A DNA stretch of 64,000 nt from Candidatus Uhrbacteria bacterium (GCA_943354605.1 CALRCK010000003.1:14902-78901), one strand, 5' to 3'. Shown: positions 1-64,000, numbered from the stretch's first letter. Made by a program: numbers and translations. The notes: generated by a model not told the origin, from the sequence alone.

Positions 1-66
1 CGAGAGACCCTTCACTTCGTTCAGGGTGACGTATCCCGAGATTCAAGCGTCAATATCGTACCACGC

Positions 67-396
67 TCACGGCTTCATCTCATCTGCCGTATCGAGAATC
101 ATCCGTTTTGTGAATCCTCCACGTTTTTCGGCGCGCTCCTGTTTTGCCTTGAGAACATCATCGAATGTGAGCCCCTTCGCCTGCGCCATCGCATCGATAA
201 CTTCGAGGACATCCGAAAACTCAGTAAGCGACGGATTCGCGAGCGTCTCCGCAACCTCTTCCGATAGCTTTTCCCGAAGCAACCGATCGTATTCCTCCTG
301 GTCAGCAATATGCCACGTGGCCGCTTCGCCACGACCGATAATGATCTCAGGCACCCGATCTCGGACAAGCTTTCCAAACAACAATGTTTTCGTCAT
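67..396 (-). CDS. MazG-like nucleotide pyrophosphohydrolase (house-cleaning NTP pyrophosphatase family)
   Basis: 109-aa ORF; N-terminal KLVRDRVPEII motif and EEYDRLLREKLSEEVAE helix are typical of the MazG/YpjD all-alpha NTP pyrophosphatase fold. Overlapping plus-strand ORF 26..409 is antisense junk. Confidence 0.5.
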   Translation of the reverse strand: MTKTLLFGKLVRDRVPEIIIGRGEAATWHIADQEEYDRLLREKLSEEVAETLANPSLTEFSDVLEVIDAMAQAKGLTFDDVLKAKQERAEKRGGFTKRMILDTADEMKP

Positions 397-623
397 AAAC
401 TTTCGATGATACGAAATCGTGGGATCGATTCTCCGTTCACCTCAACTCGCTCCTCGAACATCGCACGCGGACGAATCCACAAACTCGGTTCACCGTCGAG
501 ATGCTTATAAACGACGAATTCTTCCATTGACTCAGAGTGCTTCGCGACTCCAATAACCTCATATTTCCCGCCCTTGAAATGCTCGTAAATTCCTGGGGCA
601 ATCATATGCCGCCATCCTACCAA
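393..623 (-). CDS. DUF1653 domain protein
   Basis: 76-aa ORF with GIYEHFKGGKYEVIGVAKHSE...LWIRPRAMF, matching the DUF1653 (YRHYKGG..Y.V...A.H.ET) signature. Confidence 0.55.
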   Translation of the reverse strand: MVGWRHMIAPGIYEHFKGGKYEVIGVAKHSESMEEFVVYKHLDGEPSLWIRPRAMFEERVEVNGESIPRFRIIESL

Positions 624-656
624 AAGACTGCCCGGTTGGCAGTCTTTTATCCTCAG

Positions 657-1103
657 CTATTTCTCAACATTGATCGTAATATCTCGCGTCATTGGCTGAA
701 CTACCTTCATGCTGGCGACGATGTGGTCCCAGTATGGAGATTCGAGATTTTCCCAACGATGCACATTGACGGTGATACCATCGGACGAGAAATTCATTTC
801 TGGCGTTGACTGAGGATTCTCGGCGGTTGGGCAAATGAGATACGCGTTCCCCGCACCAGGATCGAGCGTACACGCCGCTGGAATTTCGAAACTCACAATT
901 CCCCCAATCGTCACCGTTTGCCACGACTCCACACCCGGAGCTTCGGTACCAATCGGCAGCACCACGTCGTCGCTTACCCCAGCGAATCGCATGGACACTA
1001 CGGTAATCACCACCGCAACCGCCATCGTCAGCACCCCGTACACGAATCCCTTCCACACTGGAGAAAGCTTGTTCATATAAGACAGCGTAGCACGATTATT
1101 CAA
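657..1103 (-). CDS. hypothetical membrane-anchored/secreted protein
   Basis: 148-aa ORF with one N-terminal hydrophobic helix (VYGVLTMAVAVVITVV); no recognisable domain. Confidence 0.4.
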   Translation of the reverse strand: MNNRATLSYMNKLSPVWKGFVYGVLTMAVAVVITVVSMRFAGVSDDVVLPIGTEAPGVESWQTVTIGGIVSFEIPAACTLDPGAGNAYLICPTAENPQSTPEMNFSSDGITVNVHRWENLESPYWDHIVASMKVVQPMTRDITINVEK

Positions 1104-1533
1104 ACTTCCCCATTGATCGAATTTGGCTCACGCCTTCCAAAATTATCTCTTTCATGTTCGGAAGCAGTGGTAACGCATCAATCTCCTTGATCGCGATCCA
1201 TTCTGGAGTTCCCTCGGGGGATGCCTGAATTTCTCCCTCGTAATGTGAGCACATGAAAACTCGCACAGAGAATTCCTTCGCACCATCTTTTCGTTGAATC
1301 AGCGCGCGCCACTCTTTTGGCATCAACACCAAATCCGCAGCATCAACAACCAATCCCGTCTCTTCACGCAACTCCCGAATCGCAGCATCAACAAGCGTCT
1401 CCCCCTCGTCCAGCCTGCCCGCAGGAATACCATACGCCCCATTCATATGCCCCGCAGCCTCCCCATGCCGGACAAGCAGGACATTTCCATTCCGAATAAT
1501 CAGAACACCGACTGACGGAATTACATTCGTCAT
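1096..1533 (-). CDS. NUDIX hydrolase
   Basis: NUDIX box GRLDEGETLVDAAIRELREETGL. Start moved to internal Met (MTNVIPSVG) at 1533 because upstream part of ORF 1096..1662 is low-complexity. Confidence 0.7.
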   Translation of the reverse strand: MTNVIPSVGVLIIRNGNVLLVRHGEAAGHMNGAYGIPAGRLDEGETLVDAAIRELREETGLVVDAADLVLMPKEWRALIQRKDGAKEFSVRVFMCSHYEGEIQASPEGTPEWIAIKEIDALPLLPNMKEIILEGVSQIRSMGKFE

Positions 1534-1534
1534 A

Positions 1535-1891
1535 TTATTTGAGTACTCTCCACGCTCCATATTTTCCCGCAGCCCAGGCCCAACCACGTTCGCCGTATTC
1601 CGCCGGAGTAATGAATAAAAGGTCTTGCAATATTCCGATAAGGACACCGAGAAATAACGCACAGATCGCTACCGCGATAGGAATGTACCAATCTGACTTC
1701 TTCCGCCAAAGCACAAATACTGCAATGACCGATAGGAAGATTACTCCAAACCAAATGAGTGATGCGGCGAAAGCTATACTAAAAATACCTCCCTGCGTTG
1801 TTGCGCCGGTTGCGCCGTCAAAGATGATGTACGCCCACAGACCGAGAAGAAAATATCCCGCGCACAGTAGGATTTGGGATATTTTCTTCAT
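1535..1891 (-). CDS. small integral membrane protein (3 predicted TM helices)
   Basis: ORF 1535..2065 trimmed to Met (MKKISQILL...) at 1891, 8 nt downstream of secA stop; three hydrophobic helices. Confidence 0.45.
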   Translation of the reverse strand: MKKISQILLCAGYFLLGLWAYIIFDGATGATTQGGIFSIAFAASLIWFGVIFLSVIAVFVLWRKKSDWYIPIAVAICALFLGVLIGILQDLLFITPAEYGERGWAWAAGKYGAWRVLK

Positions 1892-1898
1892 ACGGAAT

Positions 1899-4733
1899 TT
1901 ATTTCCCATGACACTTCTTGAACTTCTTTCCACTTCCACAATGACATGGCTCGTTTGGACGAGGGTCCTTTGATGTGACGCTCTGGATCCCCGCCTGCGC
2001 GGGGATGACGGAGTCTGAAGGAATAGTGGCAGGATTCGATTCCTTCTTTTCTGCAGGCACATCAATCACTGTTGTTCCGCCGGAGGATTGTTGGGAGAGG
2101 AATTGAACGGCGTTGCGCATGAGCTGAGGAGCAGCTTCGAAGACGGCTTTTGCAGCGAGCTGTTGATCAATAATCTTGAAGAGGTTGTACGCCACTTCGC
2201 GGCCGAGTTCGGAGCGCATCGTGTTGTAGAGGCGGTAAGACTCGCGTTTGTATTCCACCAGCGGATCACGTTGAGCGTAGCCTTGAAGGCCGATAGTGCG
2301 GCGCAGGTACGTCATGTCATCAAGATGCTGCATCCAAAGTGTGTCGTTGGCGCGCAGCAAAATATTGCGTTCAAGCGCCATGAGATGTTTTGCATCGCCG
2401 AATTTTTCTACGGCACCGTCGTATGCGCGGCGAATCGCGCCGTTCACAATTTCAATGACGTGGCTACGCTGATGTGCGAGCTTTTCTTTATCAATGGAAA
2501 GCACCGAAAGCTCTTCACGAATCGCGGAAGACTCTGCGTCTTCGAGCTTCACGATTGCGCTCAAGCTCTCCACAATTTCCTGCGGATCCCAATCCGGCTT
2601 GCCCGTCGCCTCATCCTCAACGAAATCTTTTGGCACGTCGGCCTCTGCTTTGCTCGTATGGAAAAACACCACACGCTCAATTTCCTTTTCAATAATGGAA
2701 TGGACGAGCTCATGCGCCTTTGCTTCGCTCTTCATCACTTCTTTACGCTCGTTGTACACGGCGGTGCGATGCTTGTTCAGCACGTCGTCGTATTCCAACA
2801 CGTGCTTGCGGGTATCAAAGTGATGTCCTTCCACGCGTTGCTGAGACTTTTCGAGCGCACGCGTCACCATCTTGCTTTCGATTGGCGTGGAGTCGTCAAT
2901 GCCAAGTTTGTCCATCATCCCCTTCACGCGATCACTCCCGAAGATACGCATCAAATCGTCGTCGAGTGACACAAAGAATTGCGTGCTGCCCGGATCACCC
3001 TGACGGCCAGCGCGTCCGCGAAGCTGATTGTCGATGCGGCGCGATTCGTGGCGCTCGGTGCCGATCACGTGCAACCCGCCAAGTTTCTTCACATCCTCTG
3101 CCATTGCCGCATCCACCGGGTTTCCACCAAGCAAAATGTCCACGCCACGACCAGCCATGTTCGTTGCGAGAGTGACGGCACCCTTCCGACCAGCCTGCGC
3201 GATAATTTCACCTTCACGCTCGTGATTCTTTGCGTTCAACGTGTTGTGAACAATTCCCGCAGCAGTTAAAAACTTCGAAAGCGCCTCATTCTTCTCAATG
3301 GAAACGGTTCCGATGAGAACTGGTTGTCCGATTTCATTTAGGCGCTTCACCTCCTCAACCACCGCCATCCACTTCCCCATTTCATTTTTGTAAATACGGT
3401 CCGGCAAATCTTTACGTTTTGCTTCGTGGTTCGTTGGAATGGTGACGACGTCGAGCTTGTAAATCTTCGAAAACTCCTCCGCCTCTGTGGAAGCCGTTCC
3501 GGTCATGCCGGAAAGCTTTTCGTACATGCGGAAATAGTTTTGGAACGTAATCGTTGCGAGCGTCTTACTTTCACGCTGAATTTTCACGCCTTCTTTTGCT
3601 TCGATTGCTTGATGCAGACCTTCCGAATACCGGCGACCCTCCATGATGCGGCCAGTGAATTCGTCGACGATCACCACGTCGCCGCCACGAACCACGTAAT
3701 CGCGATCAATCTTAAACAACGAATGCGCCTTCAACGCTTGTTCCGCATGATGCACCATGGCAAGGCCTTCCTCGTACAAATTTTTCACGTTCAGCAAACG
3801 CTCCAACTTCTGCAAACCATTTTCGGTAAACGTGGAGACGCGCATCTTTTCGTCAATGTTGAAATCTTCACCCTCAACACAATGTTTGATGACGTCGGCG
3901 AAACGATAATACAAGTCTGCCGATTCCTGTGCCGCAGCAGAAATAATCAGCGGCGTGCGGGCTTCGTCGATGAGAATGGAGTCCACCTCGTCAACAATCG
4001 CGTAGTGTAATCCGCGTTGCACCACATCCTCAGCACGGCTCGCCATGTTGTCGCGCAAGTAATCAAAACCAAACTCGTTGTTTGTTCCATATGTAATGTC
4101 TGCAGCGTACGCTTCCGATCGCGACACTGGACGAAGCGAATCCGATGCAACGTGGAATCCCGCAACCGTCTCAGCACCTTCTGCTGGAGCTTCGACCTTA
4201 AAGTCTGCGTCGTACACGTAGCCACTTTCGTGCTGAATGCATCCAACGGTTAACCCAAGCGATGCAAACACGCGGCCCATCCATACAGAGTCGCGCTTTG
4301 CCAAGTAGTCGTTCACTGTTACCAAGTGCACGCCCTTTCCGGTGAGCGCGTTCAAATACGTTGGCGCGGTTGCGGTGAGTGTCTTTCCTTCACCCGTGCG
4401 CATTTCTGCGATCGAACCGCGATGCAACGTGAGTCCGCCCATCATCTGTACATCAAAATGACGCTGCCCCAGCACACGCTTGCTCGCTTCACGAACAACA
4501 GCAAACGCCTCATGCGCCATGGAATCGAGCGATTCACCGTTTGCGAGCCGCTCGCGGAACGCTTGTGTTTTCGCCTGTAACTCGTCGGCAGAAAGCGTTT
4601 TGAGGCCATCTTCAAAGGCGGCGATTTTCTCTGCATCTTTCCTGAGATTCTTCACTATTTTTGCGTTAGGATCACCGAAAATCGTGGAAAGGGAGAAGGC
4701 CATAGATGGCCAAATTATGCCTGATCTTCGCAA
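1899..4733 (-). CDS. secA: preprotein translocase ATPase SecA
   Basis: 944 aa. DEAD-like motor motifs (GEGKT, DEVDSILIDEARTPLIIS), SecA preprotein cross-linking and wing/scaffold regions, C-terminal zinc finger CHCGSGKKFKKCHGK. Contains an in-frame palindromic repeat insertion at 1983..2009. Confidence 0.97.
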   Translation of the reverse strand: MRRSGIIWPSMAFSLSTIFGDPNAKIVKNLRKDAEKIAAFEDGLKTLSADELQAKTQAFRERLANGESLDSMAHEAFAVVREASKRVLGQRHFDVQMMGGLTLHRGSIAEMRTGEGKTLTATAPTYLNALTGKGVHLVTVNDYLAKRDSVWMGRVFASLGLTVGCIQHESGYVYDADFKVEAPAEGAETVAGFHVASDSLRPVSRSEAYAADITYGTNNEFGFDYLRDNMASRAEDVVQRGLHYAIVDEVDSILIDEARTPLIISAAAQESADLYYRFADVIKHCVEGEDFNIDEKMRVSTFTENGLQKLERLLNVKNLYEEGLAMVHHAEQALKAHSLFKIDRDYVVRGGDVVIVDEFTGRIMEGRRYSEGLHQAIEAKEGVKIQRESKTLATITFQNYFRMYEKLSGMTGTASTEAEEFSKIYKLDVVTIPTNHEAKRKDLPDRIYKNEMGKWMAVVEEVKRLNEIGQPVLIGTVSIEKNEALSKFLTAAGIVHNTLNAKNHEREGEIIAQAGRKGAVTLATNMAGRGVDILLGGNPVDAAMAEDVKKLGGLHVIGTERHESRRIDNQLRGRAGRQGDPGSTQFFVSLDDDLMRIFGSDRVKGMMDKLGIDDSTPIESKMVTRALEKSQQRVEGHHFDTRKHVLEYDDVLNKHRTAVYNERKEVMKSEAKAHELVHSIIEKEIERVVFFHTSKAEADVPKDFVEDEATGKPDWDPQEIVESLSAIVKLEDAESSAIREELSVLSIDKEKLAHQRSHVIEIVNGAIRRAYDGAVEKFGDAKHLMALERNILLRANDTLWMQHLDDMTYLRRTIGLQGYAQRDPLVEYKRESYRLYNTMRSELGREVAYNLFKIIDQQLAAKAVFEAAPQLMRNAVQFLSQQSSGGTTVIDVPAEKKESNPATIPSDSVIPAQAGIQSVTSKDPRPNEPCHCGSGKKFKKCHGK
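1983..2009. repeat. family-1 palindromic element (GGATCCCCGCCTGCGCGGGGATGAC) inserted in frame in secA (encodes VIPAQAGIQ)
   Basis: 8-bp stem ATCCCCGC/GCGGGGAT around a 4-nt centre; same element at 17447, 43260, 56382, 56422, 62755. Confidence 0.8.
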
Positions 4734-4750
4734 TTTTCACAAGGAAACAA

Positions 4751-4769
4751 TGTTGACGAAAAGTCAAAA
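4751..4769 (+). promoter_or_regulatory. palindromic operator/promoter motif TGTTGACGAAAAGTCAAAA (copy 1)
   Basis: TTGAC-N5-GTCAA perfect inverted repeat containing a -35-like TTGACG; identical 19-mer recurs at 5324..5342 upstream of the next gene. Confidence 0.4.
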
Positions 4770-4771
4770 CT

Positions 4772-5197
4772 TTGCTAACCTTAGCGCGCCATTCAATGGG
4801 GGCACTCTTGGACACTCTTCTCGAAATGCTTCGTCGTCTCTTCCTCGGCTGTGACATTGAAGTCAGTCAATACGATGGAAAATCTCCGGTCCCGATCGTC
4901 ACGGGCAAGGGGCCCATCGAGGAGATCGGCCCCGGACCCAACCAAACCATCGTCGTGACGACGAAGTGGTTCGGGGAAATGAATCTCAAACAGGGCTCAC
5001 GGGAATACGTGGCTCGCGAGCCCGTGCCGATCGTGATCAAGATGGTGGAGAACATTCAGCCTGACGGCAGCGGAAGATTGATTATTCGCGGCACCGTCAA
5101 TGGAGGAGTGGTCATCATCGTCTTCTTCTCGAAGGCACGGGGGAACATGGATCCTGCAAAGGTCCGTGGAATCGACCCGAAGTTCCTCCGGCACTGA
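4772..5197 (+). CDS. hypothetical protein (cassette 1 of a twin-cassette pair)
   Basis: 141-aa ORF starting at TTG 4772; an in-frame ATG at 4796 (MGALLDTLL...) is an alternative start. No recognisable domain. Followed by hairpin terminator. Confidence 0.35.
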   Translation: MLTLARHSMGALLDTLLEMLRRLFLGCDIEVSQYDGKSPVPIVTGKGPIEEIGPGPNQTIVVTTKWFGEMNLKQGSREYVAREPVPIVIKMVENIQPDGSGRLIIRGTVNGGVVIIVFFSKARGNMDPAKVRGIDPKFLRH

Positions 5198-5225
5198 AAG
5201 TTCCTCTGGCACCGATCACGAACGC

Positions 5226-5270
5226 ACGCCGCCTCCCCGGAAGGGTGAAGGCGGCGTTGCTTATTTATTT
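5226..5270 (+). terminator. rho-independent terminator (copy 1 of a 39-bp duplicated sequence)
   Basis: ACGCCGCCT CCCCGGAAGGG TGAAGGCGGCGT stem-loop (9-bp outer stem plus inner CCC/GGG around GGAA loop) followed by TTGCTTATTTATTT. Identical 39 bp (5219..5257) recur at 5933..5971. Confidence 0.55.
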
Positions 5271-5323
5271 CACAAAATTCCGAACAACTATATCAATGAC
5301 GTCATATTCTTCTTAAGTAAAAC

Positions 5324-5342
5324 TGTTGACGAAAAGTCAAAA
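5324..5342 (+). promoter_or_regulatory. palindromic operator/promoter motif TGTTGACGAAAAGTCAAAA (copy 2)
   Basis: Exact repeat of 4751..4769; candidate -10 CAATAT 17 bp downstream of TTGACG; GGAGG RBS at 5366 precedes GTG start at 5376. Confidence 0.4.
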
Positions 5343-5375
5343 ATTGAGCAATATTTGTGCGCCACGGAGGGCACA

Positions 5376-5930
5376 GTGTCTACGATTTTTCCAGTCATGC
5401 TCATCGGCCTCAGCATCGTTGCCGTTGGGGAATTCCTGCTTCTCGTCGTCATCAGCGGGCACAAATACCGCGTGGAAAAGGATCGCCTCGCGTTCCTCAG
5501 CAAACTCGTGGCCGTGGTGAACAGTCATCGCGGCATGCGTAACAGCTATGCCGCAGGAGCACGACATACCTTACTGCTGTACATCCGATCACTGTACGGA
5601 ATCGAAAAAGCCGAAGCGCTGAGCGCATACATCAGTTGTATTGCGGCGGGGCACGCGTTCCCATCGGACCTCCCCTTCCTCGAGGACGAGAAGGCCGTCC
5701 GGAGCGTGATCCTCAAGCGCAGCGACGCACTCTGGAAAACGATTGCTGAAACAAGCAGTGTCAGTCAGACGTCGGCAGCGACGGCGGAAATGCTCGCATT
5801 CGCCGTTGGCATCATGCCGCCTTCCGACTTTGGCCGTCGCGAGCTGACCGCACAAGAACACAGCGCACTCTGCAGCCACTTCGGACCGCGCTCCGGCGGA
5901 CCACGCGTGCCACACCCCAACGCCAACTGA
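5376..5930 (+). CDS. hypothetical membrane-anchored protein (cassette 2)
   Basis: Track ORF 5100..5930 reads through the upstream terminator hairpin. Start reassigned to GTG 5376, 5 nt after GGAGG; alternative ATG at 5397. One N-terminal TM helix (MLIGLSIVAVGEFLLLVVI) then a soluble domain with no recognisable family. Confidence 0.4.
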   Translation: MSTIFPVMLIGLSIVAVGEFLLLVVISGHKYRVEKDRLAFLSKLVAVVNSHRGMRNSYAAGARHTLLLYIRSLYGIEKAEALSAYISCIAAGHAFPSDLPFLEDEKAVRSVILKRSDALWKTIAETSSVSQTSAATAEMLAFAVGIMPPSDFGRRELTAQEHSALCSHFGPRSGGPRVPHPNAN

Positions 5931-5939
5931 CGCGAACGC

Positions 5940-5980
5940 ACGCCGCCTCCCCGGAAGGGTGAAGGCGGCGTGGTGCATTT
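5940..5980. terminator. hairpin terminator (copy 2 of the 39-bp duplicated sequence), probably bidirectional
   Basis: Same GC-rich stem-loop as 5226..5257, positioned between the convergent cassette-2 gene (+) and murC (-). Confidence 0.5.
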
Positions 5981-7401
5981 TACCGGACCAAATTTCTCGC
6001 CACTGTATCAACATCTCCAGCGCCCATCACAATCACCACGTCATTTGGTTGAATCATTTCTCGGAGTTTTGCCTCGGCATCGATTACATCCTTCACGTAA
6101 AAACCTTCTTTCGGTGGATGTGCTGATTTCAGCACTGCATCAAGCAACGTTTTACTGGACACCGATTCGTCTCGCTCTTCTGTACGGCCGAGCACACCGT
6201 AAATTTCGGAAAGGATCAAAACGTCTGCGTCACCAAAGGATCCTGCAAAATCGGCAAAGAGTTCTTTGGTGCGATTATGCTGATGCGGTTCGAAAAGCAA
6301 CACGATTCGGTTCGCCGGAAAAAATTCTCGAGCACCGTCAAGCGTTCCTTTGATCGCGGACGGATGATGGCCGTAGTCCGAAATAATCTGCGCGCCGTTG
6401 AACGATCCAACGCGTTCAAATCGGCGCCAGATTCCAGAGAACGACTCCAGCGACTTCACAATACCCTCGAGCGCAATTCCATAATGCAATCCGATTTCCA
6501 TCGCGCCAAGCGCATTCATCATGTTGAATTCACCAGGAATATGTATCGCGAGTTCGCCGAGAACTTTTTCTGTGCTAAAAATCTTTCTCGTTCTTGCGGT
6601 CAGCGTGAGCGACTGTGTTCCATCATGAAACGTGCGCAAACGCTTTTTCAGTGGACCAATGTGAAAGAATGCAGGCGTGCCAAGCTCCATGCCGAAAAAT
6701 CGCAGCGATGCGGTTCCTTCTCCGCAATAGATGTGGCGATCTTGCTCGAACCAATTCTGAAATACCGTCTTCGACGTTTGTTCGCCAAGGCGATGAAACG
6801 CCGCTTCAACGTCCGCAAGATCTTTATAAATATCCGTATGGTCAAGCTCGATATTTGTGATCAGCGTCGTCTCTGGGTGAAGCTTCAACATCTTTCGCTT
6901 ATACTCATCACCTTCGATGATCAAGATATCACTCGCGCCGACCGCGACATTCCCATACTTCCATCCTGGCACGATCGATCCAACGAACACCGTTGGGTCA
7001 AGCCCGGCGTCGATGAAAATCTTTCCCGTCATCGCTGTTGTCGTCGATTTCCCGTTCGTTCCGGTGATACAGATTGTGCGGTAGTCTTTTGAGAGTTCAC
7101 CAAGAAAATCGAAATGTCCCATCTGCGGAATATTCCTCGCCTTTGCCGCCGCACGCTCCACATTCTCTTCCGTTGCCGCTTCGGTGTATACGATCAAATC
7201 GGTATTTGGTGGAATGTTCGCTGCGTCGTGCCCGATTGATACAGAAATTCCAAGATGAACGAGTCCATCGGTAGTCATCGACTGTTTTGCATCGCTTCCC
7301 GAAACCGAAATACCTTTTGCCAACAAAAACTTCATCACGCCACTGATGCCAATCCCTCCTGCGCCAATACAGTGGACGTGACAATACGAATCGAGCTGCA
7401 T
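5980..7401 (-). CDS. murC: UDP-N-acetylmuramate--L-alanine ligase
   Basis: 473 aa; N-terminal HVHCIGAGGIGISGV Rossmann motif, Mur ligase P-loop ITGTNGKSTTTAM, DHTDIY motif, C-terminal Mur ligase domain. Confidence 0.9.
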   Translation of the reverse strand: MQLDSYCHVHCIGAGGIGISGVMKFLLAKGISVSGSDAKQSMTTDGLVHLGISVSIGHDAANIPPNTDLIVYTEAATEENVERAAAKARNIPQMGHFDFLGELSKDYRTICITGTNGKSTTTAMTGKIFIDAGLDPTVFVGSIVPGWKYGNVAVGASDILIIEGDEYKRKMLKLHPETTLITNIELDHTDIYKDLADVEAAFHRLGEQTSKTVFQNWFEQDRHIYCGEGTASLRFFGMELGTPAFFHIGPLKKRLRTFHDGTQSLTLTARTRKIFSTEKVLGELAIHIPGEFNMMNALGAMEIGLHYGIALEGIVKSLESFSGIWRRFERVGSFNGAQIISDYGHHPSAIKGTLDGAREFFPANRIVLLFEPHQHNRTKELFADFAGSFGDADVLILSEIYGVLGRTEERDESVSSKTLLDAVLKSAHPPKEGFYVKDVIDAEAKLREMIQPNDVVIVMGAGDVDTVARNLVR

Positions 7402-7403
7402 AC

Positions 7404-7811
7404 CTATGCTTCAATTTCATCTTCAACCGCAAGGCCGTCCTCGTCTCCGTCTTCCTCTTCCTCACTTGTGAATACATCGTCGCTCGTTCCTTCAATGCGT
7501 GCATCCATCATCTTTTCCTTCTTATCAATAAGCTGACGTTTCACGTCGTCTTTCGCCTCATCAATCGCTGCATACAAATCGTCGCGCTCCGAATGCGCAC
7601 GAACAACGTCGCCAAGCACCGCCACGTTGATCTCCGCAAAAAAGACATCGCCTTTATTGTGATGCTCGCTTGTTTTTCCTACTTCGATGGCGACGTCGCA
7701 TGGCTCAAAACGTTTTGCAAAACGAGAGACGCTCTCAACCTTTTCTGTGACATAGTTCCGAAGAGCATCCGTAAGATCGATGTTCGTTGCTTGGATTTCG
7801 GTGATACGCAT
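7404..7811 (-). CDS. hpf: ribosome hibernation promoting factor (HPF/RaiA/YfiA family)
   Basis: Start at MRITEIQATNIDLTDALRNYVTEKV (canonical HPF N-terminus); acidic C-terminal tail. Stop 3 nt from murC start. Confidence 0.85.
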   Translation of the reverse strand: MRITEIQATNIDLTDALRNYVTEKVESVSRFAKRFEPCDVAIEVGKTSEHHNKGDVFFAEINVAVLGDVVRAHSERDDLYAAIDEAKDDVKRQLIDKKEKMMDARIEGTSDDVFTSEEEEDGDEDGLAVEDEIEA

Positions 7812-7883
7812 AAAAAGGCATGATGAGTAAGAACACACTATAGTTATACCGCGTTTGGAAAAATGATCAACGACGTTATCCTC

Positions 7884-8852
7884 TTAGAATCCGACGTGCA
7901 TTACTTCTTCTTCTAAATTCACCCCAACTTCTGCAGCAACGTGCTTTTTCACGCGCGTGACGAGACGAAGAATATCCTCTGCGGTTGCGTGGCCTTTGTT
8001 GAGTAAAAAGTTTCCGTGTTGCAACGACACTTCCGCATCGCCGACGGCAGTTCCCTTCAATCCGAGCTTCTCAACAATCCATCCCGCAGGAATACGTTTG
8101 CGATCGATGAATTCCTGGGGAACATCGTACGCCTTCTGGAGCTGCGCGATTTGTGCGTGATCGGTCCACTCAAAGTTTTTAAACATGCATCCTGCGGACG
8201 ACGCGCCAAGCGGCTGCGTTGCCTTGCGGCCAGCAAGATTCTTCTCAATCTGCCCGAGCGCCACGCCGCGATCGCCGACCTCAAGCTTCAGCACAGCATC
8301 GAGCACCACGTCGTCGTTTCCTGGCTCTTTAAGCAAGCTGTGTCGATACGCAAAATGCAAATCGTCATTCGACAACACCAACACCGTTCCGCGACGAAGC
8401 ACGCGAACGGATTCAATAGACTCGCGCATTTCCCCACCAAAACATCCCGCGTTCCCCCGTACCGCGCCACCAATGGTTCCTGGAAGCGAAACGGCCCACT
8501 CGAATCCGCGCAGTCCAGCCTCCGCACTTGCCCGAGCCGCAGCAGAAGAAATCACGCCAGCTTCTGCAAACACACGATCGCCCTCAATACGCATCCCACG
8601 ATTCGCCGCTTTAATCACCAAACCCGGGAATCCATCGTCGGACACCAATGTGTTTGATCCACCACCGAGAATGAAATACTCCACCGCAAAATCTTGCGCC
8701 ATGTTTACGGCATCAATAAGATCTTGCGTGCTTCGTGCCTCCACAAACCACTTTGCTGGCCCACCGATGCGAATGTTCAAGTGTTTCCCCAACGGTTCGT
8801 GCTCTTTGAACTGTACCGCGAACCGTTCACGGAATTTATCGGCAAGGGTCAT
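7884..8852 (-). CDS. murB: UDP-N-acetylenolpyruvoylglucosamine reductase
   Basis: 322 aa; FAD-binding PCMH domain (IGGPAKWFVEA...ILGGGSN) and MurB C-terminal domain. Confidence 0.9.
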   Translation of the reverse strand: MTLADKFRERFAVQFKEHEPLGKHLNIRIGGPAKWFVEARSTQDLIDAVNMAQDFAVEYFILGGGSNTLVSDDGFPGLVIKAANRGMRIEGDRVFAEAGVISSAAARASAEAGLRGFEWAVSLPGTIGGAVRGNAGCFGGEMRESIESVRVLRRGTVLVLSNDDLHFAYRHSLLKEPGNDDVVLDAVLKLEVGDRGVALGQIEKNLAGRKATQPLGASSAGCMFKNFEWTDHAQIAQLQKAYDVPQEFIDRKRIPAGWIVEKLGLKGTAVGDAEVSLQHGNFLLNKGHATAEDILRLVTRVKKHVAAEVGVNLEEEVMHVGF

Positions 8853-8854
8853 AA

Positions 8855-9187
8855 TTATCGACGAACGAACATGCGCTCTGCACGCTCTGAGGATTCTCGA
8901 TCGTAATCAGCGAACTTTCGATCGATATACTCTTTCGACGGCATCTCTGCTCGAGTCCGCTCGATCTTTGCATCAAGCCGTTGCTCTACGCCGTCAATCT
9001 TTACGTGGAGTTCGCTGAATCGCTCATCGGTTGACGTCGAGAGATCCTGGATTAACTCAACAACTTCGTCCCGTACATCGTCGATTTTTTTATCGAGACC
9101 GTCGAATCGGCCTTCAAGACCATCGAATCGGCCTTCGAGTGCCTGGATTGCTCTGAGAATATCGTTCGTGGATACTTCGGGTTCCAT
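8855..9187 (-). CDS. hypothetical coiled-coil protein
   Basis: 110-aa charged ORF with internal tandem repeat LEGRFDGLEGRFDGL; stop 3 nt from murB start (operon-like). Confidence 0.4.
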   Translation of the reverse strand: MEPEVSTNDILRAIQALEGRFDGLEGRFDGLDKKIDDVRDEVVELIQDLSTSTDERFSELHVKIDGVEQRLDAKIERTRAEMPSKEYIDRKFADYDRESSERAERMFVRR

Positions 9188-9268
9188 ATAGCAGCTAGAG
9201 TAGCATAAATATCCGACAAAACGGAATTCTTCACAGAAACACGCAAAACGTCTATCCTACGCACATCT

Positions 9269-10516
9269 ATGATGACATTCTCGCACGACACGGAAATTGC
9301 TCAGGCCATGCAAAATGAGCTTGAACGTCAGCGCCACGGATTAGAAATGATTCCATCTGAGAACTTCGTTTCTGAAGCCGTGCTCGCCGCACTGGGAAGC
9401 GTTGCGACAAACAAATACGCAGAAGGATTGCCAGGCAAGCGCTACTACGGCGGATGCTTGCATATCGACGTGATTGAGTCCATCGCCATTGAACGCGCAA
9501 AGAAATTATTCGGCGCTGAGCACGTCAACGTGCAGCCACACTCTGGTGCACCGGCAAACAACGCTGTCTACGCCGCGCTTCTTCAGCCAGGCGACACGGT
9601 GCTTGGTATGGATCTTTCGCACGGCGGACACCTTACCCATGGCCATCCGGTTACTGATGCTGCAAAGCGCTACAACTTCCTTCGGTATAAAACGACCGCC
9701 GATGGCACTATCGACTACGAAGAAATCGAAAGCCTCGCGCGCGAGCACAAGCCAAAGATGATTCTCGTCGGCTATTCTGCGTACACTCGAGAAATCGACT
9801 ACACTCGTATCGCGAAAATCGCCGCAGAAGTTGGCGCGCTGACGATGGCCGACATTGCCCACATCGCCGGCCTCATCGCCGCCGGAGAAATGAACAATCC
9901 CGTTCCACTCTTCGATGTCGTGACGACCACGACACACAAAACCCTTCGCGGTCCACGTGGCGGAATGATCATGTGCAAAGAGATTCATGCAAAGGCTATT
10001 AATAAATCCGTGTTTCCTGGTTTGCAGGGCGGCCCACATGAGAATGGAATTGCGGCAAAAGCAATCGCATTCGGCGAAGCATTGCAGCCAGAGTTTCAGG
10101 AATACGCAAAGCGCATTCGTGCGAATGCGAAAACATTGGCTGACGAGCTTTCAAAGCGCGGATTCACATTGCTCTTTGGCGGAACAGATAATCATCTTCT
10201 CCTCATCGACGTCAGCACCAAGGGCGTTACCGGCGCACAAGCCGAAACTGCACTGGATGCTGCGGGAATCACCGTGAACAAGAATATGATTCCGAACGAT
10301 CCTCGTGGACCAATGGATCCGTCCGGCATTCGTATGGGCACGCCAGCAATTACCACTCGCGGCCTGAATGTGGAGCACATGCCAATCATCGCGGAATGGA
10401 TTGACCGCGCAATTCTCAATCACGCCGATCCTGCTATGCTCAGGAGTATCGCCGACGACGTTCGAAAACTGATGTCGGGGTTCCCGCTGTATCCAAACCT
10501 CACGTATACAACATAA
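9269..10516 (+). CDS. glyA: serine hydroxymethyltransferase
   Basis: 415 aa; PLP-dependent SHMT motifs ([33 protein letters not shown] with PLP lysine). Candidate promoter TTCACA-17-TATCCT upstream. Confidence 0.97.
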
Positions 10517-10526
10517 AACTCCTCAG

Positions 10527-10617
10527 TCATTGCGAGCGTAGCGACTTGTCCCACGGAGGGGGAAGCAATCTCGGTGAACCTGGATTGCCGCGTCGGGATT
10601 ACCCTCCTCGCAATGAC
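10527..10617. repeat. family-2 nested palindromic element (GTCATTGCGAG...CTCGCAATGAC)
   Basis: Terminal inverted repeats GTCATTGCGAG/CTCGCAATGAC enclose nested pairs GGAGGG/CCCTCC and GCAATC/GATTGC; lies between glyA and folD. Related copies at 38234 and 58322. Confidence 0.6.
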
Positions 10618-10634
10618 GGAAGTCTGAATCGTGT

Positions 10635-11477
10635 ATGACCGAAATTCTCAACGGAAAAATTCTCGCGAAAACCATTCGCGACAAAGCAAAGCTCCGCGTG
10701 GAAGCTATGGAGGCTCCTCCGGGGCTTGCGGTGATTTTGATTGGTGAGAATCCTGCGTCGCAATTGTATGTTCGCCTCAAAATGGAAGCAGCGAAAGACG
10801 TTGGTATTTACGTTGAACGCCACGAATGCCCGGCAGACATCAGCACAGCAGACGCGATCACAAAAGTTCAAGAACTCAACGAGCGCAACGACATTCACGG
10901 AATTTTGGTGCAGCTGCCGCTTCCTGGCGAGCAGGATACCGACGCCATCATCAGTGCAATCATGCCAATCAAAGACGTGGACGGCTTTCACGCAGAGAAC
11001 CGTCGGCTGCTTCTTGCAAGCACGCCAAACCTTGTTCCACCAACCGCGCTTTCGCTCATGCGACTCATTCAAGCAACACGCATTCCGCTTCGCGGAAAAA
11101 CTGCAGTCATTCTTGGAAACTCACACATTTTCGCCGAACCAATCATCGAATTGCTTCGCGATGCCGGCGTCACGGCAACATTTGTTCCAAAAGACACCGA
11201 AGGTCTTGCCGCAATTACCCGAGCCGCCGACATCCTCATCGTTGCCGTAGGCATCGCGAACTTCGTCACCGCAGACATGGTCAAACCATCCGCCGTCGTC
11301 CTCGACGTTGGCGCCAATAAATCTGGCGACAAAACCATCGGCGACGTCTCAGAAACCGTCATCGGCCACGCCGGATTCCTCTCCCCCGTCCCCGGCGGCG
11401 TTGGTCCACTCACCGTGGCGTATCTTTTACTGAACGTCATCAAAGCGATGGAGCTGCAGGAACGGCTGAGGGGGTAA
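10635..11477 (+). CDS. folD: bifunctional methylenetetrahydrofolate dehydrogenase/cyclohydrolase
   Basis: 280 aa; N-terminal ILNGK, YVRLK catalytic lysine region, GILVQLPLP, C-terminal NAD(P)-binding domain GKTAVILGNS. Confidence 0.95.
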   Translation: MTEILNGKILAKTIRDKAKLRVEAMEAPPGLAVILIGENPASQLYVRLKMEAAKDVGIYVERHECPADISTADAITKVQELNERNDIHGILVQLPLPGEQDTDAIISAIMPIKDVDGFHAENRRLLLASTPNLVPPTALSLMRLIQATRIPLRGKTAVILGNSHIFAEPIIELLRDAGVTATFVPKDTEGLAAITRAADILIVAVGIANFVTADMVKPSAVVLDVGANKSGDKTIGDVSETVIGHAGFLSPVPGGVGPLTVAYLLLNVIKAMELQERLRG

Positions 11478-11643
11478 GGGAACGAACGATTCAACGGGTG
11501 GCGCCGAGGGAGGTCCCCGTACGGGGCGCAACGAGCGCCGCATGCATTCGATGCTTACGCAAAAGATTCATGCGCGAGCTGAGCACCGTAACGGGGTCCG
11601 AGGCGACAGGACCCGTTGATGAGTGAGCGAAACAAATCCAGCT

Positions 11644-14160
11644 CTATTTCAAATACTTCCGCAAATACTTTCCGGTGTGGCTTTTTGGTTTACGGGCGAT
11701 GTCTTCGGGGGTACCGACGCCGACGACGGTGCCGCCCAAGTCGCCGCCTTCTGGGCCCATGTCAATGAGCCAATCGGCGGTTTTAATGACGTCGAGGTTG
11801 TGTTCGATGACGATCATCGTGTTTCCTTTATCGACGAGCTGATGAAGAACATCGAGCAACTGTTTCACGTCGTCAAAGTGCAAGCCGGTTGTTGGTTCGT
11901 CCAGGAGATACAATGTTTTTCCTGTTTGTCGTTTCGATAACTCCGATGCGAGCTTCACGCGTTGCGCCTCGCCGCCAGAGAGTGTTGTCGCAGACTGACC
12001 AAGCGTGATGTATGAAAGACCAACCTCATTCAAGGCCTTTAGCTTATCGGCGATGTCCGGAATGTCCTTGAAGAACATCTCGGCCTCCTCAATGGTCATG
12101 TCGAGCACTTGGCTGATGTTTTTTTCCTTATAAACGACCTCGAGCGTTTCGCGATTGAAACGTTTTCCTTTACACACTTCGCACGTCACATACACCGTTG
12201 GCAGGAAGTGCATTTCAATTTCAATTTCGCCATGGCCTTCACAGTTCTCGCATCGTCCACCAGGAACGTTAAAGCTAAAGCGGCCTGGCTTGTAGCCACG
12301 GAATCGTGCTTCTTCTGTTGCCGTAAACAACTCACGAATTGGCGCCCATGCACCGGTGTATGTTGCCGGATTGCTTCGCGACGTACGGCCGATGGCGCCT
12401 TGGTCGATGAGAATCGCTTTGTCGATGTATTCAACGCCGAGGACGGACTTCGCGGCTCCAGGAGCATCTTTGCCACCGTACAATTTCTTCGCGATGGCTT
12501 TGTACATCACGTCGTATGCAAGTGTTGATTTCCCGGATCCCGACACACCAGTAACACAAATGAATCGACGCAACGGAAAGTCGACATCGATATTCTTAAG
12601 GTTGTTCTCCGTCGCGCCGCGAACCTTAATCGCTCCGACCGAACTATCGCGCCGTTCCTCGGGGGTTTCGATCTTCGCATCACCACGAAGATACGCCGCG
12701 GTTCGAGACTTCTTGTTCTGGAATACCTCCGGCGTCTTTCCTTCGGCAACCACATATCCCCCGTGCTTTCCTGCACCGGGACCAATCTCCACCATGTAAT
12801 CCGATCGGCGAATGGTGTCTTCGTCGTGTTCAACAACGAGCACCGTGTTACCGATGTCGCGCAAATGCTCGAGGGTTTCGATGAGCCGCTCATTGTCGCG
12901 CTGGTGCAAACCAATCGTGGGCTCGTCGAGCACGTACAGCGCTCCGACGAGGCTCGATCCAATCTGCGATGCCAAACGAATACGCTGTGCTTCACCACCA
13001 GAAAGCGTTCCCGCGGTTCGATTGAGTGTGAGGTAATGCAAACCCACATCGAGCATGAACGATAATCGCGATTCAATTTCCTTCAAGACGGCGCTCGCAA
13101 TGGTTCGTTCACGATCGGAAAGTCCGAGTTCAAGGAAGAACGTCACGGCAGCGTCGATTGACATTGCGGTAACATCGACAATCGATTTCGCTCCGATGAA
13201 AACAGAAAGCGCTTCCTTGCGTAGTCGTGCGCCATGACACGTTTCACAAATCTCCGACGAGAACAGATCAACAGTTCCCAAACCTGAACACGCCGCACAG
13301 GCGCCATACGGACTATTGAAAGAAAACAAACGAGGCTCGATGTCGGGAAATGAAAAACCACACTCGACACAACTAAACTTGGACGACAACAGCCGTTCTT
13401 CTTTGTTTGGCAGAACCGCAATCGCAAGATCCGATCCTTGTGAAAGTGCCTTCTCGAGCGCCTCACTCAAACGCTGACGGTCGTCCTTCTTTGGCGAAAG
13501 CAGTGTGCTCGCAGGCAACGTGTCGATGACGACTTCAATAGTGTGTTGTTTGTAACGCGACAGCTCAATCTTTTCGCTGAGCCGATGAAGCTTCCCGTCC
13601 ACACGCACCTTTGCAAATCCACTGTTGTAGAGGTCGTACAGAAGCTGGTAGTATTCACCCTTTCGTCCGCGAATGATCGGTGCAAGAATCAATACTTCAT
13701 CGCCCGACTTCAACTTTGCAATCCCCTCGACATCGCGAATCACGATATCGCTCATTTCGTCCACGGTAAGCTTCTCGATCTTTTTATGACAGTTCGGACA
13801 AAACGGGACGCCAATGCGAGCGTACAAGACACGAAGATAATCGTAAATCTCGGTGATCGTCGCAATCGTTGACCGAGGGTTTCGAGAATGTGCTTTTTGG
13901 TCAATCGAAATTGCTGGCGACAATCCTTCAATCTCGTCAACATCCGGCTTTTGCATCTGTCCCAAGAATTGCCGAGCGTAGGCCGACAAGGATTCTACGT
14001 ATCGGCGCTGGCCCTCTGCAAAAATCGTATCAAACGCCAAACTCGACTTTCCGCTTCCCGAAAGCCCGGTAATACAAATCATCTGATTCCGCGGCAACGA
14101 AACCGTGATGTTCTTGAGGTTGTGCTGACGCGCACCTTTCACAACAATGTGGTTGAGCAT
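11644..14160 (-). CDS. uvrA: excinuclease ABC subunit A
   Basis: 838 aa; two ABC ATPase modules ([14 protein letters not shown] and [13 protein letters not shown] Walker A, LSGGEAQR signatures) and zinc-finger cysteines. Confidence 0.95.
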
Positions 14161-14183
14161 AGATTCGGCAGGAGCGATGGAGA

Positions 14184-16670
14184 TTACCGCGAATCAGCTG
14201 GTGCCGCAACCCGGCGACGTCGGTGCAAAACAATTGTTATTCTGCCATACAACCATCCTCCGTGGCGTTCCTGAATTTGGGCCTCAAGAACAACAGCGAA
14301 AGAATCCTTTCGGAATTCCACTCGTTGGAATGCGATGTTACGAATTTTTCCAGAACCGAATGTGGACCCAATCGACCCCAAGAGTTCCTGTTGAATTGCC
14401 GCATGACGTTCCCAAGAATCTTCGTCGACTTCCCCCTCGTCAACCCACCCATCAATACTGTCCTGAGGAATGCGCTGAGCGGCGCCGAAGAGAACAATAC
14501 TCAGTTTTTCTTGGGCTTCCTGAACAGGGATACTGATTTCTTTTGGCCAGGCCAGCTCCGGAATATCCCAATCGTACACCACCGGAATGTGGGCGTTATC
14601 AATATAAAGGCCCTCCTTTGCTCGCTCAAACGCTCGACGAGTCTCATGCAACCGCTTCTGATGAAATTGCAGCCGTTTTGTTCGTGCGGCACCAGGCTTC
14701 CCCACTGTCCGTGCATGCCGCACAACATCACGAAGTTCTGAATAGGCGTCGCGAGCTTCACGCAGCTCCTGATACTCCTTTCGAAATTGTTTTGGACATG
14801 GATACGGAATATGTTCTGTATATTCATCAAGAATCGATTCGTCAAAAAATTCCGTTCCGCAAGAAAGCATCGATTCCGTTGGCGGTGTAGGCATTGGAGA
14901 ACTTGACGTAGCATCTTGCGATTGCGGGATATTCACAAACGCATGAACAAACGAATCTCCATTTTTTCCATGACGAACATACCCGACAGACATCTGTATT
15001 CCACGAGCACTCGCGACAAGAGAAACATTCGGCTCAAAACCATACCGATTTTGGAGCACCGCTTTCACTGCATCCAGAAAACTCGTTGCAATGCGACGCC
15101 GATCGTCTTCGAAACCACGGGTGCCGTAATATTCACAAAGCACATCGATATCTCGTGAAGAAAACTCTCCAACCACGTCGAGCACATTACGTATCACGTT
15201 GTTCTCCTCAGAATATTCGTCAAGGGTTTCTATGTCGCGACACTCAATATTTGAAACGTAAGGAATGAAACGACCTTCTGGACGCAGTCTGCCATACGCA
15301 CGGCGAGCAGATGCAGCACCGCGGCGAAACGCCTGGCGCAACTCATGAATTTTTTTCGGCGCGTCATCTTCGCTCGTGTCGTCTTCTCCAGTAGACGATT
15401 CATTCGTTCCACGAAGCACGTCGTACATTTGCCCACACTTGGCATACACGTCCTCGTGAAGCGTGAAAAATGTTTGCAGGTCCTCTGCATATTTTTGAGG
15501 AACAACCCGAACGTTCAAAATGTCAACATCCAAAAGTTGCGTTTCGTCTTCCAACAAACTGTCCATGCGTTCATACAATCCACGAATTGCATTGATATGC
15601 ATGCTCATGGATTCCAACGGTACGTCAATCAAGGCGTACACCATGCGATCTTTCAAACGAGGATATTTTTCAATAAACGGGATACACGCAGCGAGCGCTA
15701 ACGAAATCTGAGATACGAGAAGGCGATCCGCGCCACTTTCTGAAGACTTCCCTTCAAAGAGATGTTCGTAAAGCTTCCCCTGCAATGTCGCATTCACGTC
15801 ACGAATTCTTCCTTCACGAAGATATGCAAGAACTTCGTCCTTGATGACTCGGCGACGTTTTTCTTGTTCAAGAATCGCCCTTCGCTCGTGCGCTGGAAGC
15901 CGAAGCATCGACGGACGAGGAGTCTCCATATCCGTCAAACTCACAAGGCCTTCATTAATCCAATGCTGAATTTCGTGAATCATGATTGCGTCGTTTTCAA
16001 CGTTCCCCTGCAACGCTCCACGACGCGTGACCAACGGAACTTGGCGATTCGCGATATTCACCATCTGGGCGCGATGGAATCGGCCACCGCTTCGTTCGTC
16101 TGGCGTTCGTTCGTTGTAAATATCGTTGTACGAATTTTCATCATTCACGGACATGAAAAGAAATCCGTGTACACGCGTCAGCTGGAGATCCTCGGCCCGT
16201 TGTACCTGTGCAAATCGATGAACCATGTCTTTATACAGTTCTTGCCCGAGATTTGCGGCAGACGGCCGAAGCCCCTGTCTTCGAACACTCTTCGTCAGTT
16301 CGTCCATAACGCTCCTTGCGTCTTCTGACTGTTGTCGAAATCGCTCAGCAACGACTCCGCACGCACGCAAAAAGTTCCGGTCCACTGTTCCAGCAGGAAG
16401 ATCAATGGACGACAACATGTCGCTCAAAGAAGGATTTTGCGGTCCAGAACGAAAATACGACTCCACGCGCAATGCCACATCGGCACGCTGAAGCCTACGC
16501 CATACCGCCTCGTCACGCCGACGCTCGGCACGTTTCTCTGGAGTCTCCACCGAGTTGCGAACAAGAAATTTCCCCGTATCAAGCGGAGTTTGCTCACGCG
16601 GCTCACCCTGCGGCTTTGCATCGTGATGCGTTGGCGCACCTTCTGGTATTTTTGGGCCTCCAAATGGCAT
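14184..16670 (-). CDS. large hypothetical protein with HExxH motif (IMIHEIQHW), embedded between uvrB and uvrA
   Basis: 828-aa ORF, highly charged, no TM segment. Starts 9 nt after uvrB stop and ends 23 nt before uvrA start on the same strand. Single zinc-metallopeptidase-like HEIQH motif near residue 232; rest has no recognisable domain. Confidence 0.6.
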
Positions 16671-16679
16671 ACCGAATTA

Positions 16680-18764
16680 TTATACTTGATGACGTCCTTG
16701 CGCCTTCTTTCGAGGTTTCTTCTTACCCATACCCGTCAACTCTTTACTGAGCATCGCAATCTCGTCTCGGAGAATCGCCGCGGTTTCGAATAAAAGGTTT
16801 GCCGCAGCGTTATCCATCTCAATTTCCTTCTCGCGAATCGCTTCCTCAATCTCCATTGGCGTTGCACTGATTTCGATATCGAGAATCTTCGACGTGTCGG
16901 CATCGAAATTCCGATCAAGTTCCGCACGAATATCCTTAATGGTCTTGATGATGGTCTGCGGTGTGATGTTGTGTACAACGTTGTACGCGATTTGAATGTT
17001 TCGACGGCGTTCGGTTTCCTTCAGCGCCCGGTCGAGCGATCCGGTCATCTTGTCCGCATACAAAACAACTAAACCGTTCACGTTACGCGCAGCGCGACCG
17101 ATCGTTTGGATGAGCGAGGTCTCCGATCGAAGGAACCCTTCCTTATCTGCATCGAGCACGCCAATAAGCGAAACTTCTGGAAGATCGAGGCCCTCACGAA
17201 GAAGGTTTACGCCAACCACAACGTCGTACGCACCGCGACGAAGCTCCGAAAGAATCGTGATTCGATCAAGCGTTTCAACATCGGAATGCAAGTACGCCAC
17301 CTTCATGCCACCTTCCTTGAGGTACGTCGCCAAATCCTCGGCCATTTTCTTTGTGAGTGTCGTCACGAGCGCGCGTTCGCCTTTCGTTACGCGGTCTTTG
17401 ATACGTTCGATGATATCGGCAACTTGGCCGGGATATTCAGACGCCGCTGGATCCCCGCCTTCGCGGGGATGACCAGAAACTGATGAGGCCGTCACTGGCA
17501 ACACCAGCGTCTCAGGATCGACTAATCCCGTTGGACGAATAATCTGCTCAACAATGTTCTGCGACGTTTCTTTTTCAACAACACCCGGCGTTGCCGAAAC
17601 ATAAACGGCTTGACCGATCGTTTCATCGAACTCCTGGTACGTCAGTGGCCGATTATCCTTCGCACTTGGTAGTCGGAAACCGAAATCCACCAACGTCTGC
17701 TTTCGTGCCTGGTCGCCCGCAAACATTCCACCAATCTGCGGAAGCGTGACGTGCGATTCGTCGATAATCGTCAAAAAGTCTTTCGGGAAATACGACAGCA
17801 GCGTGTGCGCCGGTTCACCAATACGTCGGCCGTCGAAATGGCGAGAGTAATTTTCAATGCCGCTGCAGTATCCAACGTTCCGGATCATCTCAATGTCGTA
17901 TCGTGTGCGGCGCATTAAGCGTTCCGATTCTAACAGCTTCCCTTCTTTTTCGAATTCCTTTAATCGATCAGCAAGCTCTGCCTCGATGTCGCGGATGGCG
18001 CGTTCGCGTTCGGTGCTGTCGGACATAAAGTGCTTTGCTGGGAAAAACCATGCGTCTTCGTTCTGCACGATAATCTTTCTCGTCACTTTATTCAACGCAA
18101 AAATTTCACGTACCGCATTGCCCTCGATGACGATGCGGTACACCGTTTCATCGCTTGGCGGCATCACCTCGATAACGTCGCCGTTTGCGCGGAAATGTCC
18201 ACGAGTCAGGTCCGCATTCGTTCGTTCGTATTGCATCGCCACAAGTTGGCGAAGAAACTCTGCGCGGTCGATACGGTCGTTGACGCGCAAATGAAGCACC
18301 TCGCGCTTGTACGCTTCCGGCGAACCCAAACCATAAATACAGCTCACCGATGCGACCACAATGACATCACGACGGGAAAGCAACGATTGCGTTGCTGCGT
18401 GGCGAAGACGATCAATTTCCTCGTTAATCTGTGCGTCCTTTTCAATATACGTATCGGTTCGCGGCATGTATGCCTCTGGCTGGTAGTAGTCGTAATACGA
18501 AACGAAATACGACACCGCATTCTCCGGGAAAAACTCCCGGAATTCGGAGCACAGCTGTGCGGCAAGTGTTTTGTTGTGCGCAATCACCAAGGTCGGCTTC
18601 TGCACGTTCTGAATAACGTTTGCCATCGTAAACGTCTTTCCCGAACCCGTAACCCCAAGCAACGTCTGCCGGTGCAGGCCGTCGTTGATGCCATCGGTGA
18701 GATCTGAGATGGCTTTCGGCTGATCACCGGCTGGCTGGTATTTGGATACGAGGTTGAACGACAT
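16680..18764 (-). CDS. uvrB: excinuclease ABC subunit B
   Basis: Start reassigned to MSFNLVSKYQPAGDQPKAI (canonical UvrB N-terminus). Helicase motifs (GVTGSGKT, DESH), beta-hairpin, C-terminal UVR domain. Contains an in-frame palindromic element at 17447..17473 encoding SGHPREGGDP. Confidence 0.95.
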   Translation of the reverse strand: MSFNLVSKYQPAGDQPKAISDLTDGINDGLHRQTLLGVTGSGKTFTMANVIQNVQKPTLVIAHNKTLAAQLCSEFREFFPENAVSYFVSYYDYYQPEAYMPRTDTYIEKDAQINEEIDRLRHAATQSLLSRRDVIVVASVSCIYGLGSPEAYKREVLHLRVNDRIDRAEFLRQLVAMQYERTNADLTRGHFRANGDVIEVMPPSDETVYRIVIEGNAVREIFALNKVTRKIIVQNEDAWFFPAKHFMSDSTERERAIRDIEAELADRLKEFEKEGKLLESERLMRRTRYDIEMIRNVGYCSGIENYSRHFDGRRIGEPAHTLLSYFPKDFLTIIDESHVTLPQIGGMFAGDQARKQTLVDFGFRLPSAKDNRPLTYQEFDETIGQAVYVSATPGVVEKETSQNIVEQIIRPTGLVDPETLVLPVTASSVSGHPREGGDPAASEYPGQVADIIERIKDRVTKGERALVTTLTKKMAEDLATYLKEGGMKVAYLHSDVETLDRITILSELRRGAYDVVVGVNLLREGLDLPEVSLIGVLDADKEGFLRSETSLIQTIGRAARNVNGLVVLYADKMTGSLDRALKETERRRNIQIAYNVVHNITPQTIIKTIKDIRAELDRNFDADTSKILDIEISATPMEIEEAIREKEIEMDNAAANLLFETAAILRDEIAMLSKELTGMGKKKPRKKAQGRHQV
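17447..17473. repeat. family-1 palindromic element (CTGGATCCCCGCCTTCGCGGGGATGAC) inserted in frame in uvrB
   Basis: Same stem ATCCCCGC/GCGGGGAT as the other copies; read here in a different frame from secA and GT1. Confidence 0.8.
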
Positions 18765-18866
18765 AATAGCAATTTCACCCTCGAGTGTTTCTCTAGGGGT
18801 ACGTGTCATCGGCTGTTCTTCTACTATACCAAACAAAATACGAACGGACAATCAATATCCACAGAA

Positions 18867-19841
18867 GTGCTACAATCGATGGCGAAGCTAAGCTTAGACA
18901 AAAAAATCACCGGAAACCCCTTATATTTTGCAAAACAAATTTTGGCGAAGCTAAGCTTCGCCGTCTCACCGTCCTCCAGTCGTATGCGGTTCAAGCTGTT
19001 CCAAAATCTCAACCGACTTCGAATCGTGAGGGACGTTTGTCCGTTGCCCGGATTTCCGTCGCACGATGCATGCATCTGGAAAGGGCGGGCAACGCAATCG
19101 CGATTCCCTGTTATCGAACATGCAAACGGCTACACAGTCACCGATTTCAAAAACCGATGTATCACGTGGCACAGAACCTTTACCAACGATCACGATATTC
19201 CGACACTCGAATCGAAAAGCCTCATTCACATTCACGAATGGATTCCACCAACATATATCAAAAAAATTCCTGGCTTCTTTTCTTTCAGCATGGATCATTT
19301 TGAGGCGGTCACCGTCCTCACGCCAGAGCCGACAAAACTTTGGAGCTCGCAAGCTCGACGGCATTTGTCTTCAGCAAGGAAAAATCCCGATCTCAAACTT
19401 CGCCTCGGCACAATCGATGAAGTCGCGAACATGCTACCAATGTCTCAGGTGCCAAAATCGTTGCATCAAACATTTCTCGATTTCGCCAAACGTCACATCG
19501 TCGCGCATCCAGAAGACGTCGAGATTCTCATCGCAACACTCAACGACAAACCCGTCGCAGGATTCATCGCTGGCTATTGCGCCGAGGCAAGGGAAAGCTC
19601 GTACCTCGTGGGCTGTTTTACTGGCGATGGCGGAAAAACACACGCGATGGTTGCGCTCGTGGCGTGGTGGTTTGAACGATGCACCGCGCGCGGCATGGTG
19701 CACGCAAATTTTGGCGACATCGTCGGCCCTCGCCCGTTCCCGTTCGACGACTTCATTGGGTATTCCAACTTCAAAACACACTTCAACATCCATCGCGTGT
19801 GGATGCCAGGAAGTCGGTGGAACATTTCGCTATCGTTGTAA
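18867..19841 (+). CDS. hypothetical protein, possibly FemAB/GNAT-fold acyltransferase-like; start uncertain
   Basis: 324-aa ORF; N-terminal ~40 codons overlap the repeat/promoter region and are probably not coding. C-terminal half (VAGFIAGYCAEARESSYLVGCFTGDGGKTHAMVALVAWWFERC) resembles the FemAB-like acetyltransferase fold, with low certainty. Confidence 0.35.
   Translation: MLQSMAKLSLDKKITGNPLYFAKQILAKLSFAVSPSSSRMRFKLFQNLNRLRIVRDVCPLPGFPSHDACIWKGRATQSRFPVIEHANGYTVTDFKNRCITWHRTFTNDHDIPTLESKSLIHIHEWIPPTYIKKIPGFFSFSMDHFEAVTVLTPEPTKLWSSQARRHLSSARKNPDLKLRLGTIDEVANMLPMSQVPKSLHQTFLDFAKRHIVAHPEDVEILIATLNDKPVAGFIAGYCAEARESSYLVGCFTGDGGKTHAMVALVAWWFERCTARGMVHANFGDIVGPRPFPFDDFIGYSNFKTHFNIHRVWMPGSRWNISLSL
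18880..18962. promoter_or_regulatory. two copies of palindromic motif TGGCGAAGCTAAGCTT (second extended to GGCGAAGCT-A-AGCTTCGCC) in the uvrB upstream/divergent region
   Basis: Direct repeat at 18880..18895 and 18943..18958; each contains the near-palindrome GAAGCTAAGCTTC. An extended -10 TGCTACAAT lies just upstream. Candidate operator for a repressor (SOS-like). Confidence 0.35.
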
Positions 19842-20345
19842 CTCCTTCACAACATTCTTCTCCAAATCGACAAGATCGAGAACCTCCTCCATGCGCTCCA
19901 CTTCGGCAGGATCTTTTTCTTTCACAAGCAATTTCTTTTCCACGCGCTCGATCATCCGCAGAATCTGGGTGATTTCTTGTTCTGCTGTTACGTTCACCTG
20001 AAAATCGAGCTCTTCGCGAAGATCTGCAATCTTCGCGGCGCGATTCTGGCTGATAAGCACAATAATGGACAAGAAGATTGCTTCGAGCGACACCACCATT
20101 GTGAGCATGCCATACGGATACGGATCGAATGGCGTGAACCCATGAATCACATTCGAGTTCACCACAACCCATGCAAGAAACAACACGGCGTTGATGTTAA
20201 AGAATGCAATCGTTCCAAAAGAGTCTGTCAAAAAATCCGCAACGCGCTCGCTCATGCTGCGCTTGCGATTCATTTCTGCAGAAAACACCGGCGTGCGCCG
20301 TTTCACCCCACGGACCGTGGTTCGTTCCCTCCTCCGTTGTGACAT
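19830..20345 (-). CDS. DUF1003 family membrane protein
   Basis: 171 aa; FGTIAFFNINAVLFLAWVVVN...PFDPYPYGMLTMVVSLEAIFLSIIVLISQNR and a C-terminal coiled coil match DUF1003 architecture. Confidence 0.55.
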   Translation of the reverse strand: MSQRRRERTTVRGVKRRTPVFSAEMNRKRSMSERVADFLTDSFGTIAFFNINAVLFLAWVVVNSNVIHGFTPFDPYPYGMLTMVVSLEAIFLSIIVLISQNRAAKIADLREELDFQVNVTAEQEITQILRMIERVEKKLLVKEKDPAEVERMEEVLDLVDLEKNVVKELQR

Positions 20346-20369
20346 AGATACCCGTATTGTAGCACGAGC

Positions 20370-21227
20370 CTAGAGTTCCGATCGTGGAATTTCTACCGCA
20401 ATCGGACCAGCGACGTACGGCGCGATGGCGTATGGATTGTAAAAGATACCAATTGCGTCAGGCGTCAGATAAAAAATCGCGTCGTCGATATATTGATCCG
20501 TTGGTCCGTCGGTTGGGTTGAGAACGTACGCTTTAAACTCGCTCAACGATTCTTCGAACAACACATCGGATTGATGATCGATGAGCCATTGTTTTTCCTT
20601 CACCTCAAAATCTGCCCACCGCCCAGCAGGAAGCACATCGCGCAATGTCAGTTGCTTTCCCGTTTTCACGTCGAAGTTGAGGAAGAGTTGCGTAATGTTT
20701 GGATGCGCACCGCCTTGATTCAAGTAATTCGACAATCCGATCGAAAGAATATCGTTGGCATTCTGCTTGATATCGTAGCCCACTTCGCTCGTCCATGCTT
20801 CTTGCGCTGAAGTGATTGGGTCGTCCATCTGCGCAACGAGATCCGTAAGATCCGCTTTACAGGAACTGACGAAACTCGTGGCAGCGTGATCGAGATCCTC
20901 ATCGTCGGTCACGAGAAATTCTTTTACCGCCTCGGCAATCTGCGCGTTGAGAGAATCGCGAATCTCCGTCGAAGGGCCAGATGAATCTTCAATTTGTGGA
21001 TACAGTAATTTCACATCGCATCCACCAGTGCCCCTCACATCTTCATGGCGTGTCTGTGTTACCTCGCGGAACGCGAGATCCTTTCCTGCTGCGACAGTGA
21101 CAGTATCCGAATCCTCCGAATCCGCCGTTGAAATACCATCCACGTCCCACCGATAGAGAAAATATCCACCAGAGGCAAGTACCACAAGAACTGCGAGACC
21201 GACCACAATGCCGTTCAGATTCTTCAT
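20370..21227 (-). CDS. DUF4163/DUF3298 (RsiV/PdaC-like) domain protein, membrane-anchored
   Basis: N-terminal TM helix then NYLNQGGAHPN, which matches the DUF3298 YxGGAHG signature seen in the anti-sigma-V factor RsiV. Confidence 0.55.
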   Translation of the reverse strand: MKNLNGIVVGLAVLVVLASGGYFLYRWDVDGISTADSEDSDTVTVAAGKDLAFREVTQTRHEDVRGTGGCDVKLLYPQIEDSSGPSTEIRDSLNAQIAEAVKEFLVTDDEDLDHAATSFVSSCKADLTDLVAQMDDPITSAQEAWTSEVGYDIKQNANDILSIGLSNYLNQGGAHPNITQLFLNFDVKTGKQLTLRDVLPAGRWADFEVKEKQWLIDHQSDVLFEESLSEFKAYVLNPTDGPTDQYIDDAIFYLTPDAIGIFYNPYAIAPYVAGPIAVEIPRSEL

Positions 21228-21269
21228 ATGCGAGCATGGTAGCAAACGTCGGTAAAAAAGACACTCAAT

Positions 21270-22067
21270 CTACTGAACGGTCACCACATTCGGCACCGCG
21301 GCAGACTGCACCTCAACATCCCACGGCGTTGATGCGGTGGAAATTCCCGTGGACGGCCCGCCATCGAGGTTACCAGCGATGCGGAAATGCTCGGACTGTA
21401 CCGCGAGCCACTGCGCCATTTGATACAACGATTCTTCACCGGATTCGCTCACGATGACATCGATCGTGCCGTCGTCTTCCTGCGCGAGAACGGTTCGGCG
21501 AGCGTGCAAACCGCTATCTTCCGCAACCATCGGCGTGTCGTTCAATACGAGTGTTGGGAACGAAAGGAATGTGGACCCTGGATACGGGCCGAGCATAGAG
21601 CTCGCGGGCACGTGGTACATGTTCATCGATCCATCTTCTCGAATATTCGCCGCAAACGTGTATCCGTTTTCATCGAATGCCGTTTCTGGCCACGGTACCG
21701 CCGAAGTGGATCCATCGAGAGAATAAAATCCCGCGGGTTGATTCGTTTCTGTAAAATACGATCCGTTCATGACAAACCTCGCGCCAAGATGGGTCCGCCA
21801 TTCGTGAACCGACTTTGGCGACGATGGATCGTTCGCGAGCAACCATTGCGACTCGGCGGAAAACTTTGAGACGAGAAACGAAACCTCGTGCCCATCGAAT
21901 GTGGCTATTCTTCGTTCCATGAAAGTCGGGAGATCTGCATATCCATAACGAAAGAACAGCTTCATTGTTGGAAGATATATCGCGACAACAATGCCGAGCA
22001 CCACACCACCACACACCATCGCACAACACCCCAATGCTAAAAATTTCTTGATGCTCATACCGCGCAT
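21270..22067 (-). CDS. phosphodiester glycosidase family protein (NAGPA-like, DUF2233)
   Basis: 265 aa with N-terminal TM helix and the NLDGGPSTG motif characteristic of the phosphodiester glycosidase family. Confidence 0.5.
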   Translation of the reverse strand: MRGMSIKKFLALGCCAMVCGGVVLGIVVAIYLPTMKLFFRYGYADLPTFMERRIATFDGHEVSFLVSKFSAESQWLLANDPSSPKSVHEWRTHLGARFVMNGSYFTETNQPAGFYSLDGSTSAVPWPETAFDENGYTFAANIREDGSMNMYHVPASSMLGPYPGSTFLSFPTLVLNDTPMVAEDSGLHARRTVLAQEDDGTIDVIVSESGEESLYQMAQWLAVQSEHFRIAGNLDGGPSTGISTASTPWDVEVQSAAVPNVVTVQ

Positions 22068-22636
22068 CGTTCAGCGATCGCTCGCGCCTCCGCTTCCCTC
22101 CATTCCATCGCAAGAATGATCATCTTCGGCTTTCCCGTAAATCCCTTTGTATTCAAAGTTGCCGCTACACGCCACTTTTCACCAACTTTTGAAACGCGAT
22201 TCCCCATCACCATGAATACAGGAACTTTCGCAACGTCGATTCGTGCAATGTCGGCGCGTGAAAGCGATCGTTTCTGCCAGGCAAAGAAATTTCCACGCCG
22301 CGTGACGAGCTTCCCATTCTCAATACACGTGGATCGATCCACATTCATCATGAGCATACCAACGCCGAACATGACGATCGCAACGCCAAGAAACAGCATC
22401 CACATCACTCCGCTGAACGCGAGTTCCCATGTTGCACAACGCGACCCCGGGCAGAGCACCGCAGAAAACCAATCTGCAAGCGAATGCACAGTAATGCCGG
22501 AATTTGCGACTGTATAAAAGATCTCATTCTGCCAAATGTATGCAAGGACGAGTCCGGCAAACGTAAAGAAAGGTCCGTACACCCACTGACCCCAACCTAA
22601 CGGACTATATCGGATCACTTGCGCGCCGTTTGCCAT
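22055..22636 (-). CDS. hypothetical integral membrane protein
   Basis: 193 aa, three hydrophobic helices, no recognisable domain; overlaps the previous gene by 13 nt. Confidence 0.4.
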   Translation of the reverse strand: MANGAQVIRYSPLGWGQWVYGPFFTFAGLVLAYIWQNEIFYTVANSGITVHSLADWFSAVLCPGSRCATWELAFSGVMWMLFLGVAIVMFGVGMLMMNVDRSTCIENGKLVTRRGNFFAWQKRSLSRADIARIDVAKVPVFMVMGNRVSKVGEKWRVAATLNTKGFTGKPKMIILAMEWREAEARAIAERCAV

Positions 22637-22637
22637 A

Positions 22638-22862
22638 TCAGAATTTCCGAAGAATCTTCTTTGCTTTTTCTACCGCGGTCGCAGGAACCATAATGGAAAA
22701 CTTCTGCGGCGTTCGTGCGGCAAACGGGTTCCAATGAAACGTGGAGTCCCCCGCCACTTCGGATGGAATACCCGCAACCATCAGCTTTGCGCACGCAATA
22801 TCCGCCCGAAACTCATCGTCCATTGTGGCCGCAACAACAAGAACTTTTCCGCGGAGATTCAT
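22638..22862 (-). CDS. small hypothetical protein (DUF2007-like?)
   Basis: Start placed at MNLRGKVLVVAA; about 74 aa; weak resemblance to small putative signal-transducing proteins. Confidence 0.3.
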   Translation of the reverse strand: MNLRGKVLVVAATMDDEFRADIACAKLMVAGIPSEVAGDSTFHWNPFAARTPQKFSIMVPATAVEKAKKILRKF

Positions 22863-22995
22863 ATAATCTGATTTTAACATGCTCGCTGACGCCAAAACAG
22901 GAACACATGAATTTTCGCTGACGGTTTACAGCAAGAACAACATTCTGTAGAATGAACGGGCTTTATATGGTTTCGACTGAATAGAGTAACCGGAT

Positions 22996-23025
22996 AGAAC
23001 CTTCTCCTCAAAACAGAAGGTTCTC
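22996..23025. other. perfect 10-bp stem hairpin AGAACCTTCT-N10-AGAAGGTTCT
   Basis: Located 25 nt upstream of ncRNA-like element A; the stem sequence resembles the closing helix of element B (GAGAACCTTCC). Confidence 0.4.
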
Positions 23026-23051
23026 TGTACGGCTTAATTCTGGTGACACTT

Positions 23052-23175
23052 TAGAACTTTCTCATTTTAGGCTAGTTTCGGCGCGCAAGGAGCAAAGTTC
23101 GCGAGGCGTACTCATGGTACGGCGAGCGAGTTTGCAACAAAGCAAGCCGAAAATAGTCAAAATGAGGAAGTTCTA
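23052..23175 (+). ncRNA. candidate structured RNA, copy A (family shared with 61031..61158)
   Basis: 124-nt element closed by a 17-bp helix TAGAACTTTCTCATTTT / AAAATGAGGAAGTTCTA. Conserved core blocks AGTTTCGGCGCGC, GGCGTACTCATGGTACGGCG and AGCAAGCCGAAAAT are shared with copy B. 5' TTTCGGC pairs with 3' GCCGAAA. Ends 8 nt upstream of tRNA-Trp. Strand inferred from co-orientation with the tRNA. Confidence 0.5.
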
Positions 23176-23183
23176 AGACATGA

Positions 23184-23257
23184 AGGGGCGTCGTATAATG
23201 GTAGTACAACGGTCTCCAAAACCGTTAGCGTGGGTTCGATTCCCCCCGCCCCTGCCA
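23184..23257 (+). tRNA. tRNA-Trp (anticodon CCA)
   Basis: Cloverleaf: acceptor AGGGGCG/CGCCCCT, anticodon arm ACGGT-CTCCAAA-ACCGT, T-loop TTCGATT, discriminator G, encoded CCA. One U-C mismatch in the T stem. Confidence 0.85.
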
Positions 23258-24751
23258 CGAGAGACGGTCATCGCAAGGTGACCGTTTTTCGATTGCAAAA
23301 TACGGTTGTTTCAGCGAAAAAATCGGCTCTCCGTCCGTAAGTTTCGAGTTCGATAGTAAAAACTGTGCCAATTCCCGTTTTTCGTCAGGAGTGGCTTCTT
23401 TCGCCAGTTTCTCGGCGTTTTCTGCGAGTTCCAAAATCCTACAGCCGAATTGGTAATAACTGATGTCAGCGCGGTTGTGTTTCGCCATGCGGACTTCAAG
23501 ACTTTCGAGCTGCTTGGTGTAGTCGGCAAACTTCGCATCGTAAAAGCTCTCGGTGATTTTCTTATCGAGGCGGTCTTCGTACAATGCGTCGATACGCTTC
23601 TTGAGGCGCGTCTGGTCAGCGACAAGGCTCTCGAAAGCCTTATCCTCCCCCTCGCGCTTCTGCGACAGCGACTGCTTGAGTGCGGCGGTTACAAACGCAA
23701 CGCCTGCATCGCTGATTTTCAGGATGTTCGTCAGCTTGTCGAAACGTTCGTCGATTGTTTCTTCTTTGACCCACGGCTGGTCGCAGTTCGTGTTGTACTT
23801 GGTGCAATGGTAGTAGTTGTAACGACCCTTCGCCTTCTCTGCGGTAATCGACCGAGCGCATACGCCGCAAGTAAACATTCCCTTGTACGCAAACGGCATG
23901 ACGTTATGCTCTTTGCGCATATTCAAATTGCGCCCGCTGATGACGTCTTGCACTTTTGCCCACAGCTCCGAGGCAATAAGAGGCTCGTATGAGCCTTGTA
24001 TCATCTTGCCGTTCCACTCAAACCTCCCAACGTAGAACGTATTGACGAGGCAACGCTGCACCGTGGAAACATACAGCTTACCGCTCTTGATGACGGGTGG
24101 GAGGTTGAGCGTCAGCCCTTCGGCTTCGAGCTTGGTAATAAGTGACTTCATCGAGTAAATGCCCGAGGCGTAGTACTCAAACATTTTGACGATGAGTTGG
24201 CGGTTCGCAGGGTCAGGAATGACGATGTTGTGTTTGGGGTTGAGCGGGTCTTTCGCGTTGAGGTAGCCAAGGGGAGCTTGGCGCGGATATTCTCCGTGCG
24301 AGATTTTGATGTCAAAACCCTTTTTTACTTCCTCCTTGAGGTTGTCGATAAAACCCTTCGCCAATACAGTCTTGAGGCCGTGCATGAGTTTGTCCGACGC
24401 GCGGCTGTCTTTTCCGATAGAGCCGCCCTCTTTCACCAGCCAAACGGTCACACCGAAATTGTCGGTCAGTTCTTCGATAGCGACGTAGTCCGTAAAGTTG
24501 CGATGGAGGCGGTCGGTCTTTTCGACGAGAATGTGCTTGATGTCCTTTGCTTTGACGTAGGCCAGCATCGCGGCGAACTCCTTGCGTCGGCTGTCCTTGG
24601 CCGTCTCTGCCTCCTCAAACTCTTTTGCGACCTCAAAGCCGTTACGACGAGCAAAGTCGTAGAGAGCAACGCGCTGTGCCTCGGGGGAGAAGCCCTGCTC
24701 GGCCTGCTCCTTGCTCGACACACGGACGTACATGACGGCTTTCTTGAGCAT
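23225..24751 (-). CDS. large serine recombinase (integrase)
   Basis: Start at MLKKAVMYVRVSSKEQ (resolvase/invertase catalytic serine motif). Recombinase domain, zinc ribbon CGVCARS...YYHC, long coiled coil. The last 11 codons (...GESNPR) overlap the 3' 33 nt of tRNA-Trp, as in tRNA-inserted integrative elements. Confidence 0.85.
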   Translation of the reverse strand: MLKKAVMYVRVSSKEQAEQGFSPEAQRVALYDFARRNGFEVAKEFEEAETAKDSRRKEFAAMLAYVKAKDIKHILVEKTDRLHRNFTDYVAIEELTDNFGVTVWLVKEGGSIGKDSRASDKLMHGLKTVLAKGFIDNLKEEVKKGFDIKISHGEYPRQAPLGYLNAKDPLNPKHNIVIPDPANRQLIVKMFEYYASGIYSMKSLITKLEAEGLTLNLPPVIKSGKLYVSTVQRCLVNTFYVGRFEWNGKMIQGSYEPLIASELWAKVQDVISGRNLNMRKEHNVMPFAYKGMFTCGVCARSITAEKAKGRYNYYHCTKYNTNCDQPWVKEETIDERFDKLTNILKISDAGVAFVTAALKQSLSQKREGEDKAFESLVADQTRLKKRIDALYEDRLDKKITESFYDAKFADYTKQLESLEVRMAKHNRADISYYQFGCRILELAENAEKLAKEATPDEKRELAQFLLSNSKLTDGEPIFSLKQPYFAIEKRSPCDDRLSWQGRGESNPR

Positions 24752-24753
24752 AT

Positions 24754-25377
24754 CTATAGATGAGAGACGGCAACCATCATTGAAATCGTCAGTACAGCTA
24801 TTCCGAACCCGAAGGTGAGAAAGCAAGCGTACTGCAAGAATGCCTTTACGCTTACGGCAAATGCATTTTTTCCGTCGAGCTCATCGCACAACTTTTTGTC
24901 ATTGGCCAAGTATTCAGCTTCTTGCGCGGCGTATGCTTCCTTGCTACCGCCTCCCGTGAGCACGACAGTAAGACCAGTACCGAGATACTGGATTTTTGCT
25001 TGGCGTAAACGCTGACGCTTCTTGAGCCATTCCGTAGCGGCAGTCCAGTAAATATGCCGAGCATTGAACCAACGAACAAATAGTCCGCTAATAAACGCGG
25101 TGAGCATCAATGACCAGGCTACAAACAATGTGTATTTCAAGGGATGACCAAGAAAAATTGCATCGAATGGCCTGCTCGTTGCGTTTGCTACTGAGCCAAC
25201 AAAGGTAAGGCTCAATGAAATAATCGCGGCGGAATACAAGGTAATCTTTTCCGAGACTTCCACGAGGTCTTTATTTACATTTATTTGCGTCAGGTCGAAA
25301 TGCGTTGCGGCCTTGCTCAATGCATCGCTACTTTGCGACATTTCCGCGTGAACAGCAGTCGGGTTGAAGTCCGTCAT
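24754..25377 (-). CDS. hypothetical membrane protein (element cargo)
   Basis: 207 aa with 3-4 hydrophobic helices; stop abuts the integrase start. Confidence 0.4.
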   Translation of the reverse strand: MTDFNPTAVHAEMSQSSDALSKAATHFDLTQINVNKDLVEVSEKITLYSAAIISLSLTFVGSVANATSRPFDAIFLGHPLKYTLFVAWSLMLTAFISGLFVRWFNARHIYWTAATEWLKKRQRLRQAKIQYLGTGLTVVLTGGGSKEAYAAQEAEYLANDKKLCDELDGKNAFAVSVKAFLQYACFLTFGFGIAVLTISMMVAVSHL

Positions 25378-25391
25378 AGATTGCTTTCATT

Positions 25392-26573
25392 TTATATTAT
25401 CTCCTCATCAATAGCGACCCCGAGTATCGCCTCGAGCTTCTTGGGGAGGACAGGACAGAAGGCTGCGAGTTTGCGCTGTAAGTACGGCACAATGCCGACA
25501 ACGTCCTTCTTTGCCTCGGCCTTCGCGAGGATGTTTTCGACCGCTTTTTTGTACCGTGTCACGGTTGCGGGTGAAGCTTCGCGTTTCAGCTCCTCAATAG
25601 CAGTCTTGAGGCCGTGGTCACGGACACGATGCGCGAGGTAGTAAAGAATAGCGCGGTCGCGGAAGTCGTCCGCATACTCCCCGATGAGGCGTTGTAGTTC
25701 GGTATTCTTGAGGTCGCTCAAACGAACAAGGCGGTTGAAGTCTTTGACGTACACGTTCTCGAACGTTCGTACGAGTACCTTCTTTGCTATGTCAGCCTTC
25801 GCTGCTTCTTGCAGGGTGTACCCCTTCTTTTTTATGGCGGCGGAAAATTGCCGCAAGGTCGCGTCTACGGTCTGTCTCTTTTGTAACGATAGCTCGATGC
25901 GGAGTGCGCCCTTTGTCCATTTGCCCGCCTTGTACTGCCGCGCAATTTCTTGTTCGAGCTGCGTCTTGCCATTGGTCGCGATTTCATCGAACTTGTCGTA
26001 CAAAACAAAACCTTGCGAGGAGTTGTAGTACTTCAAGTAAAAACCGTCCTTCCCGTCGTGATAATCGCGTCGGTTGAAGTCCGAAGACTGCTTCATGTCA
26101 TACGGCATCAGCGCACGGAGCATTTGTGCCGTCGTCCCGAAGCTCGGACTGATTTGCAGGATTTTCGAGTAGTCTATGCGGTACACGATAGCTCCCAACA
26201 CATCCTCGGGCTTTACGCCGACTTTGATTTCTTTGAGTGCATCGACGAGCTTCTTGGCGACGAGGGGGAGCAAACGTTCGTCCATATCGAAGATGCTTGC
26301 CCCGAACAGGAGTTTGGGGAGTGATACTTGCACGACGAGCTGACGCTCCGAAGGCACCATGCCGCGTTTGGTGCGCCGTGAACGTTCGGTAATATGTACC
26401 TGTGGGAAATACTTCCCCTCGGCCTTGCAACGCTGTGGGTAGTCCGTGTAGCGCGTGGTGAAGCGTCCGAAGACGCCGTACTTGCCTTTGAGCTCCTGAT
26501 GCTGCGCCTTGGTGAAGAACTCGTCGGAGTACGTCACGAAGTTCGTAATGTGAATGGTGACGCTGTCTATCAT
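25392..26573 (-). CDS. putative replication initiation protein (Rep_trans-like)
   Basis: 393 aa; the FVLYDKFDEI (YDK) motif and overall size fit rolling-circle Rep_trans initiators of phage and integrative elements. Assignment from motif memory only. Confidence 0.4.
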   Translation of the reverse strand: MIDSVTIHITNFVTYSDEFFTKAQHQELKGKYGVFGRFTTRYTDYPQRCKAEGKYFPQVHITERSRRTKRGMVPSERQLVVQVSLPKLLFGASIFDMDERLLPLVAKKLVDALKEIKVGVKPEDVLGAIVYRIDYSKILQISPSFGTTAQMLRALMPYDMKQSSDFNRRDYHDGKDGFYLKYYNSSQGFVLYDKFDEIATNGKTQLEQEIARQYKAGKWTKGALRIELSLQKRQTVDATLRQFSAAIKKKGYTLQEAAKADIAKKVLVRTFENVYVKDFNRLVRLSDLKNTELQRLIGEYADDFRDRAILYYLAHRVRDHGLKTAIEELKREASPATVTRYKKAVENILAKAEAKKDVVGIVPYLQRKLAAFCPVLPKKLEAILGVAIDEEII

Positions 26574-26740
26574 ACGAGTTGGGGCTTGGCTTTTATGCGG
26601 GTGTCGATGCGGAGCAATACCTCAAAGGCTCCGAGCAGATTTCTTGCTGCGTCGGGTATTTCTTCAGGGGCGAGGCCAAGCTCGTCCACGAAGTAGCGTT
26701 GCGCCAATTCTTCGAGGTTGGGTTCATCTTCGGGCAACAT
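26570..26740 (-). CDS. small hypothetical protein translationally coupled to the Rep-like gene
   Basis: 56-codon ORF (MLPEDEPNLEELAQRYFVDELGL...) whose TGA overlaps the Rep ATG (ATGA). Absent from the track because it is under 60 aa. Confidence 0.3.
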   Translation of the reverse strand: MLPEDEPNLEELAQRYFVDELGLAPEEIPDAARNLLGAFEVLLRIDTRIKAKPQLV

Positions 26741-26803
26741 AAAAGCTCCGAGCCGTAATATCAGCCGTGACAGGCTGTATAGACGCGGAGCTGTGGGTTG
26801 ATT

Positions 26804-26832
26804 ATTGAACGCACGACAAGTTCGTTCTATAA
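26804..26832 (+). promoter_or_regulatory. near-consensus sigma-70 type promoter TTGAAC-17-TATAAT
   Basis: TTGAAC at 26804..26809, 17-bp spacer, TATAAT at 26827..26832. Points rightward into a hairpin plus T-tract at about 26877..26912, suggesting a very short transcript or an antisense RNA against the ImmA gene 3' end. Confidence 0.4.
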
Positions 26833-26900
26833 TGCCCGTGGGTAGTAGCTTTCGCGTTTACGCAGCTATTATTGATAAGCCGTCTGTTTGCGCAGGCGGT

Positions 26901-27539
26901 TTATTGTTTTTGTAGGCTGTAGTCAGATACGCAGATTTCCATCATTTTCACAGATACCGCGAACTCAGTTGCGAGGCTACGGATCACCCATCGGTCATCG
27001 TGTTCGATAGCACGGGCGTATGCGCGTTTCAGTACTGGGTACGGAGCGAGGTAGTACGATGCGGTGATTTCCGCAACGCGCTCAATGATGTTCTGTCGCT
27101 CGACGGGGTCGGCTATGGCTTCCATGTCGGCCATGAACTCCCCATCAAACCGCTGAAGGATATGGGCGAACTCATGAGCGATGGTGAAGCGTTGACGTTC
27201 GCGTGGTACATCGTTTGCGACAAAAATGCGGATAGTACCCTCGTCCACGATGTCGTACATTCCGTCGATGTTCAGGCCGTGCTCGGTGGGGTTGAACGGA
27301 TAGTACTCAAACAAGAAGCCGTTGAGATACTGTGACATGGGTGCGAAGTTGATGGGGACACTCACCGTGTCGGCGTTCATGAATACCTTGTGCACGATGT
27401 CACGGAAGTGATGTTTCCACTTCTTTACCTTCTCCATGTAGAGCGGGCTGCATTGTCCATATCGTGGTCGCTGACGTGTCTTTTTGCGTAATACATACGC
27501 GCACGTTTCATCGGGAAGCTCGGGAGTAGTCGGGTTCAT
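26901..27539 (-). CDS. ImmA/IrrE family zinc metallopeptidase
   Basis: 212 aa with FTIAHEFAHIL, the HEXXH motif in the COG2856/DUF955 (ImmA/IrrE) context. Confidence 0.75.
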   Translation of the reverse strand: MNPTTPELPDETCAYVLRKKTRQRPRYGQCSPLYMEKVKKWKHHFRDIVHKVFMNADTVSVPINFAPMSQYLNGFLFEYYPFNPTEHGLNIDGMYDIVDEGTIRIFVANDVPRERQRFTIAHEFAHILQRFDGEFMADMEAIADPVERQNIIERVAEITASYYLAPYPVLKRAYARAIEHDDRWVIRSLATEFAVSVKMMEICVSDYSLQKQ

Positions 27540-27545
27540 ACGTTT

Positions 27546-28409
27546 TTACTCCAAGGCTTTGGGTTCCTCGGGCTTCGGGATGAAGTTATCAGGGGTAATA
27601 ACCGACTTTCCTGTGACGTCTTCGATTTCTTTTCGGGCATTGCCTGCGATACTCGCGCCCTTTTGTGCAGCCGCATGATTTGCATCAAATCCGTTCGCAT
27701 CGGCGTTTCGTGCGATTTCCGCAGTACTTGCCTCTGCAAGCATATTGATAACGAGCTCAAGCGGTGACATATGGTCACGCAGGTTTTCATCCGTCAGGTT
27801 CTTGAACTCTTTGTACTGACGGGTTGTCTTACCTGACCAACCTTTGTAAATGTCGTTCGTGAGGATTGCGTAGCCGTAGCCTTCGATGCCACGTTTTCGC
27901 CATTCGTTCGTGAGCTCGTTGCGCACTTCAATCGTGCGGAGACGACGACTAATCCATTCGTCGTCATAGCCTTTGCGGGCGTATGTGCCAAGGGCACGAT
28001 GAATGCCTTTTTCAGGGTCTTTGATTTCCTCGATACGCTCGAAGCCGACCCGCGCAAGCCATTGCTTGATGGGCTCTGCCTTGGGCGATGGGACGCTCTG
28101 AATGACACGGAGCAGGGTCTCCGTATCGGTACACTCGGTCGAGCGTTTTTTGCCATCCTTCGCGGTGAACTTCAACTTTACGATTTTCTCGTAAAGTTCA
28201 AATCCCTCCTCTTTGAGCTTGGCTTTGAGGTCGTTCCAGTAGCGGCTCGGAACGCTGCTTTCGGTGATGATGCCAACAACGTCGATGACGCTGAAGTACC
28301 ATTTCTCGGCTTCGGGGTTCCAGCGGCGACGAACGTCCCTATCCTCAAAGCGAATAATGGAAAGGTCGTTATCTGACGCTTGCGGTGGCTGGGTAGTAGT
28401 GTCGGCCAT
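27546..28409 (-). CDS. Bro-N / DinD-like (DNA-damage-inducible protein D family) protein
   Basis: Start at MADTTTQPP...; N-terminal LSIIRFEDRDVRRRWNPEAEKWYFSVIDVV resembles the Bro-N domain, and the overall layout resembles DinD. The ATG is 2 nt downstream of the XRE gene stop. Confidence 0.5.
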   Translation of the reverse strand: MADTTTQPPQASDNDLSIIRFEDRDVRRRWNPEAEKWYFSVIDVVGIITESSVPSRYWNDLKAKLKEEGFELYEKIVKLKFTAKDGKKRSTECTDTETLLRVIQSVPSPKAEPIKQWLARVGFERIEEIKDPEKGIHRALGTYARKGYDDEWISRRLRTIEVRNELTNEWRKRGIEGYGYAILTNDIYKGWSGKTTRQYKEFKNLTDENLRDHMSPLELVINMLAEASTAEIARNADANGFDANHAAAQKGASIAGNARKEIEDVTGKSVITPDNFIPKPEEPKALE

Positions 28410-28410
28410 A

Positions 28411-28758
28411 CTATTTCTTGGTCTTGCGCTTGCTCTCCAAATAATTGACGTGACCAACGATTTCGTTGATTTCGTCAGGGGAGAAGCTGCGCTGACGCAA
28501 TGCGTTTGCGAGCATCTGCGTAGCGTTCGGTGTTGAATTATCATCGAGAAGGCCAACAGCGGCGAGGAAGTCCCTGAATGTCATTCCAAGCCCTTCTGCA
28601 AGCTGTTTGCTCTTGTCGATGGAGAGTGTCTTGTAGAGCCCTGCCTCAAGTTTCGATATAAACCCAACGGAAATGTCTGCGCGACGTGCAAGCTCGTTTT
28701 GTGACAAGCTGTTTTGCTCGCGTAGTTCTTTGAGACTCTTGTGAAGTGGTTTCGTCAT
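28411..28758 (-). CDS. XRE-family helix-turn-helix transcriptional regulator
   Basis: HTH LSQNELARRADISVGFISKLEAG. Together with the downstream ImmA protease it forms a classic ImmR/ImmA-like switch. Confidence 0.75.
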   Translation of the reverse strand: MTKPLHKSLKELREQNSLSQNELARRADISVGFISKLEAGLYKTLSIDKSKQLAEGLGMTFRDFLAAVGLLDDNSTPNATQMLANALRQRSFSPDEINEIVGHVNYLESKRKTKK

Positions 28759-28979
28759 AAAATACATTCATTCGTTTACGTCTCGACCCTGCGTTTTGCT
28801 ACATACGCGTCGATGATAAGAGTTACCGATGCATATTGTACTCTTTGCTATTTCCTATAGTCAATAGCACTATGCGATTTGTGTTGATACAAAGCTTTCT
28901 TGAATACAAAGAGCGCACCGACGGGCTGCGCTCGATGCAACGATTGAACGTTGAGAGCGTAGCCGCGCCGATGCGCGAG

Positions 28980-29666
28980 TTACGGGGTAGCGGGAGCCAC
29001 GGGCTCGAGGGTCTCGATGCGTTCGACGAGCATCATGAGATCCTCCACGTTCATGGGGAACGGGCAGTTGCGCGTCTTCATCCGCTCGATGATCCAGCGC
29101 ATCCCGGGGACGAGCTCGGTAAGCTTACGGAGCTCTTCGTCCGGCACATGCCCGAGGCGGGTAATTCCGTACGTGTTCTCATGCGGCCAGTCCAACTGGA
29201 TCAGGTAGACCTGGGCGGCCATGAGCTCCTGCCGCCAAGTGGCCAGGTGACCAGTCGTGACGGGGGACGTGTTCAGCATCCGCTGCGTGAGCTCGTTGGC
29301 CCACCCCTGGCCGGAGTAGCGTGCGGCCCACCACATGGCCTGGAGCCACGCCAACTGGAAGACCAGGCACTGCGCATCGTGCTCGCTGTGATCCTCCGGG
29401 TTGTAGTAACGCAACTGGAAGATCATCTCGCGCTGCCGATCGAGGAGGGCCTCGTGGCATTGCGCCTGGAACGTCTCCTGCTTATCGAAGAGACGCTTGG
29501 CCTCCCCCTGGGAGTTCTCGAACTTCGTCTCCGAGTCCTTGAGCTTGGTCTCGGAGCTCTCGAGCTGCATCGTGAGGCTCTTGATGCGGCCGATCATGTA
29601 GTAGATCACGATCAAGCTGACGATGACGACCAAAATGAGGCCGCCGATGATGGTCTCGGTTTCCAT
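28980..29666 (-). CDS. hypothetical membrane-anchored protein encoded in a GC-rich patch
   Basis: 228 aa with an N-terminal TM helix (IIGGLILVVIVSLIVIYYMI). Local GC is far above the window average. The fully open antisense ORF 28836..29699 is L/R-rich and rejected. Confidence 0.45.
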   Translation of the reverse strand: METETIIGGLILVVIVSLIVIYYMIGRIKSLTMQLESSETKLKDSETKFENSQGEAKRLFDKQETFQAQCHEALLDRQREMIFQLRYYNPEDHSEHDAQCLVFQLAWLQAMWWAARYSGQGWANELTQRMLNTSPVTTGHLATWRQELMAAQVYLIQLDWPHENTYGITRLGHVPDEELRKLTELVPGMRWIIERMKTRNCPFPMNVEDLMMLVERIETLEPVAPATP

Positions 29667-30132
29667 TACACACTCCTTCGGGACGCACCCGATGAATGAG
29701 GGGACGCACCCCTACTGCACTCCGCAACTCAAGCACATTCTTGAGCGCAGATCTCGGAGGGGCCACTCGTGCGCCCTTCAAAATCCATGCTCAAAATAAC
29801 ACTCATATTAGCATAAAAAATCACTATTGTCAACCGAAAACCCGACAAAAGCCTTTTATATTGGCCAAATCAAACTACCGCGTCGGGGCGGCTGCAGCGT
29901 CTTTCCACCCAAGCACCCGTACCGCAACCTGCGGAAATACGCACATATCCTGATACAACGCCGCCCAGTCAAAAGTTCCGAACTCATCCGCCAGCTCCTG
30001 CCAATAGCCGGTTTGGTGCTGGCAACCGGATTCCCATAGGACTCTCGACGGGTTCCTATGACCGGAGTCCCAGCCAAACCCGCTGTTAAAAACCCGTCAC
30101 CATGTGTGGCGGTTTTTTAACAGAAATGACTT

Positions 30133-30603
30133 ATGAACATCGAAACCGTAAGAAAACAGGTGGACGATATTGAGAATAAATTTCAACGGATGAAATCGAT
30201 CTCTGTAATAGACCCGATGATGCTCAGTGGGGACGCAGGAGGTGTGGCGCCTCAGTACTCCGGGAGAGAAAATATGTCTGAAATTGATGCGTCTAGGAAT
30301 GCCGAGCTCCATTCGCTTTGGAGTGAGATCGAAAGAAACCTACCGCCAGGTTTTTCGATAGATGGAAATTTACTTCGACATCTCTCTTTTAATGAAATTC
30401 GCGACTGGGATGATATTTCGAATTTGGATATTCCGAGGGAGCTCCAAAAGGTCAATGAGTATCGAAAAAAGTTGATACTCGTTGTATTTAGGAACGATGA
30501 ATTATTCAACAATCGAAATCGCGTCCGCAAACGCACGACGAACTTTAGGACGAACCGCTGCAGGATCCTCGCCGCGATATCCGAGAGCGAGCATAACAGT
30601 TGA
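30133..30603 (+). CDS. hypothetical protein
   Basis: 156-aa ORF; its 3' end overlaps the convergent nitroreductase gene, so the true extent is uncertain. Confidence 0.3.
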   Translation: MNIETVRKQVDDIENKFQRMKSISVIDPMMLSGDAGGVAPQYSGRENMSEIDASRNAELHSLWSEIERNLPPGFSIDGNLLRHLSFNEIRDWDDISNLDIPRELQKVNEYRKKLILVVFRNDELFNNRNRVRKRTTNFRTNRCRILAAISESEHNS

Positions 30604-31134
30604 CGTGAGATTCTGCGACGGCAAATCGAGAATCGCATCAACTTCAACGGGATTGAATCCGCCCATTGGACCAGAATCCACACCAAGCTGCGCCGCGGTC
30701 GTCACCATAACACCAAGTGGGATGTACACCTGACCCATCACCCATGCATCGAGACTAGCATCGGTCTGTCCGGCAATGAATCCGTCCACCATGTTCTTCA
30801 GCCCCTCGAGCATAGAAGGATCAACACTTTGCGCTTTTACGGTTCGATCCACCAACTCTGGCGTCATTGCGGATCGTGCGTCAGTGCGACGAGCAATAAC
30901 GATGAGATGCGATGCGTCGGTGACTTTTGGCTGATCGTAGCTTGCTGCACGAAGCTTTACGCGGATCTCTGGATTCTTAACCACGATAAACTTCCATGGC
31001 TCGATGCCAAACGAGCTCGGCGCCAAACGACCGCTTTCAAGAATGATTTGCACATCCTCATCACTCACCTTCTTTGCTGGATCAAATACCCGCACCGCGT
31101 ACCGCCAGTTCAATGCCTTGATGATGTCGTTCAT
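30502..31134 (-). CDS. NAD(P)H nitroreductase family protein
   Basis: Start at MNDIIKALNWRYAVRVF (typical nitroreductase N-terminus); FMN-binding fold motifs (RLAPSSFGIEPWKFIVV). Confidence 0.75.
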   Translation of the reverse strand: MNDIIKALNWRYAVRVFDPAKKVSDEDVQIILESGRLAPSSFGIEPWKFIVVKNPEIRVKLRAASYDQPKVTDASHLIVIARRTDARSAMTPELVDRTVKAQSVDPSMLEGLKNMVDGFIAGQTDASLDAWVMGQVYIPLGVMVTTAAQLGVDSGPMGGFNPVEVDAILDLPSQNLTSTVMLALGYRGEDPAAVRPKVRRAFADAISIVE

Positions 31135-31213
31135 AGAATGCGATTGTACAGAATATTCCCAGAAAAATAAACGACCCCTGGTTTTACGCCGGGGGCCGTT
31201 TATTATGATTTGT

Positions 31214-32422
31214 TTACCAACGACCAGGGCCGTTTGGATTGTAGCCGTTCGCAATTTCGAGGCCATCGTTGTAGCCATCGTTGTCGGAATCGGCGTCGAA
31301 ACGATTGGTCCAATGGATAGTCATTTCGGCGTAATCGGTAAGACCATCGCCGTCGGAGTCCAACTTGCCGACGCCATTCGGATCATAGCCATTCACGACT
31401 TCAGTGTAGTCTGAATATCCATCGCCGTCAGTATCGGAACTCAATGGGTTGGAGTACCACACAGACTCTTCATCCGCGTTCGTCAATCCGTCGCCATCAG
31501 TGTCCATGGCTGAAACGGCATTGCCGAGATTCTCTACCGCAGCTTCGTCATCATCGGACATATGATAGTCCTTGATATCCGTTGCGTTGGTTGGCAGAAC
31601 GATATTCGTTGGCTGATTGAAACTCTTGAAGAGCACCGAAATGCCAACGGTGGTGTACGACGTTGCGCTCTGTTGCACATGTACATTGAACGTAAACATT
31701 GCAGGGAGCATGTCGGCTGTATCGATCCAGAACGAACCATCAATCGTGACATGCTCTGCGAGATACGTACGTGCGGCATCTGCATCAGACGACGCGATCA
31801 TCTTTTTCTCCACGAGATAATCGACAAGATTGTCGGTATCAATGGTGTACGCATAACGCACCGCAGGCTTCTTGTTGATGAAGTCTACCGTTTCGTACTG
31901 ATACGTCACGATACCGCGATCAAACATGTCCTGAAGCGCAGACTGCATTTCCGCGATTCCCTCTTCAGTATCGGAAGCGGTTGGAAGCTCCGTTGAACCG
32001 GAACGTTTTGCGAAGTACCACGTGTTCCCGTCTTGGGAGAGATACACAGTGTCCTTTGCAAGAATCAACGACGCGTTGCCTTTGTTAAAGGCACCGTTCT
32101 GATCCGTCATCCATGCAGCAACGTCGAAGCGGCTATTTTCCGTTTCACTCGAAACACCATTAAGATCCAAATGAACCTTCACTGGCTGATTCATGCTCGA
32201 CGCATACGTTTCCACATCAACATCAACGCTAAAATCTACCGATGTTGCATTGGCAACATTCGTGAGAATTTCCGTAGACGAATCACTCAATTGGGATGTA
32301 CTCCCAAGACCCGCAAGAAGATCATCCGCGTTCAAAGAAGTAGCTGCCTGCGCGAACGACGCCGGCAATAACACCACACTCAAAACAGCGATGGAAACGA
32401 GCTTTTTGATAAGGTTTTTCAT
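31214..32422 (-). CDS. secreted protein with thrombospondin type-3-like calcium-binding repeats
   Basis: Start at MKNLIKKLVSIAVLSVVLLPASFAQA (signal peptide). The C-terminus carries repeated D-x-D-x-D-G motifs (DTDGDGLTNADE, DTDGDGYSDYTE, DSDGDGLTDYAE, DSDNDGYNDGLE). Confidence 0.6.
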   Translation of the reverse strand: MKNLIKKLVSIAVLSVVLLPASFAQAATSLNADDLLAGLGSTSQLSDSSTEILTNVANATSVDFSVDVDVETYASSMNQPVKVHLDLNGVSSETENSRFDVAAWMTDQNGAFNKGNASLILAKDTVYLSQDGNTWYFAKRSGSTELPTASDTEEGIAEMQSALQDMFDRGIVTYQYETVDFINKKPAVRYAYTIDTDNLVDYLVEKKMIASSDADAARTYLAEHVTIDGSFWIDTADMLPAMFTFNVHVQQSATSYTTVGISVLFKSFNQPTNIVLPTNATDIKDYHMSDDDEAAVENLGNAVSAMDTDGDGLTNADEESVWYSNPLSSDTDGDGYSDYTEVVNGYDPNGVGKLDSDGDGLTDYAEMTIHWTNRFDADSDNDGYNDGLEIANGYNPNGPGRW

Positions 32423-32868
32423 GGGAATTGGCCAATAAATTAACCACGCAGTATAGCAAAAAAATTGCCAAAAGTCAAGGAATTTGGCTAAGATAAGAGG
32501 CAAAATTGACTGAATCGGACCTGAATCTTTGAGGGTTGTGTGGACGTGTGGAAGGGAGCACGGGATATCGCGGCAAGGAACGATACCCTCGTTTTTTGGG
32601 GTTTTAAAACTGGGCAACGGCACGCGATCTGAGCCAGAAATCGATGAAAAGTGAAATCGATTTCGGAAATGCACGACCAGCGATCGTAGACGGCGCTATC
32701 GCCAACCTCGCAGATCACGAGAATCGCCCACCGTTTCCTTAATGCAAACGAGTTGCGTTAGCAAAATACCCTATTTGAAATCGAATACCCCCAGGCTCAC
32801 CGTTGGTGTGTCGCTGGTGCCATTCCATTCCCAACCCACTCAAAGGATCAGTCTCCCTCAATCCAAGA

Positions 32869-33870
32869 TCAGTTCAGATCCTCCAATAATTTCATCAGCC
32901 CAACTTCATGCACGTGAAGTAGTGGGTATTTCTTTCGCAGTGTTTCACGCGGCGCATGCCAGGTGAGTTTGCCTTTGGCGTACAACGAAAGCACGTCGGG
33001 ATGAATGTAAGATTTTTTACACACCGCAACGGTGTTGCCGAGTGCATCGGCGGCGCGCTGAACTGCGGCTTTGATGTCGTGCTGAACGTCGCGCTTCGTC
33101 GTTGCGACCGGCCGATCCCAAAGATACGACACCGCAATCACCGTGCCGTGCCACGTACGAAAATCTTTTGCGGTAATTTCTTCCTTTGAAATCAATTTCA
33201 AATAGTCGTTCACGTCCTCAGACTTCACATCGTGTGGCTTACCGTCGTGATCGAAGTATTCAAACAGCTTCTGGCCAGGAATGTCGTGACACGTTGCGAC
33301 AATCTTTCGCAATCGTTCGTCTTCAATGGGAAATTCATGTGCAATGCCGTCTTTGCCGTCGAACGCCAACTCCATATGCTCCCCCGCTCCTTTCACGTGT
33401 CGATTTCGGAGCGTAGTGAGCCCGAACGAGTGATTGTCTTGAGCGTATTCCTCGTTGCCGATGCGAATAAACGCCGTATCAAGTAATCGGACAATCGCTG
33501 CAAGCACTTTTTCTTTTGGCATTCCACGCAAACGGAGATCGGCCTCAACACGCCGACGAATACGAGGAAGCGATGCAACAAATTCACGCATGCGATGAAA
33601 CTTCCCTTCGTTCTGTTTTGCGATCCAGTCGGGATGATAGATATACTGCTTTCGATGTCGCGCGTCGAGCGCCGTTGCCTGAATGTGGCCATTCGCAAAC
33701 GGACAGATCCACACATTCGTGTACGCCGGAGGAATGCCCAATGAACGAATCCGATCGAGAATCTTGCGATCACGAATTCTCTTTCCGTTCTGGTCGCGAA
33801 ATACCACGCCAAACCAACCCTTTGCTCGGGTAAAACCGGGAATGTCGTCAGTGACGTATCGGAGTCGCAT
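32869..33870 (-). CDS. DNA topoisomerase IB (poxvirus-type TopIB)
   Basis: 333 aa; bacterial TopIB layout with the C-terminal catalytic region SYIHP (active-site Tyr), comparable to Deinococcus and vaccinia TopIB. Confidence 0.75.
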   Translation of the reverse strand: MRLRYVTDDIPGFTRAKGWFGVVFRDQNGKRIRDRKILDRIRSLGIPPAYTNVWICPFANGHIQATALDARHRKQYIYHPDWIAKQNEGKFHRMREFVASLPRIRRRVEADLRLRGMPKEKVLAAIVRLLDTAFIRIGNEEYAQDNHSFGLTTLRNRHVKGAGEHMELAFDGKDGIAHEFPIEDERLRKIVATCHDIPGQKLFEYFDHDGKPHDVKSEDVNDYLKLISKEEITAKDFRTWHGTVIAVSYLWDRPVATTKRDVQHDIKAAVQRAADALGNTVAVCKKSYIHPDVLSLYAKGKLTWHAPRETLRKKYPLLHVHEVGLMKLLEDLN

Positions 33871-33910
33871 GGCCGTAGTATAGCAAGCACTGTTGTGCTA
33901 TATTTTTGGC

Positions 33911-34636
33911 ATGAAAAATCCTCAACGCATTCTCTTAAAACTCTCAGGCGAGCAGTTTGCAGGGGCGCAAAAGTTTGGCATTGATACCGACTTTATTCTT
34001 GGCCTGGCCGAGGAACTTTACGAAGTCGTCAAAGCGACCAGTGCGCAGATTGTCATTGTGGTTGGTGGAGGAAACTTTGTTCGCGGGGCCACACTTTCGA
34101 AAAACGAAGTCATGATCGAACGCGCAACAGCGGACTACATGGGTATGCTTGCGACGATTATGAACGGCATGGCGCTCGTGGATATTCTGGAACACTTTGG
34201 TCAGCCAGCTCGTTTACAGACGCGAATCAAAATCGACAGTGTCGCCGAACCGTTCATTCGCCGCCGTGCAATTCGGCATTTAGAAAAAGGCCGCATCGTC
34301 ATTATTGGTGGAGGCACCGGGAATCCGTACGTCACCACCGACACCGCCGCAGTCTCTACCGCGCTCGAACTTGGATGCGACATCGTGCTTAAGGCAACAA
34401 AGGTAGACGGCGTATATTCCAAGGACCCGACCAAACATACCGATGCGGTAAAGCTTCAGTCCATTTCGCACCTCGATGCTATTCGCGACGAAAATATTTC
34501 CGTCATGGACAACGCTGCCGTGAGCCTCGCGATGGACAACAACCTGCCAATCCGCGTATTCGATCTGCTCACCAAAGGAAACATCCAACGCATCGTGAAC
34601 GGGGAAAGCATTGGAACACTCGTCAGTAAGAGCTAA
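33911..34636 (+). CDS. pyrH: UMP kinase
   Basis: Start at MKNPQRILLKLSGE; amino-acid kinase fold with VVGGGNFVRG motif. Confidence 0.9.
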   Translation: MKNPQRILLKLSGEQFAGAQKFGIDTDFILGLAEELYEVVKATSAQIVIVVGGGNFVRGATLSKNEVMIERATADYMGMLATIMNGMALVDILEHFGQPARLQTRIKIDSVAEPFIRRRAIRHLEKGRIVIIGGGTGNPYVTTDTAAVSTALELGCDIVLKATKVDGVYSKDPTKHTDAVKLQSISHLDAIRDENISVMDNAAVSLAMDNNLPIRVFDLLTKGNIQRIVNGESIGTLVSKS

Positions 34637-34649
34637 TACCTGATCAGGT

Positions 34650-34994
34650 ATGTCTATTGTTTCTCGCGAGTCTCTTCACGTTCCAACCCCCACCGTTGGA
34701 TCATTATCATGCGATGATCTTCGCGCCGCGCAACACGTAAACACCGCACCAATGCTCATCGATGTTCGCGAACTCGATGAGTGGAATGCTGGCCACATTC
34801 CCGGAGCCATTCACATTCCTCGCGGCATTCTTGAATTCAAGATTTCCGAAGTCGTGCCAAACCGAAACACACCAATCGTCCTCTACTGCCGAAGCGGTGG
34901 CCGAGCGACTGTTTCTGCGCACCAGCTCATCAGCTTTGGCTATACCAATGTCAAAAATCTTGAGGGAGGGTACCTCCAATATTCAAGCGCCTAG
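34650..34994 (+). CDS. rhodanese-like domain protein (sulfurtransferase)
   Basis: 114 aa; LIDVRELDEWNAGHIPGAIHIP and the catalytic-loop CRSGGRA cysteine. Confidence 0.7.
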   Translation: MSIVSRESLHVPTPTVGSLSCDDLRAAQHVNTAPMLIDVRELDEWNAGHIPGAIHIPRGILEFKISEVVPNRNTPIVLYCRSGGRATVSAHQLISFGYTNVKNLEGGYLQYSSA

Positions 34995-35869
34995 CCTGTA
35001 CACTTCGCCAAATAGCAGACAGGTTTTCCAACCGCCTGATGCTCCGGAAGTTTTGGAAACATGATCACGCCGTCGTGCTCCGTAACAACAGGCTCATCGT
35101 CGTGATACCCAAGAATGTCTCCTGATGCGATTGGCTCGAATGATGACATCCCCCGGCCTTCCGCAAAAGCAAACGACCGATCGTCACGCAGAATCGCTGC
35201 AACGATTTCATAAATTTTACCTTCGATACTCGGCGGCGCAATCTTCTCGCCAGAAAAAATTCTAACGTCGGTCAAATACCGAACCACCGATTCTGTCACC
35301 GCTGGAATAATTGATTCGTCGTTCACCCATCCTGTTTCAAAACACAGTCCAACTTTTTCAATACTGTCTGCATACTCATCGATAGTGACCGGTACTCCCC
35401 CTCCAAAAATATATGTCGGATCCGTCAGCACGCACGGTGGGTTGAACCATCGGAAAATATTCCGATGCGCGGCGTCGTTTCTTGCAATCGCAAATGGAAC
35501 GGATGGCTTGTTTGTTGCATGAATGTCGATCACAACGTCCGACGATTGAACAATACTTGCAATCATCCGTGCGCGCTGGAATTCTGTACTTCCGTCACCA
35601 TTCGCGAGCATCGAAGGCGAGAAATAGCGATTCAAATCGCGGCCATCAATTGCACGAATGTTCTGCGCAATCGCTTCCGGATTTCCAAGCATCAGCGTTA
35701 ACGTTCCCGAAACAACAGATCGGCGACCAGCAACGATATCGTCTCGAAGCGCTCGAACAACCGCAATTCCCGTTCGCTCATTTCCGTGCGTTCCGCCGAT
35801 AACCACAATCGACGGACCAGGAATTGATCCGGAAAACGAAATGATGCCGTTGTCAGGAAAGTCTTGCAT
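34991..35869 (-). CDS. succinylglutamate desuccinylase/aspartoacylase family zinc hydrolase
   Basis: Start at MQDFPDNGII...; GGTHGNERTG zinc-binding motif of the AstE/AspA (M14-like) family. Confidence 0.6.
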   Translation of the reverse strand: MQDFPDNGIISFSGSIPGPSIVVIGGTHGNERTGIAVVRALRDDIVAGRRSVVSGTLTLMLGNPEAIAQNIRAIDGRDLNRYFSPSMLANGDGSTEFQRARMIASIVQSSDVVIDIHATNKPSVPFAIARNDAAHRNIFRWFNPPCVLTDPTYIFGGGVPVTIDEYADSIEKVGLCFETGWVNDESIIPAVTESVVRYLTDVRIFSGEKIAPPSIEGKIYEIVAAILRDDRSFAFAEGRGMSSFEPIASGDILGYHDDEPVVTEHDGVIMFPKLPEHQAVGKPVCYLAKCTG

Positions 35870-36108
35870 ACAAAACCGACAGTATCCGAAAACACTTCTT
35901 GACACAAGAAAACCTTCATGAGATCTTCGTAGAGTATGAACATGCAGTCCGCACGCTTGAGCGAAAAGAAGTCCAAGGGAAATTCCCTTGGCGCTTAACG
36001 TTGCACACTGCACGAGAAAGCGATCAAGGGAAACCTTGGTCGCTTTTTTGTTTGTACAAGAGTTCAGCACTCAGTGTCTCATCACTCACTGTTCGAGGGT
36101 CTCAGTAC

Positions 36109-36759
36109 ATGGAAGACGCCAAGATTCACGGCCTCCTCTCTGTGGTTGCGCAGGCAACCGCTTCATCTCACATCATCGTGAGCGGCACCACGATGGCACC
36201 GCTTCTCCCCAAGACCGCCGATGAGCTCTTCGCCTTCTGGCAACAAGGACTCTCTGCGATCGCTGTCCGTAACGGGCAAATCGTCGGTCATGCGGCCGTG
36301 GAGCCGCTCACGGAAGACTGGTTCGAACTCGGCGCTGTGTGGGTGCATCCCGATGTTCGAGGCCAAACCCTTGAGCGCAACGGATCGCACCCGCATGTGG
36401 GACTCCGCCTGTACCAGGCCATCCTGGAACGCCATCGCGAGAAGAACATTCTTGCTACCACCATCAACGCCGCGGCAATGGTGGTGGGCTGGCGCGTGGG
36501 CATGGTACCGATTGGCTACGATCAGCTCCCCCGACACGTATGGGAGGCGACGTGCTGCTGCCCGAGCCAGAAAACAGGAGTGTCTCGTAAGCAGAACGTG
36601 CCGCACTGCGGCATGCGTCAACAGACGTGCTTCGTGCGCGTCACTCGGGAAACATGGAATCGGCTAGACCGACCGGAACCGTGTGCTCTGCCGGTTCGCG
36701 CGCCGACCACCCTTGCCATCATCCCCCACGACGACATCGTCATCCTCCTCGCAGGATGA
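36109..36759 (+). CDS. GNAT-family N-acetyltransferase (GC-rich, start uncertain)
   Basis: IVGHAAVEPLTEDWFELGAVWVHPDVRGQ and LRLYQAIL fit GNAT motifs A and B. Composition switches to high GC at about 36110; track ORF starts at 35899, and alternative starts are 36109 and 36193. Confidence 0.45.
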   Translation: MEDAKIHGLLSVVAQATASSHIIVSGTTMAPLLPKTADELFAFWQQGLSAIAVRNGQIVGHAAVEPLTEDWFELGAVWVHPDVRGQTLERNGSHPHVGLRLYQAILERHREKNILATTINAAAMVVGWRVGMVPIGYDQLPRHVWEATCCCPSQKTGVSRKQNVPHCGMRQQTCFVRVTRETWNRLDRPEPCALPVRAPTTLAIIPHDDIVILLAG

Positions 36760-36895
36760 CCACGATCGGCTGCACCTTCGGGTGCGGCCGATTCGCTTTT
36801 TTTCAAACTCCAACTCTATCTATTCTCCAGCTTTACTGCTATGGTGCAACCTCAGATATGGTAGCCTGCTTTATGGCTCCAAAACGACCACTCGT

Positions 36896-37018
36896 ATGAC
36901 CGACGGCGAAGAAGTGACCACCACAACCGTTCCTCCAGTAGAGCCAGTTACAGCTCCAGAAACAGAGACAGGGGCTCCAGCAGAACCAGCTCCTGTATCA
37001 GAAGAAACCGTCGCGTAG
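36896..37018 (+). CDS. small acidic Pro/Thr/Glu-rich peptide (40 aa)
   Basis: MTDGEEVTTTTVPPVEPVTAPETETGAPAEPAPVSEETVA followed by a hairpin terminator. Confidence 0.25.
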   Translation: MTDGEEVTTTTVPPVEPVTAPETETGAPAEPAPVSEETVA

Positions 37019-37027
37019 TTCTTCATA

Positions 37028-37062
37028 CCAAAAGCCCCGGCGAGGAATCGCTGGGGCTTTTG
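37028..37062 (+). terminator. rho-independent terminator
   Basis: AAAAGCCCCGGCGAGGAATCGCTGGGGCTTTTGT stem-loop with T tract. Confidence 0.5.
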
Positions 37063-37064
37063 TA

Positions 37065-37322
37065 TTATGGATTCAACCGACTATTTCTGCGCTTCACCTT
37101 CATTTTACTTTGCGCGATCTGCTTTTGAAGCTGCTGAAGATCTTCAGAAATTTCCTCGATTGGTGCGCCCTTTCTCGATCGTCGCTCAATTTTTGCAATC
37201 CCTTGATTCGCCGAAGCCGTCACCGAATCCAGCCGCTGATGCATCTTCCCTCTGAGTCGAGTAAAAAGTCGACGATAATACCAGATGGTAACAATCTGTA
37301 CTACAATGAAAACTGAAAACAA
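37065..37322 (-). CDS. small hypothetical membrane protein
   Basis: 85 aa; one N-terminal TM helix then a charged coiled coil. Confidence 0.3.
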
Positions 37323-37613
37323 TAATTCGTACCAGATCCCCCAAGAAGATTCCCGGAGCTGCTCAGTAACCGACCTTGATGGTTCAAGATCTCCGGAACG
37401 CCAGCAGCCGCAGAGACATGAGGCACCGGAACAACAATTCCAGTTCCCCAGAAAACACCAAAAAGAATGGCACTACTAACCATCCTTTGGAAAAGCGATT
37501 TTCCCCCCTGTATTTCCATAACACTATTATCCCATAGAAAAAGCTCCAGAGCCCAAAAGAATCCACAGGACGAAAGCAAAAATGATACTGAAAACACGAT
37601 AGAATATTCACAT

Positions 37614-38225
37614 ATGACGCCATGGACTCCCGATGAAAAAAATGTCATCAAACTCCTCAGCACGCCAGCAAAAATTCAAGACTTTTTGAACAGCCTTCGG
37701 TTTCGGATTGTTGGTGCAAACGAGACGTGCTATTCCCCCAGAATGGTCATGAAAAATCGTGAAGCACAGTGCATTGAAGGCGCGATGTTTGCCGCGGCGG
37801 CGCTTCGATTTCACGGATTTCGACCCCTCATTGTGGATCTTGTCTCCACCGTGCACGATCAGGATCATGTGATCGCCGTTTTTCAGATCGACGGATGTTG
37901 GGGCGCGATATCAAAGACGAACCACGGCGTTCTGCGGTATCGCGAACCCATTTACCGATCGATCCGCGAACTCGTCATGAGTTATTTTCACGAATACTTT
38001 CTCCAATTGAATCGAAAGAAAACCCTCCGAAGCTTTTCAAAGCCCATCGATCTCTCCAGATTTGACCCCCAGGAATGGGAAACACGCGAGGAACCGATCT
38101 GGTATATTCCTGAATATCTTCTCTCGATTCCCCACTCGCCGATTCTGAACCGATCGCAGATTGCACGACTCCGGATTGCCGACCCCATTGAGGCAAGGAT
38201 GACGGAAATCGTGGAATGGGAGTAA
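37614..38225 (+). CDS. transglutaminase-like cysteine peptidase-fold protein
   Basis: Start at [10 protein letters not shown]; Cys-His-Asp arrangement [18 protein letters not shown]...[19 protein letters not shown] is consistent with the transglutaminase-like core. Confidence 0.45.
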
Positions 38226-38233
38226 TGGTCTCA

Positions 38234-38305
38234 GTCATGCTGAGCAAGGCGAAGCATCTCCGCAGGGAGATCCCGACGAAGATTCTTCGCTTTGCTCAGA
38301 ATGAC
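38234..38305. repeat. family-2 nested palindromic element (GTCATGCTGAGCAAGGCGAAG...CTTCGCTTTGCTCAGAATGAC)
   Basis: Terminal inverted repeats with two mismatches plus inner palindrome ATCTCC-GCAG-GGAGAT; sits just after the stop of the preceding gene. Confidence 0.6.
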
Positions 38306-38337
38306 GAATCAAGCCTAGGATGCTATAGTTTCTGTAT

Positions 38338-38490
38338 ATGGAATGTCCAAATTGTAAGCGAGGAATGAAGTACGTTCGCAGTGGAACCAATACATATGAA
38401 AGCATTCGGTACGACGAAGAAGTCTATCGCTGCCCGTACTGCTATTCGTACATCACCACGAGCGTTCCGCAGAAAAAAACAGCCGAATAA
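38338..38490 (+). CDS. small zinc-ribbon protein (50 aa, CxxC...CPYC)
   Basis: MECPNCKRGMKYVRSGTNTYESIRYDEEVYRCPYCYSYITTSVPQKKTAE; followed by bidirectional hairpin terminator CTCCGAGCgaaatGCTCGGAG-TTTT. Under the 60-aa track cutoff. Confidence 0.45.
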   Translation: MECPNCKRGMKYVRSGTNTYESIRYDEEVYRCPYCYSYITTSVPQKKTAE

Positions 38491-38531
38491 ACAACACTCC
38501 GAGCGAAATGCTCGGAGTTTTGGTTTCGCAT

Positions 38532-38843
38532 TTATGCGATCGACTGAATGGTGATCTTGGTCCAAGGCTGACGATGACCGACGTTGCGGCGGTAACGCGT
38601 CTTTGGCTTGTACTTGATAATCGATACCTTCTCGGCACGACCGTGCTCGGAGACGATTGCCGTTACCTTTGCGTCTTTCACGATTGGAGTACCAACCTTC
38701 ACGGTTGCGCCGTCGTCGGAAGCCACGAGCAATGCCTCAAAGGTCATTGGAGCGCCAACCTCAAGATCGATCTTTTCCACGCTGAGCACCTGGCCCTCGC
38801 GGACGATGTGCTGCTTTCCTCCCGCTGTGATTACTGCAAACAT
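38532..38843 (-). CDS. rplU: 50S ribosomal protein L21
   Basis: MFAVITAGGKQHIVREGQVL...KYKPKTRYRRNVGHRQ is the canonical L21 sequence. Confidence 0.92.
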   Translation of the reverse strand: MFAVITAGGKQHIVREGQVLSVEKIDLEVGAPMTFEALLVASDDGATVKVGTPIVKDAKVTAIVSEHGRAEKVSIIKYKPKTRYRRNVGHRQPWTKITIQSIA

Positions 38844-38922
38844 AGAGTATTGAGCTGCTGAGGCGGTAAGGAAACCCCTACGCTTTTTTGCCTATTGCAA
38901 GCCAAAATGTGCGAAAAGAGTA

Positions 38923-39966
38923 TCAGGAAGCCTTGGAATCGTCAAGGTATTTCGCTAACAGGCTAATGCCAATAACGGCCAAAATGCCCAGAATTCCCAA
39001 CGCAATCACCTTTTGCCAGCTCGCGAAAAGCAGGCTCGTTACCCCAAACGCCAGAGCAATACACGAATAGAGCAACGTCACCCGCCTCGGTGAAAGGCCG
39101 GCGTCGCGGAGCATAAAGTGGAAATGACGGCGATCCGCGGTGGTGAACGGGTTCTTGCCAGCTCGATATCGGCGAACAGCCACAATGCCGACATCAATTG
39201 CGGGAATACCAAGAACGAGAAGTGCAGTTGCCATCTTACTGCCGGCGATGACAGAGAGAACGCCAACGGTGAATCCAAGTACCGTACTTCCAGATTCACC
39301 AAGGAAAATCTGTGCCGGATGCCAGTTCCATAAAATGAATCCGAGGATCGATCCCGAGAAGATCAGTGCAAGAAGCGCCACGTCGGATTGGAAATATGTT
39401 GGCGTCAATGCAAGCGCGGCGATCATCAACGACCCGACCAGTGAAACGCTCGATGCCAAACCATCTACACCATCGAGGAGCTTCGTTGTCATGGTCATGG
39501 CAAGAATCCAGACGAACGCGACGACCGATGCCGCGATCGGGGCGAGGACGATGACGCCGCCGAGCGGATTCGTCATCTTCGCAACGTTGATTCCGCCGAA
39601 CACCGCAACGAGCGACGCGAGAACGAATAGCGCCATTGAATACTTCGCCGAAATCGTGAACCGATCATCGATCACGCCGCCGATCGTGAGGATCGCGATG
39701 CCGACAAAGAACCCAATGAAGTGATGAATGCCGATCGCGCCGCTTGTGAGTTCGGACGATGAAAGAAGAACACCAATCGTGACGATCGAAAAACTCGCAA
39801 CAATCGCGAGGCCACCGAGCAATGGCGTTGGTTCGCGATGAAGCTTTCGCCCACCATCCGGCGAATCGATCACGCCGAATCGCAACGCCAATACTCGAAC
39901 GACCGGCGTAAGCCAAGCCGAGATCAAAAATGCGAGAGCGATGGGAATTGGCCACCAGGAAACCAT
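38923..39966 (-). CDS. glycosyltransferase family 4 (MraY/WecA-like polyprenyl-phosphate HexNAc-1-phosphate transferase)
   Basis: 347 aa, about 10 TM helices; DDRF and GVDGLA motifs typical of MraY/WecA-family transferases. Confidence 0.7.
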   Translation of the reverse strand: MVSWWPIPIALAFLISAWLTPVVRVLALRFGVIDSPDGGRKLHREPTPLLGGLAIVASFSIVTIGVLLSSSELTSGAIGIHHFIGFFVGIAILTIGGVIDDRFTISAKYSMALFVLASLVAVFGGINVAKMTNPLGGVIVLAPIAASVVAFVWILAMTMTTKLLDGVDGLASSVSLVGSLMIAALALTPTYFQSDVALLALIFSGSILGFILWNWHPAQIFLGESGSTVLGFTVGVLSVIAGSKMATALLVLGIPAIDVGIVAVRRYRAGKNPFTTADRRHFHFMLRDAGLSPRRVTLLYSCIALAFGVTSLLFASWQKVIALGILGILAVIGISLLAKYLDDSKAS

Positions 39967-40107
39967 ATACCCGAAGTCTACTGCGAGTTTCTCATTTGTG
40001 GCTAGTTTCGATGAAGATCGAGGAAAGCTTGCGAGACGTACTTCATGTGTACGTTGAGCAAGTTTCCGATGATCTGAGTCGAAAATAGACCAAAGGAGGA
40101 AGTCGCA

Positions 40108-41514
40108 CTAGGAAGGTATTAGTCCAGGGATCGCTTCGCTCATTGTGGGATACGCGTGGATCATTGACTGGACCGCATCGATCGTAATTCCGGCGGACAT
40201 TGCGAGTGCAAGCTCGTGAATTACTTCACCGGACCGATCGCCGAGCATTGATGCCCCAAGGATGAGATTCGATTTCTTTTCGACAAACACTTTCAACAGA
40301 CCAATGCGTTCGCTCTCAATGACGGCACGACCGAGCGCGCCAACGGGAAACTTCCAAACGGTGAATGATTTCTTTTTCGCAACAAGCTCGTCGGGCATTG
40401 CGCCAACCGATGCAAGTTCTGGTGCCACGAATGTGACGCGAGGAACAACAGAAAGATCGACGCTCGCGTACTTTTTCTTTCCTTGCGCGAGAAATGCCGC
40501 GTTTTTTCCCGCGATTGTTCCTTCGTGATGTGCGGTGTGGGTATATGCTGGCAAACCAGAAACGTCTCCAGCGAGAAATAGTGATTGCCCTTTTATGCGC
40601 ATCGCAGCGTCGATGGTGATGCCACCCGTCGCATTGCGTTTTACTCCTGCGTTTTCAAGATTCAACGATTCAACATTCGGCGCACGGCCAGAAGCGACGA
40701 GAAGCTTTTCCACGCGAACCGTTTTCCGTGGTTCCGATTTCGTTTGGTACGTGACCCGAATCTGCCTGCCGGATTTTGCTACACCGAGTACACGCGTAGC
40801 GCCGTGGAATGCCACGCCGCGATGCATGAGTGTTTTTGCCGCAAGCGCCGCAGTTTCCGCGTCTTCGCGCGGAAGGAAACGCTCAGCGATATCAAAAACA
40901 ATCACGGGAATGCCAAGTAAGGAAAAGAATGTCGCGAACTCGCAACCAATCGGACCGCTTCCAAGAATGCCGATGGATTCTGGAAGTTCCGTTATCGACG
41001 TTGCTTCGCGTGGCGTCCAATACTCGATAGAATCGATCCCCGCGATCGGCGGGATCTTCGAAACCGATCCCGTTGCAATAACAAACGACTTCGCACTAAT
41101 GATGTGCGTGCCGACGCGAATCGATTCGTCGTCGATGAAACTTGCGGCGCCACGGAAAATTGTCACCTTTTCGCTTTCAAGAATCTTTTCCAATCGGCGA
41201 TTCCCCGTCATTGCGTTCACCACCGCATCTTTTCGCTCCATCATCGCCGAAAGGTTGAACGTGAGACGCTTGACGTCAATACCGAATCGCCCACCGTTTC
41301 GTCGGATATCGTCGTATCGCACAGCAGCAGCGAGCATCGACTTTGTTGGAACGCACGCGTAGTTTGGACATTCGCCACCAAGTTTGTCGGAAGAAACAAT
41401 CGCGACACTCGCGCCTTCTTGTCGCGCCGCAAATGCCGCGGAAAGGCCCGCAGAGCCTCCGCCAATAACGACGACATCGAATCCAGTTTTATGCGCAATC
41501 TTTTTCACTGGCAT
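40108..41514 (-). CDS. FAD-dependent pyridine nucleotide-disulfide oxidoreductase (dihydrolipoamide dehydrogenase / MerA-like)
   Basis: Start at MPVKKIAHKTGFDVVVIGGGSAGLSAA; redox-active GGECPNYACVPTK, second NAD-binding GxGxxG, C-terminal dimerisation domain. Confidence 0.75.
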   Translation of the reverse strand: MPVKKIAHKTGFDVVVIGGGSAGLSAAFAARQEGASVAIVSSDKLGGECPNYACVPTKSMLAAAVRYDDIRRNGGRFGIDVKRLTFNLSAMMERKDAVVNAMTGNRRLEKILESEKVTIFRGAASFIDDESIRVGTHIISAKSFVIATGSVSKIPPIAGIDSIEYWTPREATSITELPESIGILGSGPIGCEFATFFSLLGIPVIVFDIAERFLPREDAETAALAAKTLMHRGVAFHGATRVLGVAKSGRQIRVTYQTKSEPRKTVRVEKLLVASGRAPNVESLNLENAGVKRNATGGITIDAAMRIKGQSLFLAGDVSGLPAYTHTAHHEGTIAGKNAAFLAQGKKKYASVDLSVVPRVTFVAPELASVGAMPDELVAKKKSFTVWKFPVGALGRAVIESERIGLLKVFVEKKSNLILGASMLGDRSGEVIHELALAMSAGITIDAVQSMIHAYPTMSEAIPGLIPS

Positions 41515-41516
41515 AT

Positions 41517-42866
41517 CTACACAACAAGCGGAAGATCTCTCCAAACCTTCTCATCACCACGCAGCAACGATTCCACACGATATGCGCCGTGTGTTGGTGC
41601 ATTCGTAAATCCACTCCACGCCATACGCGCGAGTGCGCCGCTTTCAATCCAATCGAACAACCATTCGTTCATGTATTGCGGTGCAAGACCATCCGCGCCT
41701 CCCCCAACATACGTCAGCCATGCGCGATTAAAGTCTTCTTGGCTTCCCACCGTTGGTGCCATGATGATCGGAATCGCCAAGCCGGTGTAGAACGAAAGTT
41801 CGGACGGCTTCGTCCACAAAATATCCGTCTTGCGCATCAGCTTCGAGAATGCAGAAAAATACGCAGGACGATTATCCTCAAACAAAATCGTCACACGACC
41901 AGCACGCTTCGCACTAACCAATCCGTCCAATCGAATCTCGCGCTCAAAGAATTCGTTCACTTCTGGTCGTGTTCCCGCAACAAGATTTACGATGATTCGG
42001 CCAGCACGAATGTCGCTTGCCAACGATCGCAATGCAAGCGCGACAAGCTCTCGCTGTGTTCCTGCGCCACCGACCGCGAATGTAATGGACGGCGTTGTTG
42101 GCTTTACCGCACAGAATTGTTTTCCAAATGTTGCATCGAGGAGCGAATGCGCCTTTGCAACAAAGTTTCCGTGCGGATCAAGATTGCACATGCGGCGTTG
42201 CAAGTCGGCACGAACATATTCTGGAACGTGCGGACCACCAACGGTTTCAAACGGCAACGGAAATCCCGTCAGCGTAATGTTCTTTTCCTTCACGCCGTAC
42301 AATTTTAATCGCTCGACCACGCGACCGGTCGGAGCGAGGTATTTGATTCTGCTCTTCTTTGGATTCAACGGAACCCAAGCCCGTGCGATATCGGCGTCGC
42401 AAAGAACGATGTAAATATCCTCAGGGTAATCGAATTCTTCTGCAGCGAATGCGGGAGTAAAAAACGTCGAAACGATCGGAAGCGGACGTTCTTTAAACCG
42501 TTCGATCAGGTCGCGACACATCCCCTGTCGTCGAATGAGCGCGTACGTTTGCCGGACTTGCAGACTCGGCTTTGAGAGATCGCGTCGCGGATAAAACTCC
42601 GGGATGCGCTGCATCTTGTCCATGATACCGAACGCAGCGGTTCCCAGAATTGGGACGTTCTTGAATCGGGAAACGAATTCGTAAAAACTCTTCCCCGTCT
42701 CCCAAAGCCTTCGCTCGTGGGCAGGGATGCCTGGATAATCGTTCGCCACGGTCACTTGCCCGCCTGGCGCCAAGTGGCGCAATGCAAACGCGGCCCGCTC
42801 GTGGCCATAGCCCATATTGACCGCAACAACGTGCGCCAATGCTTTCCCCCTTGATTTTTCCTCCAT
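41517..42866 (-). CDS. GT-B glycosyltransferase, MGDG synthase / UgtP-like (GT28)
   Basis: Start placed at MEEKSRGKALAHVVAVNMGYGHERAA. Resembles the UgtP N-terminal TASYGNGH motif; downstream blocks parallel UgtP (LCDADIARAWV vs MTDFCLHKIWV; LTGFPLP vs ITGIPIRP). Upstream part of the track ORF is antisense to rpmB and rejected. Confidence 0.4.
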   Translation of the reverse strand: MEEKSRGKALAHVVAVNMGYGHERAAFALRHLAPGGQVTVANDYPGIPAHERRLWETGKSFYEFVSRFKNVPILGTAAFGIMDKMQRIPEFYPRRDLSKPSLQVRQTYALIRRQGMCRDLIERFKERPLPIVSTFFTPAFAAEEFDYPEDIYIVLCDADIARAWVPLNPKKSRIKYLAPTGRVVERLKLYGVKEKNITLTGFPLPFETVGGPHVPEYVRADLQRRMCNLDPHGNFVAKAHSLLDATFGKQFCAVKPTTPSITFAVGGAGTQRELVALALRSLASDIRAGRIIVNLVAGTRPEVNEFFEREIRLDGLVSAKRAGRVTILFEDNRPAYFSAFSKLMRKTDILWTKPSELSFYTGLAIPIIMAPTVGSQEDFNRAWLTYVGGGADGLAPQYMNEWLFDWIESGALARMAWSGFTNAPTHGAYRVESLLRGDEKVWRDLPLVV

Positions 42867-42954
42867 AATCTTATGAACAAGTATAGCATGGCTAATGCTT
42901 GCCAAGTTTTGAATGATCAGGTAGCATTCCCGCATTCGAAACCCCAACACGCTT

Positions 42955-43185
42955 ATGTCCAAAGTCTGCATGATCACTGGCAAAACGCCTCTTACGGGCA
43001 ACAATGTCAGCCACTCCAACGTCAAATCGAAGCGTCGCCAGATGCCAAATTTGCAAAAGAAAACGGTTATCAACCCAGCAACTGGCAAGCCAGTCGTGCT
43101 CATGGTTTCTGGCCGCGGCATCCGCACCCTCGCAAAGTGGGTAAAGGCAGGAAGCAAAGTCGATCTCCGCTACTTCGTCGAGTAA
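42955..43185 (+). CDS. rpmB: 50S ribosomal protein L28
   Basis: MSKVCMITGKTPLTGNNVSHSNVKSKRRQMPNLQKK matches the conserved L28 N-terminus. Confidence 0.85.
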   Translation: MSKVCMITGKTPLTGNNVSHSNVKSKRRQMPNLQKKTVINPATGKPVVLMVSGRGIRTLAKWVKAGSKVDLRYFVE

Positions 43186-43196
43186 TCGATTCAACC

Positions 43197-43227
43197 AAAA
43201 ACGCTCCGAGCAATCGGAGCGTTTTTT
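43197..43227 (+). terminator. rho-independent terminator of rpmB
   Basis: AAAAACGCTCCGAGCAATCGGAGCGTTTTTTGTTTT. Confidence 0.7.
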
Positions 43228-43259
43228 GTTTTCATCTAACTCAGCCATTATCTTTTTCA

Positions 43260-43286
43260 GTCATCCCCGCGAAGGCGGGGATCCAG
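43260..43286. repeat. family-1 palindromic element (GTCATCCCCGCGAAGGCGGGGATCCAG), intergenic
   Basis: Opposite orientation relative to the secA, uvrB and GT1 copies. Confidence 0.8.
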
Positions 43287-43420
43287 ACATCGCTCCGTGG
43301 CGACTCGGGTATCAATTTTTCTGCTGCGTCACACGACGCTACGCCGCGACGTCTCACCTTCGGTTCGACTGCGGCTGTGCATCCAGGTAGCCTCGCTGAA
43401 AAATTGATACCACTCGTCGC

Positions 43421-44428
43421 TCACTTCGCTATCACGTACCCGCCATCCTTATATACAACTTCCCCGTCGATCGTGACGGTGGTGACGTCGGCGAAGACGT
43501 CCACGTGGTATTTACTTGAACGCTTTGGGAATCCTTCCTTTGTGTACACCGAGTGCTTCTGGCCAAGGGAAAGATGGATACCGCACATGCGTTCGTAGCT
43601 TCCAATATCGGTGAGCCTCCGATTCCGAGTGAGTGCACGGTTCATGCCAAAGCCGAGTTCGCGAACCCACAAAAGTTCATCGGCGCGGATCTGATCCATC
43701 ACTGCGGTGAATGATTGTGGCGGATTGATCGCTTCCACGAGAATGCCGTTTTCGATGCGAACAAGGACGGGTTCTGGCGGAACGATCACGTGAAAGTCGG
43801 CATCGGCGTACGCGAAGAGTTTTACAAATCCGTTTGCCCTTGAGAAATCCGCGGCCTCGGTAAACACTTCGCCAATTGGAAACATTCCGCCAATATTCTT
43901 CATTCCCGTGTAGTCGCCGGTATTCAACTTTGCAGATTCGAATGGACCGTCGTACACCAGCTCAGTTCCTTCGCAGGAAACGATAATCTGTTTTGCGTTA
44001 TCGATTTTGTTCTTCAGCCACGGACCGACGGCGTGATAGTACTGCTCGTCGTATGCAAGTGAATCGAGATAGATTTCATGCTCTTCCTCCGGCATGCGAC
44101 CGAGGTGCGGATGTTCGATGACGGCGAGATTACGATTAAAGAGCTCAAGACGGAATCGGAATTCATTCAAGCGGAAGCTCCCGGATTGAACGAGAACAAC
44201 AAGGCTTCCTGGCGCCAACGTGTCGATGGCGGCACGGACAGCTTCTGGCGTCGTATCGTCAAAATTGATCTCGATCGTATTGGTCAGCACATTGCGATAC
44301 GCCCGAGAAAGCCGCGTGGAAAGTGGCGATTGCTCATCGAAAACGATGATCGACGGATGCGACACGTCGATGCGAAATGCTTTGGTAATAATGTCGCGAA
44401 CGTTTTGTTCAATAGCGATGCTTTCCAT
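43421..44428 (-). CDS. hypothetical protein (possibly aminopeptidase-like)
   Basis: Start at MESIAIEQNV (upstream extension is antisense junk); 335 aa; no confident family assignment. Confidence 0.4.
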   Translation of the reverse strand: MESIAIEQNVRDIITKAFRIDVSHPSIIVFDEQSPLSTRLSRAYRNVLTNTIEINFDDTTPEAVRAAIDTLAPGSLVVLVQSGSFRLNEFRFRLELFNRNLAVIEHPHLGRMPEEEHEIYLDSLAYDEQYYHAVGPWLKNKIDNAKQIIVSCEGTELVYDGPFESAKLNTGDYTGMKNIGGMFPIGEVFTEAADFSRANGFVKLFAYADADFHVIVPPEPVLVRIENGILVEAINPPQSFTAVMDQIRADELLWVRELGFGMNRALTRNRRLTDIGSYERMCGIHLSLGQKHSVYTKEGFPKRSSKYHVDVFADVTTVTIDGEVVYKDGGYVIAK

Positions 44429-44521
44429 AGATTGGCTTATCCTACACAAAAATGCCGCATTTGTCACAAAATACCCGCTCCAAGCATAGATATCGTGTAG
44501 GCCTACTGATAATCTTCTCTC

Positions 44522-45022
44522 ATGAACGACTCTGCCCAACAATTTACCAGCACATTCTCCGCCATGTACGACGGGCTGTATCGCTATCTTGCGTATCGCA
44601 TTCCCAATCGCGCCGATGCCGAAGATGCCGTGGCGAACACCGCACTTCTCGCATGGAAGAACCTCGCGCAGCACAATGCTGACCGCGGTAGCATCGAAGA
44701 GTGGATGATGGGAATAGCGAAGAACCAAGTACGAATGTATTGGCGCAATCACAGACCGTGCTCTTCGCTCAACGAGATTGAACATCTCTTCGCAGACGAC
44801 GCAACTCCGATCGACCACATCGTAAATGATCAGATGACGCTCGAGCGCATTTTTGTTGAACTCGACAGCGAGCAGAAAGCGCTACTGGCACTGCACTACA
44901 TCGACGGCATTCCATACAACGACATCGCGCTCATGTTCGATGCTACCCCCACACAGCTCCGAAAGAAAGTCTCCCGAGCACTTCACGCCATCAGAAATCA
45001 ATTCAGTTTCTTTGTTGAATAA
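44522..45022 (+). CDS. RNA polymerase sigma-70 factor, ECF subfamily
   Basis: 166 aa; region 2 (YDGLYRYLAYRIPNRADAEDAVANTALLAW) and region 4 HTH (LHYIDGIPYNDIALMFDATPTQLRKKVSRALHAIR). Confidence 0.85.
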   Translation: MNDSAQQFTSTFSAMYDGLYRYLAYRIPNRADAEDAVANTALLAWKNLAQHNADRGSIEEWMMGIAKNQVRMYWRNHRPCSSLNEIEHLFADDATPIDHIVNDQMTLERIFVELDSEQKALLALHYIDGIPYNDIALMFDATPTQLRKKVSRALHAIRNQFSFFVE

Positions 45023-45025
45023 TCT

Positions 45026-46288
45026 ATGAAACCTATCATCACCCAAATGCTTCACGACGACGAAGCGACCATCGAACCGAATGTGGATCTTCGTCGCGAT
45101 ATCACCTTGCGATTCCACCGATCGCCATTCACGTTCACCCGACTCTGGAGAATGACGACACTCGTTGGCGCAACCGCGGTCATCGCCGTCGCGCTCGTCA
45201 GCCTGAACGGACCGCAGTCCAAAGGAGCGACGTCGTTCATTGCACAAGCGAACGCTGCGTACGAAAGTCTTCGAACAAAGCTCTCCGAGCCGGGCGCGGT
45301 TCGACACACCATTACATCATTCATCAGCTATCCAGATCCCTCCACGGACAGCGTCACGTTTTCGACAAACGACGGGCAACCAGACGAAACATGGAGCAAC
45401 GGCGATGGAACGCTGACCCTTTCGGGGCCAGTTGGATCGCCACAGCATCTCCACGACCACGACAAAAACTACATGGATGCAGAACGGTATAAAGAATACT
45501 TTCCCGAGGACACCGGCCCGGGATCTGGCGGAACCATCACATCGAACGACGATGGATCATGGGCGTCGTCCACAACCAATGGTGAAAATTCCGGTCCGCA
45601 GTACAGCATCACTACCCCACCGGATACCGCATCGTGGGAAGAGAAGTACGACCCCGCCGATTCCAGTGTGGCATGCGTGGACATCACGCCACTCACTGAT
45701 GCGCAGAAAGCTGCGCGCGATAGCATGGACGCTATCAATACCGCGAGCGATGCCGTCGCCGCCGGAACTGCCGGACCAGAAGCACTGCTCAGCATTCTCT
45801 CGTCCTCTTCTGCGGTTACGGATCGTGGCATTCAACACGATGACGCCCTCGGAGACCTTCACGTCTACCGTATCGTCTACGACTCCGCATTGAGCGCTAT
45901 CGATTCATCCGAAATTGGGAAACAAGGATTCCGAGAATTCGGATTCTCGCCGGACACGTATCTCATGCGGTTCATCCGCTCTGGGCAAATTGACACCGAC
46001 GGAACGGAATTCGTCGAAAGTACTCTCAGTATCCTCACGGACGAAGTTCTTTCCGCAGATCGCATCGCTACCGACTTTTTCTCACCGACACGGCTTGGAT
46101 TCGTCCTTACTCCACCATCGGACTTCGATCATCCAGAAAACCTCCCGTCGATCATTCTCCATGATGGTTGCTACCGCCAAGGGATCACCGCACCGGAATG
46201 GCTGAATGCCGCGGACGAAGCCGCCGCACGCGCACGCATCGCCACACTCGGCGATCAGGCACCAGGATTGGGAGGCGGAGGATTCTAA
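45026..46288 (+). CDS. putative membrane-anchored anti-sigma factor (large extracytoplasmic domain)
   Basis: Begins 4 nt after the ECF sigma gene; one TM helix (TTLVGATAVIAVALVSL) after a short cytoplasmic N-terminus; 360-aa extracytoplasmic region of unknown fold. Confidence 0.45.
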   Translation: MKPIITQMLHDDEATIEPNVDLRRDITLRFHRSPFTFTRLWRMTTLVGATAVIAVALVSLNGPQSKGATSFIAQANAAYESLRTKLSEPGAVRHTITSFISYPDPSTDSVTFSTNDGQPDETWSNGDGTLTLSGPVGSPQHLHDHDKNYMDAERYKEYFPEDTGPGSGGTITSNDDGSWASSTTNGENSGPQYSITTPPDTASWEEKYDPADSSVACVDITPLTDAQKAARDSMDAINTASDAVAAGTAGPEALLSILSSSSAVTDRGIQHDDALGDLHVYRIVYDSALSAIDSSEIGKQGFREFGFSPDTYLMRFIRSGQIDTDGTEFVESTLSILTDEVLSADRIATDFFSPTRLGFVLTPPSDFDHPENLPSIILHDGCYRQGITAPEWLNAADEAAARARIATLGDQAPGLGGGGF

Positions 46289-46335
46289 TTCGCCGTACTG
46301 AAAAGACGACCATTGTGGTCGTCTTTTCTTTCTCA

Positions 46336-46962
46336 TTACTCCTTCGCCTCTTTCGCCGCCTCTTCTACCATCGTTTTCCCACGCTCTGTCGCCATCGCAC
46401 GAAGGATGATATAGCCCACGATGATAATAAAAAGTCCGATACCCACCCATCGCAATCCGCGGTGAATAGAACTCCAGAATTGTCCAAAGAAGAATCCAAT
46501 CGCCAAATACGATGCGGACCACAAAATGCCGCTCGTGATGTTCATCGTCATGAACGACCGCCATTTCATTTTCAGCGCGCCGGCGATGAATGGAACGAAC
46601 GGACGAAGTGGTCCGATGAATCGCCCAAGAAATACACCCGCAACACCGTATTCGTTCATGAATTTTTCAGCACGATCCACCGTGCTCTGTGCGAATAATC
46701 GAGGGAATTGTTTTGCGGGATCGATTCCTCGTCGACCGAGCACAAAACTCAGGACGTCACCAAGAATCGCGCCAATGGCGCCAATAAAAATTGCATCTCC
46801 AATGTCGTAAACTCCCTGAGAGATCACAAAACCGAACAACACCACAAATGTTGCACCTGGTACAAGAATACCAACAACAGCAATCGATTCCCCGAATGCA
46901 AACGCAAACAACAAGGCGTACGCCCAGTTACCAAGTTGCGAAATCCAAGGAAGCCAGTGATT
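46336..46962 (-). CDS. DedA/SNARE-associated family membrane protein
   Basis: Start at MFNHWLPWI; ESIAVVGILVPG and GRFIGPLRPFVPFIAG motifs of the DedA family. Confidence 0.7.
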   Translation of the reverse strand, partial: NHWLPWISQLGNWAYALLFAFAFGESIAVVGILVPGATFVVLFGFVISQGVYDIGDAIFIGAIGAILGDVLSFVLGRRGIDPAKQFPRLFAQSTVDRAEKFMNEYGVAGVFLGRFIGPLRPFVPFIAGALKMKWRSFMTMNITSGILWSASYLAIGFFFGQFWSSIHRGLRWVGIGLFIIIVGYIILRAMATERGKTMVEEAAKEAKE

Positions 46963-47533
46963 AAACATAACGGGTCGGCGGGTGTTCAAAGGTAATAATC
47001 GGCATGTGGTTCTTCATCACGTCCTGCGGAATACCAAGCTCTTCAAGATACACCGTGGACACTTCGCAGAACTTTGCATCCGCGTAATCGAAACCCAGTA
47101 ATTCCGACGCCGCACGAACCGTCGCTTCGTCGTGCGCCTCAACCTCCACAAACGGACGAAGACCTGGCCAGGTGTCGATTGTCACTTCCGCACCATTCAA
47201 CGTCCATGCCTCGCGCAAGGTCTCTTGATACGCCTTCTTCTGCGCACCAATCGCCGACAAGAAATCGACCGCGTTATCGAAATCGTCCACCTTTACCATC
47301 ACTTCCTTCTGATCCTCAATCGCATCGCCATTCACCACCTTCAAGGACATGGTGATTACCTCCCCCTCGTCGCGAACGCGCATCCATCCACCAGGAATGG
47401 CGATTGGCGGATTAAACACCGTCCGCCGCATCAATGCTTCCTTTTTTACCAATGTTCCGCCGACTTCCTGAAGCTTTGCTCGGACGGCATCCTTATCGAC
47501 CCCGGTAAATGTGGCTTCGAATTCAATTTGCAT
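46961..47533 (-). CDS. CYTH-domain protein (class IV adenylyl cyclase / triphosphatase-like)
   Basis: MQIEFEATF N-terminus with ExE and the beta-barrel pattern of the CYTH/CyaB fold. Confidence 0.55.
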   Translation of the reverse strand: MQIEFEATFTGVDKDAVRAKLQEVGGTLVKKEALMRRTVFNPPIAIPGGWMRVRDEGEVITMSLKVVNGDAIEDQKEVMVKVDDFDNAVDFLSAIGAQKKAYQETLREAWTLNGAEVTIDTWPGLRPFVEVEAHDEATVRAASELLGFDYADAKFCEVSTVYLEELGIPQDVMKNHMPIITFEHPPTRYV

Positions 47534-47595
47534 AGAATATCCTTGAGGATAGCGCTAAACAATAAAAAACTCCAACGACAAATCGTTGGAGTTTT

Positions 47596-47671
47596 TTGGA
47601 GCCACAGTCGGGGATCGAACCCGAGACCTCATCCTTACCATGGATGCGCTCTACCATCTGAGCTACTGCGG
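47596..47671 (-). tRNA. tRNA-Thr (anticodon GGU)
   Basis: Reverse complement GCCGCAGTAGCTCAGATGGTAGAGCGCATCCATGGTAAGGATGAGGTCTCGGGTTCGATCCCCGACTGTGGCTCCA folds into a cloverleaf; anticodon loop ATGGTAA; CCA encoded. Confidence 0.8.
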
Positions 47672-47704
47672 CGTATGAGAAAGGCTCGTTGCCGAGCTTT
47701 TCTC

Positions 47705-47790
47705 ATGGTGGGTTGGGAGGGATTCGAACCTTCGAAGGCGCAAGCCAAGAGATTTACAGTCTCTCCTCGTTGACCGCTTGAGTACCAACC
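47705..47790 (-). tRNA. tRNA-Tyr (anticodon GUA), class II with long variable arm
   Basis: Reverse complement GGGTTGGTACTCAAGCGGTCAACGAGGAGAGACTGTAAATCTCTTGGCTTGCGCCTTCGAAGGTTCGAATCCCTCCCAACCCACCA; anticodon arm AGAGA-CTGTAAA-TCTCT; CCA encoded. Confidence 0.8.
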
Positions 47791-47794
47791 CATG

Positions 47795-47919
47795 GTGGGA
47801 CGAACCTATTTGGCCAATTTTGGGCTTGCAGCATCGAAAACTTTTTCAACGTACTGTGAAGTACGTCTCAAAAGCTTTTCTCGCCACGCACCCAAACTTG
47901 ACGCAAATAGCTTCGTCCC
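47795..47919 (-). ncRNA. structured spacer RNA candidate in the tRNA cluster, with tRNA-like acceptor stem and 3' ACCA but no cloverleaf
   Basis: Minus-strand sequence begins GGGACGA and ends TCGTCCCACCA (7-bp acceptor-like helix plus CCA). Inner stacked helices CTATTTG/CAAATAG, TTTGGG/CCCAAA, perfect hairpin ACGTACT-TCAC-AGTACGT and palindrome AAAAGCTTTT. Not a canonical tRNA. Confidence 0.3.
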
Positions 47920-47940
47920 ACAGTCACGCTCAATTTTTCA

Positions 47941-48016
47941 ATGGAGCCGAAAACCGGATTCGAACCGGTGACCTACGGTTTACAAAACCGTTGCTCTACC
48001 AGCTGAGCTATTTCGG
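47941..48016 (-). tRNA. tRNA-Thr (anticodon UGU)
   Basis: Reverse complement GCCGAAATAGCTCAGCTGGTAGAGCAACGGTTTTGTAAACCGTAGGTCACCGGTTCGAATCCGGTTTTCGGCTCCA; anticodon arm ACGGT-TTTGTAA-ACCGT; CCA encoded. Confidence 0.8.
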
Positions 48017-48240
48017 CGAAACTCAGAAAAGAACGGCCGAATCGTATCATGTCGAGGAGCGCCCTGGCAAGAAGGCATTCCCACAGCACAGAACAGATGG
48101 TCCCAACGATACGAGGGTTCAAGATCATGCCGCATACATCACATCCTGCCGACAATCCGGAAACGGACCATTCTGACAATTCTCCGGCCTTTGTATTGTT
48201 TTTCAATCTATTTTCAGCTATAGTTCGCGCGAAAACCTCT

Positions 48241-50028
48241 ATGAAAAATCGAACAAAAATCATTCTTGGCACTCTTGCAGTTATCGTTGTTGGCGGGATT
48301 GCCTACGGAGCAACACACCAAAGCTCAAACATTGTCGTTACCACCGAAACCGTGAAACGTGGCGATATTCATCAAACGGTGGAAGTAACGGGCGACACGC
48401 AGAGCGTCAAAGATCTCGACCTCGCCTTTAGCACAAGCGGCACCATTGCGGCGATGAACGTTTCCGTTGGCGACACAGTGAAGGCCGGCGACACACTTGC
48501 CGTGCTTTCCGAGGCGCGAATTGCCGCCAGCCTCGCGCAGGCAGCTGGCTCCGTGAGCCAAGCGCAGGCTGCGCTTGATTTGAAATCTGCAGGCTCTGCG
48601 GATGAAGAACTTGCCGTATATGAAGCCGCCGTTGCCGCCGCAGAAGCGAGCCTCGCGAGCGCAACCACGGAATCTGAACAAACAGCAATCACTGGCGACG
48701 CAAGCGTCACAAGCGCAACAGACGACTTAGCGCATATAACTTCCTCCACCGTCGCAACATTGGAATACGCACAGCAAGACGAACTTGAAGCACTTCGTTC
48801 TCTTGTTGCAGAAGTTCGTTCCGCGCTTGGGAAAGCCGATGCGGTGCTTGGTGTAGAAAACAATCTGGTCAACATGGATTTTGATCAAGATCTTGGAATT
48901 GCCGATCCCCAGTCGTACTCACTTGCAACCGATGCATTCGTTACCGCAGCCGCCAGCCGCAATGCAGCAGAGACCGCACTTGCAAACGTAACACTCGATA
49001 ACATTTCAACACTGTCTACCGCAGCAGACGTCGCACAAACAGCGTATGCCGACACGTACCTTGCACTCATTGCCACAAGCCGCGTTCTTGATGCCACAAC
49101 GGGCGGATCTGCGTCACTCTCTTTAGAAAGTCTTGACGCCATGAAAGCGTCTGTCGCTACCGCAACGTCCACGCTCGTTGCAGACGGCGGTGCATTCACG
49201 AACGCAGAACAAACCCTTGCATCCGCAACCCGATCCGCAACGGACGACGTCATTGATGCACAAAACACTCTCACAAAGGCACGGGCATCCCGAGACCAAA
49301 ACAACGCAAGTGCTGCATCGTCGCTTTCCCAGCGACAATCCGAACTCGCCAAGGCCAAAGCGCAGCTCGCGCAAATCTCCGCCACACCTCGCGCAGTCGA
49401 TCTTGCCGGACTTCGAGCTGCCGTCGCCATTGCGCAGGCGCAATACAACGCAGCGCTCGCGAATGCCGCAGATGCACAAATCACCGCACCAATCGACGGA
49501 ATCGTTACCGCAGTCAACGGCGATATTGGTGAACAGGCTTCTGCTGGAGCGACGATGATTACCCTTCTCGGAACATCTGATCAGTTCGAAATCGTCATGG
49601 ACATTCCCGAAGCCGACATTGCAAAGGTCCACGTTGGCCAGCACAGCACCGTTACTTTCGATGCGTTTGGCGACGACCACGTGTTCAACGGATCGGTGCT
49701 CAGCGTGAATCCGGCCGAGAAACTTATTGAAGGCGTCGTGTTCTACGAAGCGAAAGTGATTCTCGATGACTCCGCGGATTTGCGCGATGTAAAATCTGGA
49801 ATGTCGGCAAACGTCACCGTCGCTACCAACGACGTCGCGAATGCGCTTTTTATTCCAAAGCGTGCGATTCTTGAGGATGCCAATGGCAAGTACGTTCGTA
49901 TTCCAAAGAACGACACTGGAGCATTTGATCGCCGATCGGTGACTGTTGGCTTGTACGGCGACGATGGTTCCGCGGAAATCATGAATGGACTCTCTGAAGG
50001 TGAAACAGTGATTGTGACCATCCGATAA
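48241..50028 (+). CDS. efflux transporter periplasmic adaptor subunit (HlyD/MacA-like membrane fusion protein) with extended Ala-rich coiled coil
   Basis: Start at MKNRTKIILGTLAVIVVGG (signal anchor). Biotinyl/lipoyl-like and beta-barrel motifs at both ends (TGDTQSVKDLDLAFSTSGTIAAMNVSVGDTVKAGDTLAVL; GIVTAVNGDIGEQ) flank a very long Ala-rich helical hairpin. The upstream 64 codons of the track ORF are rejected. Confidence 0.8.
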   Translation: MKNRTKIILGTLAVIVVGGIAYGATHQSSNIVVTTETVKRGDIHQTVEVTGDTQSVKDLDLAFSTSGTIAAMNVSVGDTVKAGDTLAVLSEARIAASLAQAAGSVSQAQAALDLKSAGSADEELAVYEAAVAAAEASLASATTESEQTAITGDASVTSATDDLAHITSSTVATLEYAQQDELEALRSLVAEVRSALGKADAVLGVENNLVNMDFDQDLGIADPQSYSLATDAFVTAAASRNAAETALANVTLDNISTLSTAADVAQTAYADTYLALIATSRVLDATTGGSASLSLESLDAMKASVATATSTLVADGGAFTNAEQTLASATRSATDDVIDAQNTLTKARASRDQNNASAASSLSQRQSELAKAKAQLAQISATPRAVDLAGLRAAVAIAQAQYNAALANAADAQITAPIDGIVTAVNGDIGEQASAGATMITLLGTSDQFEIVMDIPEADIAKVHVGQHSTVTFDAFGDDHVFNGSVLSVNPAEKLIEGVVFYEAKVILDDSADLRDVKSGMSANVTVATNDVANALFIPKRAILEDANGKYVRIPKNDTGAFDRRSVTVGLYGDDGSAEIMNGLSEGETVIVTIR

Positions 50029-50030
50029 GT

Positions 50031-50702
<672 letters not shown>

Positions 50703-50705
50703 TCT

Positions 50706-51935
50706 ATGCGCATCAACGATCTCATCATCACGTCGTCTGAATCGCTCCGTCGCAATACGTCACGATCGCTTTTGACGATTCTTGGAATCATCATCGGCAT
50801 CGCCGCCGTCATCGTGATGCTCTCTATTGGTCAAGGCGCGCAAGGATACGTCTTAAACCAAGTCGCAAGCCTCGGATCGGATGTGCTGTACATCCAGCCA
50901 GGAAGCGGGAGTTCCGAAGGTGGTCCACCATCACCGTTCACCCAACAAACCATCAACCTCACCGATGCCGAAGCGCTCAAAAAGCGAGGACCTTTTAGCG
51001 TCGTCTCCGCACTCCTCATTACGAGTGCGGCCGTATCAGCACAGGAAAGTACGTTCACCGACATCGCAGGCACCGACGAATATCAGCTGGTCATCTCCCC
51101 CGCCGAACTGTTGTCTGGCCGGTTCATCGACGCGGAAGATGTATCCTCCCACGCTCGCGTTGCAGTATTAGGATCGGATATTGCCCGAGACCTCTTTGGC
51201 GACCAAAGCCCTATCGGCGAACGCATCACCATTAAAAATCTTCCGGTTCGTGTGATCGGCGTTCTTACTCCACAGGGAAGTAAATTCTTTTCGAACCTCG
51301 ACAAGCGAGTGTATCTTCCCGTCACCACAACGCAACGAGAGTTGCTGAACGTCGACTACGTTTCGTACCTCTCAGCAAAGGCGACGGTAGATATCGAAGT
51401 CGCAAAAGATGAAGCTCGAGCAATTCTTCGCGATACTCACGCGCTCGACAATCCAAACGAAGATCTTGCGAAAGACGACTTTAAAGTCTCGTCCCAGGCA
51501 GACGCAGTAAATACCATCGCTGGCGTCGGATTTGCGCTGACGTTGCTTCTTGCATCAATTGCCGCAATTTCGCTTCTCGTCGGAGGCATCGGCATCATGA
51601 ACATGATGCTTGTTTCTGTAACTGAACGCACACGCGAAATTGGATTGCGCAAAGCGATCGGTGGCACAGAGAAAAATATTCTTGGACAGTTCCTTCTCGA
51701 AGCCGTCATGCTTACGCTGACCGGCGGAGTTCTTGGCGTCGTTTCAGGCGTCATCGTCTCATTCCTCGCGTCGCTGCTTTTAGGGGCGTTTGTAGAAGGT
51801 TGGGCGTTCGTCATTCCTCCATCCGCAGTTATTTCGGCGTTCGTCGTCGCGACTGTTGTCGGTATTGCGTTCGGCTACTACCCCGCAAAACGTGCTGCAA
51901 AGCTCGATCCTATCGAAGCGCTTCGGTACGAATAA
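50706..51935 (+). CDS. ABC transporter permease (FtsX/MacB-type)
   Basis: 409 aa; N-terminal TM, large periplasmic domain, C-terminal FtsX-like four-helix region (REIGLRKAIGGTEKNILGQFLLEA). Confidence 0.85.
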   Translation: MRINDLIITSSESLRRNTSRSLLTILGIIIGIAAVIVMLSIGQGAQGYVLNQVASLGSDVLYIQPGSGSSEGGPPSPFTQQTINLTDAEALKKRGPFSVVSALLITSAAVSAQESTFTDIAGTDEYQLVISPAELLSGRFIDAEDVSSHARVAVLGSDIARDLFGDQSPIGERITIKNLPVRVIGVLTPQGSKFFSNLDKRVYLPVTTTQRELLNVDYVSYLSAKATVDIEVAKDEARAILRDTHALDNPNEDLAKDDFKVSSQADAVNTIAGVGFALTLLLASIAAISLLVGGIGIMNMMLVSVTERTREIGLRKAIGGTEKNILGQFLLEAVMLTLTGGVLGVVSGVIVSFLASLLLGAFVEGWAFVIPPSAVISAFVVATVVGIAFGYYPAKRAAKLDPIEALRYE

Positions 51936-51973
51936 CCCCCAAGCGAGGCGTACACTATTGGCAACCCACGCGT

Positions 51974-53092
51974 ATGTTCGCCACCTCTATCATTCGATGG
52001 TCGTATCAACACATCCTCAAACCCCTTGCATTTCGCTTCGACCCCGAAGATGTTCACGACGCCATGATCCGTTTTGCTTCGGTCCTTGGGCGAAGCCCGC
52101 GAGTCCAACATGCCGTTTCTCGGATCTTTTGTTTTTCCAACACAACACTCGAACAAGATCTTCTCGGAATACATTTCACGAATCCCGTGGGGCTCAGCGC
52201 GGGATTCGATAAAAATGGTCAAATCATCGATGCAATCACCGCAACGGGATTCGGATTTACCGAAATTGGCTCGATCACCGGAAAACCTTGTGCCGGGAAC
52301 CCAAAACCGCGACTATGGCGGCTACCAAAATCTCAAGCAATCATGGTCTGGTACGGCCTCAAGAACGACGGATGTATTGCGATCGCGCATCGACTTCACA
52401 AACAACAATATCCAATCCCCGTTGGCACGAGCATCGCTCGGACCAACGACGCGACAACCGTGGATATTCAGGCAGGGATCAACGACTACGCAACAGCCTT
52501 TCGCGAGTTTGCAACGATCGGAGCCTACACGACAATTAATATCAGCTGTCCAAATACCTGTGGTGGAGAACCGTTCACGACCCCGGATCGGCTCGAGCTA
52601 CTTCTCTCCGTTATCGATACCATTCCCAGCGCAAAGCCGATCTTTCTGAAACTGCCCGTCGACCTCTCTTTTGCGGATACCGATGCACTCATCGTTGTTG
52701 CGCAACGCCATCGCGTACACGGATTCGTCATCGCAAATCTCACAAAGTCACATCAATCACCCAATATCGACAAGACCGACCTCACTGAAAACATGCGCGG
52801 TGGCATCAGTGGAAAACCTACTTTCGATCAATCCAATGCTCTCATCGCCCACGTATTCCGCACTGTCGGAAATCAGTTTGTCATTATCGGTGTTGGCGGA
52901 ATTTTTTCTGCGGAAGACGCATATGCCAAAATTCGAAGCGGCGCGAGCCTCGTCCAACTCATTACGGGCCTGATTTTTGAAGGCCCGCAACTCGTTGGTG
53001 AAATCAATCGCGATCTCACAGCGCTTCTTGCGCGAGATGGCTACACAACAATTCGCGATGCCGTCGGAGCCTCTGTACGGGCACATCCGTAG
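51974..53092 (+). CDS. pyrD: dihydroorotate dehydrogenase (quinone), class 2
   Basis: Start at MFATSIIRWSYQHIL; FMN-binding motifs (GLSAGFDKNG, TEIGSITGKP, IIGVGGIFSAEDAYAKIRSGASLVQL). Confidence 0.85.
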   Translation: MFATSIIRWSYQHILKPLAFRFDPEDVHDAMIRFASVLGRSPRVQHAVSRIFCFSNTTLEQDLLGIHFTNPVGLSAGFDKNGQIIDAITATGFGFTEIGSITGKPCAGNPKPRLWRLPKSQAIMVWYGLKNDGCIAIAHRLHKQQYPIPVGTSIARTNDATTVDIQAGINDYATAFREFATIGAYTTINISCPNTCGGEPFTTPDRLELLLSVIDTIPSAKPIFLKLPVDLSFADTDALIVVAQRHRVHGFVIANLTKSHQSPNIDKTDLTENMRGGISGKPTFDQSNALIAHVFRTVGNQFVIIGVGGIFSAEDAYAKIRSGASLVQLITGLIFEGPQLVGEINRDLTALLARDGYTTIRDAVGASVRAHP

Positions 53093-53128
53093 CAATCGCG
53101 CTATACTGAAGAATATTCTTTCATCAGT

Positions 53129-54571
53129 ATGTCGAAAATATCACTCATCACTGCTGCGTGCGGTGTCGTCGTCCTTTTTATTGGCACCGCTATCGGCGGA
53201 TACCTCGTTGGACAACGCATCGCACCGTCATTAGCATCGGAGATTTCAGCGTCAGAAGACACAGCTTCGGTACAACCATCATCAATCACCGCAGCGCCTA
53301 CAACAGAACACGATCTCTTGAGCAATGCGCATATCGGCGTTAACTTTTTAATTTTCCCAAGCAGCACCATTCGCGCAACACCACGAGCAATCAGCGCAAC
53401 AGATACCGCAGCCGACCTCGCCACGCTTCATGCGGAAGTCTCTCGCCAACTCACCAACGGCGATGCATTGTGGAATAGCGTTGAGTCACGAGAGGACGTA
53501 TGGAACTGGACCACAACCGATGCCGCAATCGATGCGCTCACCAAAACAGGGGAACCAATCGTCGATCTTTTTGCGATGCAATACGCATCACCAAACGCCC
53601 CGTGGAAACTGAGCGGTACATTTGAGAAGACCATGACGCCAGAGGCGGAAACATACATTCGCACCGTGGTTCGCCGATATAAAGATCGCGTAACGTATTG
53701 GGAAATTGGCAACGAAATGGATCACTGGCGCGCGGCAGATCCAGGATCCGTAACCCCAAAAAATCTTTCCGCAGATTCCAAACTTCCAAAACTCTTGCCA
53801 ACCGATGGATACAGCCCAGAAGAGCAAGGCGCATTCTTTGCTGCCGCAGCCGCAATTATTCGTGAAGAAGACCCTAACGCCGTGATGGTCATGCCGGGTA
53901 TGAGTGCGGCGGACAGTTATCAAACCGGAACGTGGCTCCCAGGATTCGTTCAAGGCGCAGGAACGGATGCTTTTGATGTAGTCAATTACCACGACTACAA
54001 ATCGTGGGACGGCATGCAGAGTAGATTAGCAGCATTGCAAACCGAGATGCAGACTCTCGGAATTTCTGAGAAATCCCTCTGGCTCACCGAAACCGGCAGC
54101 ACCGCAGACGCAACACTTACCCAACGTACGAACTATCCAAACAGCACCACATCCCAAGCCGCAGACGTGATTCGTCGTGTACTCGTCGTATTGAGCAATA
54201 GCGTGAATGTGGCAATCTGGCATACATATTTCAGCTCACCGAGCGAGAATGGAACCAATGCGTGGCGCGCATACGGACTTCGGAATGAGAATGGCGACCA
54301 CTACCCTTCATACGACGCATATACAGCACTCGGCGAATCCTTTCCCGCGACGTCGGTAACCAACATTTCAACGACGCCCGGAACGTACATCATGAAAATC
54401 ACCCCCGTGAGCGGGAATACAGCCTACGCCGTGTGGGGCTCAGGCGCCTGGACCATTCCGGACGGCATCACGTCGGAATACACCATTTCCTCAACGTCCG
54501 TCAGCAAAAGCACCGCCCCGGCCGCAGGAGCCACCGTTTCCCTGTCCGCAATCCCCCTCCTTTTCCGCTAA
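53129..54571 (+). CDS. secreted glycoside hydrolase, clan GH-A (GH5/GH39-like)
   Basis: N-terminal signal anchor; catalytic acid motif WEIGNEMDHW and nucleophile-region LWLTETGS typical of (beta/alpha)8 GH-A enzymes. Confidence 0.5.
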   Translation: MSKISLITAACGVVVLFIGTAIGGYLVGQRIAPSLASEISASEDTASVQPSSITAAPTTEHDLLSNAHIGVNFLIFPSSTIRATPRAISATDTAADLATLHAEVSRQLTNGDALWNSVESREDVWNWTTTDAAIDALTKTGEPIVDLFAMQYASPNAPWKLSGTFEKTMTPEAETYIRTVVRRYKDRVTYWEIGNEMDHWRAADPGSVTPKNLSADSKLPKLLPTDGYSPEEQGAFFAAAAAIIREEDPNAVMVMPGMSAADSYQTGTWLPGFVQGAGTDAFDVVNYHDYKSWDGMQSRLAALQTEMQTLGISEKSLWLTETGSTADATLTQRTNYPNSTTSQAADVIRRVLVVLSNSVNVAIWHTYFSSPSENGTNAWRAYGLRNENGDHYPSYDAYTALGESFPATSVTNISTTPGTYIMKITPVSGNTAYAVWGSGAWTIPDGITSEYTISSTSVSKSTAPAAGATVSLSAIPLLFR

Positions 54572-54584
54572 GATTGGTGAAGAA

Positions 54585-54613
54585 TTGACAGTAATCCCGA
54601 ATTCCCGTACACT
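54585..54613 (+). promoter_or_regulatory. sigma-70 type promoter TTGACA-17-TACACT upstream of rpmG
   Basis: Consensus -35 TTGACA at 54585..54590, 17-bp spacer, -10 TACACT at 54608..54613; 23 nt before the rpmG ATG. Confidence 0.5.
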
Positions 54614-54636
54614 TTCGCTAACATTTTTATTGTCGT

Positions 54637-54792
54637 ATGTCCCAAGATAATCTCATCAAATTGGAGTGCACAGTCTGTAAATCCTTGAACTACCGTTCTT
54701 CCAAGAACAAGAAAATTCTCAAGGATCGCCTGGAACTGAAAAAGTTCTGCGAAAAGTGCCGAAAGCACCAGATGCACAAAGAAACGAAGTAA
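54637..54792 (+). CDS. rpmG: 50S ribosomal protein L33
   Basis: 51-aa [54 protein letters not shown], matching the L33 zinc-ribbon and KLELKKF...H..HKE pattern. Missing from the ORF track because it is under 60 aa. Confidence 0.8.
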
Positions 54793-54794
54793 AT

Positions 54795-54826
54795 AAAATA
54801 CAGGAGCCGATCGGCTCCTGTATTTT
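54795..54826. terminator. bidirectional hairpin terminator
   Basis: AAAATACAGGAGCCGATCGGCTCCTGTATTTT perfect stem flanked by A and T runs, between rpmG (+) and the TPR gene (-). Confidence 0.7.
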
Positions 54827-55604
54827 ATTTCTTCTCCGCGATCATTTCTTCAAATTCTCCGATCTTTTGGTTCTCCGGGTTTACCTCACGCAAGTGATCG
54901 AGCGATTTTTGTGCTTCAATAATCTCCCCAATCTCGAGCGCGGCGGTGATAAAGAAATCGAGGTACTTGGGATTATTCGGGCTGATCGTTTTTGCCTTCT
55001 CGTAAAATCCGTACGCAGTCTTCATGTCGCCCTCGGCGTCGAACACTTCGCCAAGTGCGGCAAGAACGCTCGCATCCCTTGGCGCAAGCTTTACCAGGAA
55101 TTCGAGCGCCTCTTTTGCCTCTGCGTGCTGACCTCGCGATAAGTACATGCGACCAAGCGCCTCGTACGCTTCAACGTTCTTCGGATCGTGCGAAAGAATT
55201 TCAACAAGTTCTTGCTCCGCAGCTTCGTACTTGCCCAGCGCAATGGATTTCTTGGCCTCATCCGTCATCCGGTGCAATTCTGCGGCGTCGGTCTTGCCTG
55301 TTTTTTGTCGTTCAACGTATCGACGCTCCAACGCAGTAAGCTTTCCGGCAAGCCGACGGAATCCATCTTGCACAGACTTCACGATAGGCAAAACGGACGA
55401 CTTCCAAAAATTCTTCCCCTTCTCCTCCACCTGTCGCATCATGCGCTCTTCAAGCAATGCATTTTTCGTTTCTCGTGTTCGCGCTTCTTTGGACGACATT
55501 GGGTCCACAATCGAAAGCTGGGGAGCCTTCTGCTTTGCAATGCCAACAATGGTTCCGAGCGAGCCCAAAAACACCACCCAAAGCAACCCGTCAAAGGCCG
55601 TCAT
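54825..55604 (-). CDS. tetratricopeptide-repeat protein with N-terminal TM anchor
   Basis: 259 aa; TPR-like helical repeats (AYEALGRMYLSRGQHAEAKEALE...). Confidence 0.6.
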   Translation of the reverse strand: MTAFDGLLWVVFLGSLGTIVGIAKQKAPQLSIVDPMSSKEARTRETKNALLEERMMRQVEEKGKNFWKSSVLPIVKSVQDGFRRLAGKLTALERRYVERQKTGKTDAAELHRMTDEAKKSIALGKYEAAEQELVEILSHDPKNVEAYEALGRMYLSRGQHAEAKEALEFLVKLAPRDASVLAALGEVFDAEGDMKTAYGFYEKAKTISPNNPKYLDFFITAALEIGEIIEAQKSLDHLREVNPENQKIGEFEEMIAEKK

Positions 55605-56368
55605 ACGTTTTGCGCAATCATCACTTCGCGACCAGCACCAATGATCGCTTCAAACTCGTGAATCTTCACGCTTGCGCCACCAACCAACACACCGTCGATT
55701 CCTGGCTCGCGCAAGAAACTGTATGCATGAGCACCGTCCACCGATCCCCCATACACCACCTGAACCGATGCCCCGATACCGATCTTCTGTAATGATTCAC
55801 GAATGACGTTATGCATCGCAACGGCATCGGCTGGCGTTGCGCTCGTGCCGCTGCCAATCGCCCAAATTGGTTCGTATGCCACAATCAACCGCGATGCTTT
55901 CGTTATGGTGACACCGCGCAATGCCGCGCCAAGTTGTTGCGCAACAAACACTTCAGCCTTCCCTGCCGCACGTGTCTCCTTTGATTCGCCAACGCACAAG
56001 ATTGGAACAAGTGATGTTTGCGCAATCAATTTCATCTTCGCATTCACGATTGCGTCCGACTCTCCGTTCATCGCTCGGCGTTCCGAATGACCAATGATGA
56101 CAAATCCGCAGCCGGCGTCATCGAGTTGCGCAACAGAAACATCGCCAGTGAATGCACCGAAGCGCTCAGTGCCCATGGTTTGTGCGCCGAGAGAGACGCG
56201 AGTTCGGACTAAAACTTTTCGCACTTCAGAAAGCGCAGTGAACGATGGACAGATAACAATTTCCGGCAACACCTCGTGTCCCATTACGGAACGCAATACC
56301 CCACGCGCGTGCGCGATAGATTCTCGAATGCCGAGATGCATTTTCCAGTTGCCGATAATGGTTTTCAT
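55601..56368 (-). CDS. tpiA: triosephosphate isomerase
   Basis: MKTIIGNWKMH start, catalytic IGHSERR and active-site AYEPIWAIGSG motifs. Confidence 0.92.
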   Translation of the reverse strand: MKTIIGNWKMHLGIRESIAHARGVLRSVMGHEVLPEIVICPSFTALSEVRKVLVRTRVSLGAQTMGTERFGAFTGDVSVAQLDDAGCGFVIIGHSERRAMNGESDAIVNAKMKLIAQTSLVPILCVGESKETRAAGKAEVFVAQQLGAALRGVTITKASRLIVAYEPIWAIGSGTSATPADAVAMHNVIRESLQKIGIGASVQVVYGGSVDGAHAYSFLREPGIDGVLVGGASVKIHEFEAIIGAGREVMIAQNV

Positions 56369-56381
56369 ATTTTTTCATTCA

Positions 56382-56448
56382 GTCATCCCCGCGTAGGCGG
56401 GGATCCATCATTCCGAACGGTCTGGATCCCCGCCTACGCGGGGATGAC
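56382..56448. repeat. two inverted family-1 palindromic elements forming a composite hairpin
   Basis: GTCATCCCCGCGTAGGCGGGGATCC (56382..56406), a 15-nt spacer, then CTGGATCCCCGCCTACGCGGGGATGAC (56422..56448); intergenic between tpiA and the M16 peptidase gene. Confidence 0.8.
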
Positions 56449-56461
56449 CAGAACAAACGGA

Positions 56462-57748
56462 TCAAGATGGCAATAGTGATTTCAATTCGTCTTCGCTCTT
56501 GAACGGACCGATGGCTGCAAGCGACATGCGATCAAATCGCAGGTACTGCTTTGCAACGCGAGCGATGTCTTCGAGCGTCACGGCGTCGAACTTCTTCAGT
56601 CGCTCAGCCGGCTCTTCAATCGTTCCAAGGAACAACGCCTGTCGGCCATAGAACTCTGCGCGATCCGCAGAATCTTCCAGACTCAACGATAATCCTCCAC
56701 GAACATTCTCTTTCACCATTGCGAGTTCATCGGGAGTAACGCCATCGGTTGCAACTTTGCGAAGTTCGTCGGTGATGACCTTCATCGCCTCCTGTAAACG
56801 CGTTGCGTCGAGGCCGGCGCGAACCGTAAACATGCCAATGTCTTGATATCCCTCGACACCTGTTCGCACGGTGTAGCACAGCCCTCGTCGCTCCCGAACT
56901 TCCACGAACAATCGCGAGCTCATCGTACCGCCAAGAATCGATGAAAGGAGCTTCAACGGCGCCTCGTCCGCATGACCACGACCGACGGTTGGGAAACCAA
57001 GAGAAAGCTGGATCTGCTCAAGATCTTTGTGCTGATAGCGAATGCGACCGACATTGGCTTGGTCGCCGATGACGCCGAACGCCGATCGAGCCGATCCCGA
57101 AGGCGCAACCGTGCCAAATGTTTTCTCCAGTTGATCAAGAATGTCGTTCGGCAATTTTCCGGATGCAACAATCACCATGTTCTCTGGTCGGTAATGCGAA
57201 GCGTGGTAGGCCATGACATCATCGCGCTTCATGCCCTTCACCGATTCTGCGGTTCCGGCAATGTTCTTCCCGAGAATATGCCCATCGAACATCGCTTCTT
57301 CAAGCAAATCTTCGATGTGCATAATTGGGTTCTCCTCGTACATCTTGATCTCCTCAACAATAACGTTCTTCTCGCGTTCCATTTCTTCTGCGTTGAAGAC
57401 AGAGTGGAAAATCATGTCGTTCAGCAAGTCGATCGCGACAGGAAGTTGTTCGCCGGCGATCTTCACCCAGTATCCGGTGAGATCTTTTCCAGTGTACGCA
57501 TTGTATTGCGCGCCGTAGCGGTCGAGCTCCTTTGAAATATCGACGGTCTGCGGGCGGCGCGTGGTACCTTTGAACATCAAGTGCTCCACAAAGTGCGAGC
57601 CGCCCCACACATTGTCTGTTTCATTTCGTGAACCCACCTGAAACGCAACAAGAATCGCCGCAGCGTCTGTTCCGGAAAATGGCGCAAACACAACTTTCGC
57701 ACCATTCTTGAGATTCGATTGCGTAAAGGACATAGGCGACAACGTCAA
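56462..57748 (-). CDS. M16-family zinc peptidase (insulinase-like)
   Basis: 428 aa; inverted zinc-binding motif GSHFVEHLMFKGT (HxxEH) plus downstream Glu. Confidence 0.85.
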   Translation of the reverse strand: MTLSPMSFTQSNLKNGAKVVFAPFSGTDAAAILVAFQVGSRNETDNVWGGSHFVEHLMFKGTTRRPQTVDISKELDRYGAQYNAYTGKDLTGYWVKIAGEQLPVAIDLLNDMIFHSVFNAEEMEREKNVIVEEIKMYEENPIMHIEDLLEEAMFDGHILGKNIAGTAESVKGMKRDDVMAYHASHYRPENMVIVASGKLPNDILDQLEKTFGTVAPSGSARSAFGVIGDQANVGRIRYQHKDLEQIQLSLGFPTVGRGHADEAPLKLLSSILGGTMSSRLFVEVRERRGLCYTVRTGVEGYQDIGMFTVRAGLDATRLQEAMKVITDELRKVATDGVTPDELAMVKENVRGGLSLSLEDSADRAEFYGRQALFLGTIEEPAERLKKFDAVTLEDIARVAKQYLRFDRMSLAAIGPFKSEDELKSLLPS

Positions 57749-58288
57749 TTAAATGGTGGTGATTTCTTTCTCCTTCTTGTCGCCCATCTCTTCAATCTTT
57801 GCCGTAAATTCTTTCACGGTCTTTTCGAGCAACTCTTCAAGACGACGTTTTTCGTCTTCACCACCCTCAAGCTTGCCCATCGCCTTTCGCGTTTCTTCAC
57901 GAACGCGGCGGACTTGCACGCGAGCGTCTTCCAATTTTTCTTTTGCAAGCTTCACCATTTTCAAACGCGTTTCTTCCGTCATCATTGGCATCGTGAGACG
58001 AAGCGACTTCCCATCAACAACGGGGTTAATTCCCACATCGCTCTTCACAATTGCGGATTCGATGAGCTTCACCACGCTCGCATCCCACGGCTCGATGAGG
58101 ATGGTCTTCGCATCTGGCGTGGTGATGGTTGCGAGCGCCTTGATAGGCTGCAACGCGCCATATGCCTCAACCTGAACCGGTTCAAGAATAGCCGCAGAAG
58201 CACGGCCAGTACGGATAGCCCCAAGCTCGTTCACGAGGTGCTCAAGTACTTTGGCAAACTGCGGTTTGGTATCGTCGATAATGGACAT
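57749..58288 (-). CDS. frr: ribosome recycling factor
   Basis: Start at MSIIDDTKPQFAKVLEHL; canonical RRF three-helix bundle sequence. The longer track ORF runs into the upstream repeat element. Confidence 0.9.
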   Translation of the reverse strand: MSIIDDTKPQFAKVLEHLVNELGAIRTGRASAAILEPVQVEAYGALQPIKALATITTPDAKTILIEPWDASVVKLIESAIVKSDVGINPVVDGKSLRLTMPMMTEETRLKMVKLAKEKLEDARVQVRRVREETRKAMGKLEGGEDEKRRLEELLEKTVKEFTAKIEEMGDKKEKEITTI

Positions 58289-58321
58289 AGAGGAAAATAC
58301 TTTCTGCGTAAAACGATCGTC

Positions 58322-58401
58322 AGTCATGCTGAGCGAAGGCGAAGTATCTCTCGCAGGTTACACTGATCACCTACGGAGATTCCTCGCCTACGCTCGGAAT
58401 G
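58322..58401. repeat. family-2 nested palindromic element (GTCATGCTGAGCGAAGGCGAAG...CGCTCGGAATGAC)
   Basis: Same termini and architecture as 38234..38305; sits in the frr 5' leader. Confidence 0.6.
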
Positions 58402-58520
58402 ACGAAACAGTCGTCCACGGACCTATTCGCCTCATATTTTAACCCAATCACCACGCACCGTCAACGCGGTGCGTGGTGATATTTTGCGAACTTCTGCGAA
58501 ATTTCCGTGTGGATTCGCGT

Positions 58521-59582
58521 TTATTTTTTCGTGATTGTTGCCGAACCAAGGTAGACGTGCGTGCTGTCGGCAGGATCCACCAACAACGCCATTGCTGCGC
58601 GGGTCGATGGGAGCTCGCTCGTCGTCCATGCGCTACCGCTAGATGTTGAACGATTCACTGTGGAATCGGTTCCGTAGTAAATGATGTCCCCGTTGTCTGG
58701 CGCGACCGCAACCGAGTAGATGCGTACTTCACCGCTCGCCGAAATTAAGGACACGCCAGACCACGTTGCTCCCTTGTCCTTAGACACAAGCAAACCATAC
58801 TGCGTATTCATGACGACGACAGATCCGTCACTATTTTGAGCAAATCCGTACACGCGGTCCGACGACTTGTAGTCTTTCAACGTCTTTTCAAAGCTCACCC
58901 AATTTGCACCACTGTCTTCGGTACGCTGTAAACCGCTCGTTTTTGTTCCAACAAACACAATTCTGCTGTCTGCGCCGCTAATCGCAAGTGCGGTTACCGA
59001 TGAATCGGTTCGCGTCATCGTGCTCCAGCTTCCACCACCGTCTACCGATCGAATCACGTCGCCTGCGCTGTTGCCAATCCAAATAATTGAAGGATCGTAC
59101 CAATCAAGTGCCATCGCAGAAATAGTCGTCTTTGCCTGACTTTCCACGTACACACCAGTGTCGAACGTTCGGCCGCAGTCAACCGTCTTCATCACGCGAT
59201 CTTCCTTTGCCACAAAGTATGTACAGACATCCTTCGAGCTCACCGCAATCGCAACGATTGCACCAGACGTTGCGAGCGTCTCCTCTGGCCGTTGCCACGA
59301 TGCACCGCTGTCCAAGGAATAGAACATGCCATTGGCCACCGTGCCCGCATAAATTGCGGAACTGTCCTGCGGATCAACCGCGAACGTCGTCACATCAACG
59401 TTCTCGAGCGAACTCGTTCCTGTTGCGGTTGGCACGATCGCAGTTTGTTCCCACGTCTTCGACGCGTCGGTGGACTGCCAAATACCACCCGTGGTGATGG
59501 CGGTGTTGGCGCCACCAAAGCACCCCGCACCGGTTACTGTGAGTGCCGCAAACGCAGCACCAAGGCGAAAAAGTTTATTCAT
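58521..59582 (-). CDS. secreted BNR/Asp-box repeat beta-propeller protein (Ycf48/sialidase-like)
   Basis: Signal peptide then repeated S-x-D-x-G-x-T/S-W Asp-box motifs (SLDSGASWQ, SVDGGGSWS, TEDSGANWV, SKDKGATWS). Confidence 0.55.
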   Translation of the reverse strand: MNKLFRLGAAFAALTVTGAGCFGGANTAITTGGIWQSTDASKTWEQTAIVPTATGTSSLENVDVTTFAVDPQDSSAIYAGTVANGMFYSLDSGASWQRPEETLATSGAIVAIAVSSKDVCTYFVAKEDRVMKTVDCGRTFDTGVYVESQAKTTISAMALDWYDPSIIWIGNSAGDVIRSVDGGGSWSTMTRTDSSVTALAISGADSRIVFVGTKTSGLQRTEDSGANWVSFEKTLKDYKSSDRVYGFAQNSDGSVVVMNTQYGLLVSKDKGATWSGVSLISASGEVRIYSVAVAPDNGDIIYYGTDSTVNRSTSSGSAWTTSELPSTRAAMALLVDPADSTHVYLGSATITKK

Positions 59583-60330
59583 ACTTCCCTAATTGTAGCG
59601 CAAGTTGCTCGAAGGCGATTGTGGAATTCCCGTTTCCTGCGATTCGCTCTCGCGTTTTGAGCACCGCATCGAGCGCCTTCGACGTGGCGCGTCCCGATCG
59701 TTCCAGCTCACCAACCAAAGCACCAAGGAGTTCGTCCAGATCCAGAACGTCCCGTTTCCCAAGGCTTTGGGCAACTTTCAGCCGGTCGACGAGGGACGAC
59801 GAGGTAAGGCTTTTCACGTCCTCGAGGCATTCTGACGAAACTGCGCGGTCGAGGTTCGGTGCAAACGGAATGGTGACGGTTCGCGAAAGGACTGTGGGTA
59901 ACATCGCCGAAAGTTCGTGGACCACGAGGATAACAACGGTTTTTCCCGCCGGCTCTTCCAGTGTTTTGAGGAGCGCGTTCTGTGCAGCAACCGATAACAC
60001 GTTTGCGTCGTCGAAGATTGCCACCGTCCGGCCATGAACCGCCGATTGACCGAGCCTGGTCAGCGCGTCACGAATATCGTCCAAATCGTAGGCTTTCGAT
60101 CCGGAATCGCGCACAATCGGCACCATGGCAATGAAGTCCGGATGCCGCGAAAGCTCGTCATTCGACACGCCAAGCAGTGCCGCGGCGAGCGCTCGGGCAA
60201 CCGTCGCCTTCCCTGAATGCTCAGCCCCAGCAAGCACCAAACCGTGCGGAACCGTGTCGCGATTCAGCATGCTCAAAAGTGCCGAAATCTGCGGTTTATG
60301 GCCGGAAATATGCGAAAAGTTGTCCATCAT
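59575..60330 (-). CDS. holB: DNA polymerase III delta-prime subunit
   Basis: Start at MMDNFSHISGHKPQISALLS; AAA+ clamp-loader fold with HGLVLAGAEHSGKAT P-loop region. Confidence 0.7.
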   Translation of the reverse strand: MMDNFSHISGHKPQISALLSMLNRDTVPHGLVLAGAEHSGKATVARALAAALLGVSNDELSRHPDFIAMVPIVRDSGSKAYDLDDIRDALTRLGQSAVHGRTVAIFDDANVLSVAAQNALLKTLEEPAGKTVVILVVHELSAMLPTVLSRTVTIPFAPNLDRAVSSECLEDVKSLTSSSLVDRLKVAQSLGKRDVLDLDELLGALVGELERSGRATSKALDAVLKTRERIAGNGNSTIAFEQLALQLGKYE

Positions 60331-60439
60331 ATGCTTGACTTTTCGTGACTTTTCTGCTATTCTACCCGGTTCGCTTTGTTTCCGATAGGAGACGAATGCG
60401 GCCCATCCACCCAACCCTGTTCCTGCCCGGAGTTTCCGC

Positions 60440-60868
60440 ATGACCACTCTTCCCGACGACACCGTTACCACCCCCGCCACCGATGGCGCCGCGATCAGCG
60501 ACGAACTCACGATACCGATCGATCCAGCCAAGGCCGCGCGCATCGCCGCGATCAACGCTGAGGAAGATCGGCTCGGCAAGATCGTGGCTCAGAAGGCGAA
60601 GGCTGTCCGCGACGAGGAGTTTTTCCGCCGCACGCCGTGGTGGATGATCCCCACCTCCGAAGAGCAGAAGGCCAAGCGGAAGGAGGCGGCGGCGTTCGAG
60701 GTGGATCTCGCAACGGCCATGTACAGCGGCATCCCCTTCAACCAGATCCCGAACCCGGTCTCGAACCGTGGGAAGGAAGCGAAGGCGATGCGCGAGGCTG
60801 CCGAGAAGCGCGAGAAGCGCCGCACGGCCGACAAGGCCCGTCGCGACCGCAAGCGCGCCAACACGTAG
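60440..60868 (+). CDS. hypothetical basic/charged protein encoded in a GC-rich patch
   Basis: 142 aa rich in K/R/E/A (KRKEAAAFE...EKREKRRTADKARRDRKRANT). Local GC is well above the window average. Antisense ORFs here are rejected. Confidence 0.4.
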   Translation: MTTLPDDTVTTPATDGAAISDELTIPIDPAKAARIAAINAEEDRLGKIVAQKAKAVRDEEFFRRTPWWMIPTSEEQKAKRKEAAAFEVDLATAMYSGIPFNQIPNPVSNRGKEAKAMREAAEKREKRRTADKARRDRKRANT

Positions 60869-61030
60869 AGGTTCCACCGTTCCGCACCCACGCCCACAAC
60901 CACAACGCGGTTCATCAGACGAACCATCACGCACGGAGATTCCAGGAGAATTTCCGTCGCCCCGAGTGCATGAAGATATTCGTGCCCTCAGTGCGAGATA
61001 TCGCAAATTGAAATCAAAACGACTTTAGAC

Positions 61031-61158
61031 AGAGAACCTTCCCAGTTTAGTCCAGTTTCGGTGCGCGACGAAGATTGGATCGTCAAGGCGTACTTCATGG
61101 TACGCCGTCGATACAATCGAGGAGCAAGCCGAAAATGGGCAAACTGGGAAGGTTCTCT
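61031..61158 (+). ncRNA. candidate structured RNA, copy B (family shared with 23052..23175)
   Basis: 128-nt element closed by a perfect 18-bp helix AGAGAACCTTCCCAGTTT / AAACTGGGAAGGTTCTCT. Conserved core blocks AGTTTCGGTGCGC, GGCGTACTTCATGGTACGCCG and AGCAAGCCGAAAAT are shared with copy A. Four helix positions differ from copy A, all compensated. Confidence 0.5.
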
Positions 61159-61369
61159 CTAGAGTTCTGGAGGCGGAGAGATGGCTATTGTCCACAAGTA
61201 ATTTTGTGCACTCTAGCCGACACGCCAGCGGACGATTGGGTTTCGACTCACCCGTTCCACAGAGGTGGGTCATGGCGTACATCAACTTCGGCTGATCACT
61301 TCGCCCGATCCCCTCCAGTATTGTATAGAGAACATCAAAACCCCCGACATGCTTTGGGGGTTTTGGTTT

Positions 61370-62101
61370 TCACTGCTTCATCCCACTCCATTCCTCAATC
61401 TTCCCGGCGGTGTGCCAGGCAAGCTCGAGGGTGGCGCGGCAGACGTCGGCGATGGCTTGGGAGCGGATTTCAATAGCGACGGGAGTATGAGCAAAAGACA
61501 ACAGAAGCACACGGTCAGCGCGAACACGAATCTCCCCGCTCACTGAGAGCACCGAGTGCGGAATGTACCGAACGTCCTCAAGCGCGGTCAGTGATATTCC
61601 ATCCACGACAACAATGCTCTTCATCCGTTTCGCGGAGTCGGACGCAATACGACGAGGCGTTTCAGAAAACAACTGAATGCCATCGCCAGGAAGAAGTTCA
61701 AATTCGCAACACGCCACCGTAATGTCTTCTTCGGTATCGATGTACCGCACTGCAGAACATAACCCACCACCAATTGACGAAAGTGCCTGCAAATTCGGGA
61801 GCAGTGATTCAAATCGTTCGAGCCGCGATGCGCACGTTCGTCGCTGCTCCTCTAACTTCTCGCGAATTGTCATTGGCGATTGCATGACAAACGTCTTTTC
61901 CTTTCCAGAACTCTTCGACCGCGCCAAACCATGATGAACGAGCGACATCATCACGTCGTGCGCCGTTGGTCGTGCTAACGAAAATCGCTCACCAACTTCT
62001 CGCGCAGTCATTTCCCCCTTTTGTGCTAGGAGAACGTACGCTTGGGCAATGCGCTCAGAAAATCCAAGCGTCGTCAGTGCATCAACGAGTTCTGTCATCA
62101 T
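61370..62101 (-). CDS. TrmB-family transcriptional regulator
   Basis: N-terminal winged HTH LGFSERIAQAYVLLAQKGEMTAREV...PTAHDVMMSLVHHGLA plus a C-terminal sugar-binding-like domain. Confidence 0.55.
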   Translation of the reverse strand: MMTELVDALTTLGFSERIAQAYVLLAQKGEMTAREVGERFSLARPTAHDVMMSLVHHGLARSKSSGKEKTFVMQSPMTIREKLEEQRRTCASRLERFESLLPNLQALSSIGGGLCSAVRYIDTEEDITVACCEFELLPGDGIQLFSETPRRIASDSAKRMKSIVVVDGISLTALEDVRYIPHSVLSVSGEIRVRADRVLLLSFAHTPVAIEIRSQAIADVCRATLELAWHTAGKIEEWSGMKQ

Positions 62102-62166
62102 ATGCTCTCAGTATGCAAAAAGAGCCGAATGGCTCTTGTGCATGAACGAAAAAAGTTGTTCGATGA

Positions 62167-63306
62167 TTACCGAATAGCGACGGCGCGTCGCAACGCTTTC
62201 CAAGTTTCTGCCGCGGTAGCTTCCCACGAAAATTTCTGTGCCTGTATAAATCCACGGGAACGATATTCTTCTCGCTTTTCGGTATCAACCATCAACACGA
62301 GCGCCGCCGACAGCGCAGCCACATCGTTCGGCGACACCAAAACCGCCGCTTGTCCGCACACCTCGCGCATCACGGCAATATTCGACGCAATCACCGGCGC
62401 GCCATGTTCCATCGCCTCAAGAACAGGAATACCGAATCCTTCAGCCACCGACGGGAACGCAAAGCACATTGCATGCGCAAGAAGCTTCGATGCATCGTGG
62501 TCGGAAATGTATCCGGGGAGGCGAACCGAATCTGCAATTTTCTCTTCGGCAATTGCGCGACGGATGTCTGCCTCGCCATAGCCAAACGATCCCGCAAGCA
62601 CTAACACATACGGGCTCCCCGCGCCGTACTTGCGTTTCAACGCCGCAAATGCACGGATGAGGAGAACCGTGTTTTTCTTTTTCTCCAAACGGCTGATCGA
62701 AAGAATGTATTGTCCGGAAGTGATCTGTAATTTACGCAAGAGGTCTGAAGCCTGCTGGATCCCCGCCTGCGCGGGGATGACGGAAAGGGTAGGCGCGAGC
62801 GGCGTGACAACAATCCGATCGGATGCAACGTGATAGTGCGATTCAAGGTCGGCTTTCGTGGCGTTCGATGGCGTCAGTAAAACTTTGGCTCGCCGAATGG
62901 CATTCTGCACTGCAAGCTCTTGCCGCTGACGCGAGGCCGGATCGTAGACTTGAGGATTCATCGCGAATGCAACGTCGTGGATGGTGGTGACGACCGGAAT
63001 CGATTTCGGTGCAAGCAAAGAAATTTCATGTGCAGGAACAAATACCACGCTTGGCCGATGCATCATAAGTTCGAACCCAAGCCGAAAGTGTGTCCAGCCT
63101 TTTGGAAGAAAAAACGGGAGAACTTTCCAGGACCAACCTTGCGGGAGATCGATCCCAGCCGGAATCGAACGAACGTACAACAGGACGTTCTCATCAGCTT
63201 CGAGCGGCATTTTCATCATCGCACTCAATAAAAAATACACGTAACGCTCAACGCCAGTCGGATTCAATCGTGTCAGCGCATTCGCATCAATGCCGTATGT
63301 TTTCAT
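62167..63306 (-). CDS. glycosyltransferase family 1 (GT4-type, GT-B fold)
   Basis: 379 aa; C-terminal nucleotide-sugar-binding motif (FAFPSVAEGFGIPVLEAMEHGAPVIASN). Contains an in-frame family-1 palindromic element at 62755..62781 encoding VIPAQAGIQ in the interdomain linker. Confidence 0.8.
   Translation of the reverse strand: MKTYGIDANALTRLNPTGVERYVYFLLSAMMKMPLEADENVLLYVRSIPAGIDLPQGWSWKVLPFFLPKGWTHFRLGFELMMHRPSVVFVPAHEISLLAPKSIPVVTTIHDVAFAMNPQVYDPASRQRQELAVQNAIRRAKVLLTPSNATKADLESHYHVASDRIVVTPLAPTLSVIPAQAGIQQASDLLRKLQITSGQYILSISRLEKKKNTVLLIRAFAALKRKYGAGSPYVLVLAGSFGYGEADIRRAIAEEKIADSVRLPGYISDHDASKLLAHAMCFAFPSVAEGFGIPVLEAMEHGAPVIASNIAVMREVCGQAAVLVSPNDVAALSAALVLMVDTEKREEYRSRGFIQAQKFSWEATAAETWKALRRAVAIR
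62755..62781. repeat. family-1 palindromic element (CTGGATCCCCGCCTGCGCGGGGATGAC) inserted in frame in the GT1 gene
   Basis: Identical 27-mer to the secA copy; translated as VIPAQAGIQ in both host genes. Confidence 0.8.
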
Positions 63307-63315
63307 ACGAATCGA

Positions 63316-64000
63316 TTATGCCGTAAACAAGCTTCGTTTGTAAGACTCAAGATTCTCAAGAGCCAAACCTGTTCCCTTTGCCACGCAAAGCTGAGGGTCT
63401 TCCGCGAGATACGTTGGCACGCCGGTGGCTTCGGCGATTAAACGGTCGAGGTTGCGGAGCTGGGACGATCCACCGGAGATGACAATGCCTTTATCCATCA
63501 CGTCAGCAGAAAGTTCTGGAGGAGTAACCGTGAGCACTTCTTTGAGTGTCGACAAAATTCCCTCAAGGAGCGGCTGAATTGCTTCCGTGACGTCGTCTGA
63601 TGTGACTTCGATGATCTTTGGCAAGCCCGTAATCATGTCGCGGCCCTTCACTTCCATGCGAAGCTTATCGGTAAGGTACATCGCGGAGCCGCAACGAATC
63701 TTGATGTCTTCAGCAGTGCGCTCGCCAATCGCCAGACCGTATGTTCGACGGATATGTTCCATGATGGCTTGATCCATCTTTACACCACCGATACGAACTG
63801 ATGTTGAGGCGACAATTCCACCAAGAGAAATAACCGCCATCTCGCTCGTACCGCCACCAATTTCCACAATCATGTGACCATTCGGCGAACCGATGGGAAT
63901 ATTCGCGCCGATAGCGGCGACAATCGGCTGCTTGATGATATATGCGCTCTTTGCACCAGCAGAGATTGCGGCGTCGACGACCGCGCGCCGCTCGGTGGAA
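63316..64000 (-). CDS. mreB: rod shape-determining protein MreB (5' end beyond window)
   Basis: C-terminal actin-fold sequence (IVISGGSSQLRNLDRLIAEATGVPTYLAEDPQLCVAKG). The reading frame continues to the window edge, so the N-terminus is missing. Confidence 0.85.
   Translation of the reverse strand, partial: STERRAVVDAAISAGAKSAYIIKQPIVAAIGANIPIGSPNGHMIVEIGGGTSEMAVISLGGIVASTSVRIGGVKMDQAIMEHIRRTYGLAIGERTAEDIKIRCGSAMYLTDKLRMEVKGRDMITGLPKIIEVTSDDVTEAIQPLLEGILSTLKEVLTVTPPELSADVMDKGIVISGGSSQLRNLDRLIAEATGVPTYLAEDPQLCVAKGTGLALENLESYKRSLFTA

Follow-up and report, generated by a model that had tools for sequence, protein, structure and literature searches.

A 64,000-nt stretch of DNA from a Candidatus Uhrbacteria bacterium (GCA_943354605.1 CALRCK010000003.1:14902-78901; hereafter the window) carries an intact tRNA-Trp gene whose 3' end is overlapped, on the antisense strand, by the gene of a large serine recombinase (LSR). 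Genes for a replication initiator (Rep), a putative regulatory module and variable cargo follow, and a short copy of the tRNA end lies 6.7 kb away. The features, in window coordinates, are these:

23184..23257, plus strand: host tRNA-Trp(cca), intact, CCA encoded (ARAGORN; Rfam tRNA, 62 bits)
23251..23257, plus strand: attL core CCTGCCA, the final 7 nt of tRNA-Trp (attL/attR comparison)
23258..30003: mobile element, 6,746 bp (attL/attR comparison with other integrated copies)
23258..23291, plus strand: terminator-like hairpin and U-run directly after CCA, also the P' arm of attP (folding)
23225..24751, minus strand: LSR, integrated-state form, 508 aa from the ATG at 24751, 1527 nt with stop (Pfam)
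24754..25377, minus strand: 207-aa membrane protein in a variable cargo slot between Rep and LSR (no family match)
25392..26573, minus strand: rolling-circle-type initiator Rep, 393 aa, with a Phage_CRI/G2P N-terminal domain (Pfam; phrog_702)
26570..26740, minus strand: 56-aa ORF, ATGA stop/start overlap with Rep
26741..26900, minus strand: family-conserved intergenic region, hairpin after the M78 gene (alignment)
26901..27539, minus strand: ImmA/IrrE-type metalloprotease (Peptidase_M78), also CapP-like (Pfam E 1e-11; HEFAH)
27546..28409, minus strand: Bro-N domain protein (Pfam; PADLOC; phrog)
28411..28767, minus strand: XRE-family HTH repressor, CapH/ImmR-like (HTH_3, E 8e-13)
28980..29666, minus strand: 228-aa GC-rich gene, N-terminal TM segment and coiled coil, second variable cargo slot
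29875..30003, minus strand: detached LSR 3' end, 42 codons and stop, also the P arm of attP (conserved block, frame continuity)
29997..30003: attR core CCTGCCA
30004..30123, plus strand: host DNA, next to the tRNA before integration (copies diverge right after the core)
30502..31278: nitroreductase (Pfam)
31214..32674: TSP3 protein with four TSP3_bac repeats (Pfam)
32869..33870: TopIB, Topoisom_I and Top1B_N_bact (Pfam)
33893..34636: AA_kinase/pyrH gene (Pfam)

Limits and gene content of the element

The original prediction of a mobile element integrated at tRNA-Trp by a serine recombinase is borne out by the tRNA and the overlapping LSR frame. Its right boundary, placed at 33880, has to be moved to 30003: four other copies (L083, L081, L082, and L095) share a conserved 99-nt block whose end is exactly CCTGCCA, with divergence immediately after. 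The claim that there is no clean attR holds for long repeats, as the 28-nt tRNA end has no second copy at up to 3 mismatches, and fails insofar as the 7-nt core and the conserved block define attR. Identity between attL and attR covers 7 nt in the window and 10 nt in L081, an extent consistent with the few bases that LSR att sites have in common. With only these final 7–10 nt (CCTGCCA) in common, the classic rebuilding of the tRNA 3' end that had been proposed does not apply; an island of the classic type, carrying the tRNA 3' half, was rejected, since the far end has no direct repeat tens of nt long. The T-arm beneath the LSR frame belongs to the host: across other copies its sequence follows that of the host tRNA, while the element arm is constant.

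Four further copies integrated at tRNA-Trp share the LSR, Rep, M78, Bro, and XRE genes, and integrated lengths range from 6,287 to 9,145 bp. Two LSRs with long tails lie on contigs whose ends overlap by 30 nt and which are thus circular (10,665 and 8,432 bp); these circles hold the same gene set without the tRNA. The element is missing from 14 of 15 metagenomic tRNA-Trp loci, and at nine element-free loci without any LSR a hairpin and U-run come immediately after the tRNA. L095 is a decayed copy, a sign of element turnover at this site. Comparison of related loci yielded no empty attB site in the same host lineage.

The LSR has the make-up of a serine integrase, with Resolvase (PF00239, E 8e-24), Recombinase, and Zn_ribbon_recom domains (the latter two PF07508 and PF13408). 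R10, S12, and S13 of its YVRVSS motif, which includes the serine nucleophile, are invariant in 22 close homologues and nearly so in 67 wider ones; the four zinc-ribbon cysteines (C295, C298, C316, and C323) are invariant among close homologues, and the embedded coiled coil corresponds to two long helices (344-391 and 397-448) in the AF2 model of homologue P0029. Position and strand of the frame, ending at 23225, are as predicted; its length is 508 rather than 509 aa. The overlap with the tRNA amounts to 33 nt. Element-encoded residues reach ...DDRLSWQ (23258..24751 plus core), and the final GRGESNPR before the stop is an antisense reading of host tRNA: the end ...SWQGRGESNPR is the reverse complement of ...GCGTGGGTTCGATTCCCCCCGCCCCTGCCA, so that the codons for GESNPR do mirror the T-arm. 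Such tails occur in most of the 120 closest homologues, whose sampled loci target tRNA-Trp, tRNA-Gln, and tRNA-Asn; the overlap is real and family-wide rather than an ORF-calling artefact. The tails vary (GRGESNPR, GRRGSNPE, or read-through such as ...RQRFWKPSSYH) and change along with the host tRNA sequence. The best LSR matches in phage and plasmid collections are at most 34% identical. No recombination directionality factor (RDF) was identified in this copy, and an HTH_17 gene found in several relatives is missing from it.

The initiator had been called Rep_trans-like, an assignment we rejected: PF02486 gives no match even at E ≤ 10, and Phage_CRI (PF05144; E 3e-7, 30.7 bits, cut-off 21.7) is the sole profile match. 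The YDK motif noticed earlier is invariant in seven copies (alignment), consistent with a Phage_CRI/G2P-type initiator in which Y192 is probably the catalytic Tyr. Sequence searches returned no related solved structure, and no relatives in IMG/VR viral contigs or the phage collection. The 56-aa ORF is coupled to Rep by the predicted ATGA overlap, and five of six other copies examined (L081, L083, L084, L086, and the window's own contig, L102) have an ORF of 50–56 aa immediately before Rep. The adjoining intergenic region, with conserved blocks including TATAG, CAAT, and CCACAGCTCCGCG and a terminator-like site at 26873..26906 (scan), may hold the promoter and the double-strand origin.

A promoter-like site (28864..28835) precedes the XRE gene, which opens the co-directional string running from XRE to LSR. 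Of the XRE/ImmA/Bro-DinD switch proposed for these genes, the HTH_3, Peptidase_M78 (HEFAH), and Bro-N components are present, and the likeness to DinD is weak; the Bro-N protein matches phrog_15286 (E 2e-104) and the PADLOC candidate PDC-S13 (E 4e-118) over its full length. PADLOC also assigned capH (E 1e-8) and capP (E 2e-13) to the XRE and M78 proteins, and the neighboring repressor and HExxH protease have the sequence features of an ImmR/ImmA- or CapH/CapP-type module. In L081 and L084, the Bro-N gene stands after Rep instead of between XRE and M78. Cargo differs between copies: the Rep-LSR slot elsewhere holds methyltransferases, GmrSD/HNH, or HTH_17 genes, and the second slot, occupied here by the predicted GC-rich gene (GC 0.60-0.63; promoter-like site 29833..29805), also holds different genes. 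No conjugation, mobilisation, or virion genes were recognisable in the element. We consider it probable (roughly 80%) that 23258..30003 is an intact, plasmid-like, integrative rolling-circle episome of 6.75 kb from a Patescibacteria (CPR) host.

An attachment site within the recombinase gene

Joining position 30003 to 23258 creates a single open frame that lengthens the LSR from 508 to 540 aa. The detached block reads WQELADEFGTFDWAALYQDMCVFPQVAVRVLGWKDAAAAPTR and a stop; two codons (WQ) at its start belong to the shared core, and the 40 that follow make up the extension. The frame is kept open in all four full-length integrated copies, and the uninterrupted tail is present in the database LSRs P0029, P0041, P0047, P0069, and P0094. 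Differences in the tail fall 78/24/17 at codon positions 3/1/2 (78 of 119 at the third), and all five changes in the block between the window and L083 are synonymous; this codon-position bias indicates that the detached tail evolves as coding sequence. Because joining attR to attL gives the 540-aa frame, the tail is coding, and the circles carry long-tailed LSRs, attP lies inside the LSR gene, and the LSR tail therefore differs between the integrated and the free element. By this sequence comparison, integration trades a conserved tail of ~40 aa for 8 residues antisense to host tRNA. The original prediction overlooked this main point, namely that attP is within the recombinase gene and that integration alters the C-terminus of the enzyme. 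The reconstructed attP (...GAACTCATCCGCCAGCTCCTGCCACGAGAGACGGTCATCG...) and attB (...CCCCCCGCCCCTGCCAATAGCCGGTTTGG...) show weak dyad symmetry.

The hairpin directly after CCA reads CGAGAGACGGTCATC-GCAA-GGTGACCGTTTTTCG on the tRNA strand and encodes ...EKRSPCDDRLS of the LSR on the other. It folds stably (dG -24 to -26, z about -6 to -7), equivalents occur in all occupied sites, circular forms, and empty sites tested, and one base pair changes from G-C to A-T between copies by a compensatory, synonymous substitution. The element brings its own terminator-like hairpin in place of the host one, which is displaced to attR, and the newcomer probably serves in its stead. One DNA segment is here protein tail, att arm, and putative tRNA terminator, an antisense overlap of three functions in dense coding.

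We propose that the LSR would recombine attP with an attB consisting of the last tRNA-Trp bases and the tRNA terminator, as the comparison of sites indicates. Crossover would fall within the 7-nt core, so that the tRNA would be left intact. Integration severs the last 41 LSR codons and strands them at the far end (attR); the integrated gene enters the antisense strand of the tRNA and stops after 8 host-encoded residues, and the incoming hairpin and U-run would take over from the host terminator, now at attR. Excision would restore the 540-aa form. The XRE repressor and M78 protease, whose genes flank that of the Bro-N/PDC-S13 protein, probably control expression of Rep and LSR further downstream, in the manner of ImmR/ImmA and CapH/CapP, and the Phage_CRI-type initiator probably copies the excised circle. 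The conserved tail may be required for recombination of attP x attB, or tune it; the truncated LSR may act differently, stabilising the integrated state or biasing direction.

Readings of the exchanged tail

Appreciable, though less than even, weight falls on an exchange without regulatory meaning in the element as delimited here: the overlap of attP and gene would reflect compactness and the likeness to the tRNA end and terminator, and the two enzyme forms would be equivalent, or the integrated form simply irrelevant. The host-encoded tail is variable and of arbitrary length, and therefore without conserved function; at the start of the P arm, ~36 nt hardly vary, synonymous sites included, which points to an att constraint at the DNA level; and the exchange of int 3' ends in rumA-targeting streptococcal ICEs has no known function (PMC4701971). 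However, purifying selection at the protein level reaches about 100 nt from the core, past a typical LSR half-site, and the tail motif D-[DE]-F-[GR]-T-[FLM]-[DN]-W persists to 45–50% LSR identity despite synonymous DNA changes. The tail is, moreover, predicted as three short helices rather than disorder (AF2, moderate confidence, pLDDT 68-80), and an analogous swap in the Mx8 tyrosine integrase is described in PMC6070905 as changing enzyme behavior.

Only tentatively do we suggest that the tail swap is a built-in directionality or state switch, with the 540-aa LSR of the circle fit for attP x attB and the integrated LSR altered; we hold this to be doubtful. The integrated enzyme would then either favour excision with no separate RDF or be inactive, leaving the element locked in, and the same logic would be common to a large, undescribed LSR clade that uses the tRNA CCA end and terminator as attB. 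Serine integrases are the main tools for large DNA insertion, and a separate RDF normally determines in which direction they act. That an LSR C-terminus found only in the excised state contributes to directionality is a testable idea.

Right flank and known systems

Past attR, a weak hairpin (30008..30029) and a strong bidirectional terminator (30083..30123; folding, terminator scan) lie in host DNA; the palindromes at about 30083..30123, earlier taken as a possible trace of a nested or decayed element, are outside the element and resemble a host terminator. The housekeeping pyrH gene follows on the right, as predicted. The nitroreductase, TSP3, and TopIB genes exist as described, but without any sign of being cargo: all lie beyond attR and are absent from the circles and other copies. 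This absence also bears on a larger island of ~10.7 kb (23184..33880), with these genes as cargo, perhaps nested or decayed, and an unrecognisable attR near pyrH, which we regard as unlikely. The right flank does vary between related genomes, with an ABC transporter in L083 and L095 versus a 156-aa ORF, nitroreductase, TSP3, and TopIB in the window, so that 30004..33880 could be an older, unrelated insertion; pyrH synteny differs in the closest genome (L001) as well. Against the larger island, the precise attR at 30003 is common to five independent copies, no second recombinase or tRNA-end repeat was found, and GC continues past 30003 without a step (0.45-0.52, like the flanks). The window and L081 nitroreductases have no detectable similarity, and TopIB is an ordinary bacterial TopIB, given its Top1B_N_bact N-terminal domain.

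Ff-type phages replicate through proteins of the Phage_CRI family, and a tRNA gene is the integration target of the inovirus phiRSM, which uses a (small) serine recombinase. A cryptic filamentous (inovirus-like) prophage or its satellite, with membrane proteins as coat or assembly proteins, is nevertheless very unlikely here: Phage_CRI is the only Pfam match of the initiator and two TM proteins are present (24754..25377 and 28980..29666), but seven copies lack a Zot/pI-type morphogenesis ATPase and a recognisable coat gene, the membrane proteins occupy variable cargo slots and lack conservation across copies, and Rep is without relatives among the viral collections searched.

Returning to the integrative episome, tRNA ends had been regarded as almost entirely tyrosine integrase territory. 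The computational TIGER survey placed 14 of 297 serine-integrase islands at t(m)RNA genes, a use it described as unreported before and in need of proof (Mageeney et al. 2020, PMC7192596). Those islands were presented without mechanism, whereas here a coherent LSR clade targeting a universally conserved tRNA gene end is documented with att sites, circular forms, and gene/attP overlap.

Single serine integrases of the rumA-targeting streptococcal ICEs likewise exchange 3' parts upon integration, which alters the integrase C-terminus (Ambroset et al. 2016, PMC4701971). Both LSRs combine Resolvase, Recombinase, and Zn ribbon and are only distant relatives. The ICE target is a protein-coding gene whose product is altered too, whereas here it is the final 7 nt of a tRNA that is kept intact; those ICEs are large, conjugative elements of Firmicutes, in contrast to a 6–10 kb rolling-circle episome of CPR.

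Myxophage Mx8 has attB sites at tRNA-Asp genes. According to PMC6070905 (citing Tojo 1996 and Magrini 1999), its IntP/IntX system has attP in the integrase coding sequence, as here; integration gives int a new 3' end, and the product of this recombinant gene is active and behaves differently. Mx8 is a tailed phage of 49 kb with a tyrosine recombinase as its Int, whereas ours is a serine recombinase of a small plasmid-like element.

Rolling-circle replication by a Rep protein is found in pSAM2. Actinomycete elements of the pSAM2, SLP1, and pMEA300 type (about 11–17 kb; PMC2440964) occur as free circles as well as inserted at particular tRNA genes, and resemble ours in both respects and in small size. 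Tyrosine integrases, longer attP/attB identity, Xis, and FtsK-like conjugative transfer set the pSAM2 type apart; none of these was seen here. The regulatory genes recall ICEBs1 ImmR/ImmA and CBASS CapH/CapP in pairing an XRE repressor with an M78/ImmA-IrrE protease, here upstream of replication and recombination genes, and differ in the intervening Bro-N/PDC-S13 gene and in being co-directional, not divergent.

The copies may represent a compact class of replicating, integrating CPR episomes that shuttle restriction-modification and candidate defence genes. We know of almost no genetic tools for CPR/Patescibacteria at present, and defined att sites could aid genetic work in them.

Counting against the proposed account of the element, L105/L106 have the tail block as an orphan copy in inverted orientation, adjoining the same left flank but with no tRNA there.

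Extent of the element at tRNA-Trp

The serine recombinase gene that had been proposed to end inside tRNA-Trp does so, with a 33-nt overlap between the open reading frame and the tRNA gene:

23184..23257, plus strand, tRNA-Trp(cca) (ARAGORN; Rfam agrees)
23225..24751, minus strand, large serine recombinase (LSR), 508 aa from the ATG at 24751 to its end at 23225, with Resolvase, Recombinase and Zn_ribbon_recom domains
30133..33870, outside the element, a 156-aa ORF, a nitroreductase, a TSP3 protein and a type IB topoisomerase (TopIB)

At its end (...SWQGRGESNPR*), the LSR frame reads the tRNA T-arm, acceptor strand and CCA in antisense, with W (TGG) opposite CCA and ESNP opposite the T-arm. A search returned 1,315 LSR relatives, of which the best 120 were examined. 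At least 75 of these best 120 carry a recognizable tRNA-antisense tail (WQGR.ESNPR, WRGRRDSNPRP or WLPGPDSNQRPSG), 19 stop at or just past the W (some perhaps cut by contig ends), and six end in another, longer tail bearing the motif D-[DE]-F-[GR]-T-[FLM]-[DN]-W. Most of the 22 closest homologues (aligned at 55–100% identity) end in ...KRSPCDDRLSWQGRxESNP[RE]. More distant members (~37–40% identity) overlap other tRNAs, namely tRNA-Gln (one case, on a 4-Mb contig) and tRNA-Asn (GCA_030433215.1). The overlap thus recurs across the family and at several tRNAs, and is therefore no accident of ORF calling. In other lineages, distant LSRs hold the 3' end of tRNA-Trp (locus L092, 25–29% identity, tRNA-Trp at locus positions 7689..7762 on the minus strand; loci L091 and L099, 52% identity); like the LSR of the window, these run on into the tRNA and bring a U-run hairpin with them. 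The tRNA-Trp 3' end is a hot spot for several LSR lineages. Computational mapping has assigned serine-integrase islands to t(m)RNA genes at a low rate (14/297), a use described by its authors as unreported and in need of proof (PMC7192596).

The clean attR direct repeat missing from the original prediction was also missing here: at ≤3 mismatches, the final 28 nt of the tRNA had no second copy in the window, and scanning 22800..34200 for repeats of any kind returned nothing useful. Other copies of the element were therefore fetched, and attR was found only by that comparison. Close LSR relatives adjoin tRNA-Trp in three contigs, L083 (GCA_964815925.1), L081 and L082, the first sharing the left flank of the window (NAGPA, PdaC). 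BLASTN of the window against these contigs matched the recombinase, the Rep-to-XRE block and an isolated 99-nt block at 29905..30003 (95% identity with L083). In all copies, this block ends in ...GTCAAAAGTTCCGAACTC[A/G]TCCGCCAGC[T/C]CCTGCCA, with the sequences diverging right afterwards, and the 3' end of tRNA-Trp reads ...CCGCCCCTGCCA. The two element ends share CCTGCCA (the core; 10 nt in L081), so that attL falls at 23257/23258 and attR at 30003/30004. The element measures 6,746 bp in the window and 9,145, 6,287 and 7,416 bp in the three other copies (the L083/L081/L082 group). L095, a fifth copy from the same host lineage, is decayed, retaining the last 85 recombinase codons and the attR block. 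The element is real but one third shorter than first proposed, its right end lying at 30003 instead of 33880.

Domain calls for the nitroreductase, the four TSP3 repeats, TopIB and pyrH were upheld, but the first three of these genes lie beyond attR and lose their status as cargo. Neither they nor the 156-aa ORF occur in any other copy or in the circular forms, and composition is unchanged past 30003. The nitroreductase is NfsB-like but falls under the NCBIfam cut-off, and TopIB has a bacterial N-terminal domain. Nothing marks the genes at 30133..33870 as cargo of the element. L083 and L095 have another right flank (small ORFs and an ABC transporter); since right flanks differ, synteny among related genomes is interrupted at the tRNA-Trp site. 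To the left of tRNA-Trp, the window and its relatives are syntenic for >10 kb, and the break falls exactly at the integration site (23257/30004). The nitroreductase was rejected as a flank marker common to the window and L081, the two proteins not being detectably similar.

An attachment site within the recombinase gene

When 30003 is joined to 23258, as in an excised circle, the LSR frame runs for 41 more codons (...DDRLSWQ-ELADEFGTFDWAALYQDMCVFPQVAVRVLGWKDAAAAPTR*), giving a protein of 540 aa; the predicted attP is ...CAAAAGTTCCGAACTCATCCGCCAGCTCCTGCCACGAGAGACGGTCATCGCAAGG... and the predicted attB ...GGTTCGATTCCCCCCGCCCCTGCCAATAGCCGGTTTGGTGC.... The open frame of the detached block is kept in 4/4 full-length integrated copies, and of the differences between copies, 78/24/17 are at codon positions 3/1/2 of the LSR frame. 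Between the window and L083, 5/5 changes in the block are synonymous in this frame and mostly non-synonymous in the other two. Database recombinases carry the same tail uninterrupted (e.g. protein P0029, ...STWYALLDDFRTFDWQAAYHDLTPFPSVAVRVLGWTA). Two long-tailed LSR genes are located on contigs whose ends overlap by 30 nt and which thus represent circles (L084, 10,665 bp; L086, 8,432 bp). In these circles, gene order is a circular permutation of the integrated form and no tRNA is present. The open frame, the codon-position bias, the uninterrupted database tails and the circles show that the joined 540-aa frame is the real gene, with attP lying within it.

Once the element is integrated, the part of the tail beyond WQ comes from host DNA and varies with the host tRNA-Trp (GRGESNPR, GRRESDPR, GRRGSNPE), while the arm that belongs to the element is constant between copies. 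The element thus has no copy of the tRNA T-arm, and instead of rebuilding the tRNA 3' end, as had been proposed, it re-supplies at most the last 7–10 nt. Given the independent copies, the circular forms and the selection seen at codon level, we place the probability of the structural claims (these boundaries, attP inside the gene, a tail swap and an intact tRNA) at roughly 0.8–0.9. An integrase 3' end that is exchanged upon integration has been described for the rumA-targeting serine integrases of streptococcal ICEs (PMC4701971) and for the phage Mx8 tyrosine integrase, whose altered form behaves differently (PMC6070905). In a limited literature search, neither this LSR clade nor elements of this kind in CPR bacteria were found to be described.

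Whether the tail swap acts as a true directionality or state switch is doubtful, and we regard it as a tentative hypothesis. The AlphaFold2 model of P0029 (mean pLDDT 86) contains the usual LSR domains and a coiled coil; its tail forms three short helices (pLDDT 68–80) after a low-confidence linker at the core. Dyad-symmetry scoring of the reconstructed attP and attB, meant to place the crossover, gave no informative signal. A tail profile matched 15 of 1.84 billion representatives, most being small orphan ORFs from the attR side, the scarcity arising because cluster representatives are mostly integrated forms; a word-indexed search with the reconstructed tail returned five short ORFs.

An HTH_17 gene (58–70 aa, excisionase-like MerR-type HTH) is located between Rep and the cargo/LSR genes in five relatives (L082, L083, L084, L085 and L086), directly before a DNA methyltransferase in 4/5. 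It is not proposed as an excisionase-like recombination directionality factor, being absent from the window copy and L081 and usually preceding a methyltransferase. In a widespread related population (L105, 10001..10390, and L106; protein P0121; at least 20 contigs, some of 0.2–1 Mb), the left flank of the window (PdaC, NAGPA, 193-aa and 85-aa genes) directly adjoins the core and LSR-tail block, which is inverted and forms a fusion with an ORF upstream of it. The vicinity lacks tRNA-Trp, LSR, Rep and XRE, a second CCTGCCA lies 32 nt away, and all tail differences from the window are synonymous. This arrangement looks like an att-site-associated rearrangement.

Hairpins at empty and occupied tRNA-Trp sites

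A metagenome scan by tRNA-Trp pattern recovered 15 loci with a near-identical tRNA-Trp, 9 of them with no recombinase nearby. All seven recombinase-free sites that were folded have a strong hairpin with a U-run starting ≤2 bases past the CCA. The 15 loci included empty and occupied sites in other lineages and no empty site in the window's own. A pyrH-anchored search of reference genomes found no empty site either; the closest genome, L001 (93% aa identity), lacks synteny with the window at this locus, and 4.6 kb upstream its contig runs out. The host belongs to the Patescibacteria (CPR), and the reference genome nearest to it carries the label Candidatus Uhrbacteria.

At occupied sites, the element DNA past the CCA (CGAGAGACGGTCATC-GCAA-GGTGACCGTTTTTCG) folds alike (dG ~−24 to −26 kcal/mol, z ~−6 to −7), and its opposite strand encodes EKRSPCDDRLS of the LSR. 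Equivalent hairpins of unrelated sequence occupy the same place in L091 (52%-identical LSR), in L092 (25–29%-identical LSR, also at tRNA-Trp) and in three long-tail contigs (circles L084 and L086, plus L085). Between copies, two synonymous changes turn one G-C pair of the stem into A-T. This architecture suggests that the element, having cut the tRNA off from its native terminator, likely provides it with another. A further possible role of the hairpin is that of the attP P' arm, in which it would mimic the half of attB formed by the terminator. Two tRNA-Trp sites (L089 and L098) look empty, yet have a 160-aa LSR fragment (75% identical to protein P0030) ~3 kb downstream, which may be a remnant of an old integration.

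Gene content and neighbouring features

All element genes are on the minus strand. Features in order from attR:

1. Detached LSR tail, with a terminator-like site at its stop
2. Promoter-like site and a GC-rich 228-aa transmembrane/coiled-coil gene (variable slot)
3. Promoter-like site, then XRE (HTH), also matching CapH
4. 27546..28409, Bro-N protein, full-length match to PADLOC PDC-S13 (E 4e-118) and to phrog_15286 (E 2e-104)
5. M78 protease (Peptidase_M78), also matching CapP
6. Conserved intergenic region
7. 56-aa ORF and Rep, joined by an ATGA overlap
8. 207-aa membrane protein (second variable slot)
9. Recombinase

Domain searches agreed with the original Peptidase_M78, Bro-N and XRE calls, the coupling of the 56-aa ORF to Rep through ATGA was confirmed, and the YDK motif of Rep was found to be invariant. 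The Rep_trans-like assignment was not borne out: the match is to Phage_CRI (PF05144), and relaxing the threshold to E ≤ 10 brought up no Rep_trans hit. Relatives fill the second slot with methyltransferases, a GmrSD/HNH protein, DUF4268 or HTH_17 genes. The Bro-N gene, whose match PDC-S13 is a PADLOC phage-defence candidate, varies in place among copies, either between XRE and M78 or after Rep. Rep had no relatives among solved structures, a phage collection, PLSDB or IMG/VR, and no conjugation, mobilization or virion gene was recognizable in the element. On these grounds, we class the element as a plasmid-like integrative episome and not as a prophage. Actinomycetes have small plasmids that integrate at tRNA genes by means of tyrosine integrases (PMC2440964).

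Just upstream of tRNA-Trp lies a ~125-nt long hairpin (23045..23183, plus strand), with a paralogue between tRNA-Thr(tgt) and tRNA-Tyr (47795..47925, minus strand) and a homologue upstream of an HU-like gene in L001 (15075..15210). RNAalifold on the three sequences gave 53 pairs, 18 with compensatory changes, and Rfam returned no match. Candidate explanations for the hairpin are a structured RNA not yet described and a palindromic repeat element found in this CPR lineage. The composition profile also contains a GC-rich stretch outside the element, at 36000..36999 (0.57–0.62 vs ~0.50 around it).
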